From the NCBI RefSeq assembly GCF_988243305.1, contig NZ_OZ547136.1: a stretch of DNA of 64,000 nucleotides. The stretch is one strand, 5' to 3'. Shown here piece after piece: positions 1 through 64,000 of this stretch. The notes beneath the pieces were generated by a model. The model was not told the origin of the DNA. It searched no databases and saw only the letters and a list, made by a program, of their open reading frames with translations. Position 1 is the first letter of the stretch. Each line of letters opens with the position of its first letter. Both the position numbers and the translations under genes were made by a program.

Positions 1-234
1 TCGCTGGGATCACACTACACAATATTGAATATTGTTATTGATATATTGCCCACCTAGTATCGACCAAAAGAAAATATTTGTTACAGAGAAATACAAAAAA
101 TCTAAAACCAGTAAAAAATATTCATAACGATTATTATTAATACATTTTAATTCACAAAACAAATTTATTAGCACCACCTCAACAGTCGATATTCATCATT
201 ATTATATATTTGCGTTATATAAGGAGATATATCC

Positions 235-2031
235 ATGTTTGATAAATATAGAAAAACTCTGGTAGCCGGAGCTGTGGCGATAACTCTGGGTTTGTCAGCA
301 CCGGGGGTGATGGCAGCAGGTTTTAAACCCGCACCACCTGCCGGGCAACTGGGTGCGGTCATTGTCGATCCCTACGGCAATGCACCACTGACCGCTTTGG
401 TTGACTTAGATAGCCATGTCATTTCTGATGTCAAAGTTACCGTCCATGGGAAGGGCGAAAAAGGCGTAGAAATCAGCTATCCCGTGGGTCAGGAATCACT
501 AAAAACTTATGATGGTGTACCGATTTTTGGTCTTTATCAGAAATTTGCTAACAAAGTGACCGTTGAGTGGAAAGAAAACGGCAAGGTCATGAAAGATGAT
601 TATGTGGTGCACACTTCGGCCATCGTCAATAATTACATGGATAACCGCTCTATCTCCGATTTACAACAGACCAAAGTTATTAAAGTCGCACCGGGTTTTG
701 AAGATCGCCTCTATCTGGTTAATACCCACACCTTTACCGCCCAAGGTTCCGATCTCCACTGGCATGGTGAGAAAGATAAAAATGCCGGTATCCTTGATGC
801 GGGTCCGGCAACCGGTGCACTCCCTTTTGATATCGCGCCATTCACCTTTATCGTCGATACGGAAGGCGAATACCGCTGGTGGTTGGATCAAAACACCTTC
901 TACGATGGTCGTGACCGCGATATCAACAAGCGTGGTTATCTGATGGGTATCCGCGAAACACCACGCGGCACCTTTACCGCTGTACAAGGTCAGCACTGGT
1001 ACGAGTTCGACATGATGGGGCAGGTGCTCGAAGATCACAAACTACCGCGCGGATTTGCTGACGCCACTCATGAGTCCATTGAGACGCCTAATGGCACAGT
1101 ATTGTTGCGCGTAGGTAAGAGCAATTACCGTCGCGATGACGGCGTACACGTCACCACCATTCGTGACCATATCCTCGAAGTCGATAAATCTGGTCGCGTT
1201 GTCGATGTATGGGATCTGACCAAGATCCTCGATCCGAAACGCGATGCACTGCTCGGCGCGCTGGATGCAGGTGCAGTTTGCGTTAACGTTGACCTTGCCC
1301 ATGCAGGACAACAGGCAAAACTGGAACCAGATACACCGTTCGGCGACGCGCTGGGTGTAGGGCCAGGTCGTAACTGGGCGCACGTTAACTCAATCGCCTA
1401 TGACGCAAAAGATGACTCAATCATCCTCTCCTCTCGCCACCAGGGTGTTGTGAAAATTGGTCGTGATAAGCAAGTGAAATGGATCCTTGCGCCCTCTAAA
1501 GGTTGGGAAAAACCGCTGGCCAGCAAGCTGCTGAAACCGGTTGATGCTAACGGTAAGCCAATTACCTGTAACGAAAATGGCCTGTGCGAAAACTCAGACT
1601 TCGACTTTACCTACACCCAGCATACCGCCTGGATTTCCAGCAAAGGAACGCTCACCATTTTTGATAATGGCGATGGGCGTCATCTGGAACAACCTGCCTT
1701 ACCAACCATGAAATACTCCCGCTTTGTGGAATATAAGATTGATGAGAAGAAAGGCACCGTTCAGCAAGTGTGGGAATACGGTAAAGAACGTGGCTACGAT
1801 TTCTATAGCCCGATTACCTCCATCATTGAATATCAAGCCGACCGTAACACCATGTTTGGCTTCGGTGGTTCTATTCATTTGTTCGATGTCGGGCAGCCAA
1901 CCGTCGGTAAGTTGAACGAAATCGATTACAAAACCAAAGAAGTGAAAGTGGAAATCGACGTGCTGTCAGATAAACCCAATCAGACTCACTATCGTGCACT
2001 GTTAGTCCGTCCACAACAGATGTTCAAATAA
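235..2031 (+). CDS. assT: Arylsulfate sulfotransferase, periplasmic (598 aa)
   Basis: ATG at 235 preceded by AAGGAG; N-terminal signal-peptide-like segment (..ITLGLSAPGVMAAG); length and sequence match AssT as recalled from uropathogenic E. coli; followed by dsbL-dsbI as in the known tricistronic operon. Confidence 0.85.
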   Translation: MFDKYRKTLVAGAVAITLGLSAPGVMAAGFKPAPPAGQLGAVIVDPYGNAPLTALVDLDSHVISDVKVTVHGKGEKGVEISYPVGQESLKTYDGVPIFGLYQKFANKVTVEWKENGKVMKDDYVVHTSAIVNNYMDNRSISDLQQTKVIKVAPGFEDRLYLVNTHTFTAQGSDLHWHGEKDKNAGILDAGPATGALPFDIAPFTFIVDTEGEYRWWLDQNTFYDGRDRDINKRGYLMGIRETPRGTFTAVQGQHWYEFDMMGQVLEDHKLPRGFADATHESIETPNGTVLLRVGKSNYRRDDGVHVTTIRDHILEVDKSGRVVDVWDLTKILDPKRDALLGALDAGAVCVNVDLAHAGQQAKLEPDTPFGDALGVGPGRNWAHVNSIAYDAKDDSIILSSRHQGVVKIGRDKQVKWILAPSKGWEKPLASKLLKPVDANGKPITCNENGLCENSDFDFTYTQHTAWISSKGTLTIFDNGDGRHLEQPALPTMKYSRFVEYKIDEKKGTVQQVWEYGKERGYDFYSPITSIIEYQADRNTMFGFGGSIHLFDVGQPTVGKLNEIDYKTKEVKVEIDVLSDKPNQTHYRALLVRPQQMFK

Positions 2032-2048
2032 TTAAGAAGGGAATAAAA

Positions 2049-2717
2049 ATGTCGAAATTAGGGATCTCATCACTATTTAAAACCATACTGCTTACCGCAG
2101 CTTTGGCTGTTTCATTTACCGCTTCTGCATTTACCGAAGGCACGGATTACATGGTTCTGGAAAAACCTATTCCGAATGCCGACAAAACGCTGATTAAGGT
2201 ATTTAGCTACGCCTGCCCGTTCTGTTACAAGTACGACAAAGCGGTTACCGGTCCGGTATCGGAAAAAGTGAAAGATATCGTTGCTTTTACTCCATTCCAT
2301 CTGGAAACAAAAGGTGAATACGGCAAACAAGCAAGCGAAGTCTTTGCGGTCTTGATCAATAAAGATAAAGCAGCAGGTATTTCATTATTTGATGCTAACT
2401 CTCAGTTTAAGAAAGCCAAGTTTGCTTATTACGCGGCTTATCATGACAAAAAAGAACGCTGGTCTGATGGTAAAGATCCGGCTGCCTTTATCAAAACCGG
2501 ACTGGACGCCGCAGGTATGAGTCAGGCCGATTTTGAAGCCGCGCTGAAAGAGCCTGCAGTTCAGGAAACGCTGGAAAAATGGAAAGCCTCTTATGAAGTT
2601 GCAAAAATCCAGGGCGTTCCGGCGTATGTCGTCAATGGTAAATACCTGATCTACACCAAGAGTATTAAATCTATTGACTCAATGGCAGACCTTATCCGCG
2701 AGTTAGCAAGCAAATAA
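2049..2717 (+). CDS. dsbL: Periplasmic thiol:disulfide oxidoreductase, DsbA paralogue (222 aa)
   Basis: Signal peptide plus CPFC thioredoxin-type active-site motif in translation; position immediately after assT. Confidence 0.85.
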
Positions 2718-2731
2718 CAGGGAAACAGGCT

Positions 2732-3403
2732 ATGGGTATTAAGGGAATGTGGAAAGACCTTCGCACTTCACCGGTGGACACGCTGGTAAGATGGCAAGAA
2801 CAACGTTTTTTGTGGTTGTTAATGGCCATTGCGATGGGCGCGTTAATTATCCTGGCGCACTCTTTCTTCCAGATCTATCTCTACATGGCACCCTGTGAGC
2901 AATGTGTATACATTCGCTACGCCATGTTTGTGATGGTTATTGGAGGATTGGTTGCAGCGATCAACCCAAAGAACATCATCCTAAAGCTAATTGGCTGCGT
3001 GATGGCATTTTACGGCAGCATTTTGGGACTGAAGTTTTCGCTCAAACTGAACGATATCCACCATGCAGTACATAATCCGGATCCCGATTCACTGTTTGGC
3101 GTACAGGGTTGCTCTACCGATCCAACTTTTCCCTTTAACCTGCCGCTGGCACAGTGGGCACCAAATTGGTTCAAGCCTACCGGGGATTGCGGCTATGACG
3201 CCCCAATCGTTCCTGATGGCGTCACACTGAGCAGCATGCAACAGTGGTTTGTGGAAATGTATCAGCAATCTGAAGGCTGGTATCTGCTACCACCATGGCA
3301 TTTTATGAATATGGCTCAGGCTTGTATGCTGGCTTTTGGTATGTGTCTGGTGCTGCTGGTCATTATGAGTGGCGCATGGGCGCTTAAAATCATCAGAGGC
3401 TAA
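2732..3403 (+). CDS. dsbI: Inner-membrane disulfide oxidoreductase, DsbB paralogue (223 aa)
   Basis: Multi-pass membrane protein with paired cysteines (CEQC), third gene of the assT operon. Confidence 0.8.
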
Positions 3404-3448
3404 CTCAGCAACACCCAAAGCCAGTCATTCTGGCTTCGGGTTCTTTTA

Positions 3449-4237
3449 TTAACCTATCTGCACCGACAGCATACTTAAACTGCCCATCTCTATGCCATCA
3501 ACCGGAACAGTCACCGGCTCCTGACCATCCCACGCACCTAATACATACAACAGTGGCAGAAAGTGTTCCGGTGTTGGGTTCGATAACGCCCCTCCTTCAT
3601 GGTCGAGGTAATTCACCAGAGGATGCTGCTCTACCGGCCCTTGCCACGTCAGATTCGCTTTCACATACTCATTAAACGACATCGCCCACGGATACGGTGA
3701 ACTATCACCGTGCCACTTCACTGTGCGCAGGTTATGTACCACGTTACCGCTGGCGACCAACATTATTCCTTCATCTCGCAGCGCTGCCAGTTTACGCCCC
3801 ATCTCAAGGTGCCAGGCGGCGGGTTTGGTGCTATCAATACTTAACTGCACCATCGGGATATCCGCTTGCGGATACATCTTAATCAGCACGCCCCACGAGC
3901 CGTGGTCAAAGCCCCAGGCTTCTTTATCCAGCGTCACCGGGACCGGCGCTAACAGCTCAACCAGATGCTGTGCCAGCGCAGGCGAACCCGGAGCAGGATA
4001 ATGCGTGTCGTACAGCGCCTGCGGGAAGCCACCAAAGTCATGAATCGTGGGCGGCGTCTCCATCGCGGTCACTCCTGTTCCACGGGTAAACCAGTGAGCC
4101 GAAACCACCACAATCGCTTGCGGGCGTGGCAATGTCATCCCCAACTTCTGCCAGCTGCGGGTATACAAATTATCTTCCAGCACGTTCATCGGACTACCGT
4201 GACCTAAAAACAATGCTGGCATACGTGTTGAAGACAT
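3449..4237 (-). CDS. ygiD: Class III extradiol dioxygenase-like protein (DOPA-dioxygenase family), 262 aa
   Basis: Translation MSSTRMPALFLGHGSPMN...; ORF-track start at 4264 is further upstream, ATG at 4237 chosen to match the known 262-aa length. Confidence 0.8.
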   Translation of the reverse strand: MSSTRMPALFLGHGSPMNVLEDNLYTRSWQKLGMTLPRPQAIVVVSAHWFTRGTGVTAMETPPTIHDFGGFPQALYDTHYPAPGSPALAQHLVELLAPVPVTLDKEAWGFDHGSWGVLIKMYPQADIPMVQLSIDSTKPAAWHLEMGRKLAALRDEGIMLVASGNVVHNLRTVKWHGDSSPYPWAMSFNEYVKANLTWQGPVEQHPLVNYLDHEGGALSNPTPEHFLPLLYVLGAWDGQEPVTVPVDGIEMGSLSMLSVQIG

Positions 4238-4379
4238 GATGATATCCTTAACTAAAGGTGTCATTTTGATATCCTCACAATACGCTTGTTCGGCGGAGTA
4301 AGAACCCGGATAACAATGATGATGATCATCAGTTATTTTGACGATCTGCCTGAAGGTGAAGATTTATAAGGAGTTGTCG

Positions 4380-5153
4380 ATGTCAGTACCTCTCATTCTG
4401 ACCATACTGGCGGGGGCAGCCACGTTTATTGGCGCGTTTCTCGGCGTTCTCGGGCAAAAACCCTCGAACCGCTTACTGGCGTTTTCGCTAGGATTTGCGG
4501 CGGGGATCATGTTGCTCATCTCATTAATGGAAATGCTTCCTGCCGCACTAGCAGCCGAAGGAATGTCGCCTGTGTTGGGTTATGGAATGTTTATCTTCGG
4601 TCTGCTTGGCTATTTTGGCCTGGACCGCATGTTGCCACATGCGCATCCGCAGGATTTAATGCAAAAATCGGTGCAGCCGTTGCCAAAATCGATCAAGCGC
4701 ACAGCCATTCTGCTCACTCTCGGCATCAGTCTGCATAACTTCCCGGAAGGGATTGCCACCTTTGTCACTGCGAGCAGCAACCTGGAGCTGGGCTTTGGCA
4801 TCGCACTGGCCGTTGCGTTACACAATATTCCTGAAGGTCTGGCGGTTGCAGGCCCGGTTTACGCGGCAACGGGGTCTAAACGCACCGCGATTCTTTGGGC
4901 GGGGATTTCTGGACTGGCAGAAATTCTTGGTGGTGTGCTGGCGTGGTTAATCCTCGGTAGCATGATTTCCCCGGTGGTCATGGCGGCAATCATGGCGGCG
5001 GTTGCAGGAATTATGGTGGCGCTCTCGGTTGATGAATTAATGCCGCTCGCCAAAGAGATTGACCCTAATAATAACCCCAGCTATGGCGTACTATGTGGAA
5101 TGTCAGTGATGGGATTCAGTTTAGTGCTGCTACAAACGGCGGGAATTGGTTAA
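4380..5153 (+). CDS. zupT: Zinc transporter, ZIP family (257 aa)
   Basis: ATG at 4380 preceded by AAGGAG; ORF-track start at 4338 is a TTG; polytopic membrane protein with HNxPEG motifs. Confidence 0.9.
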
Positions 5154-5163
5154 AAACAACATC

Positions 5164-5192
5164 AGAAGTTGTCCAGCGCATGGACAACTTCT
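5164..5192. terminator. Perfect 12-bp inverted repeat (AGAAGTTGTCCA/TGGACAACTTCT, 5-nt loop), probable bidirectional terminator
   Basis: Read directly in sequence between convergent zupT and the small minus-strand ORF. Confidence 0.6.
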
Positions 5193-5210
5193 GCCAGCTT
5201 CACGAAAGCC

Positions 5211-5381
5211 TTATTCTACCTTTTCGGCTGTCTCTTCTCTCGTACTGTTTAAGTATTTGTTCCGCGCTTCAAGCAGTGCGTCTCTGTCCTGGCGAAACGC
5301 CCGACAATAACGTTTCAAATGCAGGAAATAACCCACCACAACCAGAGCAATCAATACAATCCAGTACCAGGCGATAAACAT
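5211..5381 (-). CDS. Small single-pass membrane protein (56 aa), hypothetical
   Basis: ATG at 5381 preceded by AAGGGTAAAAGG; one hydrophobic helix (FIAWYWIVLIALVVVGYFL) followed by a charged tail; ends at the bidirectional terminator. Confidence 0.45.
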   Translation of the reverse strand: MFIAWYWIVLIALVVVGYFLHLKRYCRAFRQDRDALLEARNKYLNSTREETAEKVE

Positions 5382-5642
5382 CCTTTTACCCTTAATATTT
5401 AACAATACTAAACATTTAGCGCATAAATTTCACATATCCTTTTTCGGATATATTCATATGGTCGCATAATAACGGAACAATTATATGATTTTGATCATAA
5501 TGAAAAAGAATGCCTGATATTAATGAAATTTTCTCATAGAAAGAGAAGCGGAATTAACATCTTGCATAGCAGGGAAAAATAAAAACCGAAGCCTGCTACA
5601 ACTTCGGTTTCTTGATTAAGGCAGTAAATTAAGCAGCGGTTT

Positions 5643-6296
5643 TCAGCTGGCTTTACGCTCATGTGCCTGACGATAAGCCACCAGGTCTTCAATAGTCACG
5701 AGCGCCATATTGTGTTTATTGGCAAACTCAATGCACTCTGGTGCACGCGCCATCGTGCCATCGTCATTAGTCAGCTCACACAGCACACCAGCCGGTTTAA
5801 AGCCTGCCAGCGTCATCAGATCAATAGTCGCTTCAGTATGGCCGCCACGCGTCAGTACACCACCAGCCTGAGCGCGAAGTGGGAAAACGTGGCCCGGGCG
5901 ATTCAGATCAGAAGGTTTTGCGTCATCGGCAATCGCTGCGCGAACGGTCATAATACGGTCAGCGGCAGAAACACCGGTAGTCACACCTTCAGCCGCTTCA
6001 ATGGTCACGGTAAAACCGGTGCCATAGGCGCTGGTGTTATTTTCTACCATCATTGGCAGATCAAGTTGTTTACGGCGATCTTCAGTAATGCACAGGCAAA
6101 CAATACCGCTACCGTGGCGAATGGTCAGCGCCATCTGCTCAACGGTCATGGTTTCTGCCGGGAAGATCATATCGCCTTCGTTTTCACGGTCTTCATCATC
6201 AAGCACCATTACACCGCGTCCTTCACGCAGCGCAGCCAGTGCATTTTCAACACGTTCGAAAGGCGTACCAAAAGAGGAAAGTAGCGTCTGATTCAT
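5643..6296 (-). CDS. ribB: 3,4-dihydroxy-2-butanone 4-phosphate synthase (217 aa)
   Basis: Translation matches RibB full length; upstream FMN riboswitch. Confidence 0.95.
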
Positions 6297-6540
6297 GGTA
6301 AAAAAACCTCACTAAAATTATGGTTACCAGAATCAGGGCAGTCTTAGGAGTGGCGGCATATAGCCAAAATAACGTGAGCGGGTCCATGCCCGACAGAATC
6401 GTTACTCTCTCCCATCCGGACTCTAACCGTCGGCCCCGGAATTACACCGGATCTGCTGTCCTTTGAGTTCGCACCCAAAGCGCTCGCGGGCTTTCAACTG
6501 AGTTGATTTACCGCCGGTGGGGAATTTCGCCCCGCCCTGA
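6297..6540 (-). ncRNA. sroG: FMN riboswitch (RFN element / sroG) in the ribB leader
   Basis: Minus-strand sequence contains the conserved RFN core (AGGGCGGGGCGAAATTCCCCACCGGCGGTAAATCAACTCAGTTGAAAGCCCGCGAGCGCTTTGGGTGCGAACTCAAAGGACAGCAGATCCGGTGTAATTCCGGGGCCGACGGTTAGAGTCCGGATGGGAGAG) at about 6400-6538. Confidence 0.9.
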
Positions 6541-6669
6541 GAATAAGCGGATTCACTATAACGCTAATGATTAGCGGCAGCAACGCATAGCTTCACATAA
6601 TTCTGGTTTATGACTTACCCTTATCGCACTACAATGGCACTCAACACCTATCAGTACAGGGAAACTACA

Positions 6670-6969
6670 ATGATTGACCCGAAAAAAATTGAGCAAATCG
6701 CTCGCCAGGTTCACGAATCAATGCCTAAAGGAATCAGGGAGTTCGGGGAAGATGTGGAGAAAAAAATCCGCCAAACCCTACAAGCGCAGCTGACGCGTCT
6801 CGATCTGGTAAGCCGCGAAGAATTCGACGTTCAGACGCAAGTCCTGTTACGGACTCGTGAAAAACTGGCGTTACTGGAGCAGCGCATCAGTGAACTGGAA
6901 GCGCGCAATAATTCGGTAGCAGATCTTCAATCTCCTCCGGCTATCCCGCCTATTGATAAAGCAGAATAA
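6670..6969 (+). CDS. ubiK: Ubiquinone biosynthesis accessory factor UbiK (YqiC), coiled-coil protein (99 aa)
   Basis: Translation [16 protein letters not shown]... with leucine-zipper-like C-terminus; ORF-track start at 6610 is upstream of the known start. Confidence 0.8.
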
Positions 6970-6982
6970 AGCAACACAAAAA

Positions 6983-6999
6983 CGGGCCAGACGGCCCGT
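6983..6999. terminator. Short GC hairpin (CGGGCC-AGAC-GGCCCG) between convergent ubiK and glgS
   Basis: Inverted repeat read in sequence. Confidence 0.5.
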
Positions 7000-7003
7000 A
7001 ATA

Positions 7004-7204
7004 TCAGTGTTCTAATTCAAGTTCTCTGGTTTGCATCATCTGTTGGCAATACCAGGCATAACGTGCGCAAAACCAGGTTCTATGTTCTTCATCCATGTTA
7101 CCAGTAACGGCCAGAATATCGACCGGGCGACCTTCTGCGTGCATTCTGGCAAAACTACGCGCCAGGAAATCGAAATTATTTAAAGAATTAAGACTATGAT
7201 CCAT
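7004..7204 (-). CDS. glgS: Glycogen synthesis / surface-composition regulator GlgS (66 aa)
   Basis: Translation [36 protein letters not shown]... Confidence 0.9.
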
Positions 7205-7473
7205 AAGCACATCCTCCGGTTATCGCATACCTTTTAAGGCCATATGCTTTTTCTGATTTCAGTATTCCCCAATCAGTGTAGTGCCTTTAAACATAACGTG
7301 CGTAAATATATTGTCCCCGATCACACTTTTTAGTGAAAAAATAAAAAACCATATTAAAAGACTATCTCTTCCAGAACTTATCTAACATGTGTTATTATTA
7401 ACAAAGATAAATGTAAGCAAGGAAACTATCCCAAAGTAAATATTGCGTCACTAAATGGACATTGGAGTGACAT

Positions 7474-8103
7474 ATGATTTTATTCGCCGACTATAACACC
7501 CCTTATCTTTTCGCTATTTCCTTTGTACTGTTGATCGGCCTTTTAGAAATTTTTGCGCTTATCTGCGGTCACATGATCTCCGGTGCACTTGATGCACATC
7601 TTGACCATTATGATTCCATAACCACAGGTCATATTAGCCAGGCACTTCATTATCTCAATATCGGAAGATTGCCAGCTCTCGTCGTTCTTTGCTTACTGGC
7701 TGGTTTTTTTGGTCTTATTGGCATCCTGTTGCAGCATGCCTGCCTCATGGTCTGGCAATCACCACTTTCGAACCTGTTCGTGGTTCCTGTCAGTTTACTG
7801 TTTACGATTATTGCGGTGCATTATACCGGTAAAATAGTTGCGCCCTGGATTCCACGCGACCATAGTTCAGCTATTACAGAAGAAGAATATATTGGTAGCA
7901 TGGCATTAATTACCGGTCATCAAGCCACTTCAGGTAATCCCTGCGAAGGAAAACTCACCGATCAATTTGGCCAAATACATTATTTACTACTGGAGCCTGA
8001 AGAAGGAAAAATTTTCACTAAAGGAGACAAAGTGTTAATTATTTGCCGACTTTCTGCAACGCGATATTTGGCGGAAAACAATCCCTGGCCCCAAATATTG
8101 TAA
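7474..8103 (+). CDS. yqiJ: NfeD-like inner membrane protein (209 aa)
   Basis: ATG with GGAG RBS; hydrophobic N-terminal half plus soluble C-terminal domain; upstream partner of SPFH protein YqiK. Confidence 0.85.
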
Positions 8104-8129
8104 TTTATTAATCAAAAGGAAATTTAATA

Positions 8130-9791
8130 ATGGATGATATTGTTAATTCTGTGCCCTCCTGGATGTTTACTGCGATTATTGCCGTATGCATTCTGTTTAT
8201 TATTGGAATTATTTTCGCCAGGCTCTATCGTCGCGCTTCGGCAGAGCAAGCTTTTGTTCGTACTGGTTTAGGTGGGCAAAAAGTGGTAATGAGCGGTGGC
8301 GCAATCGTGATGCCGATCTTTCATGAAATAATCCCCATCAATATGAATACTCTGAAGCTGGAAGTCAGCCGCTCAACCATTGATAGCCTGATTACGAAAG
8401 ATCGTATGCGCGTCGATGTAGTAGTCGCTTTCTTTGTGCGGGTAAAACCGTCAGTGGAAGGTATTGCCACCGCCGCCCAGACGCTGGGGCAACGCACCCT
8501 GTCGCCTGAAGACTTACGTATGTTGGTTGAAGATAAATTTGTCGATGCCCTCCGTGCAACAGCTGCACAAATGACCATGCATGAGTTACAGGATACCCGC
8601 GAGAACTTCGTGCAGGGCGTACAAAATACCGTAGCTGAAGATCTGTCGAAAAATGGCCTGGAACTGGAAAGCGTTTCACTTACCAACTTTAACCAGACGT
8701 CGAAAGAACATTTCAATCCTAACAACGCCTTTGACGCCGAAGGTTTAACCAAGCTGACGCAGGAGACGGAGCGCCGTCGTCGCGAACGTAACGAAGTTGA
8801 ACAGGATGTAGAAGTTGCGGTGCGTGAGAAAAACCGTGATGCGCTTTCGCGGAAGCTAGAGATTGAACAACAAGAAGCGTTTATGACGCTTGAGCAGGAG
8901 CAGCAGGTTAAAACCCGTACCGCTGAGCAGAATGCGAAAATTGCGGCTTTTGAGGCCGAGCGTCGTCGGGAAGCAGAGCAGACGCGAATTCTGGCTGAAC
9001 GACAGATTCAGGAAACGGAAATCGACCGCGAACAGGCCGTCCGTTCCAGAAAAGTTGAAGCTGAACGTGAAGTTCGCATTAAAGAGATCGAACAGCAGCA
9101 GGTCACCGAAATCGCTAACCAGACGAAATCGATCGCTATTGCCGCCAAATCGGAACAACAGTCCCAGGCAGAAGCGCGTGCTAACCTTGCACTTGCAGAA
9201 GCGGTAAGCGCCCAGCAAAACGTAGAAACAACTCGCCAGACCGCAGAAGCCGATCGTGCTAAACAAGTTGCCCTAATCGCTGCCGCGCAGGATGCAGAAA
9301 CCAAAGCGGTTGAACTGACCGTGCGGGCGAAAGCAGAGAAAGAAGCCGCAGAGATGCAGGCGGCGGCAATCGTTGAGTTAGCCGAAGCTACGCGTAAAAA
9401 GGGTTTGGCGGAAGCAGAAGCGCAACGTGCGCTGAACGACGCTATCAACGTACTTTCTGATGAACAAACCAGCCTTAAATTCAAACTGGCGCTATTACAG
9501 TCGTTACCTGCAGTAATAGAGAAATCCGTTGAGCCGATGAAGTCTATCGACGGCATCAAGATTATTCAGGTCGATGGATTAAACCGAGGTGGTGCTGCGG
9601 GGGATGCGGCATCAGGCAGCGTTAGTGGCGGAAACCTGGCAGAACAGGCATTATCAGCCGCACTCTCTTACCGCACACAGGCACCACTGATTGACTCCTT
9701 GCTCAATGAAATTGGCGTTTCAGGCGGCTCACTGGCTGCATTGACTTCACCCTTAACCTCAACAACTCCCGTCGCAGAAAACGTAGAATAA
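8130..9791 (+). CDS. yqiK: SPFH/band-7 (flotillin-like) membrane protein with long Ala/Glu/Gln-rich coiled coil (553 aa)
   Basis: N-terminal TM segment, SPFH-like region, then extended AEAERR-type heptad-rich segment. Confidence 0.85.
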   Translation: MDDIVNSVPSWMFTAIIAVCILFIIGIIFARLYRRASAEQAFVRTGLGGQKVVMSGGAIVMPIFHEIIPINMNTLKLEVSRSTIDSLITKDRMRVDVVVAFFVRVKPSVEGIATAAQTLGQRTLSPEDLRMLVEDKFVDALRATAAQMTMHELQDTRENFVQGVQNTVAEDLSKNGLELESVSLTNFNQTSKEHFNPNNAFDAEGLTKLTQETERRRRERNEVEQDVEVAVREKNRDALSRKLEIEQQEAFMTLEQEQQVKTRTAEQNAKIAAFEAERRREAEQTRILAERQIQETEIDREQAVRSRKVEAEREVRIKEIEQQQVTEIANQTKSIAIAAKSEQQSQAEARANLALAEAVSAQQNVETTRQTAEADRAKQVALIAAAQDAETKAVELTVRAKAEKEAAEMQAAAIVELAEATRKKGLAEAEAQRALNDAINVLSDEQTSLKFKLALLQSLPAVIEKSVEPMKSIDGIKIIQVDGLNRGGAAGDAASGSVSGGNLAEQALSAALSYRTQAPLIDSLLNEIGVSGGSLAALTSPLTSTTPVAENVE

Positions 9792-9989
9792 ATTTTCAAC
9801 TATGAACATCCCTGGCCCAAAAAGCCGGGGATTCTTTATATCTGCGTTCCGATAAAAAGTGCAAATGATCGGGCTGTTGCAGCATTTTGCGTGACCGCTC
9901 GGGGAAGGCAAAACTGCCTCTGGGTAAGCATTGCGCGGGGTCCGGCGTTCATCAACAATCGGGAAGTCAGCAAGGGGCTGAAACGGGAA

Positions 9990-10135
9990 AGCCCCTCCCG
10001 AAGAAGGGGCCTTGTATAAGGAAAGGGTTATGATGAAGCTCATCATCATACTGATTGTGTTGTTACTGATAAGTTTCCACGCTTACTAACAGCCAATCAG
10101 AGGGGGGAGAAATCCTCCCTCACCCTTGTTCCTTT
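9990..10135 (-). ncRNA. sibD: Sib antisense sRNA (antitoxin) overlapping the first ibs ORF; boundaries approximate
   Basis: Established knowledge that Sib RNAs of ~110-150 nt are encoded fully antisense to ibs; ends not determinable from sequence alone. Confidence 0.45.
10030..10089 (+). CDS. ibsD: Ibs-family type I toxin, 19-aa hydrophobic peptide (MMKLIIILIVLLLISFHAY)
   Basis: ORF read directly; fits the Ibs peptide family; location between yqiK and hldE as for ibsD/ibsE in K-12; D versus E assignment is by order only. Confidence 0.75.
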   Translation: MMKLIIILIVLLLISFHAY

Positions 10136-10365
10136 ACTTTAGGTTGAAAAAAAATCAGCGTCAAGAAGGTTTCATTAACACATATTCCTGGCCCAAAAAG
10201 CCGGGGATTTTTTATATCTGCATTCCGCAAAAAACTGCAAATGCTCAGGTCGTTGCAGCCTTTTGCGTGACCGCTCGGGGAAGGGAAAACTGCCTCTGGG
10301 AAAGCGTTGCGCGAGGTCCGGCGCTCATCAACAATCGGGGAGTCAGCAGGGGGCTGAAACGGGAA

Positions 10366-10510
10366 AGCCCCTCCCGAGGAAGGGGCCTTGTATAAGGAAA
10401 GGGTTATGATGAAGTTCGTCATCATACTGATTGTGTTGTTACTAGTAAGTTTCCAGGCTTATTAACAACCAATTCAGAGGGGGGAGAAATCCTCCCTTAC
10501 CCTTGTTCCT
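10366..10510 (-). ncRNA. sibE: Sib antisense sRNA (antitoxin) overlapping the second ibs ORF; boundaries approximate
   Basis: As for the first copy. Confidence 0.45.
10406..10465 (+). CDS. ibsE: Ibs-family type I toxin, 19-aa hydrophobic peptide (MMKFVIILIVLLLVSFQAY)
   Basis: Second copy in the tandem repeat, read directly. Confidence 0.75.
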   Translation: MMKFVIILIVLLLVSFQAY

Positions 10511-10585
10511 TTACTCTAGGTTGAAAAAACAACAGCGTCAATAGGCCCACCTGCTACGAAGCGAGATCTGTGAACCGCTTTCCGG

Positions 10586-12019
10586 TTAGCCTTTTTTATC
10601 CTGTTGGATCTTCTTGATGATGTTGGTCGTCGAGCAACCGTCTTCAAAGTTGAGCACCAACACTTCGCCACCGTTGGCCCAGACTTCTTTACTCCCGGCA
10701 ATCTCTTCTGGTTTATAGTCGCCACCTTTCACCAGCAGGTCTGGCAGGATCCCGGCAATTAAGCGCTGCGGCGTGTCTTCTTCAAACGACACCACCCAGT
10801 CGACCGCTTCCAGTGCGCCCAGCACAATCATACGCTGTTCGAGCGGGTTAACGGGGCGGGAATCCCCTTTCAGCCGTTTGGTGGAGGCATCGCTGTTCAC
10901 AGCGACAATCAGGCGGTCACCCAGTTTGCGGGCATTTGCCAGATAGGAGACGTGCCCGGCATGGAGAATGTCGAAGACGCCGTTGGTCATCACCACTTTT
11001 TCACCGCGTTTACGCGCTGCCGCTACAGCAAGCTTCAGTTCCTCTTCGGTCATCACGCCAAAGCCGGTATCTGCACGTCCACGTACTGCGTTTTCCAGCT
11101 CGATCGGCGAAACTGTGGATGTCCCCAGTTTGCCGACCACCACGCCTGCCGCCGCATTGGCAAAGAAGCAGGCTTCTTCCAGTGAATTACCCGCAGCCAG
11201 CGTTGCCGCCAGGACGCCAATCACCGTGTCGCCCGCACCGGTAACGTCATACACTTCCTGCGCCTGAGTTGGCATATGCAACGGTGCTTTACCCGGTTGC
11301 AGCAGCGACATACCCTGTTCGGAACGGGTCACCAACAGAGCCGAGAGTTCGTAATCGGCAATCAGTTTCATGCCGCGCTCAACAATCTCTTCTTCGGTCT
11401 TACATTTACCGACAACAGCTTCAAATTCCGAGAGATTCGGCGTTAACAGCGTAGCGCCGCGGTAGCGCTCAAAATCGGTACCTTTTGGATCAATCAGCAC
11501 CGGAACACCCGCTTTACGCGCCAGTTGGATCATCTGCTGTACGCTTGCCAGCGCACCTTTGGCGTAGTCAGAAAGCACCAGCGCGCCAATCGAACTCAGT
11601 GCCTGATTAATCCGCTCGTGCAGCGGCTGCGGATCAACCCCTTCGAAACCTTCTTCAAAATCCAGACGGATCAGCTGTTGGTTGCGGGAAAGTACCCGTA
11701 ATTTGGTGATGGTCGGATGCGTCGGTACAGAAACGAAGTCGCATTTGACGTTGACGTCGGCCAGAGATTTACTCAGTGCGCGCGCCGCATCGTCAATGCC
11801 CGTCAACCCGACCAGGCGTGCATTAGCACCGAGAGAAGCGATATTCATCGCCACGTTAGCCGCGCCGCCCGGACGTTCTTCGATGGTATTCACTTTAACC
11901 ACGGGCACCGGCGCTTCCGGCGAGATACGACTGGTGGGGCCGTACCAGTAACGATCCAGCATCACATCACCAACCACCATCACTCCTGCACGTTCAAACT
12001 CTGGCAGCGTTACTTTCAT
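10586..12019 (-). CDS. hldE: Bifunctional D-beta-D-heptose 7-phosphate kinase / heptose 1-phosphate adenylyltransferase (477 aa)
   Basis: Full-length match to HldE (RfaE); ribokinase-like N-terminus and cytidylyltransferase-like C-terminus. Confidence 0.95.
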
Positions 12020-12066
12020 TCCTGTCTCCTGAGAGATTCAAAATTTGCGCGCGATAATACCATACT

Positions 12067-14907
12067 TCATTCTTCCACCAGCCACTTCTGCCAGCTTACC
12101 CGCACCAGTTCACGCTCTGCGGTGAAGCAATCCTCCGGCACATGGCCCGGCAATTCCTGTAATGCCAGATGATGAAGTTCATCGCGCAGCGTCGTGTAAG
12201 CACGGGTCAGCGCCATCGCTTCCTGCTCTTCCATAATGTCGTTTTGCGCCAGCAGCTCCAGAATACGCACGTTGTCTGACCAGCGCGTTAACTTCGGTTT
12301 TTCATGAGCGTAGCGCAACACCAGATATTGAGTAATAAATTCGATATCGGTAATTCCGCCTTCATCGGCTTTGATATCAAAGCGATCGCGATGTTTATTG
12401 CCGAGATGAGCGCGCATTTTCTCGCGCATTTCCCGCACTTCCGTTTGCAGAGTTTTACCTTCTCGCGGCAGTGTCATAATCTCGCGACGCACCGCGTCAA
12501 AGTGCGCGGTGAGCTGCGGATCGCCGTACACTACACGCGCACGCACCAGCGCCTGATGTTCCCACGTCCAGGCCTCGTTTTTCTGATAATCGGCAAACGC
12601 TTCTGCGGATGTCACCAGCATTCCCGCCGCCCCGGACGGACGCAACCGTGCATCCACTTCATACAAAATGCCGGAAGAGGTTCGCGTACTGAACAGATGC
12701 ATAATGCGTTGCGCCAGACGCAGATAAAACTGTCGCCCGTCGATTTCCCGCTCGCCGTCAGTCATCGCATCCATTGGGCAATCATGGAGGAAGATCAGGT
12801 CAAGATCGGAACTGTAGCCTAACTCCCAGCCGCCCAGCTTGCCGTAGCCGACCACCGCAAAACCACGCCCTTCGCGTTCGTTCAGGTGATTTGGCTTACC
12901 GTAGCGGACAACCATTTGAACCCACGCCTGCTGAACGACGGCATCTATCATAGCCTCCGCCAGCCAGGTTAAGTGATCGCTCACTTTCATTACCGGTAGC
13001 GTACCGGCGATATCCGCTGCCGCAATACGTAACAGTTGCGCCTGTTTGAACTGACGCAGCGCCTCAAGCTGTTGTTCTTCGTCATCTTCCGGCACACGCA
13101 GCAAATACTGGCGCAGTTCATCACGGTAGGCATCCGTCGCCGTCGGTTGGTAGAGAGTGTTTGGATCGAGCAGTTCGTCCAGCAATAATGGATAACGCGC
13201 CAGTTGGCTGGCAATCATCGGCGATGCAGCACACAGAGAAATCAAATGTTTAAGCGCCGCAGGGAATTCACTAAGCAGCTCAAGATAAGTGGTGCGAGTA
13301 ACAATCCCCACCAGCAAGGCGGTAATGCGCGACAGCGTGACAGCAGCGTCTTCACGCGCACAGACATCACTTAGCAGATGCGGCATCAGATGGTCGAGCA
13401 CCTGACGCCCGCGCGGCCCGATGGTACGCTTATCCAGCTCTTTGCGAAAATCGGCAATCAGCGTCAGCACCTGTTTGCGATCGTCCTCGCTAAGATGCGC
13501 CAGCACTGGTGTAGTGTCATCTTCCTGCAACGCGTCCTGCCACAGCTCACGCCACTGTTCCGACAGCGACTCTTCCTGAGTTTCACTTTCGTCGTCGCCA
13601 ATCAATTCATTAAACACCCGGCGCACATTGGTCATATGTCCGGTCAGCGCCCCAGTCAGTTGCTGCCAGTCAGCAAAGTCCATCGCCCACGCCAGCCGCG
13701 CACGGTTAAGCTCATCAGAAGGAAGCGTCTGGGTTTGTTCGTCGTTAATACTTTGCAGCAGGTTTTCCAGACGCCGCAGGAACAGATACGCCACTCGCAA
13801 TTGTTCAGCATCGTTTTCAGAAAGCAGATGCAGCGCGGCAATGGCGCTGAGCGTTGGCAGTAAAGAGCGCGATTGCAGCGATGGTTCGCGCCCGCCGCGA
13901 ATGAGCTGGAATACCTGGACAATAAATTCAATTTCACGAATGCCACCCGCGCCAAGTTTGATGTTGTCGGTCAAACCGCGTCGACGCACTTCGCGGGCAA
14001 TCATCCCTTTCATGTTGCGCAGCGACTGAATCACGCTGAAATCGATGTAACGACGGAAAACAAACGGGCGCAGCATCGCACGCAACTCGTTAGCATAGAC
14101 GCCTTCGCTATCGCCCATAATCCGCGCCTTAACCATCGCGTAACGCTCCCAGTCGCGCCCCTGCTCCTGGTAATAATCTTCCAGCGCCGCAAAGCTCAGC
14201 ACCAGCGGGCCACTTTCGCCAAACGGACGCAGCCGCATATCCACGCGATAGACGAAGCCATCCTGCGTTGGTTGATCCAGCACTTTAATCAGCCGCTGCC
14301 CCATGCGGGTAAAAAACTGGGCGTTATCCAGTTCCCGGCGTCCACCCTGCGTACAACCATGTTCCGGCCAGGCAAAAATCAGATCGATATCAGAGGAGAA
14401 ATTCAGTTCCCCGCCGCCCAGCTTACCCATGCCTAAAATCAGCAGCGGTTGCGCTTCGCCCTGCGCATTGCACGGCGTTCCCCATTCGCGGCAGCAGGCG
14501 TCATACAGCCAGTCACGCGCCGCAACAATCAGCGTCTCCGCCAGATGGCTGAGCTGCTGCAATATGCTCTCTTCAGTAACCAGTGCCAGCGTTTGCGCCC
14601 AGGCAATGCGCACCATAATGCGCCGCCGGAATAGCCGCAGTTCACGCATTAACCCGGCTTCGTCACTCACATTACTGAGCGCCTCCTGCAACCAGGCAGC
14701 GTAATGCTGCCATTCGTCGGCCTGCGGCGGTTGGCTTTCCAGTTCCGTCAGCCACTCTGGATGCGCAATTATGCTGTCCTGCACAAAATCACTAAAAGTA
14801 AGTACTGACTTCGCCTGTGCGCTAAGTGATTCCTCGGCTAAAGGCTCTGGCAGCCGCTCAACAACGGTCTGCCAGTACTGCTGTAACGGTGAAGAGAGCG
14901 GCTTCAT
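12067..14907 (-). CDS. glnE: Glutamine synthetase adenylyltransferase / adenylyl-removing enzyme (946 aa)
   Basis: Translation from [21 protein letters not shown]...; ORF-track start at 15111 overlaps ygiF and is not the real start. Confidence 0.9.
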
Positions 14908-14929
14908 AAGCGATTTTATCCTTGCCTGA

Positions 14930-16231
14930 TTAACGTTTTCCGCTGTGCAACCAGAACGGTTCCTGATTGTTTGCCTCATTACGGAAATGTTCAATTTCGA
15001 TGCGTTGCCCGGTCGCAATAGCGTGACGCAGCCCCTGCCAGTTCTCCAGCCAGGCTTGCGCGACGACAGGATCGTAGTAACCCGCCAGCAACAGGATTGA
15101 GTCAATATCACGCGTCAGGCGTGGCAACTGGTCACGGTAGCGATCGCCCAACGGCTGGCAGAAAACGCTTTTCAGTTCAGCGGCATGGCGGGAAAGATGG
15201 ATATCGGCAAAGCGTTTGAAGGAATCGCTCATTTTACTCTGCGCTTTGGCATCTAAAAACGGCTGCCAGGCTTTGCTTACCAGCCATTCGGTCAATGCCA
15301 GCTTCGCCATTGCCGTTTCGGTAGAGTAGACCGCCGTTACGGCAGACACCGCAGAAGCGATGGTCGCTTCGCATTGGGTCAGCAGGTCACGTAAGTGAGT
15401 GCTCGCTTTACGCGGCACAATGCCACCGAACAGCATCAGCGTATGGCGAACAAGGCCAATGGCTGCCAGCACCTGCTCTTTCGCCGCATCATTGCCGCGT
15501 ACCCATAGTTCTTCATGATACTGCCATTGCGCTAACGCCAGCTCGAGCGCCGCTTCCAGCCCCTGCTCGACATCCGCTTTTGCCGCAACATGTAAAATGG
15601 TGGTCGGTTTGATTTCACGCGCCGGATTGCCCTGCGCCAGATGATAGCCACGCGCCGCTTTGCTCAGGCTGCCCTGGCGTAATCCGGTTTGCGATACCAG
15701 TTGGTTCGCCAGTTTCAGCACCGCGCGCGTGTCGCCGCTAAGCAGTTCCAGTTCCAGCTCGCAGATAGGTTCAGCAAATTCACCCGCTTTCACTTCCCCC
15801 TGGTCGAGGGCGATTTCAATTTGGCTACCATCAACCTCTACCAGCCACTTTTCGCGATAAAAATCGGTGCTGAACAGCGGTTGTACGCGGGAAGCAAGAT
15901 CGGCAGGCAATTCGCCGTTCGGCCAGACTTCCGTCGGTAACTGCGCCAGGTCGAGCGTCGGTTCGCTCAACGCCACGTTATATTCCGGGCGCTGGTGTAA
16001 GCCGCCTGTCACTCTTCCTGCGACTTTCATGGTCATCTCATAGCGACCGTTTTCGCCACGAATACGTAAGCCCATGTCGTGCCCACGCAGCCAGTTATCC
16101 GGCGTTTCGTAGTAAATATTCAGCAACTGCACGGGGTCATGGTGCTCGCCGCCCAGCGTATTGAGATGGTCACGCAACGCCTCAACGGCACTGTGATTAA
16201 CAATAAACTTTAATTCGATTTCCTGAGCCAT
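14930..16231 (-). CDS. ygiF: Inorganic triphosphatase, CYTH domain (433 aa)
   Basis: [11 protein letters not shown]... CYTH-type N-terminus; conserved position upstream of glnE. Confidence 0.85.
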
Positions 16232-16472
16232 GGCCTTTACTTATCGGTTATGTCACATAAGTGACGATGAACGGCGAACTTAATGCGATCTTTTTTGTCA
16301 GTAGATAGTATTTTGCGCCAAATTGCCATGCAACGGGCAATTTGACGGGCGTAAAAGTTTGAAGCAGTGGCAAGACCTGACACAGAGGATTCCGATTGAT
16401 GTCGAATGCTTTGCGTAGCGACACTGATGCCACTACTATCGTTCCACTTTCCATGACAATAACGACAGCCTG

Positions 16473-17093
16473 ATGCCAAAATTACGCCTGATCGGATTAA
16501 CTTTACTCGCACTTAGCGCCACTGCCGTCTCACACGCTGAAGAAACGCGCTATGTTTCTGATGAACTGAATACCTGGGTCCGTAGCGGTCCGGGAGATCA
16601 TTATCGCCTCGTGGGCACGGTTAACGCCGGCGAGGAAGTGACCTTATTACAAACTGACGCCAACACCAATTATGCCCAGGTGAAAGACAGCTCTGGCCGT
16701 ACCGCCTGGATCCCGTTGAAACAACTTAGCACTGAGCCAAGCCTGCGCTCCCGTGTGCCAGATCTGGAAAATCAGGTCAAAACCCTGACCGATAAACTCA
16801 CCAATATCGATAACACCTGGAATCAGCGCACCGCAGAAATGCAGCAAAAAGTGGCGCAGAGCGACAGCGTGATCAACGGGTTAAAAGAAGAAAATCAGAA
16901 ACTGAAAAACGAGCTGATTGTCGCGCAGAAAAAGGTCGATGCCGCCAGCGTACAGCTGGATGACAAACAGCGCACCATCATCATGCAATGGTTTATGTAT
17001 GGCGGCGGCGTGCTGGGGCTTGGCTTGCTGCTCGGTCTGGTACTGCCGCACCTGATCCCAAGCCGCAAACGTAAAGATCGCTGGATGAACTAA
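16473..17093 (+). CDS. ygiM: SH3-domain membrane-anchored protein (206 aa)
   Basis: Signal/anchor N-terminus, SH3-like region, coiled coil and C-terminal TM segment. Confidence 0.85.
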   Translation: MPKLRLIGLTLLALSATAVSHAEETRYVSDELNTWVRSGPGDHYRLVGTVNAGEEVTLLQTDANTNYAQVKDSSGRTAWIPLKQLSTEPSLRSRVPDLENQVKTLTDKLTNIDNTWNQRTAEMQQKVAQSDSVINGLKEENQKLKNELIVAQKKVDAASVQLDDKQRTIIMQWFMYGGGVLGLGLLLGLVLPHLIPSRKRKDRWMN

Positions 17094-17156
17094 ATCGCCT
17101 TCTTCGTTGCACTGTCTTATTATTAGGAATTGTGTATTTGACGAAGGGATGATGGC

Positions 17157-18395
17157 GTGAAGATTTATCTGGTCGGTGGTGCTGTTCGGGATGCATTGTT
17201 AGGGCTACCGGTCAAAGACAGAGATTGGGTGGTGGTCGGCAGTACGCCACAGGAGATGCTCGACGCGGGCTACCAGCAGGTAGGCCGCGATTTTCCTGTT
17301 TTTCTGCATCCGCAAACGCATGAAGAGTATGCGCTGGCACGTACTGAACGGAAATCCGGTTCCGGTTACACCGGTTTTACCTGCTATGCCGCACCGGATG
17401 TCACGCTGGAAGATGATCTTAAGCGTCGCGATCTGACCATTAATGCGCTGGCCCAGGACGATAACGGCGAGATTATCGACCCGTACAACGGTCTGGGCGA
17501 TCTGCAAAATCGTCTGTTGCGCCATGTTTCCCCCGCTTTTGGCGAAGATCCGTTACGCGTATTGCGCGTGGCGCGTTTTGCTGCGCGTTATGCCCACCTC
17601 GGTTTTCGTATTGCCGATGAAACTCTGGCACTGATGCGCGAGATGACCCATGCGGGTGAACTGGAACACCTGACGCCTGAACGGGTATGGAAAGAGACGG
17701 AAAGCGCCCTCACCACCCGCAATCCCCAGGTGTTCTTCCAGGTACTGCGCGATTGTGGTGCACTACGCGTTTTATTCCCGGAAATTGACGCCCTGTTTGG
17801 CGTTCCGGCCCCTGCCAGGTGGCATCCGGAAATCGACACCGGTATTCACACCTTAATGACGCTCTCAATGGCGGCGATGCTAAGTCCGCAGGTCGATGTC
17901 CGTTTCGCAACTTTATGCCACGATCTCGGTAAAGGACTGACGCCACCAGAACTTTGGCCGCGTCATCATGGTCATGGCCCGGCGGGTGTTAAGTTAGTGG
18001 AACAACTCTGTCAGCGTCTGCGCGTGCCAAATGAAATTCGCGATTTAGCCAGACTGGTGGCTGAGTTTCACGATCTCATCCACACCTTCCCAATGCTGAA
18101 CCCAAAAACCATCGTCAAATTGTTTGATTCCATCGACGCCTGGCGTAAACCGCAGCGTGTCGAGCAACTGGCGCTGACCAGCGAGGCTGATGTGCGCGGC
18201 AGAACCGGTTTTGAATCAGCGGACTACCCGCAAGGCCGCTGGTTGCGCGAAGCCTGGGAAGTGGCACAGTCAGTGCCGACAAAAGCCGTCGTTGAAGCGG
18301 GATTTAAAGGTGCGGAGATTCGCGAGGAGCTGACCCGACGGCGGATTGCGGCGGTAGCCAGCTGGAAGGAACAACGTTGCCCAAAGCCTGAGTGA
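17157..18395 (+). CDS. cca: tRNA nucleotidyltransferase (CCA-adding enzyme) with HD domain (412 aa)
   Basis: GTG start read at 17157 (GTG AAG ATT TAT = MKIY); GG(A/S)VRD motif in N-terminus. Confidence 0.9.
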
Positions 18396-18409
18396 GTGTT
18401 GGACACTTT

Positions 18410-18536
18410 GCCGGATGCGATGTAAACGCCTTATCCGGCTACATATCAACGACGGTTGTAGGCCTGATAAGACGCGCGAGTGTCGCATCAGGCGTTGATT
18501 GCCGGATGCGGCGTGAACGCCTTATCCGGCCTACGC
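18410..18536. repeat. BIME: cluster of three REP palindromic units
   Basis: Repeated GCCGGATGCG...CGCCTTATCCGGCCTAC-type motifs between convergent cca and uppP. Confidence 0.85.
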
Positions 18537-18576
18537 AATCGTGGACAATTCCAGGCATCCGACACTATTCTTCACA

Positions 18577-19398
18577 TCAAAAGAATACGACGTACACCGC
18601 AGCCGCCACAATAAAGCGATAAATGGCGAATGGGATAAACGAAATCCGCTTAATCAATTGCAGGAAGGTTTTAATCGCTATCAGCGCCACTACGAAGGCA
18701 GTGATAAACCCAACGGCAAACATCGGGATATCGCCGGTTGTCAGGAAGCCCCAGCTTTTGTAGAGATCAAGCGCCGTTGCGCCCATCATCATCGGCACCG
18801 CCAGCAGGAACGAGAACTCGGAAGCAGCGTAACGGCTCACCCCCATCAGCATCCCACCTGAAATGGTCGCCCCGGAACGGGAGAAACCCGGCCACAGCGC
18901 CAGACACTGGAAACAGCCAATCATAAACGCCTGACGATAGGTCATATCATCAAGACCCGGCGCACGCGGCTCTTTCGGCTTCAGGCATTCAGCGGCAATC
19001 AGCAACAGACCGCCAACGACCAGTGCATACATCACATTTATCGGGTTAAACAATGATTTAATCGTGTCGTGGAACAACAGCCCCAGTACCACCGCCGGAA
19101 TCATCCCCAGCAAAATGTGGATCAGCGTTAAACGGCCTTTGCTTTCTCCTTCGTGCTGCAACGGGCGACCAAAGTGAATACCAATAAGGCCAAACAGACG
19201 TCGCCAGAACATGACAACCACTGCCAGAATTGATCCTAACTGGATCACGACTTCAAAGGTTTTCGCCGTGTCGCCCTCAAACCCCAACAAGTGACCGACA
19301 ATAATCATATGGCCCGTGCTGGATACCGGCAGAAATTCTGTCAATCCTTCGACCACACCCAATATTGCCGCTATCAGCAGCGAGTGCATATCGCTCAT
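18577..19398 (-). CDS. uppP: Undecaprenyl-diphosphate phosphatase (273 aa)
   Basis: [30 protein letters not shown]... matches UppP/BacA. Confidence 0.9.
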
Positions 19399-19488
19399 CA
19401 ATAAACCCCTAAATTATAAAAATGTAACGCTTGTCCGAACTACTGCAGTATGACCAGGTTATAACCGTTTGGTTTAACAGCTGTAAAA

Positions 19489-19857
19489 TTAATTATTTTC
19501 TTTCAGATTATTGCCACGCTCAATGATTACGCCAACATTCGCCGCCCGCGCCACTGCGCCTGGCTTGCTGAGTTTGATACGCACCCACGGCGAGTTGAAG
19601 CGTGCTAACAGCAGCTCCGCCACCTCTTCCGCCACACGTTCCACCAGCGCAAAACGCGCCCCCTCGACGTGGCTGACTACCGTTTCTGCAATGTCAGCGT
19701 AACTGAGGCAATCCGCCACATCATCACTTTTCGCCGCTTTACGGTTATCCCATGCCATTTCGATATCGAACACTAACTTCTGTTCGATGGTCTGTTCCCA
19801 GTCGTAAACACCAATAGTGGTGATTACCGAAAGTTGCTCTATAAATACAATATCCAT
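19489..19857 (-). CDS. folB: Dihydroneopterin aldolase (122 aa)
   Basis: MDIVFIEQLSVITTIGVYDWEQ... matches FolB. Confidence 0.9.
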   Translation of the reverse strand: MDIVFIEQLSVITTIGVYDWEQTIEQKLVFDIEMAWDNRKAAKSDDVADCLSYADIAETVVSHVEGARFALVERVAEEVAELLLARFNSPWVRIKLSKPGAVARAANVGVIIERGNNLKENN

Positions 19858-19961
19858 CACGTCCTGCCTGCTTTTTGGCTAACCGGATACCACTTCCGGC
19901 GAAATGTGCGTATTATCCACAGATTCATCGTTGAACACGAATTTTCAAAACGGAACAGCTT

Positions 19962-20579
19962 ATGAGTGCAATCGCGCCTGGAATGATCCTCATCGCGTAC
20001 CTCTGCGGCTCCATTTCCAGTGCCATTCTGGTTTGCCGCTTGTGTGGGCTGCCCGATCCGCGAACCAGCGGCTCCGGCAATCCAGGCGCAACCAATGTGT
20101 TACGTATCGGTGGCAAGGGAGCAGCCGTAGCAGTACTGATTTTCGACGTTCTGAAAGGAATGTTGCCTGTCTGGGGCGCGTATGAATTAGGTGTCAGCCC
20201 CTTCTGGCTAGGCTTAATTGCCATCGCCGCCTGTCTTGGACACATCTGGCCCGTTTTCTTCGGTTTTAAAGGAGGAAAAGGCGTTGCTACCGCTTTTGGT
20301 GCCATCGCACCAATTGGCTGGGATCTCACCGGAGTAATGGCGGGAACCTGGTTACTGACCGTGCTATTGAGCGGATACTCGTCGCTGGGAGCGATTGTCA
20401 GCGCACTGATTGCTCCGTTTTACGTCTGGTGGTTTAAGCCACAATTCACCTTCCCGGTTTCGATGCTCTCATGCTTGATCCTGCTGCGCCATCATGACAA
20501 CATCCAGCGTCTGTGGCGTCGTCAAGAGACAAAAATCTGGACGAAATTCAAAAGAAAGCGCGAAAAGGATCCTGAGTGA
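19962..20579 (+). CDS. plsY: Glycerol-3-phosphate acyltransferase PlsY (205 aa)
   Basis: Polytopic membrane protein; match to PlsY (YgiH). Confidence 0.9.
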
Positions 20580-20591
20580 TTTTTCGCGAGT

Positions 20592-21524
20592 CTACATAAC
20601 CTGATAGCCTTCGTCGGGCTTGCCCAGCCGTTGCTGGCACCATGCCGCCAGAAATTTCACGCAGACACGTAATTTCATGCTGCGATAGAGCGGCTCCCGG
20701 TAAACAGCCCAGATATTGGCGCTTTGTGCATACTCCGGCAATACTCGCACCAGTTTGCCACTCTCCAGAAACGGCAAAACATCCCACTCAGAACGCAGCA
20801 TAATTCCTTTTCCTTCCAGCGCCCATTGCAGCACAATCTCACCACTATTGGAGGAAAGGTGCCCGCTTACCTTCACCGATTTTTTCTCCTGACCGTTCCC
20901 CAACTCCCATATTCCGTGGGTCATATCACGCTCTTTGGTCACCAGACAGTCATGACGACTTAATTCCTGCAAGGATTGTGGCTGCGGATATTTTTGCAGA
21001 TACTCAGGTGCAGCACATAATATTCGTTTATTTTTTGTCAAAAGATGCGCAATATAATAATCAGGAATTTCGTCATTAATACGAATATCCAGATCAATAT
21101 TATCCTGCACTAAATCAATTTGCCGATCGAACAATTCAAAATGCACCTGTAACTTAGGATAATTGCGCATCAGTTCGGTAATAGCTGGCGCAATATGGCT
21201 GCGCCCAAAACCAAAACTACAGCCAATACGAATCATCCCCTCCGGGCGCGTTTTGATTTGCGTAACGTCATCGACCAGTCGCTGATATTGGGTGAGGATT
21301 TCCAGCGCATGCTCGTAACAACGTTGGCCACTTTCAGTCAGCGCCACGCCGCGGGCGGAGCGGTTCAGCAGCGTTGTTGCCAGCGTATTTTCAAGGATTT
21401 GGATCCGCTTGGTGACAAATGCAGGCGTCTGCCCAAGCGTCGCCGCTGCGGCGCTAAAACTCCCGCTGTGGACGATTTCTACCAGTACCTGCAAATCTTT
21501 GGCTAAAGGCCAGCTATTCAGCAT
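20592..21524 (-). CDS. ttdR: LysR-type transcriptional activator of the tartrate operon (310 aa)
   Basis: N-terminal HTH, LysR substrate-binding domain; divergent from ttdA. Confidence 0.85.
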
Positions 21525-21730
21525 CGTTAATTATCCGCAGTTGTGATAAGCGCAGTGTATTTCGCAAAACATTGCCATTCCCTGCTCTGGCGCAATATTC
21601 ATTCTTATTTTCGCGTTGATTCACGAACTGTGAATTACATATTCACGGCGGCAAAAAATATAAAACCACATTTTTAGTGGTAGTTTGTGGCGGTGAATTT
21701 TTCCAGACAAATACATAAACTGGAGTTGCC

Positions 21731-22642
21731 ATGATGAGCGAAAGTAATAAGCAACAGGCAGTGAATAAGTTGACGGAGATTGTCGCTAACTTTACCGCCA
21801 TGATTTCTACCCGAATGCCTGATGACGTGGTGGATAAACTAAAACAGCTAAAGGATGCCGAAACGTCGTCGATGGGGAAAATTATCTACCATACGATGTT
21901 CGACAACATGCAAAAAGCGATTGACCTGAATCGTCCTGCCTGTCAGGACACCGGGGAGATTATGTTCTTCGTTAAAGTCGGTTCCCGTTTCCCGCTGCTT
22001 GGCGAGCTGCAAAGCATTCTTAAGCAAGCTGTGGAAGAAGCAACCGTCAAAGCGCCACTGCGCCACAACGCGGTGGAAATTTTTGACGAAGTAAATACCG
22101 GCAAAAATACCGGCAGCGGCGTACCGTGGGTCACCTGGGATATCGTCCCCGACGGTGACGATGCGGAAATCGAAGTTTACATGGCAGGCGGCGGCTGCAC
22201 GTTGCCTGGTCGTTCGAAAGTGTTAATGCCGTCGGAAGGCTACGAAGGCGTAGTGAAATTCGTCTTCGAAAATATCTCCACCCTCGCCGTAAACGCCTGT
22301 CCACCGGTACTGGTAGGCGTGGGCATCGCCACCTCGGTGGAAACCGCCGCTGTGCTCTCACGTAAAGCCATTTTGCGCCCAATTGGCAGCCGCCACCCCA
22401 ATCCGAAAGCGGCAGAGCTGGAGCTACGCCTGGAAGAAGGACTCAACCGTCTGGGGATTGGTCCACAAGGGCTGACTGGTAACAGTTCAGTGATGGGCGT
22501 ACATATCGAATCTGCCGCCCGCCATCCGTCAACCATCGGCGTTGCTGTTTCTACAGGCTGCTGGGCGCATCGTCGCGGCACACTGCTGGTTCATGCCGAT
22601 CTCACCTTTGAAAATCTGTCTCACACCCGGAGCGCGTTATGA
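21731..22642 (+). CDS. ttdA: L(+)-tartrate dehydratase alpha subunit (303 aa)
   Basis: Fumarate-hydratase class I N-terminal-domain-like sequence; start overlaps nothing, stop overlaps ttdB start (ATGA). Confidence 0.9.
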
Positions 22643-23244
22643 AAAAGATCCTGACAACCCCGATCAAAGCTGAAGATCTGCAAGATATTCGCGTCGGCGA
22701 TGTGATCTACCTGACCGGTACGCTGGTAACCTGCCGTGACGTTTGTCACCGTCGCTTGATCGAACTCAAACGTCCGATCCCTTACGATCTCAACGGCAAA
22801 GCGATTTTCCACGCTGGCCCCATCGTGCGCAAAAACGGCGACAAATGGGAGATGGTATCCGTCGGCCCGACAACCAGTATGCGTATGGAAAGTTTTGAAC
22901 GTGAATTTATCGAACAGACCGGCGTGAAACTGGTGGTCGGCAAAGGCGGAATGGGGCCGCTGACCGAAGAAGGCTGCCAGAAATTCAAGGCGCTGCATGT
23001 GATTTTCCCGGCAGGCTGCGCAGTACTGGCGGCAACCCAGGTGGAAGAGATTGAAGAAGTGCATTGGACAGAACTCGGGATGCCGGAGTCGCTGTGGGTC
23101 TGCCGGGTCAAAGAGTTCGGTCCGCTGATTGTTTCTATTGATACCCACGGCAACAACCTGATAGCCGAAAACAAAAAGCTGTTCGCCGAACGCCGCGATC
23201 CCATCGTGGAAGAGATTTGCGAGCACGTCCACTACATCAAATAA
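22639..23244 (+). CDS. ttdB: L(+)-tartrate dehydratase beta subunit (201 aa)
   Basis: Translationally coupled to ttdA. Confidence 0.9.
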
Positions 23245-23292
23245 CCCTCCCGGAGAGGCTCACCCCCTCTCCTTTTTCGCAGGCATAACACG

Positions 23293-24756
23293 ATGAAACC
23301 TTCCACTGAATGGTGGCGATACCTTGCGCCGCTGGCGGTCATCGCCATTATTGCTCTAATTCCGGTTCCCGCAGGGCTGGAGAGTCATACCTGGCTCTAC
23401 TTTGCCGTTTTTACTGGCGTGATCGTTGGACTGATCCTCGAACCCGTGCCGGGTGCCGTGGTGGCGATGGTGGGTATCTCCATTATCGCCATTCTCTCGC
23501 CGTGGCTGCTGTTTAGCCCGGAGCAGCTCGCCCAGCCAGGTTTTAAGTTCACCGCCAAATCCCTCTCCTGGGCGGTTTCTGGTTTTTCTAATTCGGTTAT
23601 CTGGCTGATTTTCGCCGCCTTTATGTTTGGCACAGGCTATGAAAAAACCGGGCTGGGGCGACGTATCGCGCTGATTCTGGTGAAAAAGATGGGGCATCGT
23701 ACGCTGTTTCTCGGCTATGCGGTGATGTTCTCCGAGCTGATCCTGGCACCTGTAACACCGTCCAACTCGGCGCGTGGTGCGGGGATTATCTATCCCATCA
23801 TCCGTAACCTGCCACCGCTCTATCAATCACAACCAAACGACAGCAGTTCACGCAGCATTGGCTCGTACATCATGTGGATGGGGATTGTTGCCGACTGCGT
23901 GACTAGCGCCATTTTCCTGACGGCGATGGCACCAAACTTGCTGTTAATAGGACTGATGAAAAGCGCATCTCACGCCACGCTGAGTTGGGGCGACTGGTTC
24001 CTCGGGATGTTGCCGCTCAGTATTTTACTGGTGCTGCTGGTTCCCTGGCTGGCTTACGTGCTGTACCCGCCGGTACTAAAGTCTGGCGATCAGGTGCCGC
24101 GCTGGGCAGAGACGGAACTGCAGGCAATGGGCCCGCTCTGTTCGCGTGAAAAACGGATGCTGGGGCTGATGGTAGGCGCGCTGGTGCTGTGGATTTTCGG
24201 CGGTGATTATATCGATGCCGCGATGGTCGGTTACAGCGTGGTGGCGCTGATGCTGCTTCTGCGCATTATCAGTTGGGACGACATTGTCAGTAATAAAGCG
24301 GCGTGGAACGTTTTCTTCTGGCTGGCCTCGCTTATCACCCTCGCTACCGGACTCAACAACACCGGTTTTATTAGCTGGTTTGGCAAACTGTTAGCAGGCA
24401 GCTTAAACGGTTATTCGCCAACGATGGTGATGGTGGCGTTGATTGTGGTCTTTTATCTGCTGCGCTACTTCTTTGCCAGCGCCACGGCGTATACCTCCGC
24501 TCTCGCGCCGATGATGATTGCCGCCGCGCTGGCGATGCCGGAAATCCCGCTTCCCGTGTTCTGCCTGATGGTTGGCGCGGCAATTGGTCTGGGGAGCATT
24601 CTTACGCCATACGCTACCGGACCCAGTCCGATTTACTACGGTAGTGGTTATCTGCCAACGGTGGATTACTGGCGATTGGGGGCAATTTTTGGGCTGATAT
24701 TCCTCGTGTTGCTGGTGATTACCGGCTTACTGTGGATGCCCGTGGTGTTGCTTTAA
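23293..24756 (+). CDS. ttdT: Tartrate/succinate antiporter, DASS/CitT family (487 aa)
   Basis: Polytopic membrane protein downstream of ttdAB. Confidence 0.85.
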   Translation: MKPSTEWWRYLAPLAVIAIIALIPVPAGLESHTWLYFAVFTGVIVGLILEPVPGAVVAMVGISIIAILSPWLLFSPEQLAQPGFKFTAKSLSWAVSGFSNSVIWLIFAAFMFGTGYEKTGLGRRIALILVKKMGHRTLFLGYAVMFSELILAPVTPSNSARGAGIIYPIIRNLPPLYQSQPNDSSSRSIGSYIMWMGIVADCVTSAIFLTAMAPNLLLIGLMKSASHATLSWGDWFLGMLPLSILLVLLVPWLAYVLYPPVLKSGDQVPRWAETELQAMGPLCSREKRMLGLMVGALVLWIFGGDYIDAAMVGYSVVALMLLLRIISWDDIVSNKAAWNVFFWLASLITLATGLNNTGFISWFGKLLAGSLNGYSPTMVMVALIVVFYLLRYFFASATAYTSALAPMMIAAALAMPEIPLPVFCLMVGAAIGLGSILTPYATGPSPIYYGSGYLPTVDYWRLGAIFGLIFLVLLVITGLLWMPVVLL

Positions 24757-24764
24757 GTGAGGAC

Positions 24765-24790
24765 GGTGCCGGAAGTGACTCTCCGGCACC
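24765..24790. terminator. 9-bp inverted repeat (GGTGCCGGA/TCCGGCACC) between convergent ttdT and tsaD; no clear T-run
   Basis: Read in sequence. Confidence 0.4.
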
Positions 24791-24798
24791 TAATAGTT

Positions 24799-25812
24799 TT
24801 ACGCGGCCGGTAACTCTGCCAGCGGCCAGCGCGGACGCACGCTAACGCCAAGATCCGCCGTCGCGCCTGCTTTAAACCGCACCATTCCGGCATAGGCGAT
24901 CATCGCGCCGTTATCAGTACAAAATTCCGGACGCGCGTAGAACACTTCGCCACGGCGTTTTTTCATCATTTCAGCCAGCTTCGCCCGTAACGTGCGGTTA
25001 GCACTCACGCCGCCTGCCATTACCAGTCGCTTAAAGCCCGTCTGATCCAGCGCTCGCTTACACTTAATCATCAACGTATCGACCACCGCATCTTCAAAGG
25101 CGCGGGCGATATCAGCACGCGTCTGGTCGTCGGTGCCGTTATCACGAATGGTATTTGCCGCGAAGGTTTTCAGACCAGAAAAGCTGAAATCCAGCCCCGG
25201 ACGGTCGGTCATCGGGCGCGGGAAGACAAAGCGCCCGGCAGTACCCTGAGCCGCCATTTTCGACAGTAATGGCCCGCCAGGATAATCCAGCCCCAGCAGC
25301 TTCGCGGTTTTATCAAACGCTTCACCAGCAGCATCATCGATAGACTCGCCAAGCAGCTCGTACTGACCAATGCCAGTCACGCTGATTAACTGCGTATGAC
25401 CGCCGGAAACCAGCAGCGCGACAAACGGAAATTCCGGAGGGTTATCTTCCAGCATCGGCGCTAACAGATGCCCTTCCATATGGTGTACCGGGATCGCCGG
25501 AACGTCCCAGGCAAACGCCAGAGAACGCCCCACGGTCGCGCCAACCAGCAGCGCGCCGACTAATCCAGGGCCTGCGGTATAGGCCACAGCATCAATGTCT
25601 TTTGCCGTTAAACCTGACTCCTTTAGCGCCGCCTGGATCAACGGTACGGTTTTACGCACGTGATCGCGGGAGGCCAGTTCAGGCACGACGCCGCCGTAGT
25701 CAGCGTGCAATTTCACCTGACTATACAATTGGTTGGCTAACAAACCTTTTTCATCGTCGTAAATGGCGATGCCGGTTTCATCGCAGGAAGTTTCAATACC
25801 CAGTACACGCAT
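24799..25812 (-). CDS. tsaD: tRNA N6-threonylcarbamoyladenosine synthase TsaD (337 aa)
   Basis: [20 protein letters not shown]... Kae1/TsaD family. Confidence 0.95.
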
Positions 25813-26010
25813 GACTTGTTTTACCTCGCTTTATTACCGCGCAGTGTAGGACCAATGCGGGTTGATGTAAAACTTTGTTCGCCCCTGGAGAAAGCCTCGT
25901 GTATACTCCTCACCCTTATAAAAGTCCCTTTCAAAAAAGGCCGCGGTGCTTTACAAAGCAGCAGCAATTGCAGTAAAATTCCGCACCATTTTGAAATAAG
26001 CTGGCGTTGA

Positions 26011-26265
<255 letters not shown>

Positions 26266-26375
26266 TTCCCCGAGAGCGTTGCTCTCCGATCAGACCGAGT
26301 TGTAGTTGTAAGGCCGTGCTTCCGAAAGGAATGCGCGGCTTATTTTCGTTTATGAATTGCTAAAAATCGGGGCCT

Positions 26376-28121
26376 ATGGCTGGACGAATCCCACGCGTAT
26401 TCATTAATGATCTGCTGGCACGCACTGACATCGTCGATCTGATCGATGCCCGTGTGAAGCTGAAAAAGCAGGGCAAGAATTTCCACGCGTGTTGTCCATT
26501 CCACAACGAGAAAACCCCGTCATTCACCGTTAACGGTGAGAAACAGTTTTACCACTGCTTTGGATGTGGCGCGCACGGCAACGCGATCGACTTCCTGATG
26601 AACTACGACAAGCTTGAGTTCGTCGAAACGGTCGAAGAGCTGGCGGCAATGCACAATCTTGAAGTGCCATTTGAAGCAGGTAGCGGCCCCAGCCAGATCG
26701 AGCGCCATCAACGGCAAACGCTTTATCAGTTGATGGACGGTCTGAATACGTTTTACCAACAATCTTTACAGCAACCTGTTGCCACGTCTGCGCGCCAGTA
26801 TCTGGAAAAACGCGGATTAAGCCACGAGGTTATCGCCCGCTTTGCGATTGGTTTTGCCCCCCCTGGCTGGGACAACGTCCTGAAGCGGTTTGGCGGCAAT
26901 CCAGAAAATCGCCAGTCATTGATTGATGCGGGCATGTTGGTCACTAACGATCAGGGGCGCAGTTACGACCGTTTCCGCGAGCGGGTGATGTTCCCCATTC
27001 GTGATAAACGCGGTCGGGTGATTGGTTTTGGCGGACGCGTGCTGGGCAACGATACCCCCAAATACCTGAACTCGCCGGAAACGGACATTTTCCATAAAGG
27101 CCGCCAGCTTTACGGTCTTTATGAAGCGCAGCAGGATAACGCTGAACCCAATCGTCTGCTTGTGGTCGAAGGCTATATGGACGTGGTGGCGCTGGCGCAA
27201 TACGGCATTAATTACGCCGTTGCGTCGTTAGGTACGTCAACCACCGCCGATCACATACAACTGTTGTTCCGCGCGACCAACAATGTCATTTGCTGTTATG
27301 ACGGCGACCGTGCAGGCCGCGATGCCGCCTGGCGAGCGCTGGAAACGGCGTTGCCTTACATGACAGACGGCCGTCAGCTACGCTTTATGTTTTTGCCGGA
27401 TGGCGAAGACCCTGACACGCTGGTACGAAAAGAAGGTAAAGAAGCGTTTGAAGCGCGGATGGAGCAGGCGATGCCACTCTCCGCATTTCTGTTTAACAGT
27501 CTGATGCCGCAAGTTGATCTGAGTACCCCTGACGGGCGCGCACGTTTGAGTACGCTGGCACTGCCATTGATATCGCAAGTGCCGGGCGAAACGCTGCGAA
27601 TATATCTTCGTCAGGAATTAGGCAACAAATTAGGCATACTTGATGACAGCCAGCTTGAACGATTAATGCCAAAAGCGGCAGAGAGCGGCGTTTCTCGCCC
27701 TGTTCCGCAGCTAAAACGCACGACCATGCGTATACTTATAGGGTTGCTGGTGCAAAATCCAGAATTAGCGACGTTGGTCCCGCCGCTTGAGAATCTGGAT
27801 GAAAATAAGCTCCCTGGACTTGGCTTATTCAGAGAACTGGTCAACACTTGTCTCTCCCAGCCAGGTCTGACCACCGGGCAACTTTTAGAGCACTATCGTG
27901 GTACAAATAATGCTGCCACCCTTGAAAAACTGTCGATGTGGGACGATATAGCAGATAAGAATATTGCTGAGCAAACCTTCACCGACTCACTCAACCATAT
28001 GTTTGATTCGCTGCTTGAACTGCGCCAGGAAGAGTTAATCGCTCGTGAGCGCACGCATGGTTTAAGCAACGAAGAACGCCTGGAGCTCTGGACATTAAAC
28101 CAGGAGCTGGCGAAAAAGTGA
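26376..28121 (+). CDS. dnaG: DNA primase (581 aa)
   Basis: Zinc-ribbon CHC2 motif (CCPFHNEKTPSFTV...HCFGCG), TOPRIM region. Confidence 0.97.
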   Translation: MAGRIPRVFINDLLARTDIVDLIDARVKLKKQGKNFHACCPFHNEKTPSFTVNGEKQFYHCFGCGAHGNAIDFLMNYDKLEFVETVEELAAMHNLEVPFEAGSGPSQIERHQRQTLYQLMDGLNTFYQQSLQQPVATSARQYLEKRGLSHEVIARFAIGFAPPGWDNVLKRFGGNPENRQSLIDAGMLVTNDQGRSYDRFRERVMFPIRDKRGRVIGFGGRVLGNDTPKYLNSPETDIFHKGRQLYGLYEAQQDNAEPNRLLVVEGYMDVVALAQYGINYAVASLGTSTTADHIQLLFRATNNVICCYDGDRAGRDAAWRALETALPYMTDGRQLRFMFLPDGEDPDTLVRKEGKEAFEARMEQAMPLSAFLFNSLMPQVDLSTPDGRARLSTLALPLISQVPGETLRIYLRQELGNKLGILDDSQLERLMPKAAESGVSRPVPQLKRTTMRILIGLLVQNPELATLVPPLENLDENKLPGLGLFRELVNTCLSQPGLTTGQLLEHYRGTNNAATLEKLSMWDDIADKNIAEQTFTDSLNHMFDSLLELRQEELIARERTHGLSNEERLELWTLNQELAKK

Positions 28122-28315
28122 TTTAACGGCTTAAGTGCCGAAGAGCGATCGGGAAGCCCCCGACAGCCGCACTGAGAGGCAGCGGCAAATATATAAGTAC
28201 GCCCTCGTAATTATCGTTGGCGGTAAACAACCGTTGGATTTCAGCGTTAACGGCTGAAGGACATCGGGTCAATCGCCCAACACCAACCTCATGAAATAAG
28301 TGTGGATACCGTCTT

Positions 28316-30157
28316 ATGGAGCAAAACCCGCAGTCACAGCTGAAACTTCTTGTCACCCGTGGTAAGGAGCAAGGCTATCTGACCTATGCCGAGGTCAATG
28401 ACCATCTGCCGGAAGATATCGTCGATTCAGATCAGATCGAAGACATCATCCAAATGATCAACGACATGGGCATTCAGGTGATGGAAGAAGCACCGGATGC
28501 CGATGATCTGATGCTGGCTGAAAACACCGCGGACGAAGATGCTGCCGAAGCCGCCGCGCAGGTGCTTTCCAGCGTGGAATCTGAAATCGGGCGCACGACT
28601 GACCCGGTACGCATGTACATGCGTGAAATGGGCACCGTTGAACTGTTGACCCGCGAAGGCGAAATTGACATCGCTAAGCGTATTGAAGACGGGATCAACC
28701 AGGTTCAATGCTCCGTTGCTGAATATCCGGAAGCGATCACCTATCTGCTGGAACAGTACGATCGTGTTGAAGCAGAAGAAGCGCGTCTGTCCGATCTGAT
28801 CACCGGCTTTGTTGACCCGAACGCAGAAGAAGATCTGGCACCTACCGCCACTCACGTCGGTTCTGAGCTTTCCCAGGAAGATCTGGACGATGACGAAGAT
28901 GAAGACGAAGAAGATGGCGATGACGACAGCGCCGATGATGACAACAGCATCGACCCGGAACTGGCTCGCGAAAAATTTGCGGAACTGCGCGCTCAGTACG
29001 TTGTAACGCGTGACACCATCAAAGCGAAAGGTCGCAGTCACGCTGCTGCTCAGGAAGAGATCCTGAAACTGTCTGAAGTATTCAAACAGTTCCGCCTGGT
29101 GCCGAAGCAGTTTGACTACCTGGTCAACAGCATGCGCGTCATGATGGACCGCGTTCGTACGCAAGAACGTCTGATCATGAGGCTCTGCGTTGAGCAGTGC
29201 AAAATGCCGAAGAAAAACTTCATTACCCTGTTTACCGGCAACGAAACCAGCGATACCTGGTTCAACGCGGCAATTGCAATGAACAAGCCGTGGTCGGAAA
29301 AACTGCACGATGTCTCTGAAGAAGTGCATCGCGCCCTGCAGAAACTGCAGCAGATTGAAGAAGAAACCGGCCTGACCATCGAGCAGGTTAAAGATATCAA
29401 CCGTCGTATGTCCATCGGTGAAGCGAAAGCCCGCCGTGCGAAGAAAGAGATGGTTGAAGCGAACTTACGTCTGGTTATTTCTATCGCCAAGAAATACACC
29501 AACCGTGGCTTGCAGTTCCTTGACCTGATTCAGGAAGGTAACATCGGCCTGATGAAAGCGGTTGATAAATTCGAATACCGCCGTGGTTACAAGTTCTCCA
29601 CCTACGCAACCTGGTGGATCCGTCAGGCGATCACCCGTTCTATCGCGGATCAGGCGCGCACCATCCGTATTCCGGTGCATATGATTGAGACTATCAACAA
29701 ACTCAACCGTATTTCTCGCCAGATGCTGCAAGAGATGGGCCGTGAACCGACGCCGGAAGAACTGGCTGAACGTATGCTTATGCCGGAAGATAAGATCCGC
29801 AAAGTGCTGAAGATCGCCAAAGAGCCAATCTCCATGGAAACGCCGATCGGTGATGATGAAGATTCGCATCTGGGGGATTTCATCGAGGATACCACCCTCG
29901 AGCTGCCGCTGGATTCTGCGACCACCGAAAGCCTGCGTGCGGCAACGCACGACGTGCTGGCTGGCCTGACCGCGCGTGAAGCGAAAGTTCTGCGTATGCG
30001 CTTCGGTATCGATATGAACACCGACCACACGCTGGAAGAAGTGGGTAAACAGTTCGACGTTACCCGCGAACGTATCCGTCAGATCGAAGCGAAGGCGCTG
30101 CGCAAACTGCGTCACCCGAGCCGTTCTGAAGTGCTGCGTAGCTTCCTGGACGATTAA
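28316..30157 (+). CDS. rpoD: RNA polymerase sigma-70 (613 aa)
   Basis: Acidic region ([14 protein letters not shown]), conserved regions 2-4. Confidence 0.98.
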
Positions 30158-30201
30158 TCGGTAGAGGCGTTACGCCGCACCCGGCACTAGTCCCTCTGCA
30201 C

Positions 30202-30229
30202 AAACGCCACCTTTTCGGTGGCGTTTTTT
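30202..30229. terminator. Rho-independent terminator hairpin (AAACGCCACC-TTTTC-GGTGGCGTTT + T-run) shared by convergent rpoD and mug
   Basis: Read in sequence; overlaps mug stop codon. Confidence 0.75.
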
Positions 30230-30734
30230 ATCGCCCACGCACTACCAGCGCCTGGTCCAGCTCGCGATACGCTTCAACCAGTTTATCCAGTGAAACGCGA
30301 CTTAAACCGCTGGGATTTGGCAGCACCCAAATCTGCGTCGAACCAATGGTGAGCGTTTGTTTCCCCCACTGTGCACCGCGCTGGCTGAATCCCTGTTCAT
30401 ATGCTTGTTTGCCCAGAATCGCCAACGCCTGCGGCTGATAATCTTCAATTTTTTCAATCAGCTTACGCCCGCCTGCGTGTAGTTCTTGCTTTGAAACTTC
30501 ATTGGCTTGCACCGTTGGACGATCTACCAGTTTGGTGACACCACAACGATAATCCAGCAGATACTGCGCCTCTTGCGGCTTCAACTGACGGTCGGTAAAC
30601 CCGGCCTGATATATCACCTTCCAGAAGCGATTTGCCGGATGAGCAAAGGGAAAACCAGTCCCGGCGGATGAAAGCCCAGGGTTGATACCGCAAAACACGA
30701 CCCGTAACCCTGGAGCCAAAATATCCTCAACCAT
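30228..30734 (-). CDS. mug: G/U mismatch-specific DNA glycosylase (168 aa)
   Basis: [20 protein letters not shown]... matches Mug. Confidence 0.95.
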
Positions 30735-30858
30735 ATTTACTCCTTTCTAACATCACCAGGAAAAGTATAACGGATTGAAAATACATTGTTTATAAAAACA
30801 GCAGGCGCGCGGTAATGGCTGGATTGCGACACGGAGTTACTTTATAATCCGCTACCAT

Positions 30859-30934
30859 GGCCCCTTAGCTCAGTGGTTAGAGCAGGCGACTCATAATCGC
30901 TTGGTCGCTGGTTCAAGTCCAGCAGGGGCCACCA
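30859..30934 (+). tRNA. ileX: tRNA-Ile2 (anticodon CAU, lysidine-modified), 76 nt including CCA
   Basis: Cloverleaf sequence GGCCCCTTAGCTCAGTGGTTAGAGCAGGCGACTCATAATCGCTTGGTCGCTGGTTCAAGTCCAGCAGGGGCCACCA; anticodon loop CU-CAU-AA; position between mug and yqjH. Confidence 0.93.
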
Positions 30935-30942
30935 GACATAGC

Positions 30943-30978
30943 AAAGGCTGACGAGAAATCGTCAGCCTTTTTCTTTTT
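30943..30978 (+). terminator. Rho-independent terminator after ileX (AAAGGCTGACG / CGTCAGCCTTT + T-run)
   Basis: Read in sequence. Confidence 0.8.
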
Positions 30979-30987
30979 ATATATCAG

Positions 30988-31752
30988 TTACTTTGCGTGC
31001 CAGTAAGCCGCTGCACGTACCCGCTGTGGATCATACTGTTCCGCTTCAAAGCGGCGGCTTAAATTCTTAACGACTTTGCCTTCGCCGGTTATCCAGATGA
31101 AGTAATCATCGGCAGGGATTTGCATCTGCGCCAGACGCGCATCTACTGCCTGCTCATCATGTGCCAGCCATTCGATATTAAAACCATCAAGGTGCGCGAG
31201 ATAATCCTGGCAGGCGTGATCCCGCACGCTAACCAGTGCGCTAACTTGCGGTTTAACAGCAAGTTTGCTCAACGTTTCCAGGCGGCGGCGCAGTGCGGGC
31301 ATTCCGGATTCATCGCAGACATACAGCTGATACGCGTAATCCTCTGGCACCACCAGCGAACCGCGCGGACCTGCCACCGTGAGTTTATCGCCCGGTTGCG
31401 CCTGCATTGCCCAGCTGCTGGCGACGCCACCTTCGTGAATAAAGAAATCAATCGCCAGTTCATGGCGTAGTTCGTCATACAGCGGCGTATAGTCACGCGA
31501 CGGTGGGCGTGGTCCTTCCGGCCAGACGATACCCTCTTCCGTTACCGTTGGCGGCACAAAGTGAGCATCAGATTGAGGAAAGAAGAGTTTGCTGTGATCG
31601 TCAAAGCCGCGCGATGTAAAACCGTCCAGCGCCTCGCCGCCAAGGACAATGCGCTGAAAACCGGCGCTAATACGCTCAACGCGTAGCACAGTCAGTTCAC
31701 GGAAGCGCAGATCATTGCGAACGCGCTGCGGGTAGCGGGGGGAGTTATTCAT
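30988..31752 (-). CDS. yqjH: NADPH-dependent ferric-siderophore reductase (254 aa)
   Basis: Siderophore-interacting FAD-binding protein family; Fur-box-like site in promoter. Confidence 0.85.
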   Translation of the reverse strand: MNNSPRYPQRVRNDLRFRELTVLRVERISAGFQRIVLGGEALDGFTSRGFDDHSKLFFPQSDAHFVPPTVTEEGIVWPEGPRPPSRDYTPLYDELRHELAIDFFIHEGGVASSWAMQAQPGDKLTVAGPRGSLVVPEDYAYQLYVCDESGMPALRRRLETLSKLAVKPQVSALVSVRDHACQDYLAHLDGFNIEWLAHDEQAVDARLAQMQIPADDYFIWITGEGKVVKNLSRRFEAEQYDPQRVRAAAYWHAK

Positions 31753-31804
31753 TGTTATCGCCTTCGTGATAGTAATCAGATATATCTAAATAAATTTCGT
31801 AAAT

Positions 31805-31823
31805 GATAATGATTGTTAATCAT
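31805..31823. promoter_or_regulatory. Candidate Fur box (GATAATGATTGTTAATCAT) in the yqjH promoter
   Basis: Close match to the GATAATGATAATCATTATC consensus; yqjH is known to be Fur-regulated. Confidence 0.6.
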
Positions 31824-31895
31824 GATAAATGCAAGCGATTTGTAGAACTGATATATCTGAGGTATGAGAAGACATTCAACGTCGTAGAAAGGCTA

Positions 31896-31929
31896 GCGGA
31901 TGCGGCGTGAACGCCTTATCCGGCCTACG
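31896..31929. repeat. REP palindromic unit inside the yqjH-yqjI divergent regulatory region
   Basis: GCGGATGCGGCGTGAACGCCTTATCCGGCCTACG. Confidence 0.8.
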
Positions 31930-32028
31930 TGTGAGATGAGTCCACGTTTAAAAATCATTTTTGTACTTGCAGTAATGCTCATATCAGATATAAATTAGAT
32001 ATATCTAATTAAGCAAAAGGAGGCTGAT

Positions 32029-32652
32029 ATGAGCCATCATCACGAAGGGTGTTGTAAACATGAAGGCCAGCCACGCCATGAAGGCTGCTGCAAAGGTGAG
32101 AAGTCAGAACATGAGCACTGCGGACACGGTCACCAGCATGAACACGGTCAATGCTGCAGTGGTCGCCACGGTCGCGGCGGCGGTCGTCGGCAACGTTTCT
32201 TTGGTCACGGTGAATTACGTCTGGTGATTCTGGATATTCTCTCGCGCGATGACAGCCACGGTTACGAGTTGATTAAAGCGATTGAGAATCTAACCCAGGG
32301 GAATTACACCCCAAGCCCGGGCGTCATCTACCCGACGCTGGATTTTCTCCAGGAGCAGTCGCTGATTACCATCCGCGAAGAGGAAGGTGGTAAGAAGCAG
32401 ATTGCGCTGACCGAACAGGGCGCGCAGTGGCTGGAAGAAAACCGCGAACAGGTGGAGATGATCGAAGAACGCATCAAAGCGCGTTGCGTTGGTGCTGCAC
32501 TCCGCCAGAACCCGCAAATGAAGCGGGCACTGGATAATTTTAAAGCGGTGCTGGATTTACGCGTCAACCAGAGCGATATCACTGATGCGCAGATAAAAAA
32601 GATCATTGCGGTGATCGACCGCGCCGCTTTTGATATTACGCAACTGGATTAA
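32029..32652 (+). CDS. yqjI: PadR-family metal-responsive repressor with His/Cys-rich N-terminus (207 aa)
   Basis: N-terminal HHHEGCCKHEG... metal-binding tract followed by PadR-type winged helix. Confidence 0.85.
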   Translation: MSHHHEGCCKHEGQPRHEGCCKGEKSEHEHCGHGHQHEHGQCCSGRHGRGGGRRQRFFGHGELRLVILDILSRDDSHGYELIKAIENLTQGNYTPSPGVIYPTLDFLQEQSLITIREEEGGKKQIALTEQGAQWLEENREQVEMIEERIKARCVGAALRQNPQMKRALDNFKAVLDLRVNQSDITDAQIKKIIAVIDRAAFDITQLD

Positions 32653-32660
32653 TCACCGAT

Positions 32661-32750
32661 TGCCGGATGTGGCGTGCCCTACCCCCCCGTAGGCCTGATA
32701 AGATGCGCCAGCATCGCATCAGGCATTGTGCGCCAACCGCCGGATGCGGC
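32661..32750. repeat. REP/BIME cluster between yqjI and aer
   Basis: Multiple GCCGGATG...GGCCTGATAAG-type palindromic units. Confidence 0.8.
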
Positions 32751-32757
32751 ATATCGA

Positions 32758-34278
32758 TTAATGCAGCACCGTCACCGCGTCTTCCAGTCGGCTGGCGCGG
32801 TGTTTCACCATCGCCGACACCTGCGCACTCTCTTCCACCAGCTCGGCATTTTTCTGGGTGATGAGGTTAAGCTCATCCACTGCACGGGTCAGGCTGGAAA
32901 GCCCATCGGCCTGTTCCAGCGTTGAATGGCTAATCTGGGCGATCAACTGGGTGACGTTTTTCACCTGTGCCACAATATCTTCCATCGTCCGTCCGGCTGC
33001 GTGTACCTGCTGCGAACCGGATTGCACCTTATCAGCACTGGCATCAATCAGCTTGCGAATATCGTTGGCAGCATTGGCGCTGCGGCTGGCTAAATGACGC
33101 ACTTCCCCTGCCACCACTGCAAAACCTTTGCCTTGTTCGCCGGCTCGTGCCGCTTCCACCGCCGCATTCAGGGCCAGAATATTGGTCTGAAACGCAATAT
33201 CGTTAATCAGCGAAGTAATGGTGCCAATGCGCTGGGTACTGTCGGCGATATCGTCCATTGTCTTGATCACCGTGGTCATCGCCTCCCCGCCCTGCACTGC
33301 CGCATTACTGGCAGTGATAGAAAGTTTATCGGCAGCCGACGCCGTGGCAGAGTTCTGTTTCACCGACGCCGCCATTTGGTTCATGGTCGCCACCGTTTGC
33401 TGAACGTTATCAACTGTCTGCTGGGTATGTTCGTTCAGTTCATCGGTGCCTTTCGCCAGCGTCTCACTGCCATTTCTGACACTGGACACCTGGCTTGAGA
33501 CATCGTTAATTAGCCAACGGCACATCAGGCCAAGCTGCCCTACCGCGCGTAATGTCAGCCCCAGCTCATCGCTGCGATTCAGATGCTCAACACTATTACG
33601 CTCTCCGGTCGCCACCTTCAGTGCCTGACGGGCGACATTTTCTATCGGGCGGACAATCTGCCATTCAAAACAGGCGCTTGCCAACAATACCACTAACGCA
33701 CAGAGGATATACGTCACCACCGGGGCAGCAACAAACCAAAGCATGACCGCCAGCAAGATAAACATCAGGGTCATCACGCCACGCGCCCGCCAGCGAAGCG
33801 GTAATGAAGGCAGTTTACCCAGCCAGCCTTTACGCACCACCAGGCCTTTATGAATACGTTTACTGGTACGTCCGGCGTTCAACGCTTTGTACAGCGGCTC
33901 CACCGCCGCGATCTCTTTATCCGTCGCCCGGGTACGAATCGACATATAGCCACTGATTTTTCCCTCGCGCACCATCGGTACCGCATTGGCCCGCACCCAA
34001 TAATGGTCGCCATTTTTGCGGCGATTTTTCACGATGCCGCTCCATGGCTCCCCTTTTTTCAGGGTGAACCACATATCTGCAAACGCCGCTTTTGGCATAT
34101 CCGGGTGACGCACCATGTTGTGCGGCTGCCCTTGTAACTCTTGCAAGGTATAGCCGCTCACCTGCACAAAAGTGTCATTAGCATGAGTGATATAGCTTTG
34201 CAGATCGGTAGTGGACATCAGAGTGGTATCGTCCGCCAGCGGGGTATTTTGCTGGGTGACATACGGATGAGAAGACAT
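32758..34278 (-). CDS. aer: Aerotaxis receptor, PAS-FAD sensor plus MCP signalling domain (506 aa)
   Basis: N-terminal PAS, membrane hairpin, HAMP and methyl-accepting signalling domain. Confidence 0.95.
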
Positions 34279-34560
34279 GTTCGCGTCCTGTGCAGGTTAT
34301 ATGGTTGTTAACTTCTTGTCAGAGTTTATGTCGGCCCCGCTGCGGTTATCTTTAACTGATTAATTTGATTTAGATCGCAATTTGCGATTAAAGCATAAAT
34401 CTAATCCCTTGATTTAAAATACTTTCACTCTGTTACTATACGAAAACGTTAATTATCTTGCCCAAAAATCAGGCAGTTGTTGCCCTGAAAGTGTGCATTT
34501 GCGCAGCAATCGCCAAATCCATACCCGACAAAAACCGTGCAAAATAACAACAGATGTTAA

Positions 34561-49189
<14,629 letters not shown>

Positions 49190-49293
49190 ATCAGCATACT
49201 TGTCCTTAGCCTTCTGCAGTGACAGCTGGTAGTACAGCGTGCTTCTGGCCAGCCCTGCAGCCTTTAACAGGTCAGACTGGCAGTGTCCGCATC

Positions 49294-49815
49294 TCAGGCT
49301 CCGGATGACTTTCGTTTTTTCTCCAGCTCCTGGCGCTTTTTTTCCAGGAGATGCTCCTGCATGGCTTTCAGATATGCATTTTCTGCGCGAAGATAACGCA
49401 GCTCATTCTTCATCTCTTCCGGCGTCATGTTTGCCTCGTTTTCATGGGTATCATCAGAACGGGTCATGCTTTTCTCCTTCCTGCGCCTGATAAAGGCCTC
49501 ATCACCAGATTTGCGGTAGCCTTTTATCCAGTTTTTAACCGTGTTGTGGCTGGGAATGTTAAACCGGGCAGCTACCCGGGGTAGAGACTCAGAATGCCCG
49601 AGAGCATAAAGAACCACGCAAAGTTTATCTTCAGGAGAATAGCTACGCCTGTGTCTGCAATCCAGTGCCCGAGGACCGTGAAGAAGAAAAAGATTAATCC
49701 AGTGTGAGAGGCTGGTGTGAGAAAGTTGAAAGAGTTTTGCCGTAGAAATGATGCCAGCATGACCGGCCAGGTAATGATTTACAGCGGCAAGTTTTACTTC
49801 AAATGAATGTTTCAT
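49294..49815 (-). CDS. IS3-family transposase OrfA (HTH), 173 aa
   Basis: MKHSFEVKLAAVNHYL... with C-terminal leucine-zipper-like region; A-rich runs near the 3' end are candidate -1 frameshift sites. Confidence 0.85.
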   Translation of the reverse strand: MKHSFEVKLAAVNHYLAGHAGIISTAKLFQLSHTSLSHWINLFLLHGPRALDCRHRRSYSPEDKLCVVLYALGHSESLPRVAARFNIPSHNTVKNWIKGYRKSGDEAFIRRRKEKSMTRSDDTHENEANMTPEEMKNELRYLRAENAYLKAMQEHLLEKKRQELEKKRKSSGA

Positions 49816-49986
49816 AAACTGCACCTTCAGATGTCAGATTATGTCCAACATTTGGGGTGCAGTTCACAAGCGTCGTATCCGGCATTTCCAATGGGCGTAT
49901 TCTTTTTGAATCCCATCACAAACCCCGCACTCCCCTTTTCCCTTTTCTCCGGCGACGGCTAAATTAGAACTCATCCGACCACATAA

Positions 49987-52032
<2,046 letters not shown>

Positions 52033-52047
52033 ATCGTTATTTGAAGC

Positions 52048-52068
52048 GCCGGATGCGACGCATCCGGC
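52048..52068. repeat. REP-like palindrome (GCCGGATGCGACGCATCCGGC) between convergent fadH and higA; likely also a terminator
   Basis: Read in sequence. Confidence 0.6.
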
Positions 52069-52076
52069 ACGTCGCG

Positions 52077-52493
52077 TTAATCAATAAACAAGGCGGGAGA
52101 AATGCCGAATCGCGTTGCCAGTTTTTTAGCGTGTTCCAGCGTTAATTTCCTCTTCCCGCTCAAAACGCGTGACACCATGGATTTACTGCCAATTTCCGGA
52201 AGATCGGAAAGGGTTAAACCATATTGATCCATAAGGGTACGAATCACGGCTATACCGCCAGGCATGGCTTGAGCCATGGCATTAAATTCAGCAAATTCGG
52301 GCGCTGATTCTTCCCACGCGGTTATTTTGGCACACACCAGATCCAGCAAGGGATTTTCAGGATCGTTGAGCAGCAGATGATCTACCAGTTCCAGCGCCTG
52401 GGTGTATTGTTCCTCGTTCTGAATACCCGCCAGAAAAGGTGCCACAGCAGTTAGCTTTTCTCCTGCTTGCAAGATGTCGGCAATCGCAATCAT
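52077..52493 (-). CDS. higA: HigA antitoxin, XRE-family HTH (138 aa)
   Basis: MIAIADILQAGEKLTAVAPFLAGIQNEEQYT...; C-terminal HTH; the ORF track reads it as part of a 177-aa ORF (see pseudogene). Confidence 0.85.
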   Translation of the reverse strand: MIAIADILQAGEKLTAVAPFLAGIQNEEQYTQALELVDHLLLNDPENPLLDLVCAKITAWEESAPEFAEFNAMAQAMPGGIAVIRTLMDQYGLTLSDLPEIGSKSMVSRVLSGKRKLTLEHAKKLATRFGISPALFID

Positions 52494-52610
52494 TTTTTCC
52501 CCTTTGAAATATCCCTTAGCAATCGTGTTCCCCAGAGCCACCAACTCCGTTTTATGTTGCGGGTATTTTTCCGCAGCATCTTTCAATGCTTTTTGAGTTA
52601 TCAGGTGCAT
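52494..52610 (-). pseudogene. higB: Remnant of higB toxin gene: first ~35 codons only, fused in frame to higA
   Basis: ATG at 52610 gives MHLITQKALKDAAEKYPQHKTELVALGNTIAKGYFK, matching the HigB N-terminus from memory, then runs into the higA start; the rest of the ~104-aa toxin is missing. Confidence 0.65.
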
Positions 52611-52753
52611 TCTTCATCACGTCCGTTGACAGATTGGCAACGAATGAATTTATCTGTGTGACGGAAGAATAAACGTAGAAAAATGCTAAACAAGAGAATG
52701 TAGAGGATGGTGACAGGGATTTTTTGTTTTATGGAAGCGCGATTCCAGAACTG

Positions 52754-52845
52754 GGCAGACATTGCCGGATGCGACGCTTGCCGCGTCTTATCCGACCTGG
52801 GGGTAATGTGCTGAACGTAGGCCAGATAAGGCGTTTACGCCTTAT
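52754..52845. repeat. REP/BIME elements between the higB remnant and rlmG
   Basis: GCCGGATGCGACGCTTGCCGCGTCTTATCCG and GGCCAGATAAGGCGTTTACGCCTTATCTGGC. Confidence 0.8.
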
Positions 52846-52865
52846 CTGGCAGGTAGCTGCCAATC

Positions 52866-54002
52866 TTACCGACGACGCCCCAGCTTCACCGCTTTCAGCA
52901 CCACAAATTTATTATTCGTGGCGATGGTGGTGCAGTTGCCGAAAATCTTCTTCAGTTTATGGAAGTAATCCAGGTGACGGTTGGCAACGATATACAGCTC
53001 GCCGTTGATTTTCAGACAGCGGCGGGCGTGGTGGAACATCTCCCAGGCGACGTTATCGGTCAGCGCATGTTGCTGATGAAACGGCGGGTTGCAGAGCACA
53101 GCATTAAAGCGGAAAGGCTCCACGCCGGAGAGCGCGTTGTTGATCATAAACTCGCAGCGATCCAACGCCTCTGGCATGTTGGTTTCAACGTTCAAACGGC
53201 TGGAAGCAACCGCCATCGGCGATTCATCGACAAACACCACTTTCGCCTGCGGGTTTTTATCAAGCAGCGTCAGACCAATAACGCCATTACCACAACCGAG
53301 ATCGACAATCTCACCTTCGAGATTCTCTGGCAGATGCTGCATAAAGAAGCGCGCGCCAATATCCAGCCCGGTGCGGGAGAAGACATTCGCATGGTTGTGG
53401 ATAGTCCAGTCAGTACCTTCCAGTTTCCAGCTAACGGTCTGCGGCGCATCGGCCAGCGGCGGCTCGTTGAAAGTACAGTTAATTAAGCGTGCCTTCTTCC
53501 ATGCCAGCGTGGTGGTGGTAGGGCCGAGCACTTTTTCGAACAGTTCCAGCGTGGAAGTGTGGATGTCACGGGCTTTGGCACCGGCAATAATACGTGTATC
53601 CGGCGTGACCACTTTGCGCAGCGCACGCAGTTGTTGTTCCAGCAACGCCAGTGTTTTCGGTACTTTGATCAGTACCACGCCCGGCTGTTGCGGGTAGTCG
53701 GCGGTGCTGTCGAGAAACTTCACGCTCGACTCATCAATCCCGTTGAGGCGTAAATTCTCGCGCGTCGCCAGTTCGCTGATGTATGAGTCGCCAATGCTGT
53801 ATGGCTTATGTTCCGCCAGCACACAACTTAACGCACCAAAGGCATCATTCAGGATCAACACCGGGCCGCGGATTTCTGTGTCGTCCAACTGTTGCAGCAA
53901 ATATTCATCCGCCGCTTCCCACGCCTGTAGTGGGTTAACGTCATCCGTCGCCGGAAAACGTTGTAGTGTCAGTGAACGGAAACCGTTGTCTAAGTGGCTC
54001 AT
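52866..54002 (-). CDS. rlmG: 23S rRNA (guanine1835-N2)-methyltransferase (378 aa)
   Basis: Tandem class I methyltransferase domains. Confidence 0.9.
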
Positions 54003-54086
54003 CGGCCCTCCTGAATGATAAAATTTCGACGTTGCCCCTGAAAAGGGTGCGTGAGTATACCCTTTTTCTCTTTTTCGTGGGCGGTT

Positions 54087-54590
54087 ATGAGCAATCTTAC
54101 TTATCTTCAGGGTTATCCCGACCAGCTACTTTCCCAGGTGCGAACGCTGATTAACGAACAGCGTCTGGGCGATGTGCTGGCAAAACGCTATCCGGGAACA
54201 CACGACTACGCCACCGATAAAGCCCTCTGGCAATATACTCAGGATCTTAAAAATCAGTTTCTGCGCAATGCCCCGCCGATCACTAAAGTGATGTATGACA
54301 ACAAGATCCATGTGCTGAAAAACGCGCTCGGGTTACATACCGCTGTTTCGCGTGTGCAGGGCGGCAAGCTGAAAGCAAAGGCGGAGATCCGCGTCGCTAC
54401 CGTGTTTCGCAACGCGCCGGAACCGTTTTTGCGCATGATCGTGGTGCACGAGTTGGCGCACCTGAAGGAGAAAGAGCATAACAAAGCGTTCTATCAATTG
54501 TGCTGCCATATGGAGCCGCAGTACCACCAGCTTGAGTTCGACACCCGGCTGTGGCTAACGCAGTTGTCGCTTGGGCAGGACAAAATCTGA
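54087..54590 (+). CDS. ygjP: DUF45-type metal-dependent hydrolase (167 aa)
   Basis: HExxH-like motif ([12 protein letters not shown]); start moved from the ORF-track start (54051) to ATG 54087. Confidence 0.8.
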
Positions 54591-54666
54591 AAATGATGTC
54601 AGGCGTTATCTTTTCTTCCTATAGCGCCTAAAATCGACCTCCCCCCTTTCGTTAAGGATAACGACC

Positions 54667-55350
54667 ATGCAGCCCCGCCTTCTTCTCCGTATTTGTTTTT
54701 CTCGCCGGACTCTTAAGATTGGCTGTTTATTGTTGCTTATAGCAGGAGCGACCATTTTTATTGCCGATCGCGTTATGGTCAACACCAGCAAGCAGCTGAC
54801 CTGGAGCGATGTCAACGCAGTTCCGGCGCGTAACGTGGGTTTATTGCTGGGGGCGAGGCCGGGTAATCGCTACTTTACCCGACGTATTGATACCGCAGCA
54901 GCGTTGTACCACGCCGGAAAAGTGAAATGGCTACTGGTAAGTGGCGATAACGGACGTAAAAATTACGATGAAGCCTCAGGTATGCAGCAGGCTTTGATCG
55001 CTAAAGGCGTACCGGCGAAAGTGATCTTCTGCGACTATGCCGGATTCTCAACGCTTGATTCGGTGGTGCGTGCCAAAAAGGTGTTTGGGGAAAACCATAT
55101 CACCATTATTTCGCAAGAATTTCATAACCAACGCGCCATCTGGCTGGCAAAACAGTACGGCATCGACGCTATCGGCTTTAACGCGCCAGACCTCAATATG
55201 AAGCACGGTTTTTATACTCAGTTACGGGAGAAACTCGCCAGAGTCAGCGCGGTGATTGACGCAAAAATCCTCCATCGCCAGCCGAAATATCTCGGGCCAT
55301 CGGTCATGATTGGGCCGTTTAGTGAGCATGGCTGTCCGGCGCAGAAATAA
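54667..55350 (+). CDS. ygjQ: DUF218-family membrane-anchored protein (227 aa)
   Basis: N-terminal TM segment. Confidence 0.8.
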
Positions 55351-55428
55351 TGCGTATCTGCGCACGTCGAAGATGAAAAAGGCGTGCTACATTGACGACA
55401 GAATCCCTTTATGGAGTATCCACGCGTT

Positions 55429-56415
55429 ATGATACGTTTCGCTGTGATTGGTACGAACTGGATCACTCGCCAGTTCGTCGAGGCCGCCCATGAGAGCGGT
55501 AAATACAAGTTAACCGCCGTATATTCCCGCAGCCTTGAACAGGCCCAGCACTTTGCCAATGATTTTTCTGTCGAGCATCTGTTTACGTCGCTGGAAGCGA
55601 TGGCGGAAAGCGATGCCATTGACGCGGTGTATATTGCCAGCCCGAATGCCCTGCACTTTTCCCAGACACAACTTTTCCTTAGCCACAAAATTCATGTGAT
55701 TTGCGAGAAGCCGCTGGCATCGAATCTGGCGGAAGTGGATGCCGCCATTGCCTGTGCGCGGGAAAATCAGGTGGTGCTGTTTGAGGCATTTAAAACGGCC
55801 TACCTGCCGAACTTTCATCTGTTGCGCCAGGCGCTGCCGAAAGTCGGCAAACTGCGTAAAGTCTTTTTCAACTATTGCCAGTATTCCTCGCGGTATCAAC
55901 GTTACCTGGATGGTGAGAATCCCAACACCTTTAATCCGGCATTCTCTAACGGTTCAATTATGGATATCGGCTTTTACTGCCTGGCGTCGGCGGTGGCATT
56001 ATTCGGTGAACCGAAAAGCGTGCAGGCAACCGCCAGTTTGCTGGCAAGCGGCGTGGATGCCCACGGCGTGGTGGTGATGGATTACGGTGATTTCAGCGTT
56101 ACGTTGCAGCACTCAAAAGTGAGCGATTCTGTCCTGGCAAGCGAGATTCAGGGCGAAGCAGGATCGCTGGTGATTGAAAAACTGTCTGAATGCCAGAAAG
56201 TGTGTTTTGTGCCGCGTGGCAGCCAGATGCAGGATCTCACCCAACCGCAGCATATTAATACCATGCTCTACGAAGCAGAGCTGTTCGCTACCCTGGTGGA
56301 TGAGCATCTGGTGGATCATCCTGGGCTGGCGGTCAGTCGCATCACCGCCAAACTGCTGACCGAGATCCGCCGCCAGACTGGGGTGATTTTTCCGGCAGAT
56401 AGCGTAAAACTATAA
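55429..56415 (+). CDS. ygjR: Gfo/Idh/MocA-family NAD(P)-dependent oxidoreductase (328 aa)
   Basis: Rossmann N-terminus (MIRFAVIGTNWI); alternative ATG at 55411 would add 6 codons. Confidence 0.8.
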   Translation: MIRFAVIGTNWITRQFVEAAHESGKYKLTAVYSRSLEQAQHFANDFSVEHLFTSLEAMAESDAIDAVYIASPNALHFSQTQLFLSHKIHVICEKPLASNLAEVDAAIACARENQVVLFEAFKTAYLPNFHLLRQALPKVGKLRKVFFNYCQYSSRYQRYLDGENPNTFNPAFSNGSIMDIGFYCLASAVALFGEPKSVQATASLLASGVDAHGVVVMDYGDFSVTLQHSKVSDSVLASEIQGEAGSLVIEKLSECQKVCFVPRGSQMQDLTQPQHINTMLYEAELFATLVDEHLVDHPGLAVSRITAKLLTEIRRQTGVIFPADSVKL

Positions 56416-56439
56416 TTGCCAAAGTAAAACAGTGTAAAA

Positions 56440-56690
56440 GGTATGTAACAGACCATTGACTGACTGAATGGTCTGTCATACTTTGTTACCTGCAAAGGGG
56501 AGTAACTTCATTGCCGGTCGATCGTCATTACGATGTGTGAAAAACCACATCCGGTCACCGGGCAACCCGAAAGGAATACGCAGACGTATTCCTTTTTTGT
56601 TGTAAGTGAGACCTTGCCGGAAGGCGAGGTCTATGCATAAAAAGCAGCGGCTGACGTCTTCCGACGTTGGCCGTTTTTTTTATGTGTAAG
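56440..56690 (+). ncRNA. alx 5' leader: yybP-ykoY (Mn2+) riboswitch-type pH-responsive element
   Basis: Long structured leader upstream of alx containing AAAGGGGAGTA; alx is a known yybP-ykoY-associated gene in E. coli; boundaries approximate. Confidence 0.6.
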
Positions 56691-56698
56691 GAACTTCT

Positions 56699-57664
56699 AT
56701 GAATACTGTCGGCACGCCGTTGCTATGGGGCGGATTCGCTGTTGTTGTCGCCATTATGCTGGCTATCGACCTGTTGTTGCAGGGGCGTCGTGGGGCACAT
56801 GCCATGACCATGAAACAGGCTGCGGCCTGGTCGCTGGTCTGGGTGACGCTGTCGTTACTGTTTAACGCCGCTTTCTGGTGGTATCTGGTGCAAACCGAAG
56901 GACGCGCCGTTGCCGATCCACAGGCACTGGCCTTTCTCACGGGTTATCTGATTGAGAAATCGCTGGCGGTCGATAACGTCTTTGTCTGGCTGATGTTGTT
57001 CAGCTATTTCTCTGTTCCGGCGGCGTTACAACGGCGCGTGCTGGTGTATGGCGTGCTCGGGGCGATTGTTCTGCGTACCATCATGATCTTCACTGGCAGC
57101 TGGCTGATTTCGCAGTTCGACTGGATCCTGTATATCTTCGGTGCCTTCCTGCTGTTTACCGGCGTGAAGATGGCGCTGGCCCATGAAGATGAATCAGGCA
57201 TTGGCGACAAGCCGCTGGTGCGCTGGCTGCGCGGTCATTTGCGCATGACCGACACCATCGACAACGAGCATTTCTTTGTGCGTAAGAATGGCTTGCTGTA
57301 TGCCACGCCGCTGATGCTGGTGCTGATTCTGGTGGAATTGAGCGACGTGATTTTCGCCGTGGATAGCATTCCGGCTATCTTCGCCGTGACCACTGACCCG
57401 TTCATTGTGCTGACCTCAAACCTGTTTGCGATCCTCGGCCTGCGTGCGATGTATTTCCTGCTGGCGGGCGTAGCAGAACGTTTCTCGATGCTCAAATATG
57501 GCCTGGCGGTGATTCTGGTGTTTATCGGTATCAAGATGCTGATTGTCGACTTCTACCATATTCCAATCGCCGTCTCGCTGGGCGTGGTGTTTGGCATTCT
57601 GGTGATGACGTTTATTATCAACGCCTGGGTGAATTATCAGCATGATAAGCAGCGGGGAGAATGA
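56699..57664 (+). CDS. alx: TerC-family membrane protein, putative Mn/redox-associated exporter (321 aa)
   Basis: Polytopic TerC-like protein. Confidence 0.9.
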
Positions 57665-57757
57665 TTCGCTGTATATTAAGCCATTACTAGAGATAACTCA
57701 TTCCAGACAAAGGTGAGCTATTAATTATGTAATCGGCTTATAGCTCTTTACAAAAAG

Positions 57758-57985
57758 ACCGCACGGGTGTTGGTGGCGTCAAAATCGCCGAAGCGTTCCC
57801 TGGAGGCCGGGGCGACGCGCATGGATGCGCGGCGAGGGCGCATCTTACAGGGACGTTCCCTTGCGCCCGACCCGGTAGCCGCAAGGGATAAGCTGAGGGA
57901 ACCGCGCAGCGGCGATTTTGTTCGCCAGAGCCTGGGGGTGCAGGGGGCGGCGGCGATTGGCCGCCCCCTGCGCGCTCCCTGCGGT
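57758..57985. other. GC-rich highly structured intergenic element of unknown nature
   Basis: Perfect 12-bp hairpin GCAGGGGGCGGC/GCCGCCCCCTGC (57940-57971); long-range inverted repeat CAAAATCGCCG (57780-57790) / CGGCGATTTTG (57910-57920); several smaller GC stems; both overlapping ORFs have non-protein-like composition. Confidence 0.5.
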
Positions 57986-58279
57986 AGTGACTTTATATGG
58001 CATAGCACATTAAAGGAGCGCAACCGTTCTCATATACCAAATAGTTTTGCCCATATGTTATCTAATCAGCCTTAGTAGCCAGTCCTTCCCTCTGTTTATG
58101 TCAAATAAATGTAACCATTAAGTTGCAAAATATGACCTCTCTTTAAAATCCAGCATTTTTCGCTTCCCGAAGCTGTAACTTTCCTTATACTCGACCTTGC
58201 AAACACTTTGTTACATCCTGAAAGATGCGTCGACAGAACGCACCAGGGATGTGCGACAACACAATGAAAGGATCGAAAA

Positions 58280-59524
58280 ATGACTACGCAACGTTCACCG
58301 GGGCTATTCCGGCGTCTGGCTCATGGCAGCCTGGTAAAACAAATCCTGGTCGGCCTTGTTCTGGGGATTCTTCTGGCATGGATCTCAAAACCCGCGGCGG
58401 AAGCTGTTGGTCTGTTAGGTACTTTGTTCGTCGGCGCACTGAAAGCCGTTGCCCCCATCCTGGTGTTGATGCTGGTAATGGCGTCTATTGCTAACCACCA
58501 GCACGGGCAGAAAACCAATATCCGTCCTATTTTGTTCCTCTATCTACTGGGCACCTTCTCTGCTGCTCTGGCCGCAGTAGTCTTCAGCTTTGCCTTCCCT
58601 TCTACCCTGCACTTATCCAGTAGCGCGGGTGATATTTCGCCGCCGTCAGGCATTGTAGAAGTGATGCGCGGGCTGGTAATGAGCATGGTTTCCAACCCCA
58701 TCGACGCGCTGCTGAAAGGTAACTACATCGGGATCCTGGTGTGGGCAATTGGCCTCGGTTTCGCACTGCGTCACGGTAACGAGACCACCAAAAACCTGGT
58801 CAACGATATGTCGAATGCCGTCACCTTTATGGTGAAACTGGTCATTCGCTTCGCACCGATCGGTATTTTTGGTCTGGTTTCTTCTACCCTGGCAACCACC
58901 GGTTTCTCCACACTGTGGGGCTACGCGCAACTGCTGGTCGTGCTGGTTGGCTGTATGCTGCTGGTGGCGCTGGTGGTTAACCCCTTGCTGGTGTGGTGGA
59001 AAATTCGTCGTAACCCGTTCCCGCTGGTGCTGCTGTGCCTGCGCGAAAGCGGCGTGTACGCCTTCTTCACCCGCAGCTCTGCGGCGAACATTCCGGTGAA
59101 TATGGCGCTGTGTGAAAAGCTGAATCTGGATCGCGATACCTATTCCGTTTCTATTCCGCTGGGTGCCACCATCAATATGGCGGGCGCAGCAATCACCATT
59201 ACCGTGTTGACGCTGGCTGCGGTTAATACGCTGGGTATTCCGGTCGATCTGCCCACAGCGCTGCTGTTGAGCGTAGTGGCTTCTCTGTGTGCCTGTGGCG
59301 CATCCGGCGTGGCGGGGGGTTCTCTGCTGCTGATCCCACTGGCCTGTAATATGTTCGGTATTTCGAACGATATCGCCATGCAGGTGGTTGCCGTCGGCTT
59401 TATCATCGGCGTATTGCAGGACTCTTGCGAAACCGCGCTGAACTCTTCAACTGACGTGCTATTCACTGCGGCAGCTTGCCAGGCAGAAGACGATCGTCTG
59501 GCAAATAGCGCCCTGCGTAATTAA
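58280..59524 (+). CDS. sstT: Na+-coupled serine/threonine transporter (414 aa)
   Basis: DAACS-family polytopic membrane protein; ATG with AAAGGA RBS. Confidence 0.95.
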
Positions 59525-59528
59525 TTGT

Positions 59529-60080
59529 TTAACCCCTTTCGTCTACGGCGGAAGGGGTTTTCTCTACTTTAAACGGATCAATTCCCCTTTTCTGCATCCG
59601 CCAGAAACGAATGATATTCAGACCATTCATCAGCAGAAAACTACCCTCAATCATCGTGCCGCCTATCGACCCCGCCCAGAAGTTGTGAATCACCCAGCAA
59701 CACGTTGAAAACCACATTACGCAGCGCATGGTCAGCCCTTTACAGCGGAATAGCGCCCAGGTACTGACAATCGTGCCGATAACCGGCAATAGTTCGACAG
59801 GATGATGGAACTTCGCGAGGCCAATTCCGCCAGTCAGCACAATAAAAATCGCCATTACCCATAAGCTGCGCGTGCGTAAGGTAATCAATGTACGAATGGC
59901 ATTAAGGATGGCACTGGCACCAGCGGGATAGGTGCCCAGAAGAAAAAAATGTACGCCAATAACGGCGCTATAGACCGAAAGCTGCTTTTTGAAGCGACGT
60001 TCGTCACGATTGAAAAATGTTGTGATACCAATCAGAAAGGCGATGACACCCACGCCCTGGGCCAGCCAATACGCGGTCAT
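59529..60080 (-). CDS. ygjV: Inner membrane protein (183 aa)
   Basis: Polytopic hydrophobic protein. Confidence 0.85.
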   Translation of the reverse strand: MTAYWLAQGVGVIAFLIGITTFFNRDERRFKKQLSVYSAVIGVHFFLLGTYPAGASAILNAIRTLITLRTRSLWVMAIFIVLTGGIGLAKFHHPVELLPVIGTIVSTWALFRCKGLTMRCVMWFSTCCWVIHNFWAGSIGGTMIEGSFLLMNGLNIIRFWRMQKRGIDPFKVEKTPSAVDERG

Positions 60081-60162
60081 GATAAATCCTTAGCAGGTAT
60101 GGAAAAGCAAACGGCGCTTCACATTATGAAACGCCGTTTTTTATTAACAACTCATTTCGACT

Positions 60163-61650
60163 TTATAGCGTTACGCCGCTTTTGAAGATCGCCAGTTCGC
60201 GGAAGTCGTTACGCTCGTTGCAGGTTTGTTTACCATTGGCAAACTCAACGATGGTGTCGATAAATTCTTCCAGCAACTGCGGCATCGCTTTACCGTGGAT
60301 CAGCTGACCCGCGTCAAAGTCGATCCAGTGTTTTTTCTTCGCCGCCAGTTCACTGTTGGTGGCGATTTTCACCGTCGGTACAAAGCCGCCGTATGGCGTG
60401 CCGCGACCAGTACTGAACAGCACCATATGGCAGCCCGCACCCGCCAGGGCGCTGGTCGCTACGGCATCGTTACCTGGCGCACTTAACAAGTTCAGCCCCG
60501 GCGTTTTCAGACGCTCGCCGTAACGCAGCACGTCAACCACGACACTGGAACCGGCTTTCTGGGTACAGCCAAGTGATTTGTCTTCCAGCGTGGTGATACC
60601 GCCCGCTTTGTTCCCCGGCGATGGGTTTTCATAGATCGGCTGGTCATGGGCAATAAAGTACTGCTTGAAGTCATTGACCATGGTGACCAGTTTTTCAAAC
60701 GTTGCTTCGTCGCGGCAATGGTCCATCAGCAACTGCTCTGCGCCAAACATCTCCGGCACTTCGGTCAGTACGGTAGTACCGCCGTTAGCAATCACGTAGT
60801 CAGAGAAACGCCCCAGCATCGGGTTAGCAGTAATACCAGAAAGACCGTCAGAACCACCACACTCCAGACCAAACTTCAGTTCGCTAAGTTTGCCTGGCTC
60901 GCGCTTGTCGTTGCGCATCACGTTATACAGCTGATGCAAATGCTCGATCCCGGCTTCGATCTCATCATCCTGCTGTTGGCAGATCATGAAATGAACGCGT
61001 TCAGGATCGATATCGCCCAGCGTTTCACGGAATGCGGCAACCTGGTTGTTTTCACAGCCCAGACCAATCACCAGCACTGCGCCCGCGTTCGGGTGGCGCA
61101 CCATGTTTTGCAGCATGGTGCGGGTATTGATGTGATCGTCGCCCAGCTGTGAGCAGCCGTAGGTGTGGCTGAAGAGGAACACGCCGTCAGTACCTTCGGC
61201 GTTGTTGGTCTCTTTCAGGAAACGATTTTGGATCTGCCGCGCGATGCCGTTGACACAGCCCACGGTTGGCAGGATCCAGAGCTCATTACGCACCCCGACA
61301 TCGCCGTTAGCGCGACGATAGATCTGCACTTCACGATCTGCCGCTTGCGCAGGCAGATCCTGAAAATCAGGTTGATAGCGATACTGATCCAGATCGCTCA
61401 GATTCGTGCGCGTATTGTGGGCGTGAACGTGTTCCCCCGCCGCAATATCCGCCAATGCATAACCAATCGGCAGGCCATATTTGATGACGTTGGCCCCTTT
61501 TGCGATATCCGTTAACGCAAATTTATGTCCACGAGCAACATCCTGGCGCAGCGTAACAGTCTGGTTATCGACACTGACTTCTGTGCCTTCAGCCAAATCC
61601 GCTAAAGCAACCGCGACGTTATCCAGCGCATGGATCTTGATGTATTGCAT
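60163..61650 (-). CDS. uxaA: Altronate dehydratase (495 aa)
   Basis: MQYIKIHALDNVAVALADL... matches UxaA. Confidence 0.95.
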   Translation of the reverse strand: MQYIKIHALDNVAVALADLAEGTEVSVDNQTVTLRQDVARGHKFALTDIAKGANVIKYGLPIGYALADIAAGEHVHAHNTRTNLSDLDQYRYQPDFQDLPAQAADREVQIYRRANGDVGVRNELWILPTVGCVNGIARQIQNRFLKETNNAEGTDGVFLFSHTYGCSQLGDDHINTRTMLQNMVRHPNAGAVLVIGLGCENNQVAAFRETLGDIDPERVHFMICQQQDDEIEAGIEHLHQLYNVMRNDKREPGKLSELKFGLECGGSDGLSGITANPMLGRFSDYVIANGGTTVLTEVPEMFGAEQLLMDHCRDEATFEKLVTMVNDFKQYFIAHDQPIYENPSPGNKAGGITTLEDKSLGCTQKAGSSVVVDVLRYGERLKTPGLNLLSAPGNDAVATSALAGAGCHMVLFSTGRGTPYGGFVPTVKIATNSELAAKKKHWIDFDAGQLIHGKAMPQLLEEFIDTIVEFANGKQTCNERNDFRELAIFKSGVTL

Positions 61651-61664
61651 ATCAACCCCAGACC

Positions 61665-63179
<1,515 letters not shown>

Positions 63180-63290
63180 TCAATAAACGTAGTTAAAAAA
63201 ATTACTCTCAAAGTGGTAAATCTCGCTGCAGGCCGCGCCAGTACTGGCCTCGCTGTCGTCAGGTAATGTCCCTACAAATATTCCCACATT

Positions 63291-63306
63291 TGTGATGGCT
63301 CTCACC
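63291..63306. promoter_or_regulatory. Candidate CRP site (TGTGA-N6-TCACC) in the uxaC-exuT divergent region
   Basis: Match to TGTGA-N6-TCACA; hexuronate genes are known to be CRP-dependent. Confidence 0.5.
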
Positions 63307-63559
63307 TTTTAAAGTTGTATGACAAGTTATCTTTCTGCCGTCGCAAATCATAAGTCGACGGAATGCAAATTGCCGATTCATTCATTTGTTAGATGAATCG
63401 GGTTAACCGGTACGGAAGCCGAATTAGCACGAAACTTTCATGGCAACGTTCGGGGCGTGCCGGTTTTTTTTCGGTTACCCGGTCGTAACTAACATCTTCA
63501 GCCTCTGGCGGGATGATGGCCGCGCTTCCTGCGGATATAACAAAACGATGAGGTTTTAC

Positions 63560-64000
63560 ATGCGTAAAATTAAAGGGTTACGTTGGTATATGATCGCACT
63601 GGTGACGCTCGGCACCGTGCTTGGTTACCTGACGCGTAACACTGTGGCGGCAGCTGCGCCAACTCTGATGGAAGAGTTAAACATCTCCACCCAACAGTAT
63701 TCCTATATCATCGCAGCCTATTCTGCTGCTTATACGGTCATGCAACCGGTAGCAGGTTATGTACTGGATGTGCTGGGTACGAAAATCGGTTATGCAATGT
63801 TTGCTGTGCTGTGGGCCGTGTTCTGTGGTGCAACCGCGCTGGCAGGTAGCTGGGGCGGCCTGGCTGTTGCTCGTGGTGCGGTCGGTGCCGCGGAAGCAGC
63901 GATGATCCCGGCGGGTCTGAAAGCCAGCTCCGAATGGTTCCCGGCGAAAGAGCGTTCCATCGCGGTAGGTTACTTTAACGTAGGTTCTTCGATTGGTGCG
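63560..64000 (+). CDS. exuT: Hexuronate transporter, MFS (5' partial; runs off window end)
   Basis: ATG at 63560; MRKIKGLRWYMIALVTLGTVLGYLTRNTVAAAAPTLMEELN... Confidence 0.9.
   Translation, partial: MRKIKGLRWYMIALVTLGTVLGYLTRNTVAAAAPTLMEELNISTQQYSYIIAAYSAAYTVMQPVAGYVLDVLGTKIGYAMFAVLWAVFCGATALAGSWGGLAVARGAVGAAEAAMIPAGLKASSEWFPAKERSIAVGYFNVGSSIGA

Follow-up and report, generated by a model that had tools for sequence, protein, structure and literature searches.

An intact assT-dsbL-dsbI operon in the ygiC-ygiD interval of an Escherichia coli chromosome

Results

The window analyzed here, a stretch of 64,000 nucleotides from contig NZ_OZ547136.1 (assembly GCF_988243305.1), carries close to its left end what is very probably (probability roughly 0.93) the known assT-dsbL-dsbI operon in intact form, working as follows. 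AssT would be exported by a Sec signal peptide and, once periplasmic, would take a sulfuryl group off a phenolic sulfate ester and hand it to a second phenol, independently of PAPS and in a ping-pong reaction with sulfo-His436 as the transient intermediate. The single AssT disulfide (Cys418-Cys424) would be introduced by DsbL, which is paralogous to DsbA and has CPFC as its active site. DsbI, a membrane DsbB paralogue with two periplasmic cysteine pairs, would reoxidize DsbL, its electrons presumably passing to quinones by analogy with DsbB. A 484-bp leader of 26% GC would drive the operon, with H-NS silencing relieved by LeuO as in Salmonella Typhi. The operon itself is already known, its structures and mechanism having been published between 2008 and 2014; the CFT073 structures (AssT, PDB 3ELQ/3ETS/3ETT; DsbL, 3C7M) are attributed to Grimshaw et al. 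(2008) and Malojcic et al. (2008) where a review cites them (PMC13426309).

Table 1. Features of the assT-dsbL-dsbI locus, in window coordinates
Feature	Position	Strand	Description
AT-rich assT leader, 3' half	1..234	+	low GC; full spacer read in C4
Candidate distal sigma-70 promoter	32..60	+	TTGTTA (32-37), 17 nt, TAGTAT (55-60); suggested by cross-genus leader alignment
Proximal leader block, conserved	175..234	+	contains Shine-Dalgarno AAGGAG 221-226, 8 nt before ATG
assT	235..2031	+	predicted periplasmic PAPS-independent aryl-sulfate sulfotransferase precursor, 598 aa; Pfam and 3ELQ match
assT signal peptide (predicted)	235-315	+	codons 1-27, end VMA/A
dsbL	2049..2717	+	predicted periplasmic DsbA-paralogue dithiol oxidase, 222 aa; Pfam DSBA and 3C7M match
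dsbI	2732..3403	+	predicted inner-membrane DsbB paralogue, 223 aa; NCBIfam DsbI equivalog
Predicted intrinsic terminator of operon	3413..3447	+	hairpin 3413-3441, then UUCUUUUAUU; between dsbI stop and ygiD stop
ygiD (4,5-DOPA extradiol dioxygenase)	3449..4264	-	core-genome neighbor; stop codon is right-hand indel boundary

Gene identities

The earlier note had placed assT-dsbL-dsbI at 235-3403, and the gene identities and function that it assigned are borne out: the three co-oriented ORFs at these coordinates (Table 1) have family assignments that, as read from their sequences, are well past chance. AssT matches Pfam PF05935 (Arylsulfotrans, E = 1.1e-135) and PF17425 (Arylsulfotran_N, E = 9.2e-29), and it has the beta-propeller and N-terminal Ig-like domain of ASST cluster I. 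The mature protein differs from the CFT073 enzyme in 3ELQ by 1 residue over 571 aa (full-length match, 1336 bits). The active site, as listed in the review, comprises the catalytic His436 and the sulfuryl-binding residues His252, His356, Asn358, Arg374, and Thr501 (PMC13426309); all of these cluster I residues are retained at the corresponding precursor positions, together with Cys418 and Cys424. The N-terminus is a 27-residue hydrophobic leader ending VMA/A, and the crystallized mature chain begins at residue 28; AssT is thus predicted to be periplasmic by way of a cleavable signal peptide. According to the same review, the mechanism is ping-pong via His436, and the essential disulfide requires DsbL/DsbI (PMC13426309). 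Sulfuryl transfer between phenolics and a DsbL-dependent Cys418-Cys424 disulfide are likewise predicted for the AssT of the window, in which both cysteines are present.

DsbL belongs to Pfam DSBA (PF01323, E = 5.5e-13) and is identical to CFT073 DsbL (3C7M) at 193 of 195 residues, with two differing. It combines a DsbA-like thioredoxin fold with a C56-P-F-C59 active site and a V190-P191 cis-Pro loop, and its gene has the operon position expected of dsbL, with assT before it and dsbI after it. Its scores against the NCBIfam DsbA equivalogs stay under the cut-offs (78.3 bits vs. 279 and 60 bits vs. 290), so we class it as a DsbA paralogue and not as the housekeeping DsbA. DsbI matches Pfam DsbB (E = 1.1e-23); it passes the NCBIfam DsbI equivalog NF003304 (418.9 bits, cut-off 212, residues 3-222 of 223 covered) and falls below the equivalog for the housekeeping DsbB (84.6 bits, cut-off 157). 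Cys55/Cys58 and Cys127/Cys153 align with the cysteine pairs of DsbB, and hydrophobic segments lie at about residues 23-53, 57-79, 81-104, and 190-223, a pattern that points to four membrane helices with both cysteine pairs on the periplasmic side.

The housekeeping DsbA and DsbB of K-12 share their folds and the logic of the thiol-disulfide relay with DsbL and DsbI; the matches of DsbL to DsbA structures have E about 1e-12. DsbL has CPFC in its active site where DsbA has CPHC, and it is described as having a truncated groove and an electropositive surface, unlike DsbA. AssT is a native DsbL substrate in Salmonella. The view that AssT comes with its own dedicated disulfide machinery holds insofar as a DsbL/DsbI pair is encoded beside it, but "dedicated" is to be taken as relative: Plasmid-expressed DsbLI partially restored motility in a CFT073 dsbAB dsbLI mutant, which indicates that DsbL is able to oxidize further substrates.

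Operon layout and leader

The gaps between the assT stop and the dsbL start (17 nt) and between the dsbL stop and the dsbI start (14 nt) each contain a Shine-Dalgarno sequence, and a hairpin scan of the two junctions found nothing comparable to the two flanking terminators. We predict that the three genes form a single transcription unit, enclosed between the terminator of ygiC upstream and, past dsbI, a strong hairpin terminator. The predicted folding energy of the latter is -17.5 kcal/mol (z = -5.7), and its stem contains a single A.C mismatch, owed to the base at 3417. Strain C4 agrees with the window at every position from 1 to 3416, has one mismatch at 3417, and differs more from 5575 onward; its version of this terminator has a 12-bp stem. 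Since ygiD is convergent with the operon, the description of the operon as upstream of ygiD is positional and not transcriptional. An Rfam search of leader and operon returned no family at E ≤ 0.1.

GC content is 0.275-0.30 over window positions 1-300. In the near-identical C4 the spacer between ygiC and assT measures 484 bp at 26% GC; it begins 250 bp before the window, directly after the ygiC terminator, and the window holds its last 234 bp. Two leader blocks are common to the window, S. enterica arizonae, and Citrobacter. The distal block (~70 nt), which includes the candidate promoter, is kept across Escherichia, Salmonella, Citrobacter, and Pseudocitrobacter in the leader alignment; in the proximal block, nearly all of the 12 aligned taxa share the TATAAGGAGAT columns, the majority of which are invariant. 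A strict sigma-70 scan of the leader gave five promoter-like sites vs. 7.4 in shuffled sequence, hence no excess, and missed the candidate at 32..60 because only eight of 12 consensus positions are matched there; it is the cross-genus conservation of this site that suggests a promoter.

For the assT cluster of S. Typhi, the published account on which we draw describes repression by H-NS and activation by LeuO. By homology, the leader is most likely an H-NS-silenced, LeuO-activated control region, such control in E. coli being extrapolated from regulation documented for S. Typhi only. Since the leader differs strongly from the B2-type leader (74%-83% identity), regulation may not transfer to it from CFT073 or Salmonella. 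The 230 bp before assT had been taken for a horizontally acquired promoter region. AT-rich they are, but the blocks shared with Salmonella and Citrobacter, the H-NS/LeuO control in S. Typhi, the lack of mobile-element marks, and the age of the cassette (see below) all speak against the rest of that reading, and we regard the AT-richness as a regulatory property, not as a mark of recent import.

Comparison with known systems

The operon agrees with that of the UPEC strain CFT073 in its genes, their order and lengths, the chromosomal site, and the active-site residues, and its coding DNA is 97.1% identical, but the host here is closely related to a bovine isolate and is no UPEC strain. The leader and ygiD haplotypes were compared with the B2-type (CFT073-type) strain FDAARGOS_1251 rather than with CFT073 itself: Identity is 74%-83% in the leader, 90%-93% in patches at the 3' end of dsbL and the 5' end of dsbI, and ~90% in ygiD. 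B2-type strains also have a fimbrial operon between yqiD and ribB, which is absent here. MS 69-1 and 042 are among the best-ranked matches listed for a 20-kb core query (98.0%-98.6% identity), which assigns no phylogroup; records at least 99% identical are not among the matches listed.

Salmonella enterica (S. Typhi and S. Typhimurium; DsbL structure 3L9U) and Citrobacter have the same three genes in the same order, orientation, and tolC-ribB neighborhood, with proteins 82%-89% identical. Their cassette, however, lies two genes away, between zupT/yqiD and ribB and not between ygiC and ygiD (the Salmonella examined being subsp. arizonae only), and is therefore not a strict positional orthologue, contrary to one published source. 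In S. enterica subsp. enterica the cassette probably corresponds to STM3192-3194, likewise between zupT and ribB. More remote are the Campylobacter astA clusters, with an ASST homologue (40%-47% identity) and, nearby, DsbA/DsbL-like (44%-65%) and DsbB/DsbI-like (51%-57%) proteins; they differ in gene order, orientation, extra DsbA copies, and far more distant sequences, but their likeness suggests that the linkage of enzyme and oxidase is widespread.

The empty site and its borders

The spacer between ygiC and ygiD is only 37 bp in K-12 and 3,698 bp in this chromosome type; K-12 thus has no intact operon at this position, as the earlier note had stated. A short, REP-like hairpin rich in GC (CCGGATGGC...GCCATCCGG) makes up the K-12 spacer, and spacers of this type also separate ygiC from ygiD in Salmonella, Citrobacter, and Intestinirhabdus. 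The borders of the indel lie at the ygiC and ygiD stop codons, with a single breakpoint pair in E. coli: Homology to the window resumes at 3446 or 3449 in 21 out of 21 noncarriers among the matches listed. The annotation of the 20-kb C4 locus lists no integrase, IS, or tRNA, and only short chance-level matches turned up as bounding direct or inverted repeats, so the locus shows none of the marks of a genomic island or mobile element (integrase/transposase, tRNA/tmRNA target, flanking repeats). A candidate remnant of the cassette in the zupT-ribB interval of E. coli was rejected, the small gene yqiD alone being homologous there.

Distribution

Among 5,426 complete E. coli genomes, 1,508 (27.8%) carry the operon, each with at least 80% of it covered, and 1,509 of its 1,510 placements in this survey are chromosomal. 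Carriers include CFT073, Nissle 1917, NC101, ST131, and APEC strains, with B2 ExPEC lineages among them, as well as the enteroaggregative strain 042 and isolates from cow, horse, donkey, soil, and wastewater; in strain M15, an IS3 element interrupts assT. Beyond E. coli, the operon occurs in E. whittamii, E. albertii, and Escherichia sp. MOD1-EC7003, and the ygiC-ygiD site is occupied in E. coli, E. whittamii, and MOD1-EC7003. A pattern-based scan, which can miss loci, found no match in the representatives of E. fergusonii, E. marmotae, and E. ruysiae. The association with extraintestinal pathogenic lineages that the earlier note gave for this operon is accordingly real, B2 ExPEC strains being carriers, but it is not exclusive, given 042, Nissle 1917, the livestock and environmental isolates, and the other Escherichia.

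Selection and history of the cassette

All three genes are under purifying selection, with dN/dS of 0.013-0.076, similar to the flanking core genes. At synonymous sites the E. coli operon alleles have diverged further (dS 0.09-0.29) than tolC and ygiB have (0.04-0.07), which marks the operon alleles as old and not recent. GC content is 0.48-0.49 in assT and dsbI and 0.435 in dsbL (GC3 0.43), compared with 0.52 for the window and a GC3 of 0.57-0.60 in the flanking genes. In the cassette tree, sequences cluster by insertion site and not by relatedness of the flanks, the Salmonella and Citrobacter cassettes forming a separate clade; Budviciaceae cassettes are 81%-83% identical. The cassette is old in the Enterobacteriaceae and is a nonmobile accessory element of the tolC-ribB neighborhood, probably inherited vertically and by homologous recombination via the flanking core genes.

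A recent genomic islet, with cassette and AT-rich promoter carried in on a mobile element or derived from some distant donor, would account for the low GC of the leader and of dsbL (also in GC3 against the flanks) and for the variable presence within the species, and the site-based tree together with the Budviciaceae identities makes lateral exchange over long timescales plausible. Its recency is nevertheless largely refuted by the lack of integrase, IS, tRNA, or bounding repeats, by a GC content of assT and dsbI near that of the window, by the occupation of the same site in at least three Escherichia species, by the excess of operon dS over tolC and ygiB, and by the almost exclusively chromosomal placements, and we consider such an import very unlikely. 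The idea that the operon is a decaying relic, unused in a non-B2 host and drifting toward pseudogenes, could draw on the strong divergence of the leader from the B2 type, on the one base change that weakens the terminator stem, and on the interrupted assT of M15. It is contradicted by the sequence, and hence extremely improbable: The three ORFs are full length with every catalytic residue intact, AssT and the CFT073 enzyme differ at 1 residue although nucleotide divergence is 2%-4%, dN/dS is low, and all carriers cover at least 80% of the operon.

How the old cassette came to occupy this site admits more than one account. An operon ancestral to Escherichia at ygiC-ygiD, lost by one precise deletion that left the empty allele now predominant and found in K-12-type lineages, fits the shared site in E. 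coli, MOD1-EC7003, and E. whittamii, the presence of the operon in E. albertii, and the one breakpoint (3446/3449) of the noncarriers listed. One insertion predicts a single breakpoint pair equally, though; the REP-like spacer of K-12 resembles those of Salmonella, Citrobacter, and Intestinirhabdus, and such empty spacers across genera fit an ancestrally empty site with insertion in Escherichia; and the scan gave no match in the E. fergusonii, E. marmotae, and E. ruysiae representatives, subject to its capacity to miss loci. Ancestral presence followed by loss is therefore plausible, if on balance doubtful. Because the phylogeny tracks the insertion site and not the flanks, relocation or exchange between genera also comes into consideration. 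Two deep site lineages, one at ygiC-ygiD (Escherichia, Pseudocitrobacter) and one between zupT/yqiD and ribB (Salmonella, Citrobacter, Intestinirhabdus), might have arisen in this way by homologous recombination without a mobile element, and at least two E. coli leader haplotypes (74%-83% identical) above near-identical proteins might confer lineage-specific regulation; we put this combined proposal forward only tentatively and think it rather unlikely as a whole.

Discussion

The literature repeatedly restricts AssT/DsbLI to uropathogenic strains, or describes commensal and enteric E. coli as being without it. Both versions of this statement are corrected by a prevalence of 27.8% in complete E. 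coli genomes and by carriers that range from a probiotic and a reference strain of the enteroaggregative type to isolates from livestock and the environment and to sister Escherichia species, and this wide distribution is relevant for DsbL as an antivirulence target and for assT as an ExPEC marker. The conserved protein under a fast-diverging leader suggests that it is regulation, and not presence of the enzyme, that varies between lineages. If the proposal of leader haplotypes with lineage-specific regulation is true, a B2/ExPEC leader differing from that of the window could explain the link to uropathogens despite the widespread enzyme.

Gene content and protein identities

The three-gene operon that the earlier note had placed at positions 235-3403 of the window is found at exactly those coordinates, as three open reading frames in one orientation whose names, assT, dsbL, and dsbI, are correct (see the table). 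The dsbI product scores 418.9 bits against the NCBI DsbI equivalog model (cut-off 212), whereas the NCBI DsbA and DsbB equivalog models score far under their own cut-offs on this operon's pair. This marks DsbL and DsbI as paralogues of the housekeeping enzymes, which had been proposed from the sequence.

AssT acts in the periplasm as a homodimer, moving sulfuryl groups from one phenolic compound to another without PAPS, by a ping-pong mechanism in which His436 is transiently sulfated and the sulfuryl group is held by His252, His356, Asn358, Arg374, and Thr501 (2026 review, PMC13426309). All six residues are kept in the window AssT, and Cys418 and Cys424 are present. Compared with the crystal structures of the CFT073 enzyme (3ELQ/3ETS/3ETT), mature AssT (residues 28-598) has a single difference, N220 for D. 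DsbL has two differences from 3C7M and a match to Salmonella DsbL (3L9U) at E=1e-121, and its CPFC motif and cis-Pro loop are intact. DsbI itself has no solved structure; both of its cysteine pairs (Cys55/58 and Cys127/153) are kept and align with those of DsbB.

The intergenic gaps are 17 nt (assT/dsbL) and 14 nt (dsbL/dsbI), and a Shine-Dalgarno sequence precedes each gene. Hairpin terminators follow ygiC, just beyond the window edge, and dsbI; the window version of the latter (-17.5 kcal/mol, z=-5.7) has one A.C mismatch, from base 3417. Neither gene junction within the operon holds a hairpin as strong as these flanking terminators, and an Rfam search of the leader and operon matched no family. 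Downstream, ygiD lies on the opposite strand, so that the operon and ygiD are convergent.

Coordinates of the operon, its leader, and related loci (window positions unless a locus or accession is named; L-numbers are loci from other genomes, with positions within the locus)
Feature	Position	Strand	Description
Distal leader block	~1-62		Contains TTGTTA, 17 nt, TAGTAT at 32-60
Proximal leader block	Last ~60 nt before assT		TATAAGGAGAT columns kept in nearly all of 12 taxa
assT	235-2031		598 aa; arylsulfotransferase propeller (E=1e-135), N-terminal Ig-like domain (E=9e-29)
dsbL	2049-2717		222 aa; DsbA-like thioredoxin domain
dsbI	2732-3403		223 aa; DsbB domain
dsbI terminator	3413-3441		Hairpin with 12-bp stem and U tract
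Diverged ygiD patch	3449-4000	minus	3' two-thirds of ygiD; about 89-93% identity to every E. coli comparator
zupT/yqiD-ribB site	5154-5642		Occupied by the cassette at L009, L011, L013, L018 (about 6360-10270)
yqiD	5211-5405	minus	Small gene
Fimbrial operon	L055 11955-16299; L057 11960-16296; L058 6422-11396		Corresponds to window ~5405-5643
assT fragment, Citrobacter sp. On2M	L049 3168-4040		63% identity, about half length
Disrupted assT, strain M15	NZ_CP185789.1 2637795-2642276		Split by IS3-family transposase

Distribution in E. coli

The first 3,416 bases of the window show no difference from E. coli strain C4, a cow isolate. A substitution at 3417, in the terminator stem, and scattered differences from 5575 on identify the window as a close relative of C4 and not C4 itself; an indel between the two also lies at about 7341, between glgS and yqiJ. 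In C4, the gene left of the window edge is ygiC, separated from assT by a spacer of 484 bp (26% GC). MG1655 has 37 bp between ygiC and ygiD, a small GC-rich palindrome, and no intact operon at this junction, which bears out its reported absence from K-12. In the alignment, the 3,698-bp difference begins at the ygiC stop codon and ends at that of ygiD.

Among complete E. coli genomes, 1,508 of 5,426 (27.8%) carry the operon, with coverage of 80% or more in every carrier; of the 1,510 places, 1,509 are chromosomal. A record labelled plasmid holds one place that matches both the operon and the ygiD-zupT region, and two places occur in one genome; replicon mislabelling or duplication might account for this. 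In all 21 non-carriers listed, matching starts at 3446 or 3449, which indicates a single breakpoint pair. Of the 60 carriers listed, only M15 has an IS-disrupted copy, and the KP63 copy matches just to query position 3124 of 3169.

Alleles fall into three classes according to their identity to the window: at least 99% (260 genomes; the class of the window), ~97% (CFT073, Nissle 1917, NC101, and clone D i2), and ~95.8% (ST131). The association with extraintestinal pathogens drawn in the earlier note holds insofar as classic B2 lineages of this kind are carriers; however, so are a probiotic strain, isolates from cow, horse, donkey, dog, chicken, soil, and wastewater, and the enteroaggregative reference strain 042. 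Published statements that the gene is confined to uropathogens, or missing from commensal and enteric pathotypes, are therefore too strong.

Insertion sites across genera

The operon locus showed no integrase, IS, or tRNA, and no repeats bound it. Across species-representative genomes, a scan placed the cassette at three kinds of position. It lies between ygiC and ygiD in E. coli, Escherichia sp. MOD1-EC7003, E. whittamii, and Pseudocitrobacter (E. albertii has it too, on a short contig); at the zupT/yqiD-ribB site, two genes away with its orientation unchanged, in Citrobacter, S. enterica arizonae, and Intestinirhabdus; and at other positions in Budviciaceae and Edwardsiella. The E. coli zupT-ribB interval holds yqiD alone, with no cassette remnant.

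A neighbor-joining tree of the concatenated cassette proteins divides by insertion site. The cassette nearest to that of Escherichia is the Pseudocitrobacter one (88-90%), yet Pseudocitrobacter has the most distant flanking proteins: about 90%, compared with 93-95% in Citrobacter and Salmonella. Cassette phylogeny may thus track insertion site rather than flanks, a suggestive grouping, given that the tree has no support values and the flank comparison comprises two proteins. Where the ygiC-ygiD junction is empty in Salmonella, Citrobacter, and Intestinirhabdus, the spacer is a REP-like hairpin of the same kind as in K-12, and this likeness leads us to lean toward an ancestral empty site with an old insertion in Escherichia. 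One old deletion is a possible alternative origin of the empty E. coli allele.

The yqiD-ribB gap looks like a recurrent insertion spot, since a four-gene chaperone-usher fimbrial operon, present in B2-type strains and 042 and lacking in the window, sits where the assT cassette is found in Salmonella and Citrobacter. The small gene yqiD keeps 76-79% DNA identity in Citrobacter, Salmonella, and Intestinirhabdus. Its B2-type allele carries only the annotation "hypothetical protein," with a local dip in DNA identity to about 80%. In Citrobacter sp. On2M, an assT fragment between zupT and ribB, at a locus with no dsbL or dsbI match, may be the remains of a cassette. Campylobacter MAGs and C. showae (L024-L053) have ASST homologues (40-47%) adjoining DsbL-like (44-65%) and DsbI-like (51-57%) genes, so the enzyme-oxidase linkage reaches past Enterobacterales; some of these loci (L032, L047) have two ASST copies.

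Selection and mosaicism

Measured against four E. coli alleles and those Escherichia relatives that could be aligned, dN/dS is 0.019-0.058 for assT, 0.013-0.028 for dsbL, and 0.045-0.138 for dsbI (0.013-0.076 against two B2-type E. coli alleles alone), within the range of the flanking core genes. Against the E. coli comparators, dS is locally high in dsbL (0.28-0.29), ygiD (0.23-0.32), and ygiC (0.12-0.19), compared with 0.04-0.07 in tolC and ygiB. Sliding comparison shows a leader only 74-83% identical to the B2-type leader and a patch of 90-93% identity across the dsbL 3' end and dsbI 5' end. The ygiD patch is diverged from all comparators, even MLI106K1, whose cassette is otherwise near-identical, and hence is restricted to very few genomes; ygiD-zupT reaches at least 99% identity in 7 of about 5,425 records. 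Judged by sequence, the patch looks like a short recombination import.

The AT-rich leader

The region upstream of assT had been read as a horizontally acquired promoter. It is AT-rich (27-30% GC over 1-300). In an alignment of leaders from 12 taxa, two blocks are shared by Escherichia, Salmonella, Citrobacter, and Pseudocitrobacter. H-NS has a general affinity for AT-rich DNA. The S. Typhi assT-dsbL-dsbI cluster is under H-NS repression and LeuO activation, and by homology, together with that affinity, we infer that the E. coli operon would be under similar control. Given the shared blocks and the S. Typhi regulation, AT-richness is better explained as a regulatory property common to several genera than by recent horizontal acquisition.

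The operon is an already known system, intact and unremarkable here. To this the analysis adds a correction of the "UPEC-only" generalisation, a two-site dimorphism across genera, and strongly diverged leader haplotypes.

Follow-up and report, generated by a model that had tools for sequence, protein, structure and literature searches.

The small gene yqiD between zupT and ribB of Escherichia coli: a known, conserved gene for a predicted single-pass membrane protein

The gene between zupT and ribB

The window analysed here, a stretch of 64,000 nucleotides from RefSeq contig NZ_OZ547136.1 (assembly GCF_988243305.1), carries between zupT and ribB a minus-strand open reading frame that begins with ATG, comprises 56 codons plus TAA, occupies positions 5211-5381 and translates into MFIAWYWIVLIALVVVGYFLHLKRYCRAFRQDRDALLEARNKYLNSTREETAEKVE. 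As read from the sequence, the unit to which this frame belongs is monocistronic and consists of a Shine-Dalgarno sequence, the 56-codon frame and a hairpin/U-tract terminator reaching up to the stop codon of zupT, the convergent gene. Read along the minus strand, its features are as follows.

5484-5499, minus strand: palindrome TATGATCAAAATCATA, 16 bp, with resemblance to CRP/FNR-family sites, centred about 40.5-41.5 bp upstream of the predicted transcription start
5458-5466, minus strand: predicted extended -10 element, composed of TG (5466-5465), one base (C) and the hexamer GACCAT (5463-5458)
5382-5451, minus strand: predicted 5' leader of about 70 nt, the transcription start being placed near 5451-5450
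5389-5394, minus strand: Shine-Dalgarno sequence UAAGGG, at -13 to -8, 7 nt upstream of the ATG
5211-5381, minus strand: yqiD coding sequence, with a predicted transmembrane helix (residues 2-20), a conserved basic juxtamembrane helix (residues 23-43) and a variable acidic tail (residues 44-56)
5153-5193, minus strand: intrinsic terminator of yqiD, a 13-bp stem with a 5-nt loop (5193-5163) followed by AUGUUGUUUU (5162-5153)

Comparison of window positions 5100-5700 by megablast with 5,426 complete E. coli genomes yields matches in 5,425. The DNA of strain 118UI is 100% identical to the window and that of K-12 is 99.5% identical (0.5% differing positions in the 601-bp stretch compared), and the annotated features beneath the match are 'zupT', 'yqiD: protein YqiD' and 'ribB'. 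The RefSeq annotation on identical DNA confirms the neighbours, zupT at 4380-5153 on the plus strand and ribB at 5643-6296 on the minus strand, and the RefSeq coding sequence yqiD (WP_000469266.1, 171 nt) maps exactly to window positions 5211-5381 in both 118UI and K-12 MG1655. VanOrsdel et al. 2018 (PMC6001520) place yqiD at K-12 positions 3,183,381-3,183,551, between zupT and ribB, and report YqiD as one of 36 small proteins that they saw on immunoblots after SPA tagging on the chromosome; they note that YqiD had also been an unidentified positive in a tetracycline ribosome-profiling screen. Synthesis of YqiD is thus demonstrated in that study and its membrane insertion is predicted. All 56 of the 56 residues encoded in the window are identical to the sequence printed there, and the K-12 protein is also unchanged, so that the gene of the window and yqiD of K-12 share protein sequence, position between zupT and ribB and relative strand, and do not differ beyond the 0.5% at the DNA level. 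The locus identifier b4756 is given in a 2026 paper, and the gene has carried its name and b-number since the 2018 study.

Given the RefSeq annotation, the identical published sequence and the published detection, yqiD is an already known gene and its reading from sequence is a correct rediscovery. That the frame in the window is yqiD, a real and expressed protein-coding gene, is to us practically certain. The initial annotation had rightly described an ATG-started 56-residue frame between zupT and ribB, as both the translation and the RefSeq coding sequence at the same coordinates bear out, and had seen in it a genuine gene for a single-pass membrane protein, a reading that purifying selection across genera and the published protein detection uphold, the membrane span being a prediction. 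It was mistaken in calling the gene unannotated, because RefSeq already names it yqiD, 'protein YqiD', at exactly these positions in 118UI and MG1655. Named, numbered, shown to be translated in 2018 and annotated in RefSeq, yqiD is not a discovery; it is a useful positive control, in which a reading of sequence alone recovered a small membrane-protein gene that standard annotation had missed for two decades. Literature hits for the name yqiD are mostly to the unrelated ispA homologue of B. subtilis. Our literature search for yqiD, b4756 or DUF4051 found no functional study, nor any experiment in the accessible literature on the localisation, partners or phenotype of YqiD.

The hydropathy of residues 2-20, the distribution of charges and a single-helix structural model agree on the architecture that had been proposed from the letters, one clear transmembrane helix with a charged C-terminal tail, again as a prediction. 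The most hydrophobic run of 19 residues is 2-20 (Kyte-Doolittle mean 2.43), residues 23-43 hold seven K/R and three D/E, and the last 13 residues are net acidic. The conserved basic juxtamembrane segment reads KRYCRAFRQDRDALLEAR. AlphaFold2 models YqiD as one continuous helix from residue 2 to residue 55, with a mean pLDDT of 75. By the positive-inside rule we infer that residues 2-20 span the inner membrane with the N-terminus out, leaving essentially no residues in the periplasm and the remainder of the protein in the cytoplasm. Scans of YqiD against Pfam and NCBIfam gave nothing above cut-off, only sub-threshold unrelated matches, which in the Pfam-A copy are DUF2621, DUF4381 and DUF6526. 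As this copy gave no match to DUF4051, a model that may have left the library, the family name DUF4051 rests on NCBI and UniRef labels. A profile search of the PDB with YqiD revealed no relative.

Conservation of the reading frame and a second E. coli allele

Orthologous loci were compared from E. albertii, C. freundii, C. rodentium, two lineages of S. enterica and a second E. coli allele. In 21 pairwise comparisons codons 1-43 of yqiD show dN/dS values of 0.04-0.16, and their synonymous sites are saturated or close to it; of the 61 variable columns, 34 fall on third codon positions, and in most taxa the alternative frames are interrupted by stops. From codon 44 to the end the sequence evolves almost freely. 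The initial annotation had proposed conservation and the pattern of synonymous substitutions across Enterobacteriaceae as a check, and had named a frame that is not conserved in related genomes as evidence against the gene. We find that the frame persists in Escherichia, Salmonella and Citrobacter as well as in remoter Enterobacteriaceae and is under purifying selection, and therefore this objection falls away.

The start site is conserved as well. The Shine-Dalgarno sequence forms a predicted duplex of about -5 kcal/mol with the 3' end of 16S rRNA, and AAGG(G/A)T is kept in the cross-genus alignments, so that the ATG with a reasonable ribosome-binding site noticed at the outset stands: UAAGGG, duplex energy and the conservation of start codon and Shine-Dalgarno sequence across genera all speak for it. 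An in-frame TTG further upstream was considered as an alternative start and is ruled out by a 1-nt indel directly upstream of the ATG in the O18 allele and in Salmonella.

A word-indexed search identified 108 close homologues of YqiD in Escherichia, Citrobacter and Salmonella, some of them labelled 'DUF4051 domain-containing protein'. Searching 1.84 billion cluster representatives with an HMM built from 22 sequences returned only 22 hits, and cluster look-ups revealed distant relatives, 30-48% identical, in Kosakonia, Phytobacter, some Enterobacter, Atlantibacter and Intestinirhabdus; all named members of the family belong to the Enterobacteriaceae. Residues conserved throughout the family are M1, W5, R24, A28, R30, R33 and A35, and the motif [KR]-R-x-C-[RK]-A-[FY]-R-Q-[DE]-R-[DE]-A-L lies right behind the transmembrane helix. 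His21 is specific to the group of Escherichia, Salmonella and Citrobacter. Metal binding through a C-H-x4-C arrangement (Cys20, His21 and Cys26 in Citrobacter and Salmonella) was considered and is weakened, as His21, Cys20 and, less so, Cys26 are not kept in the distant relatives. In Salmonella bongori (P0096, P0108) the usual MFIAWYW start is absent, and gene calling yields either a protein that starts further upstream and has another N-terminus or a 37-residue fragment; the gene may be decaying in this species.

Of 5,425 complete E. coli genomes, 991 (about 18%) have, in the place of window positions 5155-5500, a divergent copy of yqiD, 76-77% identical at the DNA level, whose product is listed as 'hypothetical protein' WP_001296421.1. 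The two alleles share 66% amino-acid identity and their synonymous divergence, about 1.9, equals the level seen between genera. Divergence begins immediately past the zupT stop codon. The closest relatives of the divergent allele are proteins of E. fergusonii, and the allele is accompanied by a four-gene chaperone-usher fimbrial operon between yqiD and ribB; the locus compared here is that of E. coli O18 (NZ_CP007275.1, 2531578-2537355; L002/L004). This O18 or E. fergusonii-type allele resembles yqiD of the window in its length of 56 residues, its locus, the N-terminal 43-residue core, the palindrome, the extended -10 element and the type of hairpin, and differs from it in that RefSeq does not name it yqiD and in the inserted fimbrial operon. 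One recombinant of both alleles was seen (P0013).

Promoter region, leader and terminator

DNA more than about 120 nt from the yqiD ATG has a mean identity of 0.40 and is effectively unalignable, whereas 14 of the 16 columns of the palindrome are the same in all seven taxa compared, and its mean pairwise identity is 0.93. Its motif occurs once in the window against 0.01 occurrences expected by chance. The extended -10 element lies eighteen bases downstream of the palindrome, and in it the TG and hexamer positions 5 and 6 (A5, T6) are invariant and A2 nearly so in an alignment of ten sequences. We infer that TG-C-GACCAT serves as the yqiD promoter, such that yqiD would be transcribed on its own, from an extended -10 element behind a conserved CRP/FNR-like palindrome. 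From this arrangement the transcription start is predicted near 5451-5450 and the centre of the palindrome at about -40.5 to -41.5.

Class II CRP- or FNR-dependent promoters have the activator site centred near -41.5. The FNR consensus is TTGAT-N4-ATCAA and the CRP consensus TGTGA-N6-TCACA. Scored against these two cores, TATGATCAAAATCATA matches at 8 of 10 positions in each case; both of its half-sites deviate at the very base that discriminates FNR from CRP, and it carries beside the spacer the T/A typical of FNR. Since the palindrome lies in the predicted class II position before an extended -10 element, dependence of yqiD on a global activator is possible, and we put forward activation by FNR or CRP as a tentative proposal, somewhat less likely than its opposite. 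Our search found no literature on the site, and the palindrome is not recognisable in the most distant relatives (Phytobacter, P0112). Other readings of this DNA were rejected. The promoter predicted by a tool, TTAATA-18-TATGAT, was not retained as the main one, its -35 lying in unconserved DNA and its -10 coinciding with the left palindrome arm; a Fur box is a poor fit, as it agrees at about 11 of 19 positions and its spacing is wrong; a MerR-type operator does not fit a site that is not located between -35 and -10; and a TATAAT overlapping the palindrome is found in two taxa only.

The 50 nt before the ATG (5382-5431) show a mean pairwise identity of 75% across the seven taxa despite saturation of synonymous sites in the coding sequence. 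That this stretch is far better conserved than synonymous sites suggests post-transcriptional control of yqiD. The start region GUAAAAGGAUGU resembles the CsrA SELEX consensus RUACARGGAUGU. In C. freundii the GGA of this type of start region is lost.

Published data agree that expression of yqiD is transcriptionally variable and regulated. Among natural isolates, cis variants upstream of yqiD alter its expression (bioRxiv 10.1101/2025.06.10.658842). In enteroaggregative E. coli 042 (EAEC 042), a DUF4051-family frame is up in an aar mutant, as one of three validated genes (PMC5570504); because each E. coli genome has one such locus, this frame would correspond to yqiD.

At the other end of the unit, a hairpin at 5163-5193 begins 17 nt past the yqiD stop codon. 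It folds with -24.9 kcal/mol, and its z-score against shuffled sequences is -3.8 to -4.0 on either strand. The T-run AUGUUGUUUUU follows on the yqiD strand only and continues into the zupT stop codon, the end of the T-tract, position 5153, being the last base of that codon on the opposite strand. On the plus strand, that of zupT, the stem is followed by CCAGCUUCACG, which is not a U tract; the same asymmetry between strands is seen in other taxa, and a scan of 4900-5800 found no plus-strand terminator. The hairpin, a stem-loop with an immediate U tract on the minus strand and none on the other, therefore qualifies as a canonical intrinsic terminator on the yqiD side alone and is not demonstrably bidirectional. 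The initial annotation had described a perfect 12-bp bidirectional terminator, shared with zupT, at which the frame ends directly: the stem is indeed perfect, yet it measures 13 bp with a 5-nt loop; the frame ends close to it, with the gap of 17 nt between; and a bidirectional action, shared with zupT, is not supported by the sequence. Compensatory changes keep the stem in the O18 allele, in E. albertii and in Salmonella, its arms being CAGAAGTTGTCCA/TGGACAACTTCTG in the window, CAGATGTTGCC/GGCAACATCTG in O18 and CCGGATG.TGCC/GGCA.CATCCGG in Salmonella.

Linkage to zupT and the likely role of YqiD

At every locus with an identified downstream neighbour (L005, L008-L012, L014, L015), yqiD converges with a Zip-family gene, zupT. 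The distance from stop to stop ranges from 67 nt down to a 4-nt overlap, the non-overlapping pairs being 19-67 nt apart; the overlap of 4 nt is found in an Enterobacter-type relative (L012, 3198-3201). On two short contigs a partly sequenced convergent frame follows a yqiD-like gene, and on one of these, a metagenomic contig (L016, 1676-1722), the two frames overlap by 47 nt, the convergent partner being an unidentified partial frame. Where frames overlap, as in these two cases (L012, L016), the mRNAs must overlap too, making a coupling through convergent transcription possible. A 2-kb Logan contig encodes a predicted protein of 125 residues (P0123) in which the first ~70 residues of ZupT are followed by a C-terminal half like YqiD; since zupT and yqiD are convergent, such a fusion would require an inversion, and it is most likely an assembly artefact.

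The other side of yqiD is variable. In K-12-type E. coli, C. freundii and the distant relatives, ribB lies upstream; O18-type E. coli and E. albertii have a fimbrial operon in this place, and Salmonella and C. rodentium have assT-dsbL-dsbI. An Rfam scan of 4300-6700 gave a single match above threshold, the ribB FMN riboswitch (RF00050, 120.9 bits; 6400-6548, minus strand); a match of STnc240 to the ribB terminator was discarded, scoring 29 bits against a gathering score of 55. The ribB terminator (5581-5612, minus strand) has a 13-bp stem followed by a T-run. Elsewhere in the window strain glgS directly follows ubiK, the ygiL-yqiGHI fimbrial operon of K-12 being absent.

What might a protein of this kind do? 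Characterised small inner-membrane regulators of enterobacteria include AcrZ (acting on AcrB), MgtS (MgtA and PitA), MgrB (PhoQ), SgrT (PtsG), KdpF and CydX. With 56 residues (the class reaching to about 60), one predicted transmembrane helix and no enzymatic domain, YqiD has the features of a small single-pass inner-membrane regulator, and it resembles the named proteins, likewise below 60 residues, in the concentration of conservation in the transmembrane and juxtamembrane segment and in a condition-dependent expression, which the conserved regulatory site suggests. Unlike the members of this class, yqiD is convergent with the gene of its candidate partner, zupT, and is not co-transcribed with it; YqiD shares no sequence similarity with any of them, and its partner is only a candidate. 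YqiD would be anchored in the inner membrane with the N-terminus out and the C-terminus in, the surface under selection being the transmembrane helix together with the basic cytoplasmic juxtamembrane helix, and the acidic tail drifting. It would have no activity of its own and would bind a larger inner-membrane protein through these two segments. By this analogy YqiD is probably a membrane-anchored adaptor or modulator. The explanation taken as a whole, namely the identity of yqiD, its own transcription unit and a small membrane-protein modulator as the likeliest role, we hold with high confidence. The linkage to zupT across Enterobacteriaceae, the conserved CRP/FNR-like site and leader, and the two deeply divergent alleles in E. 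coli are starting points for work on its function.

Which protein might YqiD bind? ZupT, a ZIP-family metal importer, is the leading candidate, because yqiD stands tail-to-tail with zupT in every context examined, down to relatives that are only 30-40% identical, as the other side changes. Even so we consider this partnership unlikely, since convergent genes so closely spaced could stay linked for that reason alone and many bacteria that bear zupT have no yqiD. Given that the latter is true of many Enterobacterales, YqiD cannot be required for ZupT function. Less likely again is the more specific proposal that YqiD is a dedicated partner of ZupT, a membrane-anchored cytoplasmic helix under CRP/FNR-type control that would tune the activity or stability of the transporter, possibly with an added coupling through convergent transcription; if true, YqiD would be the first small-protein regulator of a bacterial ZIP transporter.

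Three other explanations would deny YqiD such a role. It could be a type I toxin, a membrane-damaging peptide held in check by antisense RNA from the 3' end of the convergent zupT transcript, and its size and N-terminal hydrophobic helix do resemble toxins of the Hok and Ldr types. Moreover, the missing U tract behind the hairpin on the zupT strand means that zupT transcripts could read antisense into yqiD, and in some relatives the two frames overlap. Any antisense overlap, however, would lie at the 3' end of yqiD and not over its leader or ribosome-binding site, and no antitoxin or sRNA family turned up in the Rfam scan of the region. As a rule, genes for type I toxins occur in several copies and have a patchy distribution, whereas yqiD has a single copy, keeps its synteny strictly and is strongly constrained by purifying selection across genera; it thus shows neither the antisense RNA over leader or ribosome-binding site nor the distribution by which type I systems are recognised. 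In addition, ordinary LB cultures produce tagged YqiD from its chromosomal gene, and the protein is grouped with those seen mostly at high levels (PMC6001520). We therefore regard a toxin as very improbable.

Just as improbable is that the RNA itself is the product, the transcript regulating zupT as a cis-antisense or through convergent transcription and the peptide being incidental. The conserved leader and the conserved tail-to-tail arrangement, with its close spacing or overlap, speak for such an RNA, but the low dN/dS values and the dominance of third-position changes form a protein-like codon pattern, the amino-acid motif persists at 30-40% identity, where the DNA can no longer be aligned, and the terminator in E. 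coli stops yqiD RNA at the zupT stop codon, leaving little overlap with the zupT coding region. yqiD may have a dual function, as RNA and as protein.

Finally, short frames are common (the interval 3500-7000 alone lists 40 of at least 25 residues, mostly meaningless), and yet the chance that yqiD is an accidental open frame with a hydrophobic stretch in an AT-rich intergenic spacer is negligible in view of purifying selection, of a start codon and Shine-Dalgarno sequence conserved across genera, and of immunoblot detection and a ribosome-profiling signal (PMC6001520).

Follow-up and report, generated by a model that had tools for sequence, protein, structure and literature searches.

The junction between ubiK and glgS in the window, by which we mean the whole 64-kb stretch of Escherichia coli chromosome analysed here, is contiguous, and we propose that it retains the ancestral arrangement of a locus that has been invaded by a fimbrial operon in most other sequenced E. 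coli. According to this account, to which we assign as a whole a probability of roughly 0.88, the enterobacterial ancestor would have had two convergent genes with a terminator hairpin between them. The lineage of the window would never have received the ygiL-yqiGHI operon, and hence would not have lost it by deletion, and the operon would have entered E. coli elsewhere through one recombinational import.

The gene order in the window reads ygiC-(assT-dsbL-dsbI)-ygiD-zupT-yqiD-ribB-ubiK-glgS-yqiJ-yqiK-sib/ibs-hldE. Analysis of the two proteins encoded at the junction showed that UbiK matches the Pfam family PF04380 (BMFP) with 96.2 bits (cut-off 37.2, E = 1.6e-27) over residues 1-78, while GlgS matches PF08971 with 153.9 bits (cut-off 32.2, E = 1.1e-45) over its full length. 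A gene identical to the ubiK of the window is annotated as ubiK in CFSAN061763, and GlgS is a single residue apart from its K-12 counterpart in the alignment (T59 in the window, A59 in K-12). A preliminary description of this DNA had stated that only 34 bp with one short hairpin separate the two convergent genes, and on this point the open reading frame coordinates and a terminator scan agree (Table 1). When the K-12 proteins YgiL, YqiG, YqiH and YqiI were used as tblastn queries, no fimbrial homologues or remnants were detected in the 64-kb window; genes for an usher, a chaperone, a major subunit and an adhesin are all absent from the ubiK-glgS site, and the spacer between the contiguous genes is likewise free of fimbrial genes or their remains.

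Table 1. Coordinates of the features at the ubiK-glgS junction and at the neighbouring yqiD-ribB site (positions in the window).
Feature	Position	Strand	Description
yqiD-ribB intergenic region	5382..5642		Other fimbrial site, unoccupied in the window; 261-bp gap
ubiK (yqiC)	6670..6969	+	99 codons + stop; TAA at 6967-6969; open reading frame list, Pfam BMFP
Left flank block	6798..6900		ubiK nt 129-231; 15/103 differences from K-12, mostly synonymous; window has the apparently ancestral version
Segment without alignable K-12 counterpart	6901..6972		72 bp: last 23 ubiK codons + stop + 3 bp (blastn)
Convergent intergenic spacer	6970..7003		ubiK stop to glgS stop, exactly 34 bp
Right flank block	6973..7035		Hairpin loop + glgS 3' end; 12/63 differences from K-12
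Hairpin	6982..6999	-	7-bp GC-rich stem + 4-nt loop, ACGGGCC-AGAC-GGCCCGT (terminator scan)
glgS	7004..7204	-	66 codons + stop; stop codon 7004-7006; open reading frame list, Pfam GlgS

The corresponding interval in K-12 MG1655 (NC_000913.3) is very different. According to the annotation, ubiK ends at 3185130 and glgS starts at 3191739, and the 6,608 bp between them hold ygiL, yqiG split by IS2I (insC5/insD5), yqiH and yqiI. This is the order that the preliminary description had given for K-12, IS2 copy included, and its reading of the window as an empty-site configuration is borne out by blastn against K-12 and by tblastn with the fimbrial proteins, both of which show the operon to be absent. 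In the alignment that it had proposed between the two intervals, window 6000-6900 corresponds to positions 4171-5071 of the K-12 locus and window 6973-7800 to positions 11709-12535 (blastn), such that 72 bp of the window stand against 6,637 bp of K-12, consisting of the K-12 strain's own ubiK tail, ygiL, yqiG::IS2, yqiH and yqiI; ubiK does not adjoin glgS in K-12. It should be noted that the variable segment is not the 34-bp spacer itself. On the left it begins within ubiK at about 6900, donor-type substitutions being present from 6798 onwards, and on the right it ends at about 6973-7035. The K-12 genes ygiL-yqiGHI have been classified as 'Yqi-like' chaperone-usher fimbriae (Wurpel et al. 2013, PMC3559732), and the window differs from this known occupant of the ubiK-glgS site in carrying the unoccupied allele.

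The locus had also been said to vary between strains, and it does so. In a survey of 5,426 complete E. coli genomes, of which 5,425 gave a match, the junction is contiguous as in the window in 2,062 (38%) and of the K-12 type, with ubiK followed by ygiL, in 3,362 (62%); the two forms together make up 5,424 of the 5,425 matching genomes. The ubiK-glgS site harbours a single kind of insert in all but about 2 genomes and is not a hotspot for varied cargo. These counts also bear on the explanation that the adjacency is an assembly artefact, produced by the collapse of a repeat or an insertion sequence. We consider this extremely unlikely, as the same contiguous junction is present in 2,062 complete genomes, many of which are 100% identical to the window over 701 bp, and as genera outside Escherichia have the same arrangement.

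The polarity of the difference was judged from 80 outgroup loci, which were obtained by a UbiK scan of species-representative genomes, a sample that extends to neither E. fergusonii nor the majority of the cryptic Escherichia clades. Wherever a glgS homologue exists among these loci, it lies next to ubiK, 29-95 bp away and in convergent orientation. The adjacent pair is found in E. albertii L010, in Escherichia L003 (a second Escherichia lineage, ~90% identical to the window), in S. arizonae L022 (Salmonella enterica subsp. arizonae), in eight Citrobacter loci and in Raoultella, Klebsiella, Superficieibacter and Pseudocitrobacter. The spacer measures 29-35 bp in E. albertii, Escherichia L003 and Citrobacter spp., and the ACGGGCC/GGCCCGT stem is kept in most outgroup loci, with loops that vary (Escherichia, Salmonella, Citrobacter, Raoultella, Klebsiella). 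The window is thus collinear with the outgroups, matching them in adjacency, in the stem and in a similar UbiK tail, and because the outgroups share these features, we conclude that the contiguous, empty form is in all likelihood ancestral and the operon a derived insertion.

The opposite polarity, i.e. an ancestor that carried ygiL-yqiGHI as K-12 does and a window lineage that lost it by deletion, draws some plausibility from the frequent decay of fimbrial operons. The occupied strains that we sampled have an identical four-gene operon architecture, some of them with decay: in K-12, yqiG is interrupted by IS2, in IH5 the usher gene contains an internal stop, and in TL012 an IS1-associated deletion has removed ygiL and the 5' end of the usher gene. 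A deletion from a K-12-like ancestor could not, however, recreate a UbiK tail, a spacer and a hairpin of the outgroup type, and in the window all three line up collinearly with their counterparts in E. albertii, Salmonella and Citrobacter. Moreover, the window lacks the substitutions that typify the flanks of the occupied form on either side, and fimbrial remnants are absent from it by tblastn. Taken together, these observations render the loss of a resident operon very unlikely. The related idea of a deletion scar at the junction was dropped, as the tblastn search with YgiL, YqiG, YqiH and YqiI came back empty. In individual lineages an occupied allele may conceivably have been replaced by an empty one through recombination; even so, the incoming allele would still be ancestral.

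How the operon arrived is suggested by the distribution of differences between the window and K-12, which is sharply bounded. There are 0 differences in 397 positions at 6401-6797 and 1 in 265 at 7036-7300, and between these conserved stretches lie the two flank blocks (Table 1) and the ubiK tail, which with 38 differences in 69 positions is unalignable. A long linked haplotype, with raised divergence extending far into the flanks, was considered and rejected, since the differences are raised over no more than ~100 bp on the left side and ~60 bp on the right side. Haplotype alignment showed that the flank blocks are common to the occupied strains K-12, IH5, 2014C-4587 (B1-type) and TL012 and absent from the empty-site strains EC958 and O157:H7. 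The four occupied strains, which come from A-type and B1-type backgrounds, have one and the same junction haplotype.

On the basis of these patterns, we propose that the operon was acquired once, by a single E. coli lineage, through homologous recombination with a donor, probably outside E. coli, whose ubiK and glgS were ~15-19% divergent and in which the operon already lay between these two genes. Crossing over would have taken place within ubiK (~6798) and within the glgS 3' end (~7031), and the import would at the same time have swapped the last ~23 codons of ubiK for a foreign tail. The operon is now present in ~62% of sequenced E. coli, including K-12, in which the disruption of the usher gene by IS2 would be a later event. 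The notion of one gain is based on the junction haplotype common to the four sampled occupied strains and on the genome counts, not on a tree. The K-12-type yqiI, which 3,354 genomes possess, falls into classes of at least 99%, ~92% and ~89% identity, and the distance of up to 11% between alleles of the occupied class may be due to repeated import or to diversifying selection acting on the adhesin. When the 80 outgroup loci were searched with blastn and tblastn, no donor emerged for the ubiK tail and the intergenic region of the K-12 type, and the matches amounted to a generic resemblance among UbiK tails.

A different mode of entry would be site-specific, with the spacer and its hairpin serving as an att-like target for varied mobile elements. 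The locus does differ between strains, and the neighbourhood is plastic, a second fimbrial operon being found 1.3 kb away in other strains. Several observations nevertheless make such a target highly unlikely. One type of cargo is seen across the 5,426 genomes, the annotated K-12 region contains no integrase, recombinase or tRNA, and a search for direct and inverted repeats at the boundaries of the K-12 insert returned chance matches only, apart from the terminal inverted repeats of IS2 inside yqiG. The hallmarks of an integrase island with att sites, that is, an integrase, a tRNA and flanking direct repeats, are thus missing. Furthermore, the left boundary lies in ubiK rather than at the hairpin, the hairpin is intact on the glgS side, and bounded blocks of 15-19% divergence point instead to homologous recombination, the route that we favour.

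The proposed import would also have affected UbiK. Since the left boundary is located inside ubiK, K-12-type strains encode a UbiK with another C-terminal tail; K-12 is the strain behind the biochemistry of E. coli UbiK. The window protein has 99 residues and that of K-12 has 96. Their tails differ from residue 78 on, just past the BMFP domain (1-78), and the allelic tail (78-99) is accordingly outside the domain. The tail in the window fits the PAPAIPPVDPQE type of Salmonella, Citrobacter and Enterobacter; the K-12 tail does not, and consists of a different 19-residue C-terminus encoded at positions 5072-5131 of the K-12 locus. It is still UbiK-like, as comparison with the 80 outgroup loci by blastn and tblastn revealed a resemblance to the Buttiauxella/Enterobacter-type ELENR...PPT, and because of this resemblance we regard the K-12 tail as a probable homologous foreign ubiK end and not as random sequence. 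The different C-terminus in K-12-type strains is, in the framework of the recombinational import, a by-product of the acquisition of fimbriae. In ~62% of E. coli, UbiK would accordingly be a chimera whose last ~20 residues are unrelated to the ancestral proline-rich tail kept in the window. One may speculate further that, should the tail matter for the UbiJ-UbiK complex or for attachment to the membrane, ubiquinone biosynthesis would not be the same with the two alleles; separately, the mutual exclusion of fimbrial operons described below could stem from functional interference and not from ancestry. We consider these extensions improbable.

The hairpin between the two genes is terminator-like. 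Six of the 7 pairs in its stem are G-C, and on the minus strand the stem is followed by TTTTGTGTTG; folding of the 53-nt hairpin context gave -19.2 kcal/mol, with z = -4.5 relative to shuffled sequences. The combination of a GC-rich stem-loop and a subsequent U-tract, which defines an intrinsic terminator at the sequence level, was found on the minus strand, that is, for glgS, and we therefore predict that the hairpin is the canonical intrinsic terminator of this gene. It resembles the intrinsic terminators common to convergent genes in having a GC-rich 7-bp stem and a 4-nt loop between two convergent stop codons, and the likeness extends to the U-tract on the glgS strand and to a stem that is conserved across genera while the loops vary. 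Unlike such terminators, the E. coli hairpin has no U-tract after the stem on the plus strand, on the ubiK side, where only the stem is present; in some Citrobacter species a T-run is found on the ubiK side of the hairpin instead. The K-12 hairpin is kept beside glgS, and both forms of the site thus have it. No Rfam family was found in the spacer at the gathering threshold, and positions 5000-11000 gave only an FMN riboswitch (6400-6548) and two Sib RNAs. The latter belong to two tandem copies of a Sib RNA/ibs toxin-antitoxin unit on the minus strand (10015-10164 and 10391-10541), an arrangement also seen in K-12 (sibD/ibsD, sibE/ibsE), while EC958 has one copy; nowhere else in the flank do strains diverge as much as in this interval, where their identity is 89-93%.

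A second site for fimbrial genes, between yqiD and ribB, lies 1.3 kb to the left of the ubiK-glgS junction. EC958 (ST131, B2) has a contiguous ubiK-glgS pair, yet it carries a 4,973-bp chaperone-usher operon of four genes between yqiD and ribB, and the alignment of the window with EC958 breaks at 5499/5645, where this operon sits. The major subunit, usher, chaperone and adhesin of EC958 are 60, 56, 50 and 38% identical to YgiL, YqiG, YqiH and YqiI, respectively. The operon's length fits the 4,975 bp published for the 'yqi' (ExPEC adhesin I) cluster (Antão et al. 2009, PMC2771359), also known as Yqi (Ygi), which is a homologous four-gene operon in the same neighbourhood. It differs from the operon discussed so far in occupying yqiD-ribB instead of the ubiK-glgS junction, and the window does not carry it, as its yqiD-ribB gap contains no homologues by tblastn. 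Some genomes of Citrobacter, Enterobacter, Klebsiella and Pseudocitrobacter have related clusters in this position, upstream of ribB.

Within the survey set, the ExPEC adhesin I (EA/I) operon is located at yqiD-ribB in 994 of the 5,426 genomes, and 1,080 genomes (~20%) are contiguous across both fimbrial sites, as are the window and O157:H7. Together with the 3,362 genomes of the K-12 type these classes sum to 5,436, i.e. 10 above 5,426, and because the sum is so close to the number of genomes, the Yqi-like and EA/I operons are almost perfectly mutually exclusive. The excess of 10 is attributed to a handful of genomes whose EA/I copies are incomplete or lie elsewhere, such as one plasmid match and one 36% fragment.

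Both operons have been described in earlier work. The EA/I gene was reported in 54-66% of ExPEC and in no intestinal pathogenic strain, nor in K-12 or O157 (Antão et al. 2009, PMC2771359). 'Yqi' (B2) and 'Yqi-like' (A, B1, D, E) fimbriae were subsequently described as closely related, mutually exclusive and clade-specific, with distinct locus positions, and they were proposed to have been acquired through horizontal transfer or homologous recombination and then to have been inherited vertically or lost (Wurpel et al. 2013, PMC3559732). With respect to function, the cloned CFT073 Yqi operon confers binding to terminal β-GlcNAc and to fucosylated glycans (PMC8545135). The presence/absence polymorphism at ubiK-glgS is ordinary and already catalogued (Wurpel 2013, Antão 2009). 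We did not find the outgroup polarity argument, the exact boundaries, the swap of the UbiK tail or the 62/38 split described in these papers, and a search of the literature for the two genes together with fimbriae gave promoter catalogues only. What is added to the published picture is small: a probably ancestral empty form, a signature suggestive of a single import from a divergent donor, and the change in the UbiK tail. The junction marks a strain that has neither the Yqi-like nor the ExPEC adhesin I operon, a double-empty state that is a useful accessory-genome marker, being common to ~20% of complete E. coli genomes; beyond such bookkeeping its significance is limited, and it raises no new question of general interest.

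Several other features of the window deserve mention. Over 25 kb, the best match among the 5,426 complete genomes is 98.9%. Between ygiC and ygiD lie assT (aryl-sulfate sulfotransferase, 235-2031), dsbL (2049-2717) and dsbI (2732-3403), which are absent from K-12 and O157:H7 and present in EC958, CFSAN061763 and Escherichia L003; the alignment with K-12 begins at 3446. Shortly thereafter, inside ygiD, positions 3501-4000 show ~90-92% identity to CFSAN061763, O157, EC958, K-12 and a B1 strain, as compared with 97-100% in the adjoining stretches, and this segment is probably a small recombinant import.

Further to the right, a 3.4-kb insert relative to K-12 is found between ygjK and fadH (46486-49865). 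It contains a 513-aa open reading frame (46733-48274) that has three internal repeats and matches no Pfam family, adjoined by IS3-family orfA (49294-49824) and orfB (48467-49189) on the minus strand. The alx-sstT intergenic region (57657-58095) is 438 bp long, compared with 221 bp in K-12, and the two versions are not alignable. Finally, at 52077-52610 on the minus strand, 192 bp of K-12 higB (3234156-3234347) are missing, and what remains is a 177-aa open reading frame in which approximately 36 N-terminal residues of the toxin HigB are joined in frame to the antitoxin HigA; the HigB toxin thus appears to be inactivated in the window.

Follow-up and report, generated by a model that had tools for sequence, protein, structure and literature searches.

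Organization of the yqiJ–yqiK locus

The window analysed here, a single stretch of 64,000 nucleotides, contains on its + strand two neighbouring ORFs, yqiJ (7474..8103, 209 aa) and yqiK (8130..9791, 553 aa), both of which coincide with the RefSeq CDS yqiJ and yqiK of strain Z1323HEC0462 (99.9% identical) and of K-12. Together with Pfam matches to YqiJ_N, YqiJ_OB, Band_7 and Flot, this confirms the gene names given in an earlier note on this DNA, which had also correctly described the two as a known gene pair (PMC2636767; PMC10434171); the SPFH2/NfeD2 (flotillin) operon has been in discussion since 2009. The features of the locus are as follows.

7004-7210, - strand: glgS, diverging from yqiJ
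7211..7473: intergenic region from glgS to yqiJ, AT-rich (GC about 0.36-0.38), between divergent genes
7464-7467, + strand: GGAG, ribosome-binding site preceding the yqiJ ATG
7474..8103, + strand: yqiJ CDS, inner-membrane protein with a C-terminal OB fold, operon partner of YqiK
7489..7848, + strand: YqiJ helical membrane domain, aa 6-125 (AlphaFold2, mean pLDDT 90.8)
7900..8079, + strand: YqiJ OB-fold beta-barrel of five strands, aa 143-202 (AlphaFold2, Foldseek)
8104..8129, + strand: yqiJ–yqiK gap of 26 nt, without a terminator
8116-8121, + strand: AAGGAA, ribosome-binding site preceding the yqiK ATG
8130..9791, + strand: yqiK CDS, flotillin-family SPFH protein
8157..8225, + strand: YqiK N-terminal transmembrane helix, aa 10-32 (AlphaFold2)
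8226..8696, + strand: YqiK SPFH (Band 7) domain, aa 33-189 (Pfam; AlphaFold2 pLDDT 96-98)
8727..9452, + strand: YqiK long helix, aa 200-441 (242 residues), predicted cage-wall helix (CC1)
9459..9542, + strand: YqiK second helix, aa 444-471, predicted cap (CC2) helix (AlphaFold2)
9549..9575, + strand: DGIKIIQVD of YqiK, aa 474-482, predicted beta-strand of a roof beta-barrel
9576..9635, + strand: YqiK Gly/Ser/Ala-rich linker, aa 483-502, low-confidence and hypervariable
9636..9758, + strand: YqiK C-terminal short helices, aa 503-543, within Pfam Flot (AlphaFold2)
9808..9832, + strand: GC-rich hairpin with a T-rich tail, resembling a terminator, 17 nt past the yqiK stop codon (consensus match only)

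The 7211..7473 region presumably holds the promoters of both glgS and yqiJ; a sigma-70 consensus scan upstream of yqiJ gave no match on the + strand. Scanning of the 26-nt gap between yqiJ and yqiK revealed no terminator-like site.

Domain content and family of YqiK

Pfam Band_7 (PF01145) matches YqiK at aa 39-192 (E 1.9e-18, 67.6 bits against a cut-off of 23.6) and Flot (PF15975) at aa 406-530 (E 5.3e-40). The presence of R31, R34 and R35 at the end of the transmembrane helix places the rest of the protein, by the positive-inside rule, probably in the cytoplasm, the orientation stated in PMC10434171. An AlphaFold2 model of the monomer, built from a 63-sequence alignment, has a mean pLDDT of 79.8; confidence falls below 50 at aa 479-500, within and just before the linker, and the DNA of the linker region (9574-9673) carries 23 mismatches per 100 nt relative to K-12.

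When the YqiK sequence alone was used in a phmmer search of the PDB there was no match. With a family profile, the flotillin-1 and flotillin-2 chains of 9BQ2 and 9L3G ranked first (E 1e-13), and the match spanned the SPFH domain as well as the helix-cap-strand region. In this alignment the SPFH domain of YqiK corresponds to flotillin-1 residues 10-152, the aa 444-471 helix to the flotillin-1 helix that precedes the strand, and aa 465-483 to the segment after the cap helix, so that DGIKIIQVD is paired with ‘ANKITLVSSG’ of flotillin-1. A beta-strand does follow the cap helix in flotillin (PMC11260169), and since aa 474-482 are coil in our monomer model the strand of YqiK is to be read as a prediction from this alignment. 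Foldseek searches with the model put the same chains at the top (E 2e-15 over about 500 aligned columns); prohibitin, stomatin, HflK/C, erlin and the QmcA-YbbJ structure 8Z5G came next, and the SPFH domains 1WIN, 3BK6 and 4FVJ were also matched. Profile and model comparisons thus identify YqiK as a flotillin (SPFH2/PF15975) and not a stomatin-like protein. The earlier view of YqiK as SPFH/flotillin-like is therefore borne out, while the stomatin-like proteins with which it had been compared were not the appropriate set. YqiK scores only 89.1 bits against the NCBIfam FloT equivalog NF058507, for which the cut-off is 700, and so is best described as a related flotillin and not as a FloT orthologue.

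Fold of YqiJ and its relation to NfeD

YqiJ is matched by YqiJ_N (PF21001; aa 8-115, E 1e-15, 58.4 bits against a cut-off of 23) and YqiJ_OB (PF07290; E 1.7e-14, 54.0 bits against a cut-off of 25.4), as are all 42 of the aligned homologues. In the AlphaFold2 model there are three long hydrophobic helices (6-31, 68-94 and 100-125) and two short helices at 35-60, an additional insert that sets YqiJ apart from YbbJ. In Foldseek searches with the OB fold, the second and fourth places went to C-terminal domains of NfeD proteins, 3WWV (rmsd 2.3 Å, TM-score on target 0.78) and 2K14, the NMR structure of YuaF. The first rank was taken by 2K5H (MTH693), which we take to be a C-terminal domain of NfeD type as well. 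These NfeD-type matches are weak (E 2e-3 to 1e-2, TM-score on target 0.55-0.78), and the remaining matches are to generic OB folds.

At the level of sequence the relationship disappears. Pfam NfeD (PF01957) was found in none of the 42 YqiJ-family members at E<=1, PDB sequences were matched neither by phmmer with YqiJ alone nor at E<=10 with the family profile, and an hhalign comparison of YqiJ with YbbJ was not significant (probability, as printed by hhalign, 0.2%). YqiJ is therefore NfeD-like by fold, topology and gene neighbourhood only, and it is to this extent that the label ‘NfeD-like’ in the earlier note can be retained. YqiJ and YuaF have been placed in one group (PMC2636767; PMC11237479).

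Conservation of the gene pair and selection

Related genomic loci were searched with an alignment of 12 closer YqiK sequences. At every one of the 78 orthologous loci for which upstream DNA was available, a yqiJ-like ORF lies upstream of the yqiK orthologue on the same strand, and in nearly every one it is directly adjacent; a recognisable yqiJ can be missing next to more distant flotillin-family homologues. The pair had been called a classic NfeD plus band-7 operon. A membrane OB-fold partner encoded in the same operon is indeed present, but the gene order, with the NfeD-like gene first, is the reverse of that of qmcA-ybbJ in E. coli. Of 5,426 complete E. coli genomes, 5,424 carry yqiK, with coverage of at least 80% in 5,403 of these, and the pair is conserved across Proteobacteria. 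It is also found on about 349 plasmids, mostly conjugative, and a plasmid paralogue of YqiK can be aligned over 541 residues without a single gap.

Comparison with K-12 gave dN/dS values of 0.073 for yqiJ, 0.039 for yqiK (80 synonymous and 9 non-synonymous codon differences) and 0.017 for the long helix of yqiK; both genes are under purifying selection. We considered whether the 6% nucleotide divergence of yqiK in the window from K-12 is unusual and rejected this, as hldE, glnE and glgS differ by 3-4% and the divergence is thus partly background. Synonymous divergence from K-12 is mosaic (dS 0.26 in yqiK versus 0.057 in yqiJ), which looks like ordinary recombination. At native levels YqiK is barely detectable, and deletion phenotypes are absent or weak (PMC10434171; PMC6788730; PMC2636767). 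One Salmonella isolate carries a frameshift in yqiJ without a phenotype.

Composition and length of the long helix

The long segment of YqiK had been described as Ala/Glu/Gln-rich and of low complexity, and both its composition (residues 196-450: A 19%, E 17%, Q 11%, R 10%; A/E/Q/R/K together 62%) and its lowered Shannon entropy (3.5 bits versus 3.98 in the SPFH domain) bear this out. Neither Pro nor Gly occurs in the 219 residues from 206 to 424, and AlphaFold2 predicts one continuous helix at 200-441 followed by the helix at 444-471. The model is weak at aa 320-360 (pLDDT 50-57), where the predicted helix may be bent or broken. No tandem or other repeats were detected in yqiK at the DNA level by TRF and a repeat finder.

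How remarkable this length is depends on the proteins chosen for comparison. The E. coli paralogues QmcA (305 aa), HflC (334 aa) and HflK (419 aa) have longest Pro/Gly-free runs of 32-50 residues, published CC1 lengths of SPFH proteins range from 44 to 189 aa (PMC11260169; PMC13000311), and the YqiK helix exceeds the CC1 of human flotillin (189 aa) by about 53 residues. Against these the earlier statement that the segment is much longer than in typical stomatin-like proteins holds, but it fails among the relatives of YqiK itself. Most full-length homologues have 520-620 aa, 78 orthologues range from 549 to 628 aa, and the E. coli value for anchor-to-anchor helix length is the family median. 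Only in relation to stomatin, HflK/C and prohibitin types is the helix unusual; in the bacterial flotillin (SPFH2) family it is unremarkable.

An 11-residue pattern in the long helix

The helix contains no detectable heptads. Power in the 3.40-3.75 band gave z = -1.3, with 0 of 30 windows significant against shuffles, while tropomyosin, the positive control, reached z = 14.7 with 17 of 30 windows significant; at period 3.5 the hydrophobicity power was 0.02-0.06. The mean spectrum of the YqiK family has peaks exceeding the shuffle maximum at 11/1.01, 11/2.04, 11/4.00 and 11/4.96, with a mean power of 3.41 at 4/11 versus 0.48 at 2/7, and no peak at 3.5 or at 3.67, the classical hendecad harmonic. 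The same unit governs helix length. Taking G205 and N440 as anchors, between which the distance in E. coli YqiK is 235, we found that this distance equalled 235 + 11k in 57/61, 148/156 and 177/202 family members in three sets, so that about 12% of the 202 members lie off the 11-residue lattice. Of the gap runs in pairwise alignments of family members, 127 had length 11 and 46 had length 22, whereas a length of 10 occurred 11 times and a length of 12 twice. Phases 11, 2 and 5 are enriched in large hydrophobic residues (I/V/L) and phases 3, 4, 8 and 10 in Ala, and together these residues make up two stripes on opposite sides of the helix. The missing 3.67 harmonic may likewise reflect two opposite contact stripes. 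The long helix of YqiK therefore has a hendecad (11-residue) pattern and is not a heptad coiled coil; of the ‘coiled coil’ in the earlier note, the long helix stands, as predicted by AlphaFold2, but without a heptad signal. A hendecad helix with two stripes suits the wall of a single-layer right-handed barrel. In the literature searched we found no paper linking hendecads to flotillin or SPFH proteins.

Discussion

We consider it probable, with a likelihood of roughly three in four, that yqiJ-yqiK is a conserved operon of two genes encoding a bacterial flotillin system in which YqiK forms a membrane-anchored cage with a hendecad wall and YqiJ as partner. The cage is proposed by homology, at 18-21% identity to flotillin. 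Our current working model is that YqiK is anchored in the inner membrane by its single N-terminal transmembrane helix, the remainder being cytoplasmic, and that many copies would stand side by side to form a closed dome on the cytoplasmic face, as in the cages of human flotillin, HflK/C and QmcA-YbbJ. The SPFH domains would form the rim of the dome, the 242-residue helix (aa 200-441) its wall, as a single-layer right-handed helical barrel, and the helix at 444-471, the beta-strand at 474-482 and the C-terminal helices its roof. Within the wall the 11-residue, three-turn repeat would bring stripes at phases 11-4-8 and 2-6-10 into contact with the left and right neighbours, with charged residues pointing inward and outward, and evolution of helix length almost only by 11-residue units would keep rim and roof in rotational register. 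YqiJ, whose three long helices lie in the membrane and whose OB fold would face the cytoplasm, would be an obligatory partner, probably located in or at the enclosed patch of membrane and aiding assembly, a role that NfeD proteins have with other SPFH proteins. The function of such a cage may be to isolate a membrane microdomain.

Three other explanations of the locus and its long helix have to be weighed. The segment might be a classical heptad coiled coil that forms dimers, trimers or rods by way of a hydrophobic seam. Its richness in Ala, Glu, Gln, Arg and Lys, the 219 residues free of Pro and Gly and the single long helix are properties that give high predictor scores, and the domain is called a coiled coil in PMC2636767, PMC11237479 and PMC13000311. 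Yet the heptad signal that is so clear in tropomyosin is lacking in the helix, helix length changes in multiples of 11 and not of 7, and the closest solved relatives form a non-intertwined barrel without heptads (PMC11260169); we regard this explanation as improbable. Marginally better placed, but still improbable, is a charged single alpha-helix of ER/K type, or a low-complexity spacer, that sets the distance of the C-terminal domain from the membrane and has no role in assembly. Residues 210-330 are mostly Glu, Arg, Lys and Gln, the predicted monomer shows the helix straight and on its own, an amphipathic signal at 3.6 residues is absent, and discrete lengths could also arise if the helix served as a ruler. 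Such a spacer would leave unexplained the conserved 11-residue phase, the two opposite stripes and the dN/dS of 0.017 in the helix, and the whole helix-cap-strand unit is homologous to flotillin, in which the equivalent helix is the wall.

It might also be argued that in E. coli the operon is a poorly expressed, decaying remnant, in which neither the long helix nor its variants serve any purpose today. In the literature, YqiK-GFP and YqiK-3xFLAG at native levels give a marginal signal or none, and growth is normal in single and quadruple SPFH mutants; yqiK also has many rare in-frame indel alleles, and the yqiJ frameshift of the Salmonella isolate could be added to these. Against decay stand the near-universal presence of yqiK at high coverage in E. 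coli, the excess of synonymous codon differences and low dN/dS, and the retention of the pair across Proteobacteria and on plasmids. Moreover, in a sample of 60 evenly spaced complete E. coli genomes most full-coverage yqiK matches were exactly 1,662 nt, and no in-frame indels were evident from the aligned spans. Of the three, decay seems to us the least probable, and we return to a conserved flotillin cage as the preferred reading.

The system that YqiK most resembles is human flotillin-1/flotillin-2 (9BQ2, 9L3G; Fu & MacKinnon, 2024, PMC11260169; PMC13000311), its best match by profile and by fold. Both have the same order of SPFH domain, very long wall helix, cap helix, beta-strand and C-terminal helices, both have an Ala/Glu-rich wall helix without heptads, and Pfam Flot is common to them. 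In flotillin, helices of 186-189 residues build the wall as a single-layer, right-handed barrel; they lack heptads and make contacts along their whole length (PMC11260169; PMC13000311). The wall helix of YqiK, at a predicted 242 aa, is longer than the flotillin helix of 186-189 aa, and YqiK shares only 18-21% identity with flotillin. YqiK has a true N-terminal transmembrane helix, whereas human flotillin is attached by lipidation and hydrophobic insertion, and it has an NfeD-like partner, which eukaryotes lack. As YqiK is encoded by a single gene, a homo-oligomer would be expected, in contrast to the 22+22 hetero-oligomer of human flotillin.

In its operon logic and gene order yqiJ-yqiK corresponds to yuaF-floT (yuaG) of B. 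subtilis, an NfeD2 + SPFH2 pair (Hinderhofer 2009, PMC2636767), in which likewise a small OB-fold protein with three transmembrane helices is followed by a protein with a transmembrane helix, Band_7 domain, long helix and Flot region. FloT has roles in biofilm formation, sporulation and competence in the B. subtilis literature; no E. coli counterpart of these has been demonstrated. The QmcA-YbbJ cage of E. coli (8Z5G; Tan et al. 2024) comes from the same species, has the same cytoplasmic orientation as YqiK and likewise combines an SPFH protein with a small membrane OB-fold partner from one operon. It was solved as a cage of 26 heterodimers and is the best template for how YqiJ could bind YqiK. 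The two pairs differ in that qmcA precedes ybbJ with a 4-nt overlap while the order of yqiJ-yqiK is reversed with a 26-nt gap, in that QmcA has a short wall helix and YqiK (553 aa) a long one, and in that YbbJ is an NfeD protein of Pfam type, to which YqiJ has no significant sequence similarity. HflK/HflC-FtsH (7VHQ, 7WI3, 9CZ2) shares the SPFH cage architecture, with a Foldseek match to YqiK at E about 1e-9; unlike YqiK, HflK/C faces the periplasm, is a hetero-oligomer without an NfeD partner, encloses FtsH and has much shorter wall helices.

We also put forward, more tentatively and with rather less than even confidence, a stricter proposal: that the wall helix keeps strictly to an 11-residue pattern and makes its contacts through two opposing stripes, that cage size across the YqiK/flotillin family evolves only by whole hendecads, and that the E. 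coli YqiK cage has about 53 subunits. A published regression (subunits = 0.1782 x CC1 length + 10.22; PMC12624060) implies that one hendecad is equivalent to 1.96 subunits. If the proposal is correct, the family would be a natural graded series of cages, in which the E. coli YqiK cage, with a CC1 of about 242 aa, would have about 53 subunits and a mass of roughly 3 MDa, exceeding all membrane SPFH cages whose structures are known (44 subunits in flotillin), and ‘giant’ YqiK relatives of 650-900 aa would form far larger cages still. Structural biologists would gain a sequence-level rule for wall-helix register and a testable prediction of cage size, which could be engineered rationally by adding or removing 11 residues. 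The label ‘coiled coil’ in databases and papers is misleading for the YqiK family, in which strong purifying selection maintains a two-sided packing code of 11 residues.

E. coli YqiK alleles in the protein database are 527-566 aa and include about 55 distinct in-frame indels, nearly all of them in the helix. We considered helix-length polymorphism as a major feature of the E. coli population and rejected it on the evidence of the 60 sampled genomes; the alleles are rare, and most of the indels are not multiples of 11. Rare alleles of E. coli and Salmonella carry in-frame helix indels of 2, 4, 5, 9, 13 or 16 residues, which implies either that a strict register is not absolutely required or that such alleles are impaired. 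AEKEA and AERRREAEQTRIL are among the natural helix alleles of yqiK.

The yqiJ–yqiK gene pair

Two adjacent open reading frames on the + strand of the window had been assigned by the earlier note to yqiJ and yqiK, and their coordinates, the RefSeq-type annotation and the Pfam domains (YqiJ_N and YqiJ_OB in YqiJ; Band_7 and Flot in YqiK) all agree with that location and those names. The finding is real, correctly placed and named, and already known, as the note had itself said, YqiK having been assigned to the prokaryotic flotillin group SPFH2 (Hinderhofer et al., PMC2636767). The region was found by Megablast in 5,424 of 5,426 complete E. coli genomes, the annotations under the match being ‘OB-fold-containing protein’ for yqiJ and ‘flotillin family protein’ for yqiK; CDS lengths and placement among the neighbours are the same in the window, in the nearest strain, Z1323HEC0462 (99.9 % identity), and in K-12 MG1655. 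A gap of 26 nt separates the two genes, both of which have a Shine–Dalgarno-like sequence in front, and a scan of the window for terminator-like sites found none between them and one 3' of yqiK. The upstream neighbours are ribB, its FMN riboswitch, ubiK and glgS; SibD/SibE–ibs and hldE lie downstream.

Features in and around yqiJ–yqiK (window coordinates)
5643-6296, - strand: ribB
6400-6548, - strand: FMN riboswitch (RF00050; 120.9 bits), upstream of ribB
6610-6969: ubiK
6970-7003: interval between ubiK and glgS
7004-7210: glgS
7474-8103, + strand: yqiJ (209 aa)
8130-9791, + strand: yqiK (553 aa)
8321-8752, 8856-9266 and 9008-9559, - strand, and 8890-9207, + strand: other-frame ORFs inside yqiK (105-183 aa)
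9808-9832: terminator-like site 3' of yqiK
10015-10164, - strand: Sib antitoxin RNA, copy 1 (Rfam RF00113; 149.6 bits)
10391-10541, - strand: Sib antitoxin RNA, copy 2 (Rfam RF00113; 142.3 bits)
~10030-10089 and ~10406-10465, + strand: ibs ORFs, 19-codon Ibs type I toxin genes

YqiK as a flotillin-type protein with a long helix

By phmmer, YqiK alone had no match in the PDB. The first PDB matches of the YqiK family profile were flotillin-1 and flotillin-2 of two human cage structures (E 1e-13), aligned over the SPFH domain as well as the helix-cap-strand region, and Foldseek with a YqiK model gave the same flotillin-first ranking (E 2e-15, ~500 aligned columns), with prohibitin, stomatin, HflK/C, erlin, the QmcA–YbbJ cage 8Z5G and major vault protein at lower ranks. 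These profile and model rankings thus point to YqiK being a flotillin-type SPFH protein; ‘SPFH, flotillin-like’ is an apt description, and the alternative ‘stomatin-like’ is not, flotillins outranking stomatin in both searches. Equivalence to Bacillus subtilis FloT was rejected (score 89 bits, cut-off 700). The AlphaFold2 model, for which 63 diverse homologues were aligned (mean pLDDT 79.8), is arranged as follows.

Predicted architecture of YqiK
aa 10-32: transmembrane helix
aa 33-189: SPFH domain
aa 200-441: long helix, unbroken
aa 444-471: second helix
after the second helix: Gly/Ser-rich linker, low confidence
C-terminal: three short helices

Ala makes up 19 % of residues 196-450, Glu 17 %, Gln 11 % and Arg 10 %, and there is neither Pro nor Gly at aa 206-424. 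Composition and modelled helix agree, and the segment had therefore been described accurately as ~250 Ala/Glu/Gln-rich residues at aa ~200-450; no DNA tandem repeat was found in its coding DNA. That it is much longer than typical is true in comparison with E. coli's remaining SPFH proteins, QmcA (305 aa), HflC (334 aa) and HflK (419 aa), whose longest Pro/Gly-free runs are 32-50 residues, and with solved SPFH cages, in which the wall helix, CC1, measures 44-189 residues, the 186-189 of flotillin being called significantly longer than in other members (PMC11260169, PMC13000311). It is not true within YqiK's own family, where the E. coli helix length, taken as the distance between two conserved anchors, is the median. 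When 1.84 billion cluster representatives were searched exhaustively with HMMER, 605 relatives reached E<=1e-30, the full-length ones mostly of 520-620 aa and some of 650-900 aa; orthologues from 78 distinct species have 549-628 aa, and ‘giant’ SPFH2 members with expanded coiled coils have been noted previously (Hinderhofer et al., PMC2636767).

An 11-residue rather than a 7-residue pattern

The segment had also been called a coiled coil, which in the heptad sense is not supported. Over aa 200-441 the hydrophobicity Fourier power at 3.5 residues is essentially zero; between 3.40 and 3.75 residues even the highest power is less than the average of the shuffles (z = -1.3), and none of 30 sliding 35-residue windows exceeded its own shuffles. 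For tropomyosin, run through the identical script, z was 14.7 and 17 of the 30 windows exceeded theirs. This matches the description by Fu and MacKinnon (PMC11260169) of flotillin as a right-handed, single-layer barrel of helices side by side and without heptad repeats.

The helix instead follows a hendecad (11-residue) pattern. When its length was measured as the residues between the near-invariant flanking anchors G205 and N440 (E. coli numbering), lengths proved to be quantised in 11-residue steps. On the lattice 235 + 11k fell 57 of 61 members of a 63-sequence alignment, 148 of 156 in an HMM alignment with a single domain spanning both anchors, and 177 of 202 when anchors were combined across domains. 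Distances in the 63-sequence set were 202 (n=1), 213 (2), 224 (19), 235 (24), 246 (8) and 257 (3); length classes in the 202-member set run from 180 to 411, its off-lattice members mostly deviating by +3, +4 or +7, i.e. one or two helical turns. Gap runs in pairwise alignments against the E. coli helix likewise peaked at 11 (n=127) and 22 residues (n=46), compared with 11 runs of length 10 and two of length 12; these gaps occurred at many sites within two zones, ~aa 280-330 and 405-435.

The family-mean hydrophobicity spectrum (195 sequences) peaks at periods 10.93, 5.39, 2.75 and 2.22 (11/1.01, 11/2.04, 11/4.00 and 11/4.96), each above the maximum of shuffled means; at 3.67 and 3.5 a peak is absent. 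When residues are sorted by hendecad phase, large hydrophobic ones are commonest at 11 (43 %), 2 (35 %) and 5 (30 %), Ala is enriched at 3, 4, 8 and 10 (25-31 %), and charged residues at 1, 6, 7 and 9. With 3.67 residues to a helical turn, two stripes ~195 degrees apart would be formed by phases 11-4-8 and 2-6-10; these stripes may contact the left and right neighbour helices in a one-layer wall, the charged faces being turned to the inside and the outside, as in flotillin (PMC11260169). By analogy, such geometry would be that expected of the single-layer wall described for flotillin. The YqiK helix is hendecad-patterned and probably a barrel-wall helix, not a heptad coiled coil. Our literature search found no paper tying hendecads or an 11-residue period to flotillin or SPFH proteins; the quantisation is a small regularity, apparently undescribed and experimentally testable.

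Across solved SPFH cages, subunit number follows the line 0.1782 x CC1 length + 10.22 (PMC12624060). Extrapolated outside the fitted range, this line would give ~53 subunits for the 242-residue CC1 of YqiK, beyond flotillin's 44, and one hendecad would correspond to 1.96 subunits.

Selection, alleles and transfer

Against K-12, yqiK has 80 synonymous and nine non-synonymous codon differences, and dN/dS is 0.039 for yqiK, 0.073 for yqiJ and 0.017 for the helix; strong constraint thus acts on the ‘low-complexity’ helix. Protein databases hold many in-frame indel alleles from E. coli and Salmonella, nearly all in the helix: ~55 distinct rare ones are recorded across E. coli, Shigella, Salmonella and E. 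albertii (YqiK protein variants P0001-P0120), nearly all at aa 201-437 (window 8730-9440), and the SPFH and C-terminal domains have hardly any. They include (EQ)n at aa 254, one to three AEKEA units at aa 401 and a 13-aa segment, AERRREAEQTRIL, that is gained or lost. Unlike the fixed between-species differences, most are not multiples of 11, and some may be assembly errors. In 60 evenly spaced complete genomes, most full-coverage yqiK matches were exactly 1,662 nt, the exceptions being differences of 1-5 nt, an end at query position 1,652 and one partial match; the aligned spans in this sample gave no sign of an in-frame indel, and such alleles are therefore rare.

The yqiK allele of the window (8130-9791; 2865-4526 of the K-12 comparison locus) is itself rare, being at least 99 % identical in 24 of 5,424 genomes and 90-95 % identical in 4,693. 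Its dS against K-12 is 0.26, compared with 0.057 for yqiJ, flanking genes differ by 3-4 %, and mismatches are concentrated at 8574-8974 and 9474-9674, the Gly/Ser linker reaching 23 per 100 nt. The allele is mosaic, probably through recombination with a divergent lineage.

Betaproteobacterial orthologues from Paraburkholderia and Burkholderia (loci L016, L018, L019 and L021) share 75-76 % identity with E. coli YqiK, well above the 47-50 % of gammaproteobacterial Acinetobacter. Such identities suggest spread of the operon by horizontal transfer, as proposed for SPFH genes (Hinderhofer et al., PMC2636767). Paralogues occur on ~349 plasmids (PLSDB), chiefly of E. coli and Shigella, 342 of 394 matching records being conjugative. 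On the IncK2/Z plasmid pECOED (NC_011754.1, 2309-2929 and 2956-4650) the genes are separated by the same 26 nt and flanked by a NusG-family gene and pil (thin pilus) genes. Plasmid YqiK is 82 % identical over 541 residues with zero gaps, and plasmid YqiJ 54 % (protein).

YqiJ and possible function

The designation of YqiJ as ‘NfeD-like’ holds for fold, topology and operon context, not for sequence family: none of 42 YqiJ family members matched Pfam NfeD at E<=1, neither the single sequence nor the family profile had a PDB sequence match, and hhalign against E. coli YbbJ was not significant. The YqiJ model (AlphaFold2, pLDDT 90.8) comprises five helices, of which three are long and hydrophobic and two short, and a five-stranded barrel at aa 143-202. 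Its Foldseek top four include 3WWV, the C-terminal domain of the stomatin-operon partner PH1510 of P. horikoshii (TM-score on target 0.78, rmsd 2.3 Å), 2K14 (B. subtilis NfeD protein YuaF) and 2K5H (MTH693), which we take to be an NfeD-type domain; E-values are weak (2e-3 to 1e-2) and other matches are generic OB folds. NMR work led to the same conclusion for YuaF and YqiJ (PMC2636767). In 78 of 78 orthologous loci with upstream DNA (two more, of 80, are cut by contig ends), the yqiK orthologue is preceded on its own strand by a yqiJ-like ORF, directly adjacent in nearly all and 1,842 nt away in one; some more distant flotillin genes have none. With an OB-fold model and operon conservation but no sequence match, YqiJ is therefore ‘NfeD-like’ only by structure and context. 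‘Classic NfeD plus band-7 operon’ is likewise right as to the adjoining partner, but the order of partner and SPFH gene is reversed relative to qmcA–ybbJ.

Native expression of YqiK is very low (PMC10434171, PMC6788730), and neither yqiK deletion nor a quadruple SPFH mutant had a growth, biofilm or stress phenotype (PMC10434171); effects on swimming and ampicillin tolerance are cited second-hand. Over-expression alters morphology (PMC2636767), and in other bacteria flotillin–YqiJ/YuaF pairs associate with PspA-type envelope-stress operons (PMC11237479). The best-supported mechanism would be a flotillin cage that, assisted by YqiJ, isolates a patch of inner membrane.

Neighbouring features

The other-frame ORFs inside yqiK are most likely by-products of the helix's GCN/GAR-rich codons, not genes. 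Two - strand ORFs of 96 and 101 aa at Sib/ibs were rejected as artefacts of the Sib repeat. The two Sib copies are in tandem, with ibs genes on the opposite strand, and lie between yqiK and hldE, the same place as SibD/ibsD and SibE/ibsE in K-12. The FMN riboswitch is an ordinary, known feature. In the window strain, as in Z1323HEC0462, glgS directly follows ubiK; in K-12 the yqiGHI fimbrial genes lie immediately upstream of glgS, yqiH and yqiI being present in the K-12 locus. Presence or absence of this fimbrial operon beside yqiJ–yqiK is strain-specific.

Follow-up and report, generated by a model that had tools for sequence, protein, structure and literature searches.

Two tandem ibs/sib type I toxin-antitoxin modules between yqiK and hldE, a rare allelic form of the Escherichia coli sibD/ibsD-sibE/ibsE locus

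In a 64,000-nt stretch of contig NZ_OZ547136.1 (assembly GCF_988243305.1; hereafter, the window), the gap between yqiK and hldE is filled by a tandem repeat, which raises the question of what this DNA encodes. An earlier note, made from the letters of the window, had seen there two ibs/sib type I toxin-antitoxin units, and the open reading frames listed by program are instead two of ~100 codons that run across the repeat on the minus strand. Moreover, for two units of such similarity, it can be asked whether each antitoxin would still act on its own partner. The genes on both sides are readily assigned from the Pfam domains of their products: yqiK, on the plus strand with its end at 9791, codes for 553 aa with Flotillin and Band_7 domains, and hldE (10586-12019, minus strand) for 477 aa with PfkB and cytidylyltransferase domains.

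The repeat (9787-10541) consists of two head-to-tail copies of one 376/377-nt unit, being 88-94% identical. The repeat search of the window reported it as two direct-repeat families, D1 (9787-10086 and 10163-10462, 300 nt, 88% identity) and D2 (10097-10164 and 10474-10541, 68 nt, 94% identity). The start-to-start spacing of the copies is 376/377 nt, which corresponds to one unit of ~376 nt present twice in tandem, and two families are found rather than one because of a 1-nt indel between the copies. A pairwise alignment of the units shows 32 differences in 361 columns. Two ~375-bp direct repeats, each with a 19-aa Ibs-type peptide, had been described at 9800-10550; the spacing and the 19-codon ORF found in each unit agree with this description, and those coordinates cover essentially all of the feature. 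The elements of both units are collected in Table 1.

Table 1. Features of the tandem ibs/sib repeat between yqiK and hldE (positions in the window)
Feature	Position	Strand	Basis
Repeat unit 1, yqiK-proximal, positional equivalent of K-12 sibD/ibsD	9787-10162		D1/D2 repeats, colinear K-12 alignment
Repeat unit 2, hldE-proximal, positional equivalent of K-12 sibE/ibsE	10163-10541		Repeats, colinear K-12 alignment
ibs1 CDS, 19 aa, MMKLIIILIVLLLISFHAY	10030-10089	+	Pfam Ibs_toxin 39.5 bits; RefSeq WP_105461410.1
ibs2 CDS, 19 aa, MMKFVIILIVLLLVSFQAY	10406-10465	+	Pfam Ibs_toxin 41.4 bits; RefSeq WP_072148302.1
Sib1 antitoxin RNA, 144 nt, 5' end 10129, 3' end 9986 past terminator hairpin	9986-10129	-	Ends from K-12 sibD (b4447); Rfam 149.6 bits
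Sib2 antitoxin RNA, 145 nt, 5' end 10506, 3' end 10362	10362-10506	-	Ends from K-12 sibE (b4611); Rfam 142.3 bits
Sib1 sigma-70 promoter, TTGACG, 17-nt spacer, TAAAGT (10164-10136)	10136-10164	-	Promoter scan, 9/12 positions
Sib2 sigma-70 promoter, TTGACG, 17-nt spacer, TAGAGT (10541-10513)	10513-10541	-	Promoter scan
Putative ibs1 promoter and start, -35 TTGCGC 9931-9936, -10 AACAAT 9954-9959, start G9966	9931-9966	+	Start transferred from K-12 ibsD; hexamers inferred
Putative ibs2 promoter and start, -35 TTGCGC 10307-10312, -10 AACAAT 10330-10335, start G10342	10307-10342	+	Motifs as in unit 1
Predicted ibs1 mRNA, about 162 nt	9966-10127	+	Equivalent of the 163-nt ibsD mRNA
Predicted ibs2 mRNA, about 163 nt	10342-10504	+	Homology to unit 1 and K-12 ibsD
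Terminator-like hairpin and T-run, start of unit 1, just 3' of the yqiK stop	9808-9842	+	9-pair stem 9808-9832, then TCTTTATATC; putative function
Terminator-like hairpin and T-run, start of unit 2, downstream of ibs1	10184-10218	+	Stem 10184-10208, then TTTTTATATC
Sib1 TRD1 equivalent, AGCGUGGAAACUUAUCAGUAACA, predicted to pair with ibs1 codons 11-18	10061-10083	-	Transferred from SibC +46 to +68, primer AatIISC+46
Sib1 TRD2 equivalent, UAACCCUUUCCUUAUAC, predicted to pair with ibs1 ribosome-binding region	about 10014-10030	-	Transferred from SibC +99 to +115, primer AatII8-99f
Sib2 TRD1 equivalent	10437-10459	-	Transferred from SibC
Sib2 TRD2 equivalent	about 10390-10406	-	Transferred from SibC
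Spurious 96-aa ORF across unit 1	9759-10049	-	Broken in K-12, no family, unannotated
Spurious 101-aa ORF across unit 2	10120-10425	-	Cut in K-12, no family, unannotated

In each unit, a strong Shine-Dalgarno sequence (AAGGAAAGGG, at 10018-10027 for ibs1) stands ahead of the 19-codon ORF. Both encoded peptides span positions 1-19 of 19 of the Pfam profile Ibs_toxin (PF13956), with E-values of 5e-10 for ibs1 and 1e-10 for ibs2 and scores (39.5 and 41.4 bits, respectively) that exceed the cut-off of 27 bits. As hydrophobic 19-residue peptides above the gathering score, they conform to what is expected of Ibs toxins (18-19 residues), and the membership in the Ibs family assumed in the earlier note is borne out. 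On the other side, an NCBIfam scan matched no Ibs model, being uninformative; its query was a 25-aa in-frame extension because 19 aa is under the search minimum, so that the protein-family support comes from Pfam and from the RefSeq annotation, where an accession exists for each peptide. The peptides differ by four substitutions (L4F, I5V, I14V, and H17Q), all of them listed previously together with a fifth one ("K/F context") that does not exist, K3 being the same in both. Between the two ORFs there are six DNA differences, two of them synonymous (L13, CTG/CTA, and Y19, TAC/TAT).

Opposite to these ORFs, the Rfam model SIB_RNA (RF00113) matches the minus strand at 10164-10015 (149.6 bits) and at 10541-10391 (142.3 bits), both matches covering model positions 1-147 of 147. 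Each unit therefore has a sequence-plus-structure match above the gathering score of this RNA family, which is 56. The ends of Sib1 and Sib2 were set by transferring the annotated ends of K-12 sibD and sibE via the alignment. Their predicted folds have energies of -57.0 kcal/mol for Sib1 (z = -4.1 versus shuffled controls) and -54.8 kcal/mol for Sib2 (z = -4.8); each has internal hairpins besides a closing stem, leaves the UCCUUAUAC stretch single-stranded, and ends in a GC-rich hairpin. Sib1 (9986-10129, minus strand) encloses the Shine-Dalgarno sequence and CDS of ibs1 (10018-10089, plus strand), and Sib2 (10362-10506) does the same for ibs2 (10394-10465). Thus, in both units, the antitoxin RNA lies opposite to the toxin gene over the initiation region and the entire ORF, and from the extents of both transcripts, each Sib RNA would be complementary to nearly all of its ibs mRNA. 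The antisense arrangement that had been expected holds, at the level of sequence, because the SIB_RNA matches cover each ORF and its ribosome-binding site. It had also been stated that toxin and antitoxin must co-evolve in each unit. They are indeed coupled, but this is automatic and imposes no constraint, since the same base pairs specify both; the toxin mRNA is copied from one strand of the DNA and the antitoxin RNA from the other, and a cognate pair stays perfectly complementary under any mutation. What evolves is the discrimination between units rather than the match of a cognate toxin and antitoxin. Other matches to Rfam were not retained as genes. On the plus strand, SIB_RNA also matches with 40.9 and 33.8 bits, which is under the gathering score and is explained by the complementarity of the ibs mRNA to a highly structured RNA, and the GadY and mir-7 matches are due to chance (E = 0.7-1).

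The hexamers of the Sib promoters fall in the first 30 positions of the SIB_RNA model, and a consensus scan found the same sites independently. Judged from the DNA only, each unit has its own Sib promoter and an intrinsic terminator. For the ibs genes, the candidate hexamers are weak, with 8/12 consensus positions, and the promoter scan missed them. The 5' end of ibsD was mapped by primer extension in K-12, its transcript beginning with GTCAGCAGGGGGCTG (Han et al. 2010, PMC2943612 Table 1), and this start motif is found at 9966-9980 in unit 1. The ibsD mRNA is 163 nt long (PMC2943612), and the 3' ends of the ibs mRNAs were placed by the complement of the primer ibsD+163 (AAGGGTGAGGGAGGATTTCTCC). 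Also, the hairpin that the terminator scan found at the head of unit 1 belongs to the repeat. Plausibly, this hairpin ends the transcription of yqiK, and its counterpart in unit 2 may stop read-through out of ibs1.

In E. coli K-12 MG1655, sibD, ibsD, sibE, and ibsE are annotated in the yqiK-hldE interval. The window aligns colinearly with it, and the alignment to K-12 sibD/sibE and ibsD/ibsE, which the earlier note had named as a check, places the two tandem units in synteny between yqiK and hldE. Moreover, a 951-nt query spanning the locus matched E. coli Z1323HEC0462 with 100% identity; in this genome, two CDSs at exactly matching positions are named "type I toxin-antitoxin system Ibs family toxin" by PGAP. 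That ibs-sib units are duplicated in tandem inside a single intergenic region has been described for the family (PMC2887945). Sequence features, family membership, and synteny are observed directly here, and promoter, Shine-Dalgarno sequence, ORF, and terminator are intact in both units. The locus is almost certainly the chromosomal sibD/ibsD-sibE/ibsE of E. coli, that is, two tandem type I toxin-antitoxin modules; nothing counts against this identification, and the feature is an already known one, present here in a rare but catalogued allelic form. The earlier observation is confirmed apart from the miscount of peptide differences, and its interpretation is supported.

Unit 1 occupies the place of D and unit 2 that of E, and in sequence, both peptides are nearer to K-12 IbsD (three differences for ibs1 and two for ibs2) than to IbsE. 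In the alignment, unit 1 has D-like ends and is E-like from about 9896 to 10017, and unit 2 is E-like apart from parts of the ORF. By comparison with K-12, each unit is therefore a mosaic of D-type and E-type sequence, a structure suggestive of exchange between unit 1 and unit 2.

How these modules would work can be proposed from the orthologous and paralogous K-12 loci, by analogy with which transcription, toxicity, and repression through the recognition segments TRD1 and TRD2 would be expected. The K-12 Sib RNAs are transcribed constitutively and repress only the cognate ibs mRNA, with ibsA as an exception in the set, and for the K-12 paralogues, the overproduced peptide is toxic, an effect that its cognate Sib relieves (PMC2943612). 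In SibC, TRD1 (+46 to +68) is a hairpin loop that targets the ORF, and TRD2 (+99 to +115), a single-stranded segment ahead of the terminator, is directed to the region of translation initiation; one of the two is enough, and pairing spreads afterwards (PMC2943612). Then, in each unit of the window, a weak plus-strand promoter would produce an ibs mRNA of ~160 nt, translated into a 19-residue hydrophobic membrane peptide, and a strong sigma-70 promoter on the minus strand would produce a structured Sib RNA of ~145 nt, exactly complementary to almost the entire ibs mRNA, ribosome-binding site and ORF included. The first contacts would be those of the TRD1 hairpin loop with codons ~11-18 of the ORF and of the single-stranded TRD2 with the translation-initiation region, from which pairing would spread along the duplex, and no toxin would be made. 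If Sib were lost, the Ibs peptide would insert in the inner membrane and growth would stop. For a Salmonella Ibs peptide, binding to the a and b subunits of Fo, inhibition of the ATP synthase Fo, and a lower ATP level were reported (bioRxiv 10.1101/2025.05.26.656083).

A comparison among complete E. coli genomes shows that the locus is unusually polymorphic, the neighboring 3' end of hldE being identical between K-12 and the window. A match to the 951-nt query is present in 5,425 of the 5,426 genomes, with an identity of at least 99% in 2 records only, 95-99% in 34, and 90-95% in 5,383. At an identity of at least 99%, the Sib1/ibs1 allele is found in 32 and the Sib2/ibs2 allele in 13 of the 5,426 genomes. 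In the genomes that were fetched, variation in the overlap of RNA and ORF clusters in codons 4, 5, 9, 14, 17, and 18, in a 4-nt core within TRD2, and in a few bases past the stop. This core (CCTT-NNNN-AAGG upstream of GGGTTATGATG), located upstream of the Shine-Dalgarno sequence, was compared in a sample of 25 genomes, and it reads ACAG, GTAT, or ATAG between CCTT and AAGG. The pattern of variation agrees with Han et al., where the TRDs lie in variable regions (PMC2943612), and across the population it is consistent with the published model, which assigns specificity to two variable elements, TRD1 (around codon 17) and TRD2.

In the window, the TRD1 equivalents extend over codons 11-18, with the variable codons 13, 14, and 17 inside and the Y19 difference (10086/10462) just outside; Sib1 and Sib2 differ here at 3 of 23 positions. 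The TRD2 equivalent, in contrast, is identical in both RNAs, and both units have the DNA core CCTT-GTAT-AAGG. Distinctness of co-resident units in both TRDs, a property of the K-12 set and not strictly a defining one, is hence seen in the window for TRD1 and not for TRD2. Two-unit genomes were also sampled regardless of unit 2, nine of them spread evenly over the ranking, K-12 among these, and six with the ibs1 allele of the window, and the cores differ between the units in all 15 (ACAG/GTAT, ACAG/ATAG, or GTAT/ATAG). Because the unit-1 core is GTAT and the unit-2 core ATAG in close relatives, the shared core of the window looks derived, and a 2-nt change or a short conversion tract may have turned ATAG into GTAT in unit 2. 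Among genomes chosen for identity to unit 2 of the window, T-HYM1, MEW, AST215, and 18KM2445 have the same-core state as well, and another one has lost unit 1.

With this variation in hand, other readings of the repeat can be weighed. The minus-strand ORFs of 96 and 101 aa could be taken as the real genes and the small ORFs as incidental, given that both start with ATG, have about 100 codons, and occur once per unit. Nonetheless, their likeness is due solely to the repeated DNA, and their frames are not kept in K-12: no ORF of at least 30 aa exists in unit D at the place and frame of the 96-aa ORF, which is broken by a 1-nt indel in a GGGG run, and the counterpart of the 101-aa ORF in unit E is cut by such an indel to 59 aa, with a different C-terminal frame. 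Neither ORF has a significant match in Pfam or NCBIfam or a PGAP/RefSeq annotation in the genome with identical sequence (Z1323HEC0462), and both lie across the curated genes for the RNA and the peptide, whose scores are far over threshold. The probability of these ORFs being genes is accordingly negligible, and the earlier view of them as artefacts stands. Plus-strand ORFs of 42-89 aa with TTG or GTG starts inside the repeat were likewise rejected, having no family matches and frames that are not kept in K-12. Another reading takes one unit as a copy in decay that has lost its function. Single-unit genomes at this locus (SCU-111, GF3-3, and 2012C-4221) do indicate that a second copy is dispensable. 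However, both units of the window retain the -35 and -10 hexamers of Sib, the terminator hairpin, the Shine-Dalgarno sequence, the ATG, and an uninterrupted 19-codon ORF with its stop; also, both RNAs exceed 140 bits with SIB_RNA and both peptides pass Ibs_toxin, which makes decay of either unit very improbable.

A more balanced case is the insulation of the two units, both taken as intact. In the lineage of the window, each Sib might also repress the ibs mRNA of the other unit through the shared TRD2, the antitoxins being then redundant. In the assays of Han et al., one matching TRD, 1 or 2, was sufficient for repression of a non-cognate ibs by a Sib (PMC2943612), so that Sib1 and Sib2, with TRD2 in common, may cross-repress, and for redundancy there is a reported precedent in ibsA of K-12. 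The difference of cores in the 15 sampled genomes, six close relatives with the ibs1 allele of the window among them, points in the same direction. In a simple duplex model, the isolated TRD2 pairing in the window has the same energy for cognate and non-cognate pairs (-25.5 kcal/mol), whereas for K-12 D/E the non-cognate energies (-19.6 and -20.2 kcal/mol) are weaker than the cognate ones (-28.1 and -25.5 kcal/mol); moreover, the non-cognate penalty for TRD1 is 9-13 kcal/mol in the window and 18-22 kcal/mol in K-12 D/E. Against this reading, TRD2 requires an accessory contact of the P6 loop (PMC2943612), and this loop differs between Sib1 and Sib2 at two positions, which are complementary to codons 4 and 5. 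Also, K-12 D and E share an identical run of 36 nt over the Shine-Dalgarno sequence and start codon, and yet they are reported as cognate-specific (PMC2943612), which indicates that shared sequence by itself is no predictor of cross-talk; for this reason, the longest identical run between units was dropped as a predictor in favor of the comparison of TRD cores. The energies are those of a simple duplex model, and the same-core state is not exclusive to the window, being found in the four genomes named above. Taken together, we regard the loss of insulation as a tentative proposal that leans toward the doubtful side. Somewhat more doubtful still is its extension to a small sublineage (about 13 of the 5,426 genomes, those with the unit-2 allele), where the unit-2 core would now equal that of unit 1 and the Sib RNAs would have partly lost discrimination and cross-protect.

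If cross-repression occurred, this would be a naturally occurring exception to the rule that the ibs/sib units of one genome remain different in both recognition segments, and the lineage of the window could offer a natural test of whether one shared segment suffices for it; even so, this would be a small variation inside a known system. The assignment as sibD/ibsD-sibE/ibsE matters little beyond correct annotation. The ibs/sib genes are often missed by gene callers, which may call antisense ORFs of ~100 aa in their place, and their recognition avoids such false genes.

Finally, the closest known system is K-12 sibD/ibsD and sibE/ibsE (b4447/b4664 and b4611/b4666), which shares with the window the intergenic region, the two-unit layout, the strands, and the unit length, the Sib promoters, 5' hairpins, and terminators being also the same. 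For the K-12 lineage (NCM3722), the locus is about 93% identical to the window. The peptides are different, IbsD being MMKLVIILIVLLLVSFAAY and IbsE MMKLVIILVVLLLLSFPTY as compared with MMKLIIILIVLLLISFHAY and MMKFVIILIVLLLVSFQAY in the window; for example, residue 17 is H or Q in the window and A or P in K-12. Moreover, the two units of the window have one TRD2 core in common, whereas D and E of K-12 have different ones. The experimentally dissected sibC/ibsC of K-12 (PMC2943612) belongs to the same Rfam and Pfam families, and its P1 closing stem, TRD1 loop, single-stranded J1/7 with TRD2, and terminator are matched in the predicted folds of the window. However, sibC/ibsC is a single unit at another chromosomal locus (fau-serA), and its TRD1 and TRD2 sequences differ from those of the window. 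More distantly, in ldr/rdl (the LDR repeats) and zorO-orzO/zorP-orzP, RNA antitoxins are likewise paired with small hydrophobic toxins, and the pairs are tandem duplicates that share an intergenic region (PMC2887945, PMC3919570), although their toxin and RNA families are unrelated to ibs/sib. In these systems, the antitoxins overlap the mRNA partially or are divergently encoded, whereas Sib covers the whole functional ibs mRNA.

The two ibs/sib units of the window, unit 1 next to yqiK (the sibD/ibsD position) and unit 2 next to hldE (the sibE/ibsE position), share one recognition core, CCTT-GTAT-AAGG, in TRD2, the Sib segment that pairs with the ibs translation-initiation region. Unlike this, in a comparison set of other two-unit E. 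coli genomes, picked irrespective of what their unit 2 looks like, the cores differ within the genome in every case (15 of 15), being ACAG, GTAT or ATAG at the four variable positions. The same-core state is also found in four genomes carrying the unit-2 allele of the window.

A comparison of diagnostic sites over 9806-10541 with the K-12 locus (L002) reveals that each unit mixes D-type and E-type sequence, the stretch from about 9896 to 10017 of unit 1 being E-like and the ORF of unit 2 being partly D-like. This mosaicism of both units suggests that gene conversion or recombination has exchanged tracts between the tandem units. A single unit lies between yqiK and hldE in some E. coli genomes, namely the strains SCU-111 (L013), GF3-3 (L014) and 2012C-4221 (L021), the lone copy being IbsD-like, IbsE-like or like unit 2 of the window across the three cases. 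Unit number at this locus is thus a copy-number polymorphism, and the one-unit loci probably arose by unequal recombination between the repeats.

Each repeat unit opens, in its first ~35 nt, with a terminator-like hairpin followed by a T-run, in unit 1 likely the terminator of yqiK; the duplication would therefore have copied it, and the second copy now lies 3' of ibs1, the toxin ORF of unit 1. Between the hairpin and the inferred ibs promoter, a stretch of ~90 nt is kept across units and strains, and many of the between-unit differences fall within it. Other RNA elements of the window are also listed below.

RNA-related features of the repeat units and of the rest of the window
Feature	Position	Strand	Remark
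Hairpin and T-run, unit 1	9808-9842	+	
Hairpin to promoter, unit 1	9843-9930		
TRD2 core, unit 1	10010-10021		
Hairpin and T-run, unit 2	10184-10218	+	
Hairpin to promoter, unit 2	10219-10306		
TRD2 core, unit 2	10386-10397		
FMN riboswitch	6400-6548	-	Rfam RF00050, 120.9 bits; presumably ribB leader, judged by K-12 gene order
naRNA4 match	18461-18531	-	Rfam RF02564, 77.1 bits
tRNA gene, anticodon CAT	30859-30934	+	tRNA-Met by ARAGORN; judged by E. coli position, might be lysidine-modified tRNA-Ile2 (ileX)

Finally, in unit D of K-12 (1623-1826 of L002), the GGGG run that lies 5' of ibsD is one G longer than in the window, which brings a TTG-initiated ORF into frame with ibsD and results in a mechanical ORF of 67 aa. 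This ORF is probably meaningless, and it illustrates how indels in the GGGG run reshuffle spurious ORFs.

Follow-up and report, generated by a model that had tools for sequence, protein, structure and literature searches.

A conserved inverted repeat between the divergent genes ygiF and ygiM of Escherichia coli, a possible stem-loop of the sigma-E-dependent ygiM-cca leader

A perfect inverted repeat lies in the gap between the divergently transcribed genes ygiF and ygiM and raises the question of what, if anything, it does. The initial annotation of this DNA named it a candidate operator for a regulator and added that it could equally be chance. Here we ask how well the repeat is conserved, which regulatory elements surround it and whether its conservation is better understood in terms of DNA or of RNA.

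The inverted repeat and its conservation

The window, by which we mean the whole stretch of 64,000 nucleotides analysed, comes from the E. coli chromosome. A query of 501 bp (16100-16600) that covers the gap has 100% identity with many E. coli genomes, and every base of the ygiF-ygiM gap is the same as in K-12 MG1655. The gene ygiF (14930-16231, minus strand) runs leftward, as does glnE, and ygiM (16473-17093, plus strand) runs rightward, as does cca; the repeat does lie between the two, in a divergent gap of 241 bp. Its left arm, CAAATTGCC (16319-16327), and its right arm, GGCAATTTG (16336-16344), would form the 5' and the 3' strand, respectively, of an inner stem on the plus strand. GGCAATTTG is the exact reverse complement of CAAATTGCC, and the two 9-nt arms are perfectly complementary, as had been annotated. 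Two details of that description needed correction: the spacer, given as 9 nt, is 8 nt long (ATGCAACG), and the repeat ends at 16344 instead of 16345. If one mismatch is allowed, the arms grow to 12 nt (16316-16327 / 16336-16347).

First-order Markov shuffles of the 64-kb window contain about 5-7 perfect 9-bp inverted repeats with spacers of 0-20 nt (about 7 when nested hits are counted), which by arithmetic corresponds to ~0.02 such repeats in one 241-bp gap. Because chance alone gives this number per 64 kb, the repeat is not significant by itself at the scale of the window, and its non-random character follows from its conservation, not from the palindrome as such.

Conservation was analysed by aligning ygiF-ygiM gaps from 80 orthologous loci in different species of Enterobacteriaceae; the divergent gene pair was kept in all 80 of the loci fetched. 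Segment identities were calculated against the E. coli sequence, with one sequence per lineage label, for about 29 Enterobacteriaceae lineages. The left arm (16319-16327) has an identity of 0.89-0.91, the 8-nt centre 0.82, the right arm (16336-16344) 0.74-0.77 and the adjoining segment 16345-16356 0.72. By comparison, identity is 0.55 in the ygiF leader, 0.57-0.59 in the spacer of the sigma-E promoter described below and 0.49 in segment 16357-16384; across the same lineages, neighbouring non-functional DNA is thus about 50-59% identical, against 89% and 74% in the arms. The footprint, of roughly 50 bp around the repeat, is kept in Escherichia, Salmonella, Citrobacter, Enterobacter, Leclercia, Lelliottia, Kluyvera and others. 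Of 5425 E. coli genomes, 5417 carry the 54-nt block 16303-16356 unchanged, and 4845 do so for an adjacent control block of equal size (~11% variant).

The first G of the right arm (16336) differs between genera and has an identity of only 0.21, and the ninth pair, 16327:16336, is kept in 8 of 57 sequences and is specific to Escherichia. Consequently, the conserved repeat comprises 8 bp (CAAATTGC/GCAATTTG) with a 10-nt spacer. Judged by these alignments, the repeat is not a chance occurrence and is under purifying selection. Conservation across Enterobacteriaceae had been proposed as the check on the repeat; the orthologous gaps keep it, and its footprint across genera, together with its near-invariance in E. 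coli, leads us to reject the suggestion that it could equally be chance. A search for YgiM protein homologues in more distant Enterobacterales returned close relatives only.

The alignment also revealed insertions of roughly 70-130 bp that are GC-rich, self-complementary and REP/ERIC-like. They occur in Intestinirhabdus alba (positions 1720-1836 of its locus, L053) and Siccibacter turicensis (about 1700-1825, L076), where they fall between the sigma-E -10 element and the hairpin block, and in Buttiauxella noackiae (L078), where the insertion lies in the ygiF leader. Intestinirhabdus retains the hairpin sequence downstream of the insertion. The ygiF leader of E. coli contains a second palindrome, GTCAC-ATAA-GTGAC (16252-16265), of which the left half, TATGTCACA, is shared by many genera and the right half is not conserved.

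A sigma-E promoter and predicted small RNA sites in the gap

The best match to the sigma-E consensus in the gap is cGAACTT-N16-TCAGT on the plus strand (16275-16302), upstream of ygiM-cca, with cGAACTT (16275-16281) as the -35 element, a 16-nt spacer and TCAGT (16298-16302) as the -10 element. Promoters of this class are characterized by a GGAACTT -35 element, a TCAAA-like -10 element and a spacing of 15-19 nt, with 16 nt preferred (PMC1312014), and both the motif and the spacing at 16275-16302 agree with this description. GCGAACT and GTCAGTAGATAG are near-invariant in all genera (0.95-0.99 conserved) and the spacer between them reaches only 0.57-0.59; as far as the alignment can tell, invariant hexamers around a variable spacer are a classic promoter footprint. 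In sigma-E promoters a discriminator of 5/6 nt follows the -10 element and A or G serves as +1 (PMC1312014), and from these motif rules we infer a ygiM start site at about 16308. The repeat lies 10-35 nt downstream of the promoter and, given the predicted start, would consequently cover the sigma-E transcript from about +12 to about +37. Published work counts ygiM among the sigma-E regulon's members, with a sigma-E promoter in both E. coli and Salmonella, and reports for Salmonella a sigma-E ChIP-seq peak between ygiF and ygiM (PMC3326320, PMC4577112). The supplements of the Cappable-seq, Shigella M90T, Salmonella ppGpp, Conway 2014 and Kim 2012 studies were searched for start sites by gene name, and those of Kim 2012 and Cappable-seq also by genome coordinate, and yielded nothing usable.

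Several other readings of the same DNA were considered and discarded. A second sigma-E promoter with GGCAATT as its -35 element lacks the AAC/TC core and has 4 mismatches, and 16275-16302 was preferred. A plus-strand sigma-70 promoter, TTGTCA-18-CAAATT, with the left arm as its -10 element, would have a weak -10 without T1. The mini-ORF ATG CAA CGG GCA ATT TGA (16328-16345) has no Shine-Dalgarno sequence, and its ATG is ACG in the Enterobacter/Leclercia/Lelliottia group. Within the sigma-E spacer, CTTAAT-N5-CTTTTT (16280-16296) resembles a PmrA/BasR box with a perfect first half; this is probably a chance likeness, the spacer not being conserved between genera.

Downstream of the repeat, the plus strand carries predicted sites for two small RNAs whose sequences were confirmed by Rfam. 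At 16362-16371, AAGCAGUGGC (AAGCAGTGGC) is a perfect 10-nt complement of RybB nucleotides 1-10, its 5' seed. Among the 11 orthologous loci listed for this comparison, E. coli, E. albertii and one other Escherichia have the complement and the other lineages lack it; it may be a lineage-specific target site, confined among these loci to Escherichia. The conserved leader block CAGAGGATTCCGATTGATGTCGAATGCTTTGCGTA (16383-16417; identity 0.82-0.83) is predicted to form a duplex with MicA nucleotides 4-29 at -20.8 kcal/mol. In the 10 further loci listed, the energies of the MicA duplexes are about -19 to -26 kcal/mol, and the duplex occupies the position equivalent to that of E. coli in the Escherichia loci only. 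The gene, also called htrG, is a published target repressed by RybB and MicA (PMC5736990, PMC6694218; for MicA also PMC4618604). The RybB complement agrees with the published repression by RybB, and block 16383-16417 is probably the MicA site behind the published repression of htrG, to judge from the predicted duplex.

Both predicted sites lie downstream of the sigma-E start and of the hairpin described below, and upstream of TTGCGT-17-TACTAT (16411-16439, plus strand), a candidate proximal promoter of the sigma-70 type for ygiM whose hexamers are conserved. Their location upstream of this candidate proximal promoter suggests that the long sigma-E leader is made and is the species regulated by the small RNAs. 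An Hfq-binding antisense RNA has also been described opposite the ygiM-cca junction (PMC2887942), on the minus strand of the ygiM-cca gap (17094-17156).

Folding and covariation of the ygiM leader

The plus-strand RNA 16308-16360 folds into an extended interrupted hairpin of 17 bp (16311-16356) with a free energy of -20 kcal/mol and a z-score of -3.0; one of 200 shuffled sequences was equally stable. The hairpin consists of an outer stem UUUUGCGCC/GGCGUAAAA (16311-16319 / 16348-16356), an inner stem AAAUUGCC/GGCAAUUU (16320-16327 / 16336-16343), a loop of 8 nt and a 3' bulge of 4 nt (GACG). With the start at the predicted 16308, it would begin at about +4, that is, after about 3 unpaired 5' nucleotides. 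When the whole 183-nt leader is folded, the 9-bp inner stem, which is the reported repeat, forms as such.

In Escherichia, Salmonella, Citrobacter, Enterobacter, Leclercia and Lelliottia, minimum-free-energy folding gives this same hairpin. Trabulsiella and Kluyvera retain the inner stem, and their outer stem is different or absent. In Klebsiella/Raoultella, Pseudocitrobacter, Superficieibacter, Silvania, Cedecea, Pluralibacter (whose right arm is deleted) and the ESNIH1 lineage the hairpin has decayed or been replaced, and the mean folding z-score over 59 unique sequences is only -1.4. Four Cedecea-lineage loci (L049, L051, L056 and L059, around position 1850) carry a different hairpin, TACCC-N4-GGGTA, at an equivalent distance from the sigma-E -10 element; as RNA (UACCC-N4-GGGUA) it is part of the minimum-free-energy fold in two of the four, L049 and L059 only. 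This replacement hints that structure, not sequence, has been retained in that lineage.

Covariation was tested on a non-redundant alignment of 59 sequences. Taken as a whole, the 17-pair structure has 80.5% of its cells paired, against at most 49.5% when the partners are slid; 9 of the 17 pairs show double-sided changes, and the observed covariation was reached by none of 500 shuffles. The same holds for the outer helix alone (0/500 shuffles). For the inner helix alone, that is, the reported repeat, pairing is not above what the composition of the columns gives (62/500 and 115/500 shuffles), and RNAalifold found no consensus structure on the full 59-sequence alignment. In this alignment, covariation backs the outer stem only, and the inner stem is kept by the sequence conservation of both arms. 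Compensatory changes include A:U to G:C in Phytobacter, G:C to A:U in Buttiauxella brennerae and C.A to A:U in Kluyvera.

Cells with G.U outnumber those with A.C by 92 to 50, the majority G.U pair 16315:16352 works on the plus strand only, and many right-arm changes are compatible with G.U pairing on that strand. The G.U excess mildly favours a plus-strand RNA as the conserved molecule. The structure by itself would not require so high a conservation of the loop (ATGCAAYG) and of the left arm, which points to an additional constraint at the level of sequence.

A search of Rfam 15 found no family match in the gap; the only hit, GlsR4, scored 14 bits against 70 (E = 3.2), lay elsewhere in the gap and is a chance match. 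An intrinsic terminator or attenuator was also considered and rejected. Intrinsic terminators share with this structure a GC-containing stem-loop, here situated in a 5' leader, but the ygiM hairpin has no U-tract after the stem on either strand (GUAAAAGUUUGAAG on the plus strand, AAAAUACUAUC on the minus strand), and a terminator scan of 16100-16600 found none.

Possible roles of the conserved block

The observations above comprise the repeat and how well it is conserved, the motif of a sigma-E promoter and the capacity of the sequence to fold. The repeat could be the inner stem of a 5'-terminal stem-loop in the sigma-E ygiM-cca leader, probably one that affects transcript stability. This is the reading that we tentatively prefer, giving it close to an even chance. 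In this model, sigma-E RNA polymerase would start at about 16308, and from about +4 the transcript would fold in vivo into the 17-bp interrupted hairpin 16311-16356; farther along the leader, which totals about 165 nt, would come the predicted RybB and MicA sites and then the ribosome-binding site of ygiM. By analogy with ompA-type hairpins, a stem-loop so near the 5' end could limit 5'-end-dependent decay (RppH/RNase E). The hairpin would then set the basal stability of the stress-induced transcript, and the sigma-E-dependent small RNAs would act on top of it.

The closest parallel is the hairpin of the ompA 5' UTR, reportedly a 5'-terminal stabilising stem-loop of E. coli mRNA and described by Emory, Bouvet and Belasco in 1992. 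The ygiM hairpin would resemble it as a stable hairpin that is predicted to begin within about 3 unpaired nucleotides of the 5' end, in the long leader of an envelope-related gene that is likewise a target of MicA. The ygiM hairpin differs in having no sequence similarity to that of ompA, and in the high conservation of its loop and left arm, which exceeds the needs of a generic protective hairpin. As far as our literature search went, the hairpin has not been described before, and it would belong to a known type of element. A second parallel is the feedback in which sigma-E activates a target together with MicA and RybB, which in turn repress the target, as passages in PMC4618604, PMC5736990 and PMC6694218 relate, citing Gogol 2011. 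With its published sigma-E promoter, its status as a MicA/RybB target and the motif and predicted sites in the gap, ygiM/htrG resembles the members of this circuit, but the hairpin itself lies outside the described promoter and outside the predicted small RNA seed sites.

The conservation could instead be mainly that of DNA, the block being the core sigma-70 promoter of ygiF(-glnE) and the repeat its by-product, with which a hairpin may coexist. Within the gap, the minus strand offers a single sigma-70-like candidate, TTGCAT-17-TACTAT (16305-16333), with TTGCAT (16333-16328) as the -35 element and TACTAT (16310-16305) as the -10 element; the left arm would fall within the 17-nt spacer, the loop would be the -35 element and the right arm would lie just upstream of it. 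Such a promoter would account for the loop being as conserved as the arms. ATAGTA, the reverse complement of TACTAT, is 0.93-1.0 conserved, ATGCAA/ACGCAA (TTGCAT/TTGCGT on the minus strand) is kept in most genera, even in Pluralibacter with its deleted right arm, and a near-identical pair of hexamers, TTGCGT-17-TACTAT, recurs in the candidate proximal ygiM promoter (16411-16439). However, the candidate ygiF hexamers match at only 3/6 and 4/6 positions, and the -35 element is missing in Cedecea, Buttiauxella and the ESNIH1 lineage. Moreover, promoter spacers are normally free to vary, whereas the 17-nt spacer of the ygiF candidate is 0.87-0.91 identical, against 0.57-0.59 for the neighbouring sigma-E spacer, and a core promoter leaves unexplained the right arm, the conservation of GACGGGCGTAAAAG and the covariation of the outer helix. 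Since this spacer is over-conserved and the right arm and 16345-16356 lie outside the core promoter, a second constraint is needed. As the main explanation of the conservation of the block, we regard a ygiF promoter as possible but unlikely. The operator originally proposed, that is, the site of a dimeric transcription factor controlling ygiF and/or ygiM, appears improbable. The palindrome is perfect, short and conserved, lies in a divergent promoter region and overlaps the candidate ygiF -35 element, as palindromic operators in such regions may do; its centre, at about 16331.5, is about -33 from the candidate ygiF start and about +24 from the sigma-E start, which are typical positions for a repressor. 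A table of NsrR ChIP-chip targets in PMC12249550, citing Partridge 2009, lists htrG/ygiM, and at least one regulator may accordingly bind near the gap. Against a dimeric site, the half-sites are unequally conserved (0.89 on the left versus 0.74 on the right), the centre (0.82) is not less constrained, only 8 of the 57 sequences retain the innermost pair and a one-strand preference for G.U is meaningless for a DNA site; the element would moreover fall at about +12 to +37 of the sigma-E RNA, inside a longer hairpin. Among sites for particular regulators, the best NsrR half-site in 16200-16500 has 3 mismatches at 10 specified positions, the full 23-bp NsrR site has no match there at up to 9 mismatches, and a CpxR box around GTAAAAGTTTGAAG has 3 mismatches. 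We know of no E. coli regulator motif that fits 9-bp half-sites spaced 17 bp from centre to centre. The repeat thus differs from known palindromic operators in its asymmetric conservation, its conserved centre, its one-strand wobble bias and its want of a cognate regulator or motif. What stands of the annotation is the regulatory element; the operator for a regulator found no positive support, given the asymmetric arms, the conserved centre and the lack of an NsrR or CpxR match.

We give very little credence to a palindrome formed by chance, with no function of its own, in DNA conserved for other reasons or slow to diverge. The number of 9-bp repeats with short spacers expected per 64 kb (about 5-7), the agreement of inner-helix pairing with column composition and the several genera without pairing would suit such an origin, but neighbouring segments of the gap fall to about 0.5 identity against 0.74-0.91 in the arms, the block is near-invariant in the 5425 E. 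coli genomes against ~11% variants in the adjacent control, and compensatory and wobble changes occur in several lineages. A more elaborate proposal, which we consider a rather distant prospect, is that block 16303-16356 is a dual-purpose switch, serving on one strand as a core promoter or operator of ygiF and on the other as a structured 5' leader element of the sigma-E ygiM-cca mRNA. The protein recognizing it would be a regulator that binds the DNA or else a factor that binds the RNA and reads the conserved CCAUGCAAYG loop. Such a switch would tie the expression of the triphosphatase YgiF to that of the envelope-stress operon.

The present analysis maps onto the gap a sigma-E promoter, a hairpin, predicted sites for RybB and MicA and, for each of the two genes, a candidate sigma-70 promoter. 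It alters no general principle and describes a modest, ordinary regulatory feature. If confirmed, the 5'-terminal stem-loop that we favour would explain why a strong footprint without annotation is found here, and it would add a third layer, the intrinsic stability of the leader, to the sigma-E/MicA/RybB feed-forward circuit.

Follow-up and report, generated by a model that had tools for sequence, protein, structure and literature searches.

The yqjH (nfeF)–yqjI (nfeR) divergent control region of Escherichia coli: predicted YqjI operators, a Fur-like site and an Escherichia-specific REP unit

The 276-bp spacer that separates yqjH (also known as nfeF, minus strand) from yqjI (also known as nfeR, plus strand), at positions 31753–32028 of the window (the whole 64-kb stretch of Escherichia coli DNA analysed here), is very probably a two-input divergent control region, responding to iron through Fur and to nickel through YqjI/NfeR, with YqjI operators at two palindromic sites (referred to as site I and site II) and a REP unit present as an insertion. 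It is the known E. coli yqjH–yqjI control region, an already published system, and nothing in it is new in kind. Repression by YqjI, the relief of that repression by nickel and the control by Fur come from the literature. What this analysis establishes is the sequence features with their statistics, conservation and positions, while the promoters, the occupancy of each site and any role of the REP are inferred.

Fur with Fe2+ would bind a hexamer array overlapping the core yqjH promoter and so silence yqjH under iron-replete conditions. YqjI, a winged-helix repressor of the PadR type and probably dimeric, would bind palindromic operators built on the 8-bp core GATATATC: at site I, over or just downstream of the yqjH start, it would repress yqjH, and at site II, over the −10 element and start of yqjI, it would repress its own gene. 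Nickel on the His/Cys-rich N-terminal tail of YqjI would lower DNA binding, derepressing both genes, and the REP, together with a decayed second unit, would be an Escherichia-specific insertion in the non-transcribed stretch between the two promoters. Purified YqjI, according to what is said of the work of Wang et al. in 2011, binds inverted repeats in both promoters, with either Ni or Fe lowering the binding.

NfeR represses nfeF and nickel relieves the repression (PMC7981267). Deletion of nfeR in Klebsiella raises nfeF expression 85-fold, and NfeR is linked to virulence in the same organism (PMC7981267). The yqjH–yqjI system is also the subject of Wang et al. 2011 and 2014, going by the titles of these papers as given in reference lists.

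The locus and its flanking genes

The features of the region are collected in Table 1. The spacer has a G+C content of 35.5%, against 52% for the whole window. Pfam domains FAD_binding_9 (3e-37) and SIP (2e-25) are found in the yqjH ORF and PadR (2.5e-15) in the yqjI ORF, which RefSeq names ‘DNA-binding transcriptional repressor NfeR’ and which is preceded by the Shine-Dalgarno sequence AAGGAGG at 32017–32023. The preliminary description, made from the DNA sequence, had taken the stretch for the yqjH–yqjI divergent control region, and the ORFs, the Pfam matches and the RefSeq annotation of both flanking genes bear this out.

By megablast the stretch is found in 5421 of 5426 complete E. coli genomes, with the two genes annotated nfeF (yqjH) and nfeR (yqjI), and the gene order, rpoD, mug, tRNA-Ile, nfeF, nfeR and aer, matches that of K-12. 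Strain ST2747 carries a spacer that is 100% identical, and the window overall is approximately 98.5% identical to that strain. About 3.4 kb of the window, at 46445–49877, is absent from ST2747; this segment holds an IS3-family transposase pair (HTH and rve domains; 48467–49189 and 49294–49824, minus strand) and a 513-aa ORF (46733–48274, plus strand) with no Pfam match.

When species-representative genomes were scanned with the YqjI protein, 32 loci were obtained, and with the loci of K-12 and ST2747 added the comparison covers 33 spacers, drawn from Escherichia, Citrobacter, Enterobacter, Lelliottia, Superficieibacter and Raoultella. The gene for the SIP-type ferric reductase and that for the PadR-type regulator diverge in all 32 loci in which both were found, and one further locus ends at a contig edge. 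Five short blocks are conserved among the 33 spacers while the remainder diverges (Table 1).

Table 1. Features of the yqjH–yqjI control region, in window coordinates, and the blocks conserved among 33 orthologous spacers
Feature	Position	Strand	Description	Basis
yqjH / nfeF	30988–31752	−	gene for NADPH-dependent ferric-chelate (siderophore) reductase, SIP-type	254-aa ORF; RefSeq annotation nfeF
Site I	31778–31787		exact palindrome AGATATATCT; predicted YqjI operator at yqjH promoter	sequence and conservation
Fur-box-like array	31799–31829		GATAAT-type hexamers	consensus matches and conservation
Candidate yqjH promoter, model (a)	31806–31834	−	−35 TTGCAT (31834 to 31829), 17-nt spacer, −10 CATTAT (31811 to 31806)	by eye; conserved TGCAAG block
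Alternative yqjH promoter, model (b)		−	−35 TTAACA (31819 to 31814), 18-nt spacer, −10 ATTTAT (31795 to 31790)	counterpart of K-12 pair
Middle near-palindrome	31849–31858		TGATATATCT, 1 mismatch to AGATATATCT	sequence
Decayed remnant	31862–31895		collinear with second, Z2-type REP unit	alignment with K-12-type alleles
Y-type REP unit	31896–31929	−	minus strand CGTAGGCCGGATAAGGCGTTCACGCCGCATCCGC, GTAG tag	hairpin, copies, conservation
Candidate yqjI promoter	31967–31994	+	−35 TTGCAG (31967–31972), 16-nt spacer, −10 TATAAA (31989–31994)	sequence and K-12 listing
Site II	31986–32008		two tandem 11-bp units, AGATATAAATT then AGATATATCTA; predicted YqjI auto-operator	sequence and conservation
yqjI / nfeR	32029–32652	+	gene for PadR-family repressor with His/Cys-rich N-terminal tail	207-aa ORF, start MSHHHEGCCKHEG
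Conserved block 1			site I; consensus GATATATCtAA, core GATATATC	33/33 spacers
Conserved block 2			Fur core; ATGATAATGATTG	33/33 spacers
Conserved block 3			TGCAAG (TTGCA on minus strand)
Conserved block 4			CTTGCA
Conserved block 5			site II; TtAGATATAaaTTAGATATATC

Predicted YqjI operators at site I and site II

Three copies of a 10-bp palindrome had been noted in the spacer from the outset, and all three are present at, or within one base of, the places first given: exact AGATATATCT lies at site I and again at 31997–32006, in the second 11-bp unit of site II, and a copy with one mismatch lies between them. At site II the palindrome extends to 12 bp, TAGATATATCTA, which is the copy first placed at 31996–32007. 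The dyad symmetry of the two sites, perfect over 10 bp at site I and 12 bp at site II, suits a winged-helix dimer, and a 26-nt similarity surrounds the two exact palindromes, which are 219 bp apart.

Matches to AGATATATCT with at most one mismatch number six in the window against 0.97 expected, with three of the six falling inside the 276-bp spacer, and two or more exact copies appear in none of 5000 dinucleotide shuffles of the spacer. The pentamers GATAT/ATATC occur eight times in the spacer, where 2.2 would be expected (P = 0.002).

Conservation picks out the same two sites. All 33 orthologous spacers, which represent six genera, have the core GATATATC at both; the conserved block at site I reads TCAGATATATCTAAA in the window (31776–31790), and the AGATATA..TTAGATATATC arrangement of site II is kept in nearly all 33 spacers. 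Because GATATATC and the Fur core ATGATAATGATTG are invariant in the 33 spacers, the comparison supports the view that site I and site II are two ancient YqjI operators accompanied by a Fur operator. The palindromes had been put forward as plausible YqjI operators, a proposal that is supported for the two exact copies, which sit at the predicted promoters with a core found in 33/33 spacers, and weakly supported, if at all, for the middle copy, which is not conserved even within E. coli.

Since the block TtAGATATAaaTTAGATATATC is conserved, site II is described as two tandem 11-bp units. It covers the −10 element and the predicted start site of yqjI. Work by Wang et al. from 2014 reportedly found that the footprint at site II exceeds that at site I in length and that full repression needs both sites; the tandem 11-bp structure would explain such an extended footprint. 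Site II is larger still in Enterobacter and Lelliottia (e.g. at 2430–2470 of locus L020), where it consists of three tandem 11-bp units (GAATATATCTT, AGATATAGTTT and AGATATATCAA) with an AGAT-N3-ATCT element alongside, and where the spacer is much shorter, the operators being 97 bp apart.

A perfect 11-bp inverted repeat (GCTCATATCAG at 31977–31987 and CTGATATGAGC at 32024–32034) encloses site II together with the Shine-Dalgarno sequence and takes in the start codon of yqjI, and both of its arms contain a half-site, ATATC or GATAT. The idea that it forms an RNA hairpin masking this start codon was rejected, as the left arm is upstream of the predicted start site and the changes seen in E. albertii are not compensatory.

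It is conceivable that the palindromes are not operators at all and instead belong to AT-rich promoter sequence, with TATAT runs resembling a −10 element, or are bound by a different protein, for instance PepA. Site II does overlap the −10-like TATAAA, and PepA, an aminopeptidase and DNA-binding protein, has the nfeF/nfeR spacer as its sole target across the K-12 genome in genomic SELEX (PMC8249747). However, the 8-bp core is invariant through six genera in two different promoter contexts, site I is not a −10 element under promoter model (a), and shuffling the AT-rich spacer never yields two exact 10-mers; in addition, the neighbouring gene specifies a repressor whose action on both promoters is known (PMC7981267). 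A non-operator origin of the palindromes is highly improbable, and sites I and II are best regarded as predicted YqjI operators.

The middle near-palindrome

The middle copy is variable within E. coli. It reads TGATATGTCT in K-12-type alleles and TGAAACATCT in strain SCPM-O-B-8794, and in other genera only the half-site TGATAT recurs, at a different distance from the −35 block. This copy may be a weak third YqjI site, a half-site or a product of chance, and does not qualify as a conserved operator.

That it is a genuine third YqjI operator, located upstream of the yqjH promoter and helping to bridge sites I and II, appears rather unlikely. It is a single mismatch away from the operator sequence, the chance probability for this copy alone being approximately 0.02 when the spacer is shuffled by dinucleotides, and it pairs with site I as a perfect inverted repeat of 11 nt (TCAGATATATC and GATATATCTGA); Citrobacter, Raoultella and Superficieibacter also have TGATAT half-sites upstream of the TGCAAG block. 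Yet the palindrome is degenerate in the K-12-type alleles and lost in one E. coli strain, and the offset of the half-site from the −35 block shifts by about 5 bp between genera. The studies of YqjI by Wang et al. are said to describe two sites.

Promoters and the Fur-like site

The promoters of both genes were assigned by eye, from conservation and from listings for K-12 (PMC3946193), and are candidates. The spacer is bound in vitro by the sigma-70 holoenzyme, and genomic SELEX of that holoenzyme lists TTGCAA-16-TATAAA for K-12 yqjI (PMC3946193), in line with the yqjI promoter proposed here; the distance from its −35 element to the palindrome is identical in C. gillenii (counted by eye). Two different models fit the yqjH promoter. 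Model (a) draws on the TGCAAG block (TTGCA on the minus strand), which is conserved in all genera, as is the CTTGCA block, and model (b) corresponds to TTAACA-18-TTTTAT, listed for K-12 yqjH (PMC3946193). A consensus scan of the spacer for promoters and terminators called nothing, both promoters being weak matches.

Relative to the yqjH start, site I lies at about +13 to +22 in model (a) and over the start site in model (b). The predicted operators would overlap the core promoter or the start site, as judged on the predicted promoters, neither of which the consensus scan called.

The Fur-like array would overlap the core yqjH promoter in both models, and yqjH is counted as a member of the Fur regulon in secondary papers. 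Its conserved core is AAATGATAATGATTG (31801–31815), with ATGATAATGATTG found in 33 of 33 orthologous spacers. The fit to consensus depends on the form used. Against the 19-bp consensus GATAATGATAATCATTATC, the register 31805–31823, where a Fur-box-like site had first been proposed, scores 12/19 on the plus strand (counted by eye) and 13/19 on the minus strand, the register 31799–31817 scores 14/19, and a scan for the 19-mer with at most three mismatches found no match; such scores are not distinctive alone, as 37 sites in the window reach at least 13/19. The 7-1-7 inverted repeat TGATAATNATTATCA fits better: positions 31804–31818 read TGATAATGATTGTTA, with two mismatches, and there are two such matches in the window against 0.15 expected. 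The Fur-box-like site is upheld by the 7-1-7 form, the conserved core and the literature on the regulon, with only a 12–13/19 match in the register first given.

Fur-repressed iron-uptake promoters of enterobacteria have the same array of GATAAT-like hexamers over the −10 and −35 elements of an iron-acquisition gene. The yqjH promoter differs in its moderate match to the 19-mer (13–14/19) and in having a second, metal-responsive repressor site.

The REP unit

The REP unit that had been described at 31896–31929 is real, as judged from its hairpin, its GTAG tag and its near-identical copies. The element is an imperfect palindrome with predicted folding energies of −19.9 and −18.4 kcal/mol (z = −2.7 on the plus strand and −3.6 on the minus strand), its tag running from 31928 to 31925 on the minus strand; it is extragenic and has many genomic copies, with one near-copy in the window at 18502–18535 (differing at 1 of 34 positions), and a query that includes the REP hits a median of 30 places in an E. 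coli genome. It matches naRNA4, a REP-derived Rfam family, below threshold (29.7 bits against a gathering score of 59.5), the alignment to the model being partial and including part of the second hairpin. The K-12 annotation (NC_000913.3) has no repeat feature in the spacer stretch and so offers no independent annotation of the REP.

The sequence to the left of the Y unit resembles a second, Z2-type REP, which scores 27 in ST131, where the shuffle maximum is 18, and 22 in K-12, a value reached by 1 of 300 shuffles; the counterpart in the window allele is not significant alone. Since K-12-type alleles have this degenerate Z2-type REP next to the Y unit, the element was probably a BIME. A typical BIME (Z2-type and Y-type REP) occurs nearby at 32686–32750, between the convergent yqjI and aer genes, scoring 43.8 bits against naRNA4, again below the gathering score of 59.5. 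A further REP-like hairpin pair is present at 52764–52849, just downstream of a 378-aa ORF on the minus strand (52866–54002, probably rlmG), one of the hairpins having the perfect stem CCAGATAAGGCG...CGCCTTATCTGG.

The REP is present in 13 of 13 Escherichia spacers, which include several E. coli lineages, E. albertii and Escherichia sp. E1V33, and in 0 of 28 from other genera, where AT-rich sequence is found instead. Among the spacers examined the REP is confined to Escherichia and is therefore regarded as an insertion specific to that lineage. The perfect IHF consensus (WATCAANNNNTTR, for example AATCAATTAATTA) is found in 11 of the 33 spacers (loci L007, L011, L012, L014, L016, L031–L034 and others), and in 10 of these 11, from Citrobacter and Raoultella, it has a constant place 64 bp upstream of the site II palindrome. 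An IHF site was discarded for the Escherichia spacers, all of which leave the consensus unmatched and have the REP in that region.

The position of the REP was singled out early on as unusual, rightly so: convergent genes flank approximately 60% of E. coli REPs, tandem genes about 40% and divergent genes only about 1% (bioRxiv 10.64898/2026.03.23.713779). The element in the spacer shares with other E. coli REPs and BIMEs the GTAG-tagged imperfect palindrome, the many near-identical extragenic copies and the pairing of a Y unit with a decayed Z2-type unit, but its flanking genes diverge, so that it is outside the usual 3′ UTR setting between tandem or convergent genes and the usual roles as terminator or in mRNA protection are inapplicable. 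It is located between the two −35 hexamers (31834 and 31967), upstream of the predicted starts of both genes. Of the two effects that had been suggested for it, the one on transcript stability is unlikely because the REP is upstream of both predicted promoters and hence outside both predicted transcripts. If it has a role, this would be exerted at the DNA level, by spacing or bending, by the binding of a protein or by a cruciform.

Spacer alleles and operator spacing

Two spacer alleles that differ in length by 11 bp are found in E. coli, the difference being a linker just left of the Y-REP (CATCATTACTC in K-12, at about 1893–1903 of locus L001) that is missing from the window allele at about 31895/31896. 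Their frequencies were estimated in 59 E. coli chromosomes, evenly spaced down the ranking, with a 336-bp query made of the spacer and 30 bp of coding sequence on each side. All 59 cover the query fully and in one piece, and they fall into length classes of 336/337 bp (19 chromosomes, the window type) and 347/348 bp (40 chromosomes, the K-12 type), so that about one third are short and two thirds long.

The K-12 region (studied by Wang, Wu and Outten in 2011 and by Wang et al. in 2014, J Bacteriol) has the same genes in the same order as the window, with site I, the Fur core, the Y-REP stem, the yqjI −35 and −10 elements and site II identical and a mean column identity of 93%. The window spacer is 276 bp long compared with 287 bp, being 11 bp shorter beside the REP, and its operators are 219 bp apart compared with 230 bp. 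In the window the middle site is nearer to a palindrome (one mismatch rather than two), the second REP unit is more decayed, and a single base at the REP's left foot is different (AGCGGATG in the window and GCCGGATG in K-12).

Operator spacing in Escherichia is 217–231 bp (20.7–22.0 turns), and in the other genera 97, 166, 172–175 and 183–185 bp; insertion of the REP lengthened it from about 97–185 bp to 217–231 bp. A general helical-phase rule between the operators was rejected, since the spacings across genera fall in all phases.

These observations bear on whether the REP/BIME remnant is a functional architectural element, one that binds gyrase, HU or IHF, or extrudes a cruciform under negative supercoiling between the divergent promoters, and that sets spacing and phase for the cooperation of YqjI at sites I and II, the alleles being one turn apart for that reason. 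Reportedly, in the 2014 work of Wang et al., shortening the spacer and mutating the REP disturb yqjH regulation, which counts in its favour. So do the retention of the REP in every Escherichia spacer, the uninterrupted spacers of the 59 sampled chromosomes, the existence of just two main length classes 11 bp apart and the range of Escherichia spacings in helical turns; furthermore, the title of Wang et al. 2014 (cited in PMC7981267) states that the binding sites must communicate. On the other hand, other genera regulate the same gene pair without a REP and with spacings in every helical phase, the left-hand unit and the sequence right of the REP stem drift freely among strains, and REPs are mobile, selfish-type repeats, so that the 11 bp may merely reflect different BIME linkers. 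An architectural function of this kind is possible, if doubtful.

A more specific scenario, in which the REP/BIME inserted between older YqjI operators in Escherichia and was co-opted as an architectural spacer, with the 11-bp (approximately one turn) allele difference leaving both operators facing the same side of the helix so that they could cooperate in repression, possibly through looping, is distinctly unlikely. Were it true, it would be a rare instance in which a promoter region contains a REP with a function at the DNA level.

Relation to other systems and implications

PadR-family repressors, such as PadR of Bacillus subtilis, acting on padC, and LmrR of Lactococcus lactis, acting on lmrCD, are autoregulated and have inverted-repeat operators over the promoters of both regulator and target. 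The yqjH–yqjI region shows the same autoregulation and operator layout, but the core GATATATC is different, the effector of YqjI is a metal on the N-terminal His/Cys tail rather than an organic ligand, and its two distant operators are reported to cooperate.

To the published system this analysis adds the definition of GATATATC as an invariant operator core and of site II as tandem 11-bp units, evidence for a REP that is confined to Escherichia and outside both predicted transcripts, and the 11-bp dimorphism, whose short and long alleles are a natural pair for testing whether operator spacing matters. The promoter pair joins an iron signal (Fur) and a nickel signal (YqjI/NfeR) to control the release of iron from siderophores, a role that is not new.

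Follow-up and report, generated by a model that had tools for sequence, protein, structure and literature searches.

The question raised by this locus is whether a 177-amino-acid (aa) open reading frame (ORF) at the position of higBA (ygjNM) in Escherichia coli, between fadH and rlmG, still belongs to a functional type II toxin–antitoxin (TA) module, is the remnant of one, or is a fused gene that is maintained in its own right. We examined it within the window, by which we mean the whole 64-kb stretch of DNA that was analysed. The ORF is composite. Compared with K-12 MG1655, its residues 1–36 are identical to HigB 1–36 (tblastn, E = 9e-21), residues 37–39 form a GEK linker, and residues 40–177 correspond to HigA 1–138 with zero substitutions (tblastn, E = 1e-91). 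Its PDB matches are to 5IFG_A (residues 1–40) and 5IFG_B (residues 1–138), and the solved structures 5IFG, 5YCL and 6KML give the same identity for the HigB stub and HigA as the comparison with K-12. The sequence-only reading, made before any database search, had matched the start of the ORF to the HigB N-terminus and had read on through GEKM into a full-length HigA; this N-terminus agrees with MG1655 over residues 1–36, and all 138 HigA residues are identical to those of K-12. It had also noted that the junction would encode KGKK-stop over the higA start, and the +1 frame there does end in KGKK-stop, the native C-terminus of HigB overlapping the higA ATG. The ORF exists as claimed, with the single correction that it lies on the minus strand (Table 1).

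We aligned the window with the intact allele of AST217 (L002), the same allele in FDAARGOS_1285 (L001) and a different deletion in Combat2C1 (L003), and refer to this alignment as A1. Exactly 194 bp of higB are absent from the window (A1 columns 287–480), which takes out HigB residues 37–101, two thirds of the toxin gene. In the intact allele, ...GGATATTTCA is followed by the deleted segment, AAAAACCTG...CATCGTACT, and then by AAGGGGAAAAAATG; the window reads ...GGATATTTCAAAGGGGAAAAAATG across the junction, at which the microhomology is only 2 bp (AA, window 52503–52504). Slippage between flanking CTAAGGG direct repeats was considered as the deletion mechanism and rejected, because both AAGGG copies remain in the window and the junction instead falls at the 2-bp AA. 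Since 194 = 3n + 2 and the ATGA overlap puts higA in the −1 frame relative to higB, the stub comes to be in frame with higA. The last 13 nt of higB, which are retained beyond the junction, hold a purine-rich Shine–Dalgarno-like run and the ATGA stop/start overlap for higA, and in the fusion frame are read as G-E-K-M. Earlier estimates of about 190 bp lost and a stub of about 35 aa come close to the 194 bp and 36 aa found by alignment, and the comparison with K-12 higB–higA that had been proposed as a check upheld both the in-frame fusion and the partial loss of higB.

Table 1. Features of the higBA remnant and the genes on either side of it (positions in the window)
Feature	Position	Strand	Basis
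fadH	50014–52032	+	
Fusion ORF HigB(1–36)-GEK-HigA(1–138), 177 aa	52077–52610	−	ORF list, translation, PDB matches
higA, 138 codons and stop	52077–52493	−	K-12 identity, PDB, Pfam
Last 13 nt of higB, GGGGAAAAAATGA	52490–52502	−	Sequence, reading frames
194-bp deletion junction, TTTCA/AA/GGGG	52502–52505	−	A1; diagnostic 50-mer
higB remnant, codons 1–36, identical to K-12	52503–52610	−	tblastn, 36/36; PGAP annotations elsewhere
Single hybrid 29-bp repeat copy, TTGCCAATCTGTCAACGGACGTGATGAAGA	52611–52640	−	A1; promoter scan
rlmG	52866–54002	−	

Most of the toxin domain is removed by the deletion. Intact K-12 HigB matches the Pfam family HigB_toxin (PF09907) over residues 20–92 (E = 4e-22); the fusion ORF has no PF09907 match, and its sole Pfam match is the HTH_3 domain of HigA. 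Pfam provided the control for HigB, as NCBIfam has no usable model of K-12-type HigB and gives only a spurious weak match for the intact protein. The complete RelE-like domain of a HigB toxin (PF09907, RelE/ParE superfamily), including its active-site beta-sheet, is thus absent from the fusion. Single-sequence AlphaFold2 gives a weak hint that the stub consists of two helices (low confidence, mean pLDDT 54). The active sites of HigB lie in an antiparallel beta-sheet (PMC7984235), and both toxicity and its neutralisation have been demonstrated for the intact K-12 higB and higA (PMC2814082). We infer with high confidence that the RNase activity, and with it toxin activity, would be lost here. 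Two things had been named that would speak against this reading, namely a full-length higB elsewhere in the interval and a K-12 N-terminus other than the one proposed. Neither was found: with tblastn, HigB residues 37–104 have no match anywhere in the 64-kb window and residues 1–36 match only at 52610–52503, and the K-12 N-terminus is the one proposed. The claim that the strain lacks a functional HigB holds for this locus and for the window but was too broad for the strain as a whole, in which a HigB-like toxin may be encoded elsewhere in the genome.

The antitoxin gene is complete. HigA is present at full length, with its N-terminal toxin-binding region and its C-terminal XRE/HTH_3 domain (fusion residues 123–174), and is identical at 138 of 138 positions to 5IFG_B and to K-12. 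Its ORF is intact in all 14 alleles that were sampled, among which 11 synonymous and 3 non-synonymous changes segregate. This pattern is compatible with purifying selection, much of which may predate the loss of the toxin. An intact higA beside a disrupted higB, at a site where other strains have the complete module, makes the locus an orphan antitoxin, as had been proposed, and a TA pseudogene.

A second lesion, which the sequence-only reading had overlooked, lies just upstream of the stub. The window is without one copy of a 29-bp tandem promoter/operator repeat directly upstream of the higB ATG (A1 columns 131–159). Intact alleles carry two units, TTGCCAATCTGTCAACGGATGTTATCATA and then TTGCCAATTTGTCAACGGACGTGATGAAGA (positions 761–818 of L002), and the single hybrid copy in the window is what slippage or unequal recombination within their common TGTCAACGGA would be expected to leave. 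Across E. coli strains the unit occurs in one, two or three copies, with three in STEC299. The first unit of K-12 contains a perfect palindrome, TTGCCA-ATC-TGGCAA; the hybrid keeps the −35-like TTGCCA and an imperfect palindrome, TTGCCA-ATC-TGTCAA, but has GATGAA in place of the −10 TATCAT of the intact allele. In a consensus scan, intact AST217 shows a strong sigma-70-like site that matches at 10 of 12 positions (TTGCCA, 16 nt, TATCAT, with a TG extending the −10). Its end lies 32 nt upstream of the higB ATG, and higB has no other such site upstream. The same scan, which is a crude one, finds no promoter-like site on either strand between 52000 and 52900 of the window. In K-12, Christensen-Dalsgaard et al. 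described a single higBA promoter upstream of higB, autoregulated by HigA and Lon-dependent, and no start site upstream of higA (PMC2814082); TATCAT would probably be the −10 that was mapped experimentally there.

The loss of the −10 box together with a repeat copy makes expression of the remnant and of higA doubtful. Given that the −10 is gone, that the scan finds no promoter and that the sole known promoter lies upstream of higB, transcription of stub-higA is probably much reduced in this strain. Some may remain, as the hybrid repeat retains the −35 box, and read-through from rlmG is a possible source of higA mRNA because the scan showed no terminator-like site between rlmG and higB on the minus strand. 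Translation of any transcript from the higB ATG would yield the 177-aa fusion, and native 138-aa HigA could still be synthesised by way of AAGGGGAAAAA, the retained purine-rich run immediately upstream of the higA ATG. The earlier view that the repressor/antitoxin is kept is therefore correct for the coding sequence and uncertain for its expression, since the −10 of the higBA promoter has been lost. With a truncated toxin and without the promoter −10, the locus is not a functional TA module, in which both genes would be intact, adjacent and part of a single autoregulated operon.

A population survey of the deletion allele, which had been suggested as a further check, found the identical junction in 20 of 5,426 complete E. 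coli genomes (0.37%). It used a diagnostic 50-mer, and the junction queries were designed so that the intact allele gives no 28-nt megablast seed. Public records, such as ASO89775.1 in GenBank, already contain the exact 177-aa protein and variously name it HigB, HigA or hypothetical; it occurs on about 1,000 contigs, and in every carrier inspected PGAP annotates a ‘higB pseudogene, missing C-terminus’ together with higA. The collapse of the 29-bp repeat occurs in seven genomes, five of them with the 194-bp deletion and two with an intact higB (UTAK-1 and OkiPb01711). These last two may carry a transcriptionally silent intact higBA, because the one-copy form has no −10 TATCAT. The stub has a G>C change in all five genomes with both lesions but not in the window, and the exact combination in the window is therefore not found in the 5,426-genome collection.

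These counts bear on whether the apparent deletion is real. Collapse of a tandem repeat of 29 bp is a typical assembly error, and nothing more specific points to an assembly or sequencing artefact in the window. Such an explanation is hardly credible, however, when the same 194-bp junction appears in 20 independently finished genomes, the same hybrid repeat in seven, two of which have an intact higB, and the same protein on about 1,000 contigs from several sources. The junction was found in no GTDB species-representative genome.

Alleles at the fadH–rlmG site fall into at least four classes, one intact, one empty and two with independent higB deletions. About 2,820 of the 5,426 genomes have a full-length higB region, a class obtained by subtracting the 20 deletion carriers from the 2,842 genomes in which a 301-bp query was covered to at least 80%. 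In 1,520 genomes (28%), an independent deletion has removed the promoter and the N-terminus of higB and has left higA in place, and a further 1,055 have no match to the 301-bp query, so that about 19% are without higBA DNA at the site. The 194-bp allele is rare and not new, and loss of higB at this locus is common. The same classes also bear on the order of events. It is close to inconceivable that the short allele is ancestral and that the full-length higB of the K-12 type arose from it by insertion: full-length HigB forms a complete Pfam HigB_toxin domain with solved structures, the short form keeps an out-of-frame remnant of the HigB C-terminus (KGKK-stop), and the long form is found in about 2,800 genomes and the short form in 20.

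The sequences that flank the identical junction diverge among carriers, by as much as about 4% in rlmG and about 6–7% in fadH, and the junction is found on two different higA haplotypes. Recurrence of an identical deletion is unlikely because the microhomology is only 2 bp, and we consider it the better reading that the deletion arose once and then either spread by homologous recombination or persisted for a long time. Among complete genomes, the closest relatives over 18 kb are MEW, which was isolated from an ivory gull, and O158:H23 CFIAFB20140388, both 98.3% identical; the remaining top matches listed are about 96.4% identical to window 44000–62000. As the best identities reach only 98.3% and the others about 96.4%, the source of the window is a poorly sampled, divergent E. 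coli lineage.

We regard it as very probable that the window carries a decayed chromosomal higBA (ygjNM) type II TA locus that bears both lesions, is without a toxin and retains an intact higA frame. One event, a 194-bp deletion with 2 bp of microhomology, removed HigB residues 37–101, the beta-sheet core with the RNase active site; loss of this core would destroy the mRNA-interferase toxin, and the same deletion brought the remaining 36 N-terminal codons into the higA frame. In a second event, probably by unequal recombination or slippage between the two 29-bp tandem repeats, one operator/promoter copy was lost, and with it the −10 hexamer of the sole higBA promoter. The intact higA frame could then be read from the higB start as the 177-aa stub–HigA fusion or, alternatively, from its own ATG and Shine–Dalgarno-like run as the native 138-aa HigA, with transcription that is probably only weak or due to read-through.

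It is unlikely, by comparison, that the orphan higA or the stub–HigA fusion is a maintained functional gene, either for anti-addiction or immunity against incoming HigB homologues borne by plasmids or phages or as a transcription factor that acts alone. Every sampled carrier of either deletion type has an intact higA ORF, and the variation consists of the 11 synonymous and 3 non-synonymous changes noted above; orphan higA persists in 1,520 of the 5,426 genomes; the exact fusion is present on about 1,000 contigs; and the identical deletion lies on very different flanking backgrounds, all of which would fit a gene that is kept. The synonymous bias, however, may be inherited from the era of the intact module, and an in-frame fusion is expected by chance in one case out of three. 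The window is also without the promoter −10 box, which looks like continuing decay, and the site has no higBA DNA in about 19% of genomes (1,055 of 5,426). The narrower proposal that the HigB(1–36)–HigA fusion or orphan HigA has been selected, as a stand-alone regulator or as anti-addiction immunity against horizontally arriving HigB, seems to us very improbable, although the two N-terminal helices of HigB, as modelled, could change the stability or the partner binding of the fusion.

Decay of a chromosomal TA locus typically takes the toxin first, and the antitoxin lingers. For chromosomal ccdO157 of E. coli, Mine and colleagues (2009; cited in PMC7167474) reportedly described such decay, with an inactivated toxin and a persisting antitoxin; the general pattern is alike, and the TA family and the locus differ. 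Compared with K-12 higBA (ygjNM, b3083–b3082), the window has the same fadH–rlmG site, the 36 HigB codons, the HigA protein and the ATGA overlap, but is without the 194 bp of higB that encode residues 37–101 and has a single 29-bp promoter/operator repeat instead of two, the −10 TATCAT having been lost with the other. Orphan higA at the fadH–rlmG site of CFT073, NRG857c and similar strains has already been described (PMC7232551), and the Combat2C1-type allele represents the same outcome at the same locus, with the toxin destroyed and higA intact. That allele arose by the independent deletion of the promoter and the higB N-terminus, which leaves the last ~26 codons and no fusion ORF, and is found in 28% of genomes, compared with 0.4% for the allele in the window. 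As a TA pseudogene with an orphan antitoxin, the locus is of a known type, and the finding is an ordinary, already catalogued one, because the allele is public, PGAP annotates it correctly and the phenomenon is well known. We found no published description of the 194-bp allele in the literature, and the operator sequence and the PDB codes of the HigA structures gave no relevant full-text match.

In practical terms, the 177-aa ORF should be annotated as a higB pseudogene plus higA, and the strain should not be counted as a HigB carrier in inventories of TA systems or persistence. The allele classes at the fadH–rlmG site, together with the promoter repeat in one to three copies, provide a convenient natural series for the loss of a TA module.

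A 1,431-bp insertion of IS1397 (IS3 family; 48435–49865) lies between a 513-aa hypothetical ORF and fadH, with two transposase ORFs on the minus strand (48467–49189 and 49294–49824); IS1397 copies at other E. coli sites match it at 99.9% identity, and the nearest relatives lack it here. The fadH segment (49866–52061) is unusually divergent: its identity to MEW, otherwise the closest genome, is 96.2%, compared with 98.1–98.7% for the adjoining segments, and over the 3′ 1.5 kb of fadH the sampled E. coli strains diverge by as much as about 6.7%. Because fadH diverges more than the adjoining segments and its 3′ part varies among strains, recombination or imported alleles are suggested at this gene. 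The 513-aa ORF (46733–48274), between ygjK and fadH, has no NCBIfam match, is annotated as a ‘hypothetical protein’ in MEW (WP_085459859.1) and is not at this position in K-12. In MEW, an IS200/IS605 element with insQ/TnpB and a degraded tnpA interrupts ygjK, and ygjJ is a pseudogene (L014, 1294–2935); the window has an uninterrupted 783-aa ORF (44090–46441) at the position that corresponds to ygjK. REP/BIME-type palindromic units (GCCGGATGCGACGC...) lie to either side of the higBA remnant (52040–52075 and 52760–52860), and the spacer between higA and fadH ranges from 45 to 92 nt among strains.
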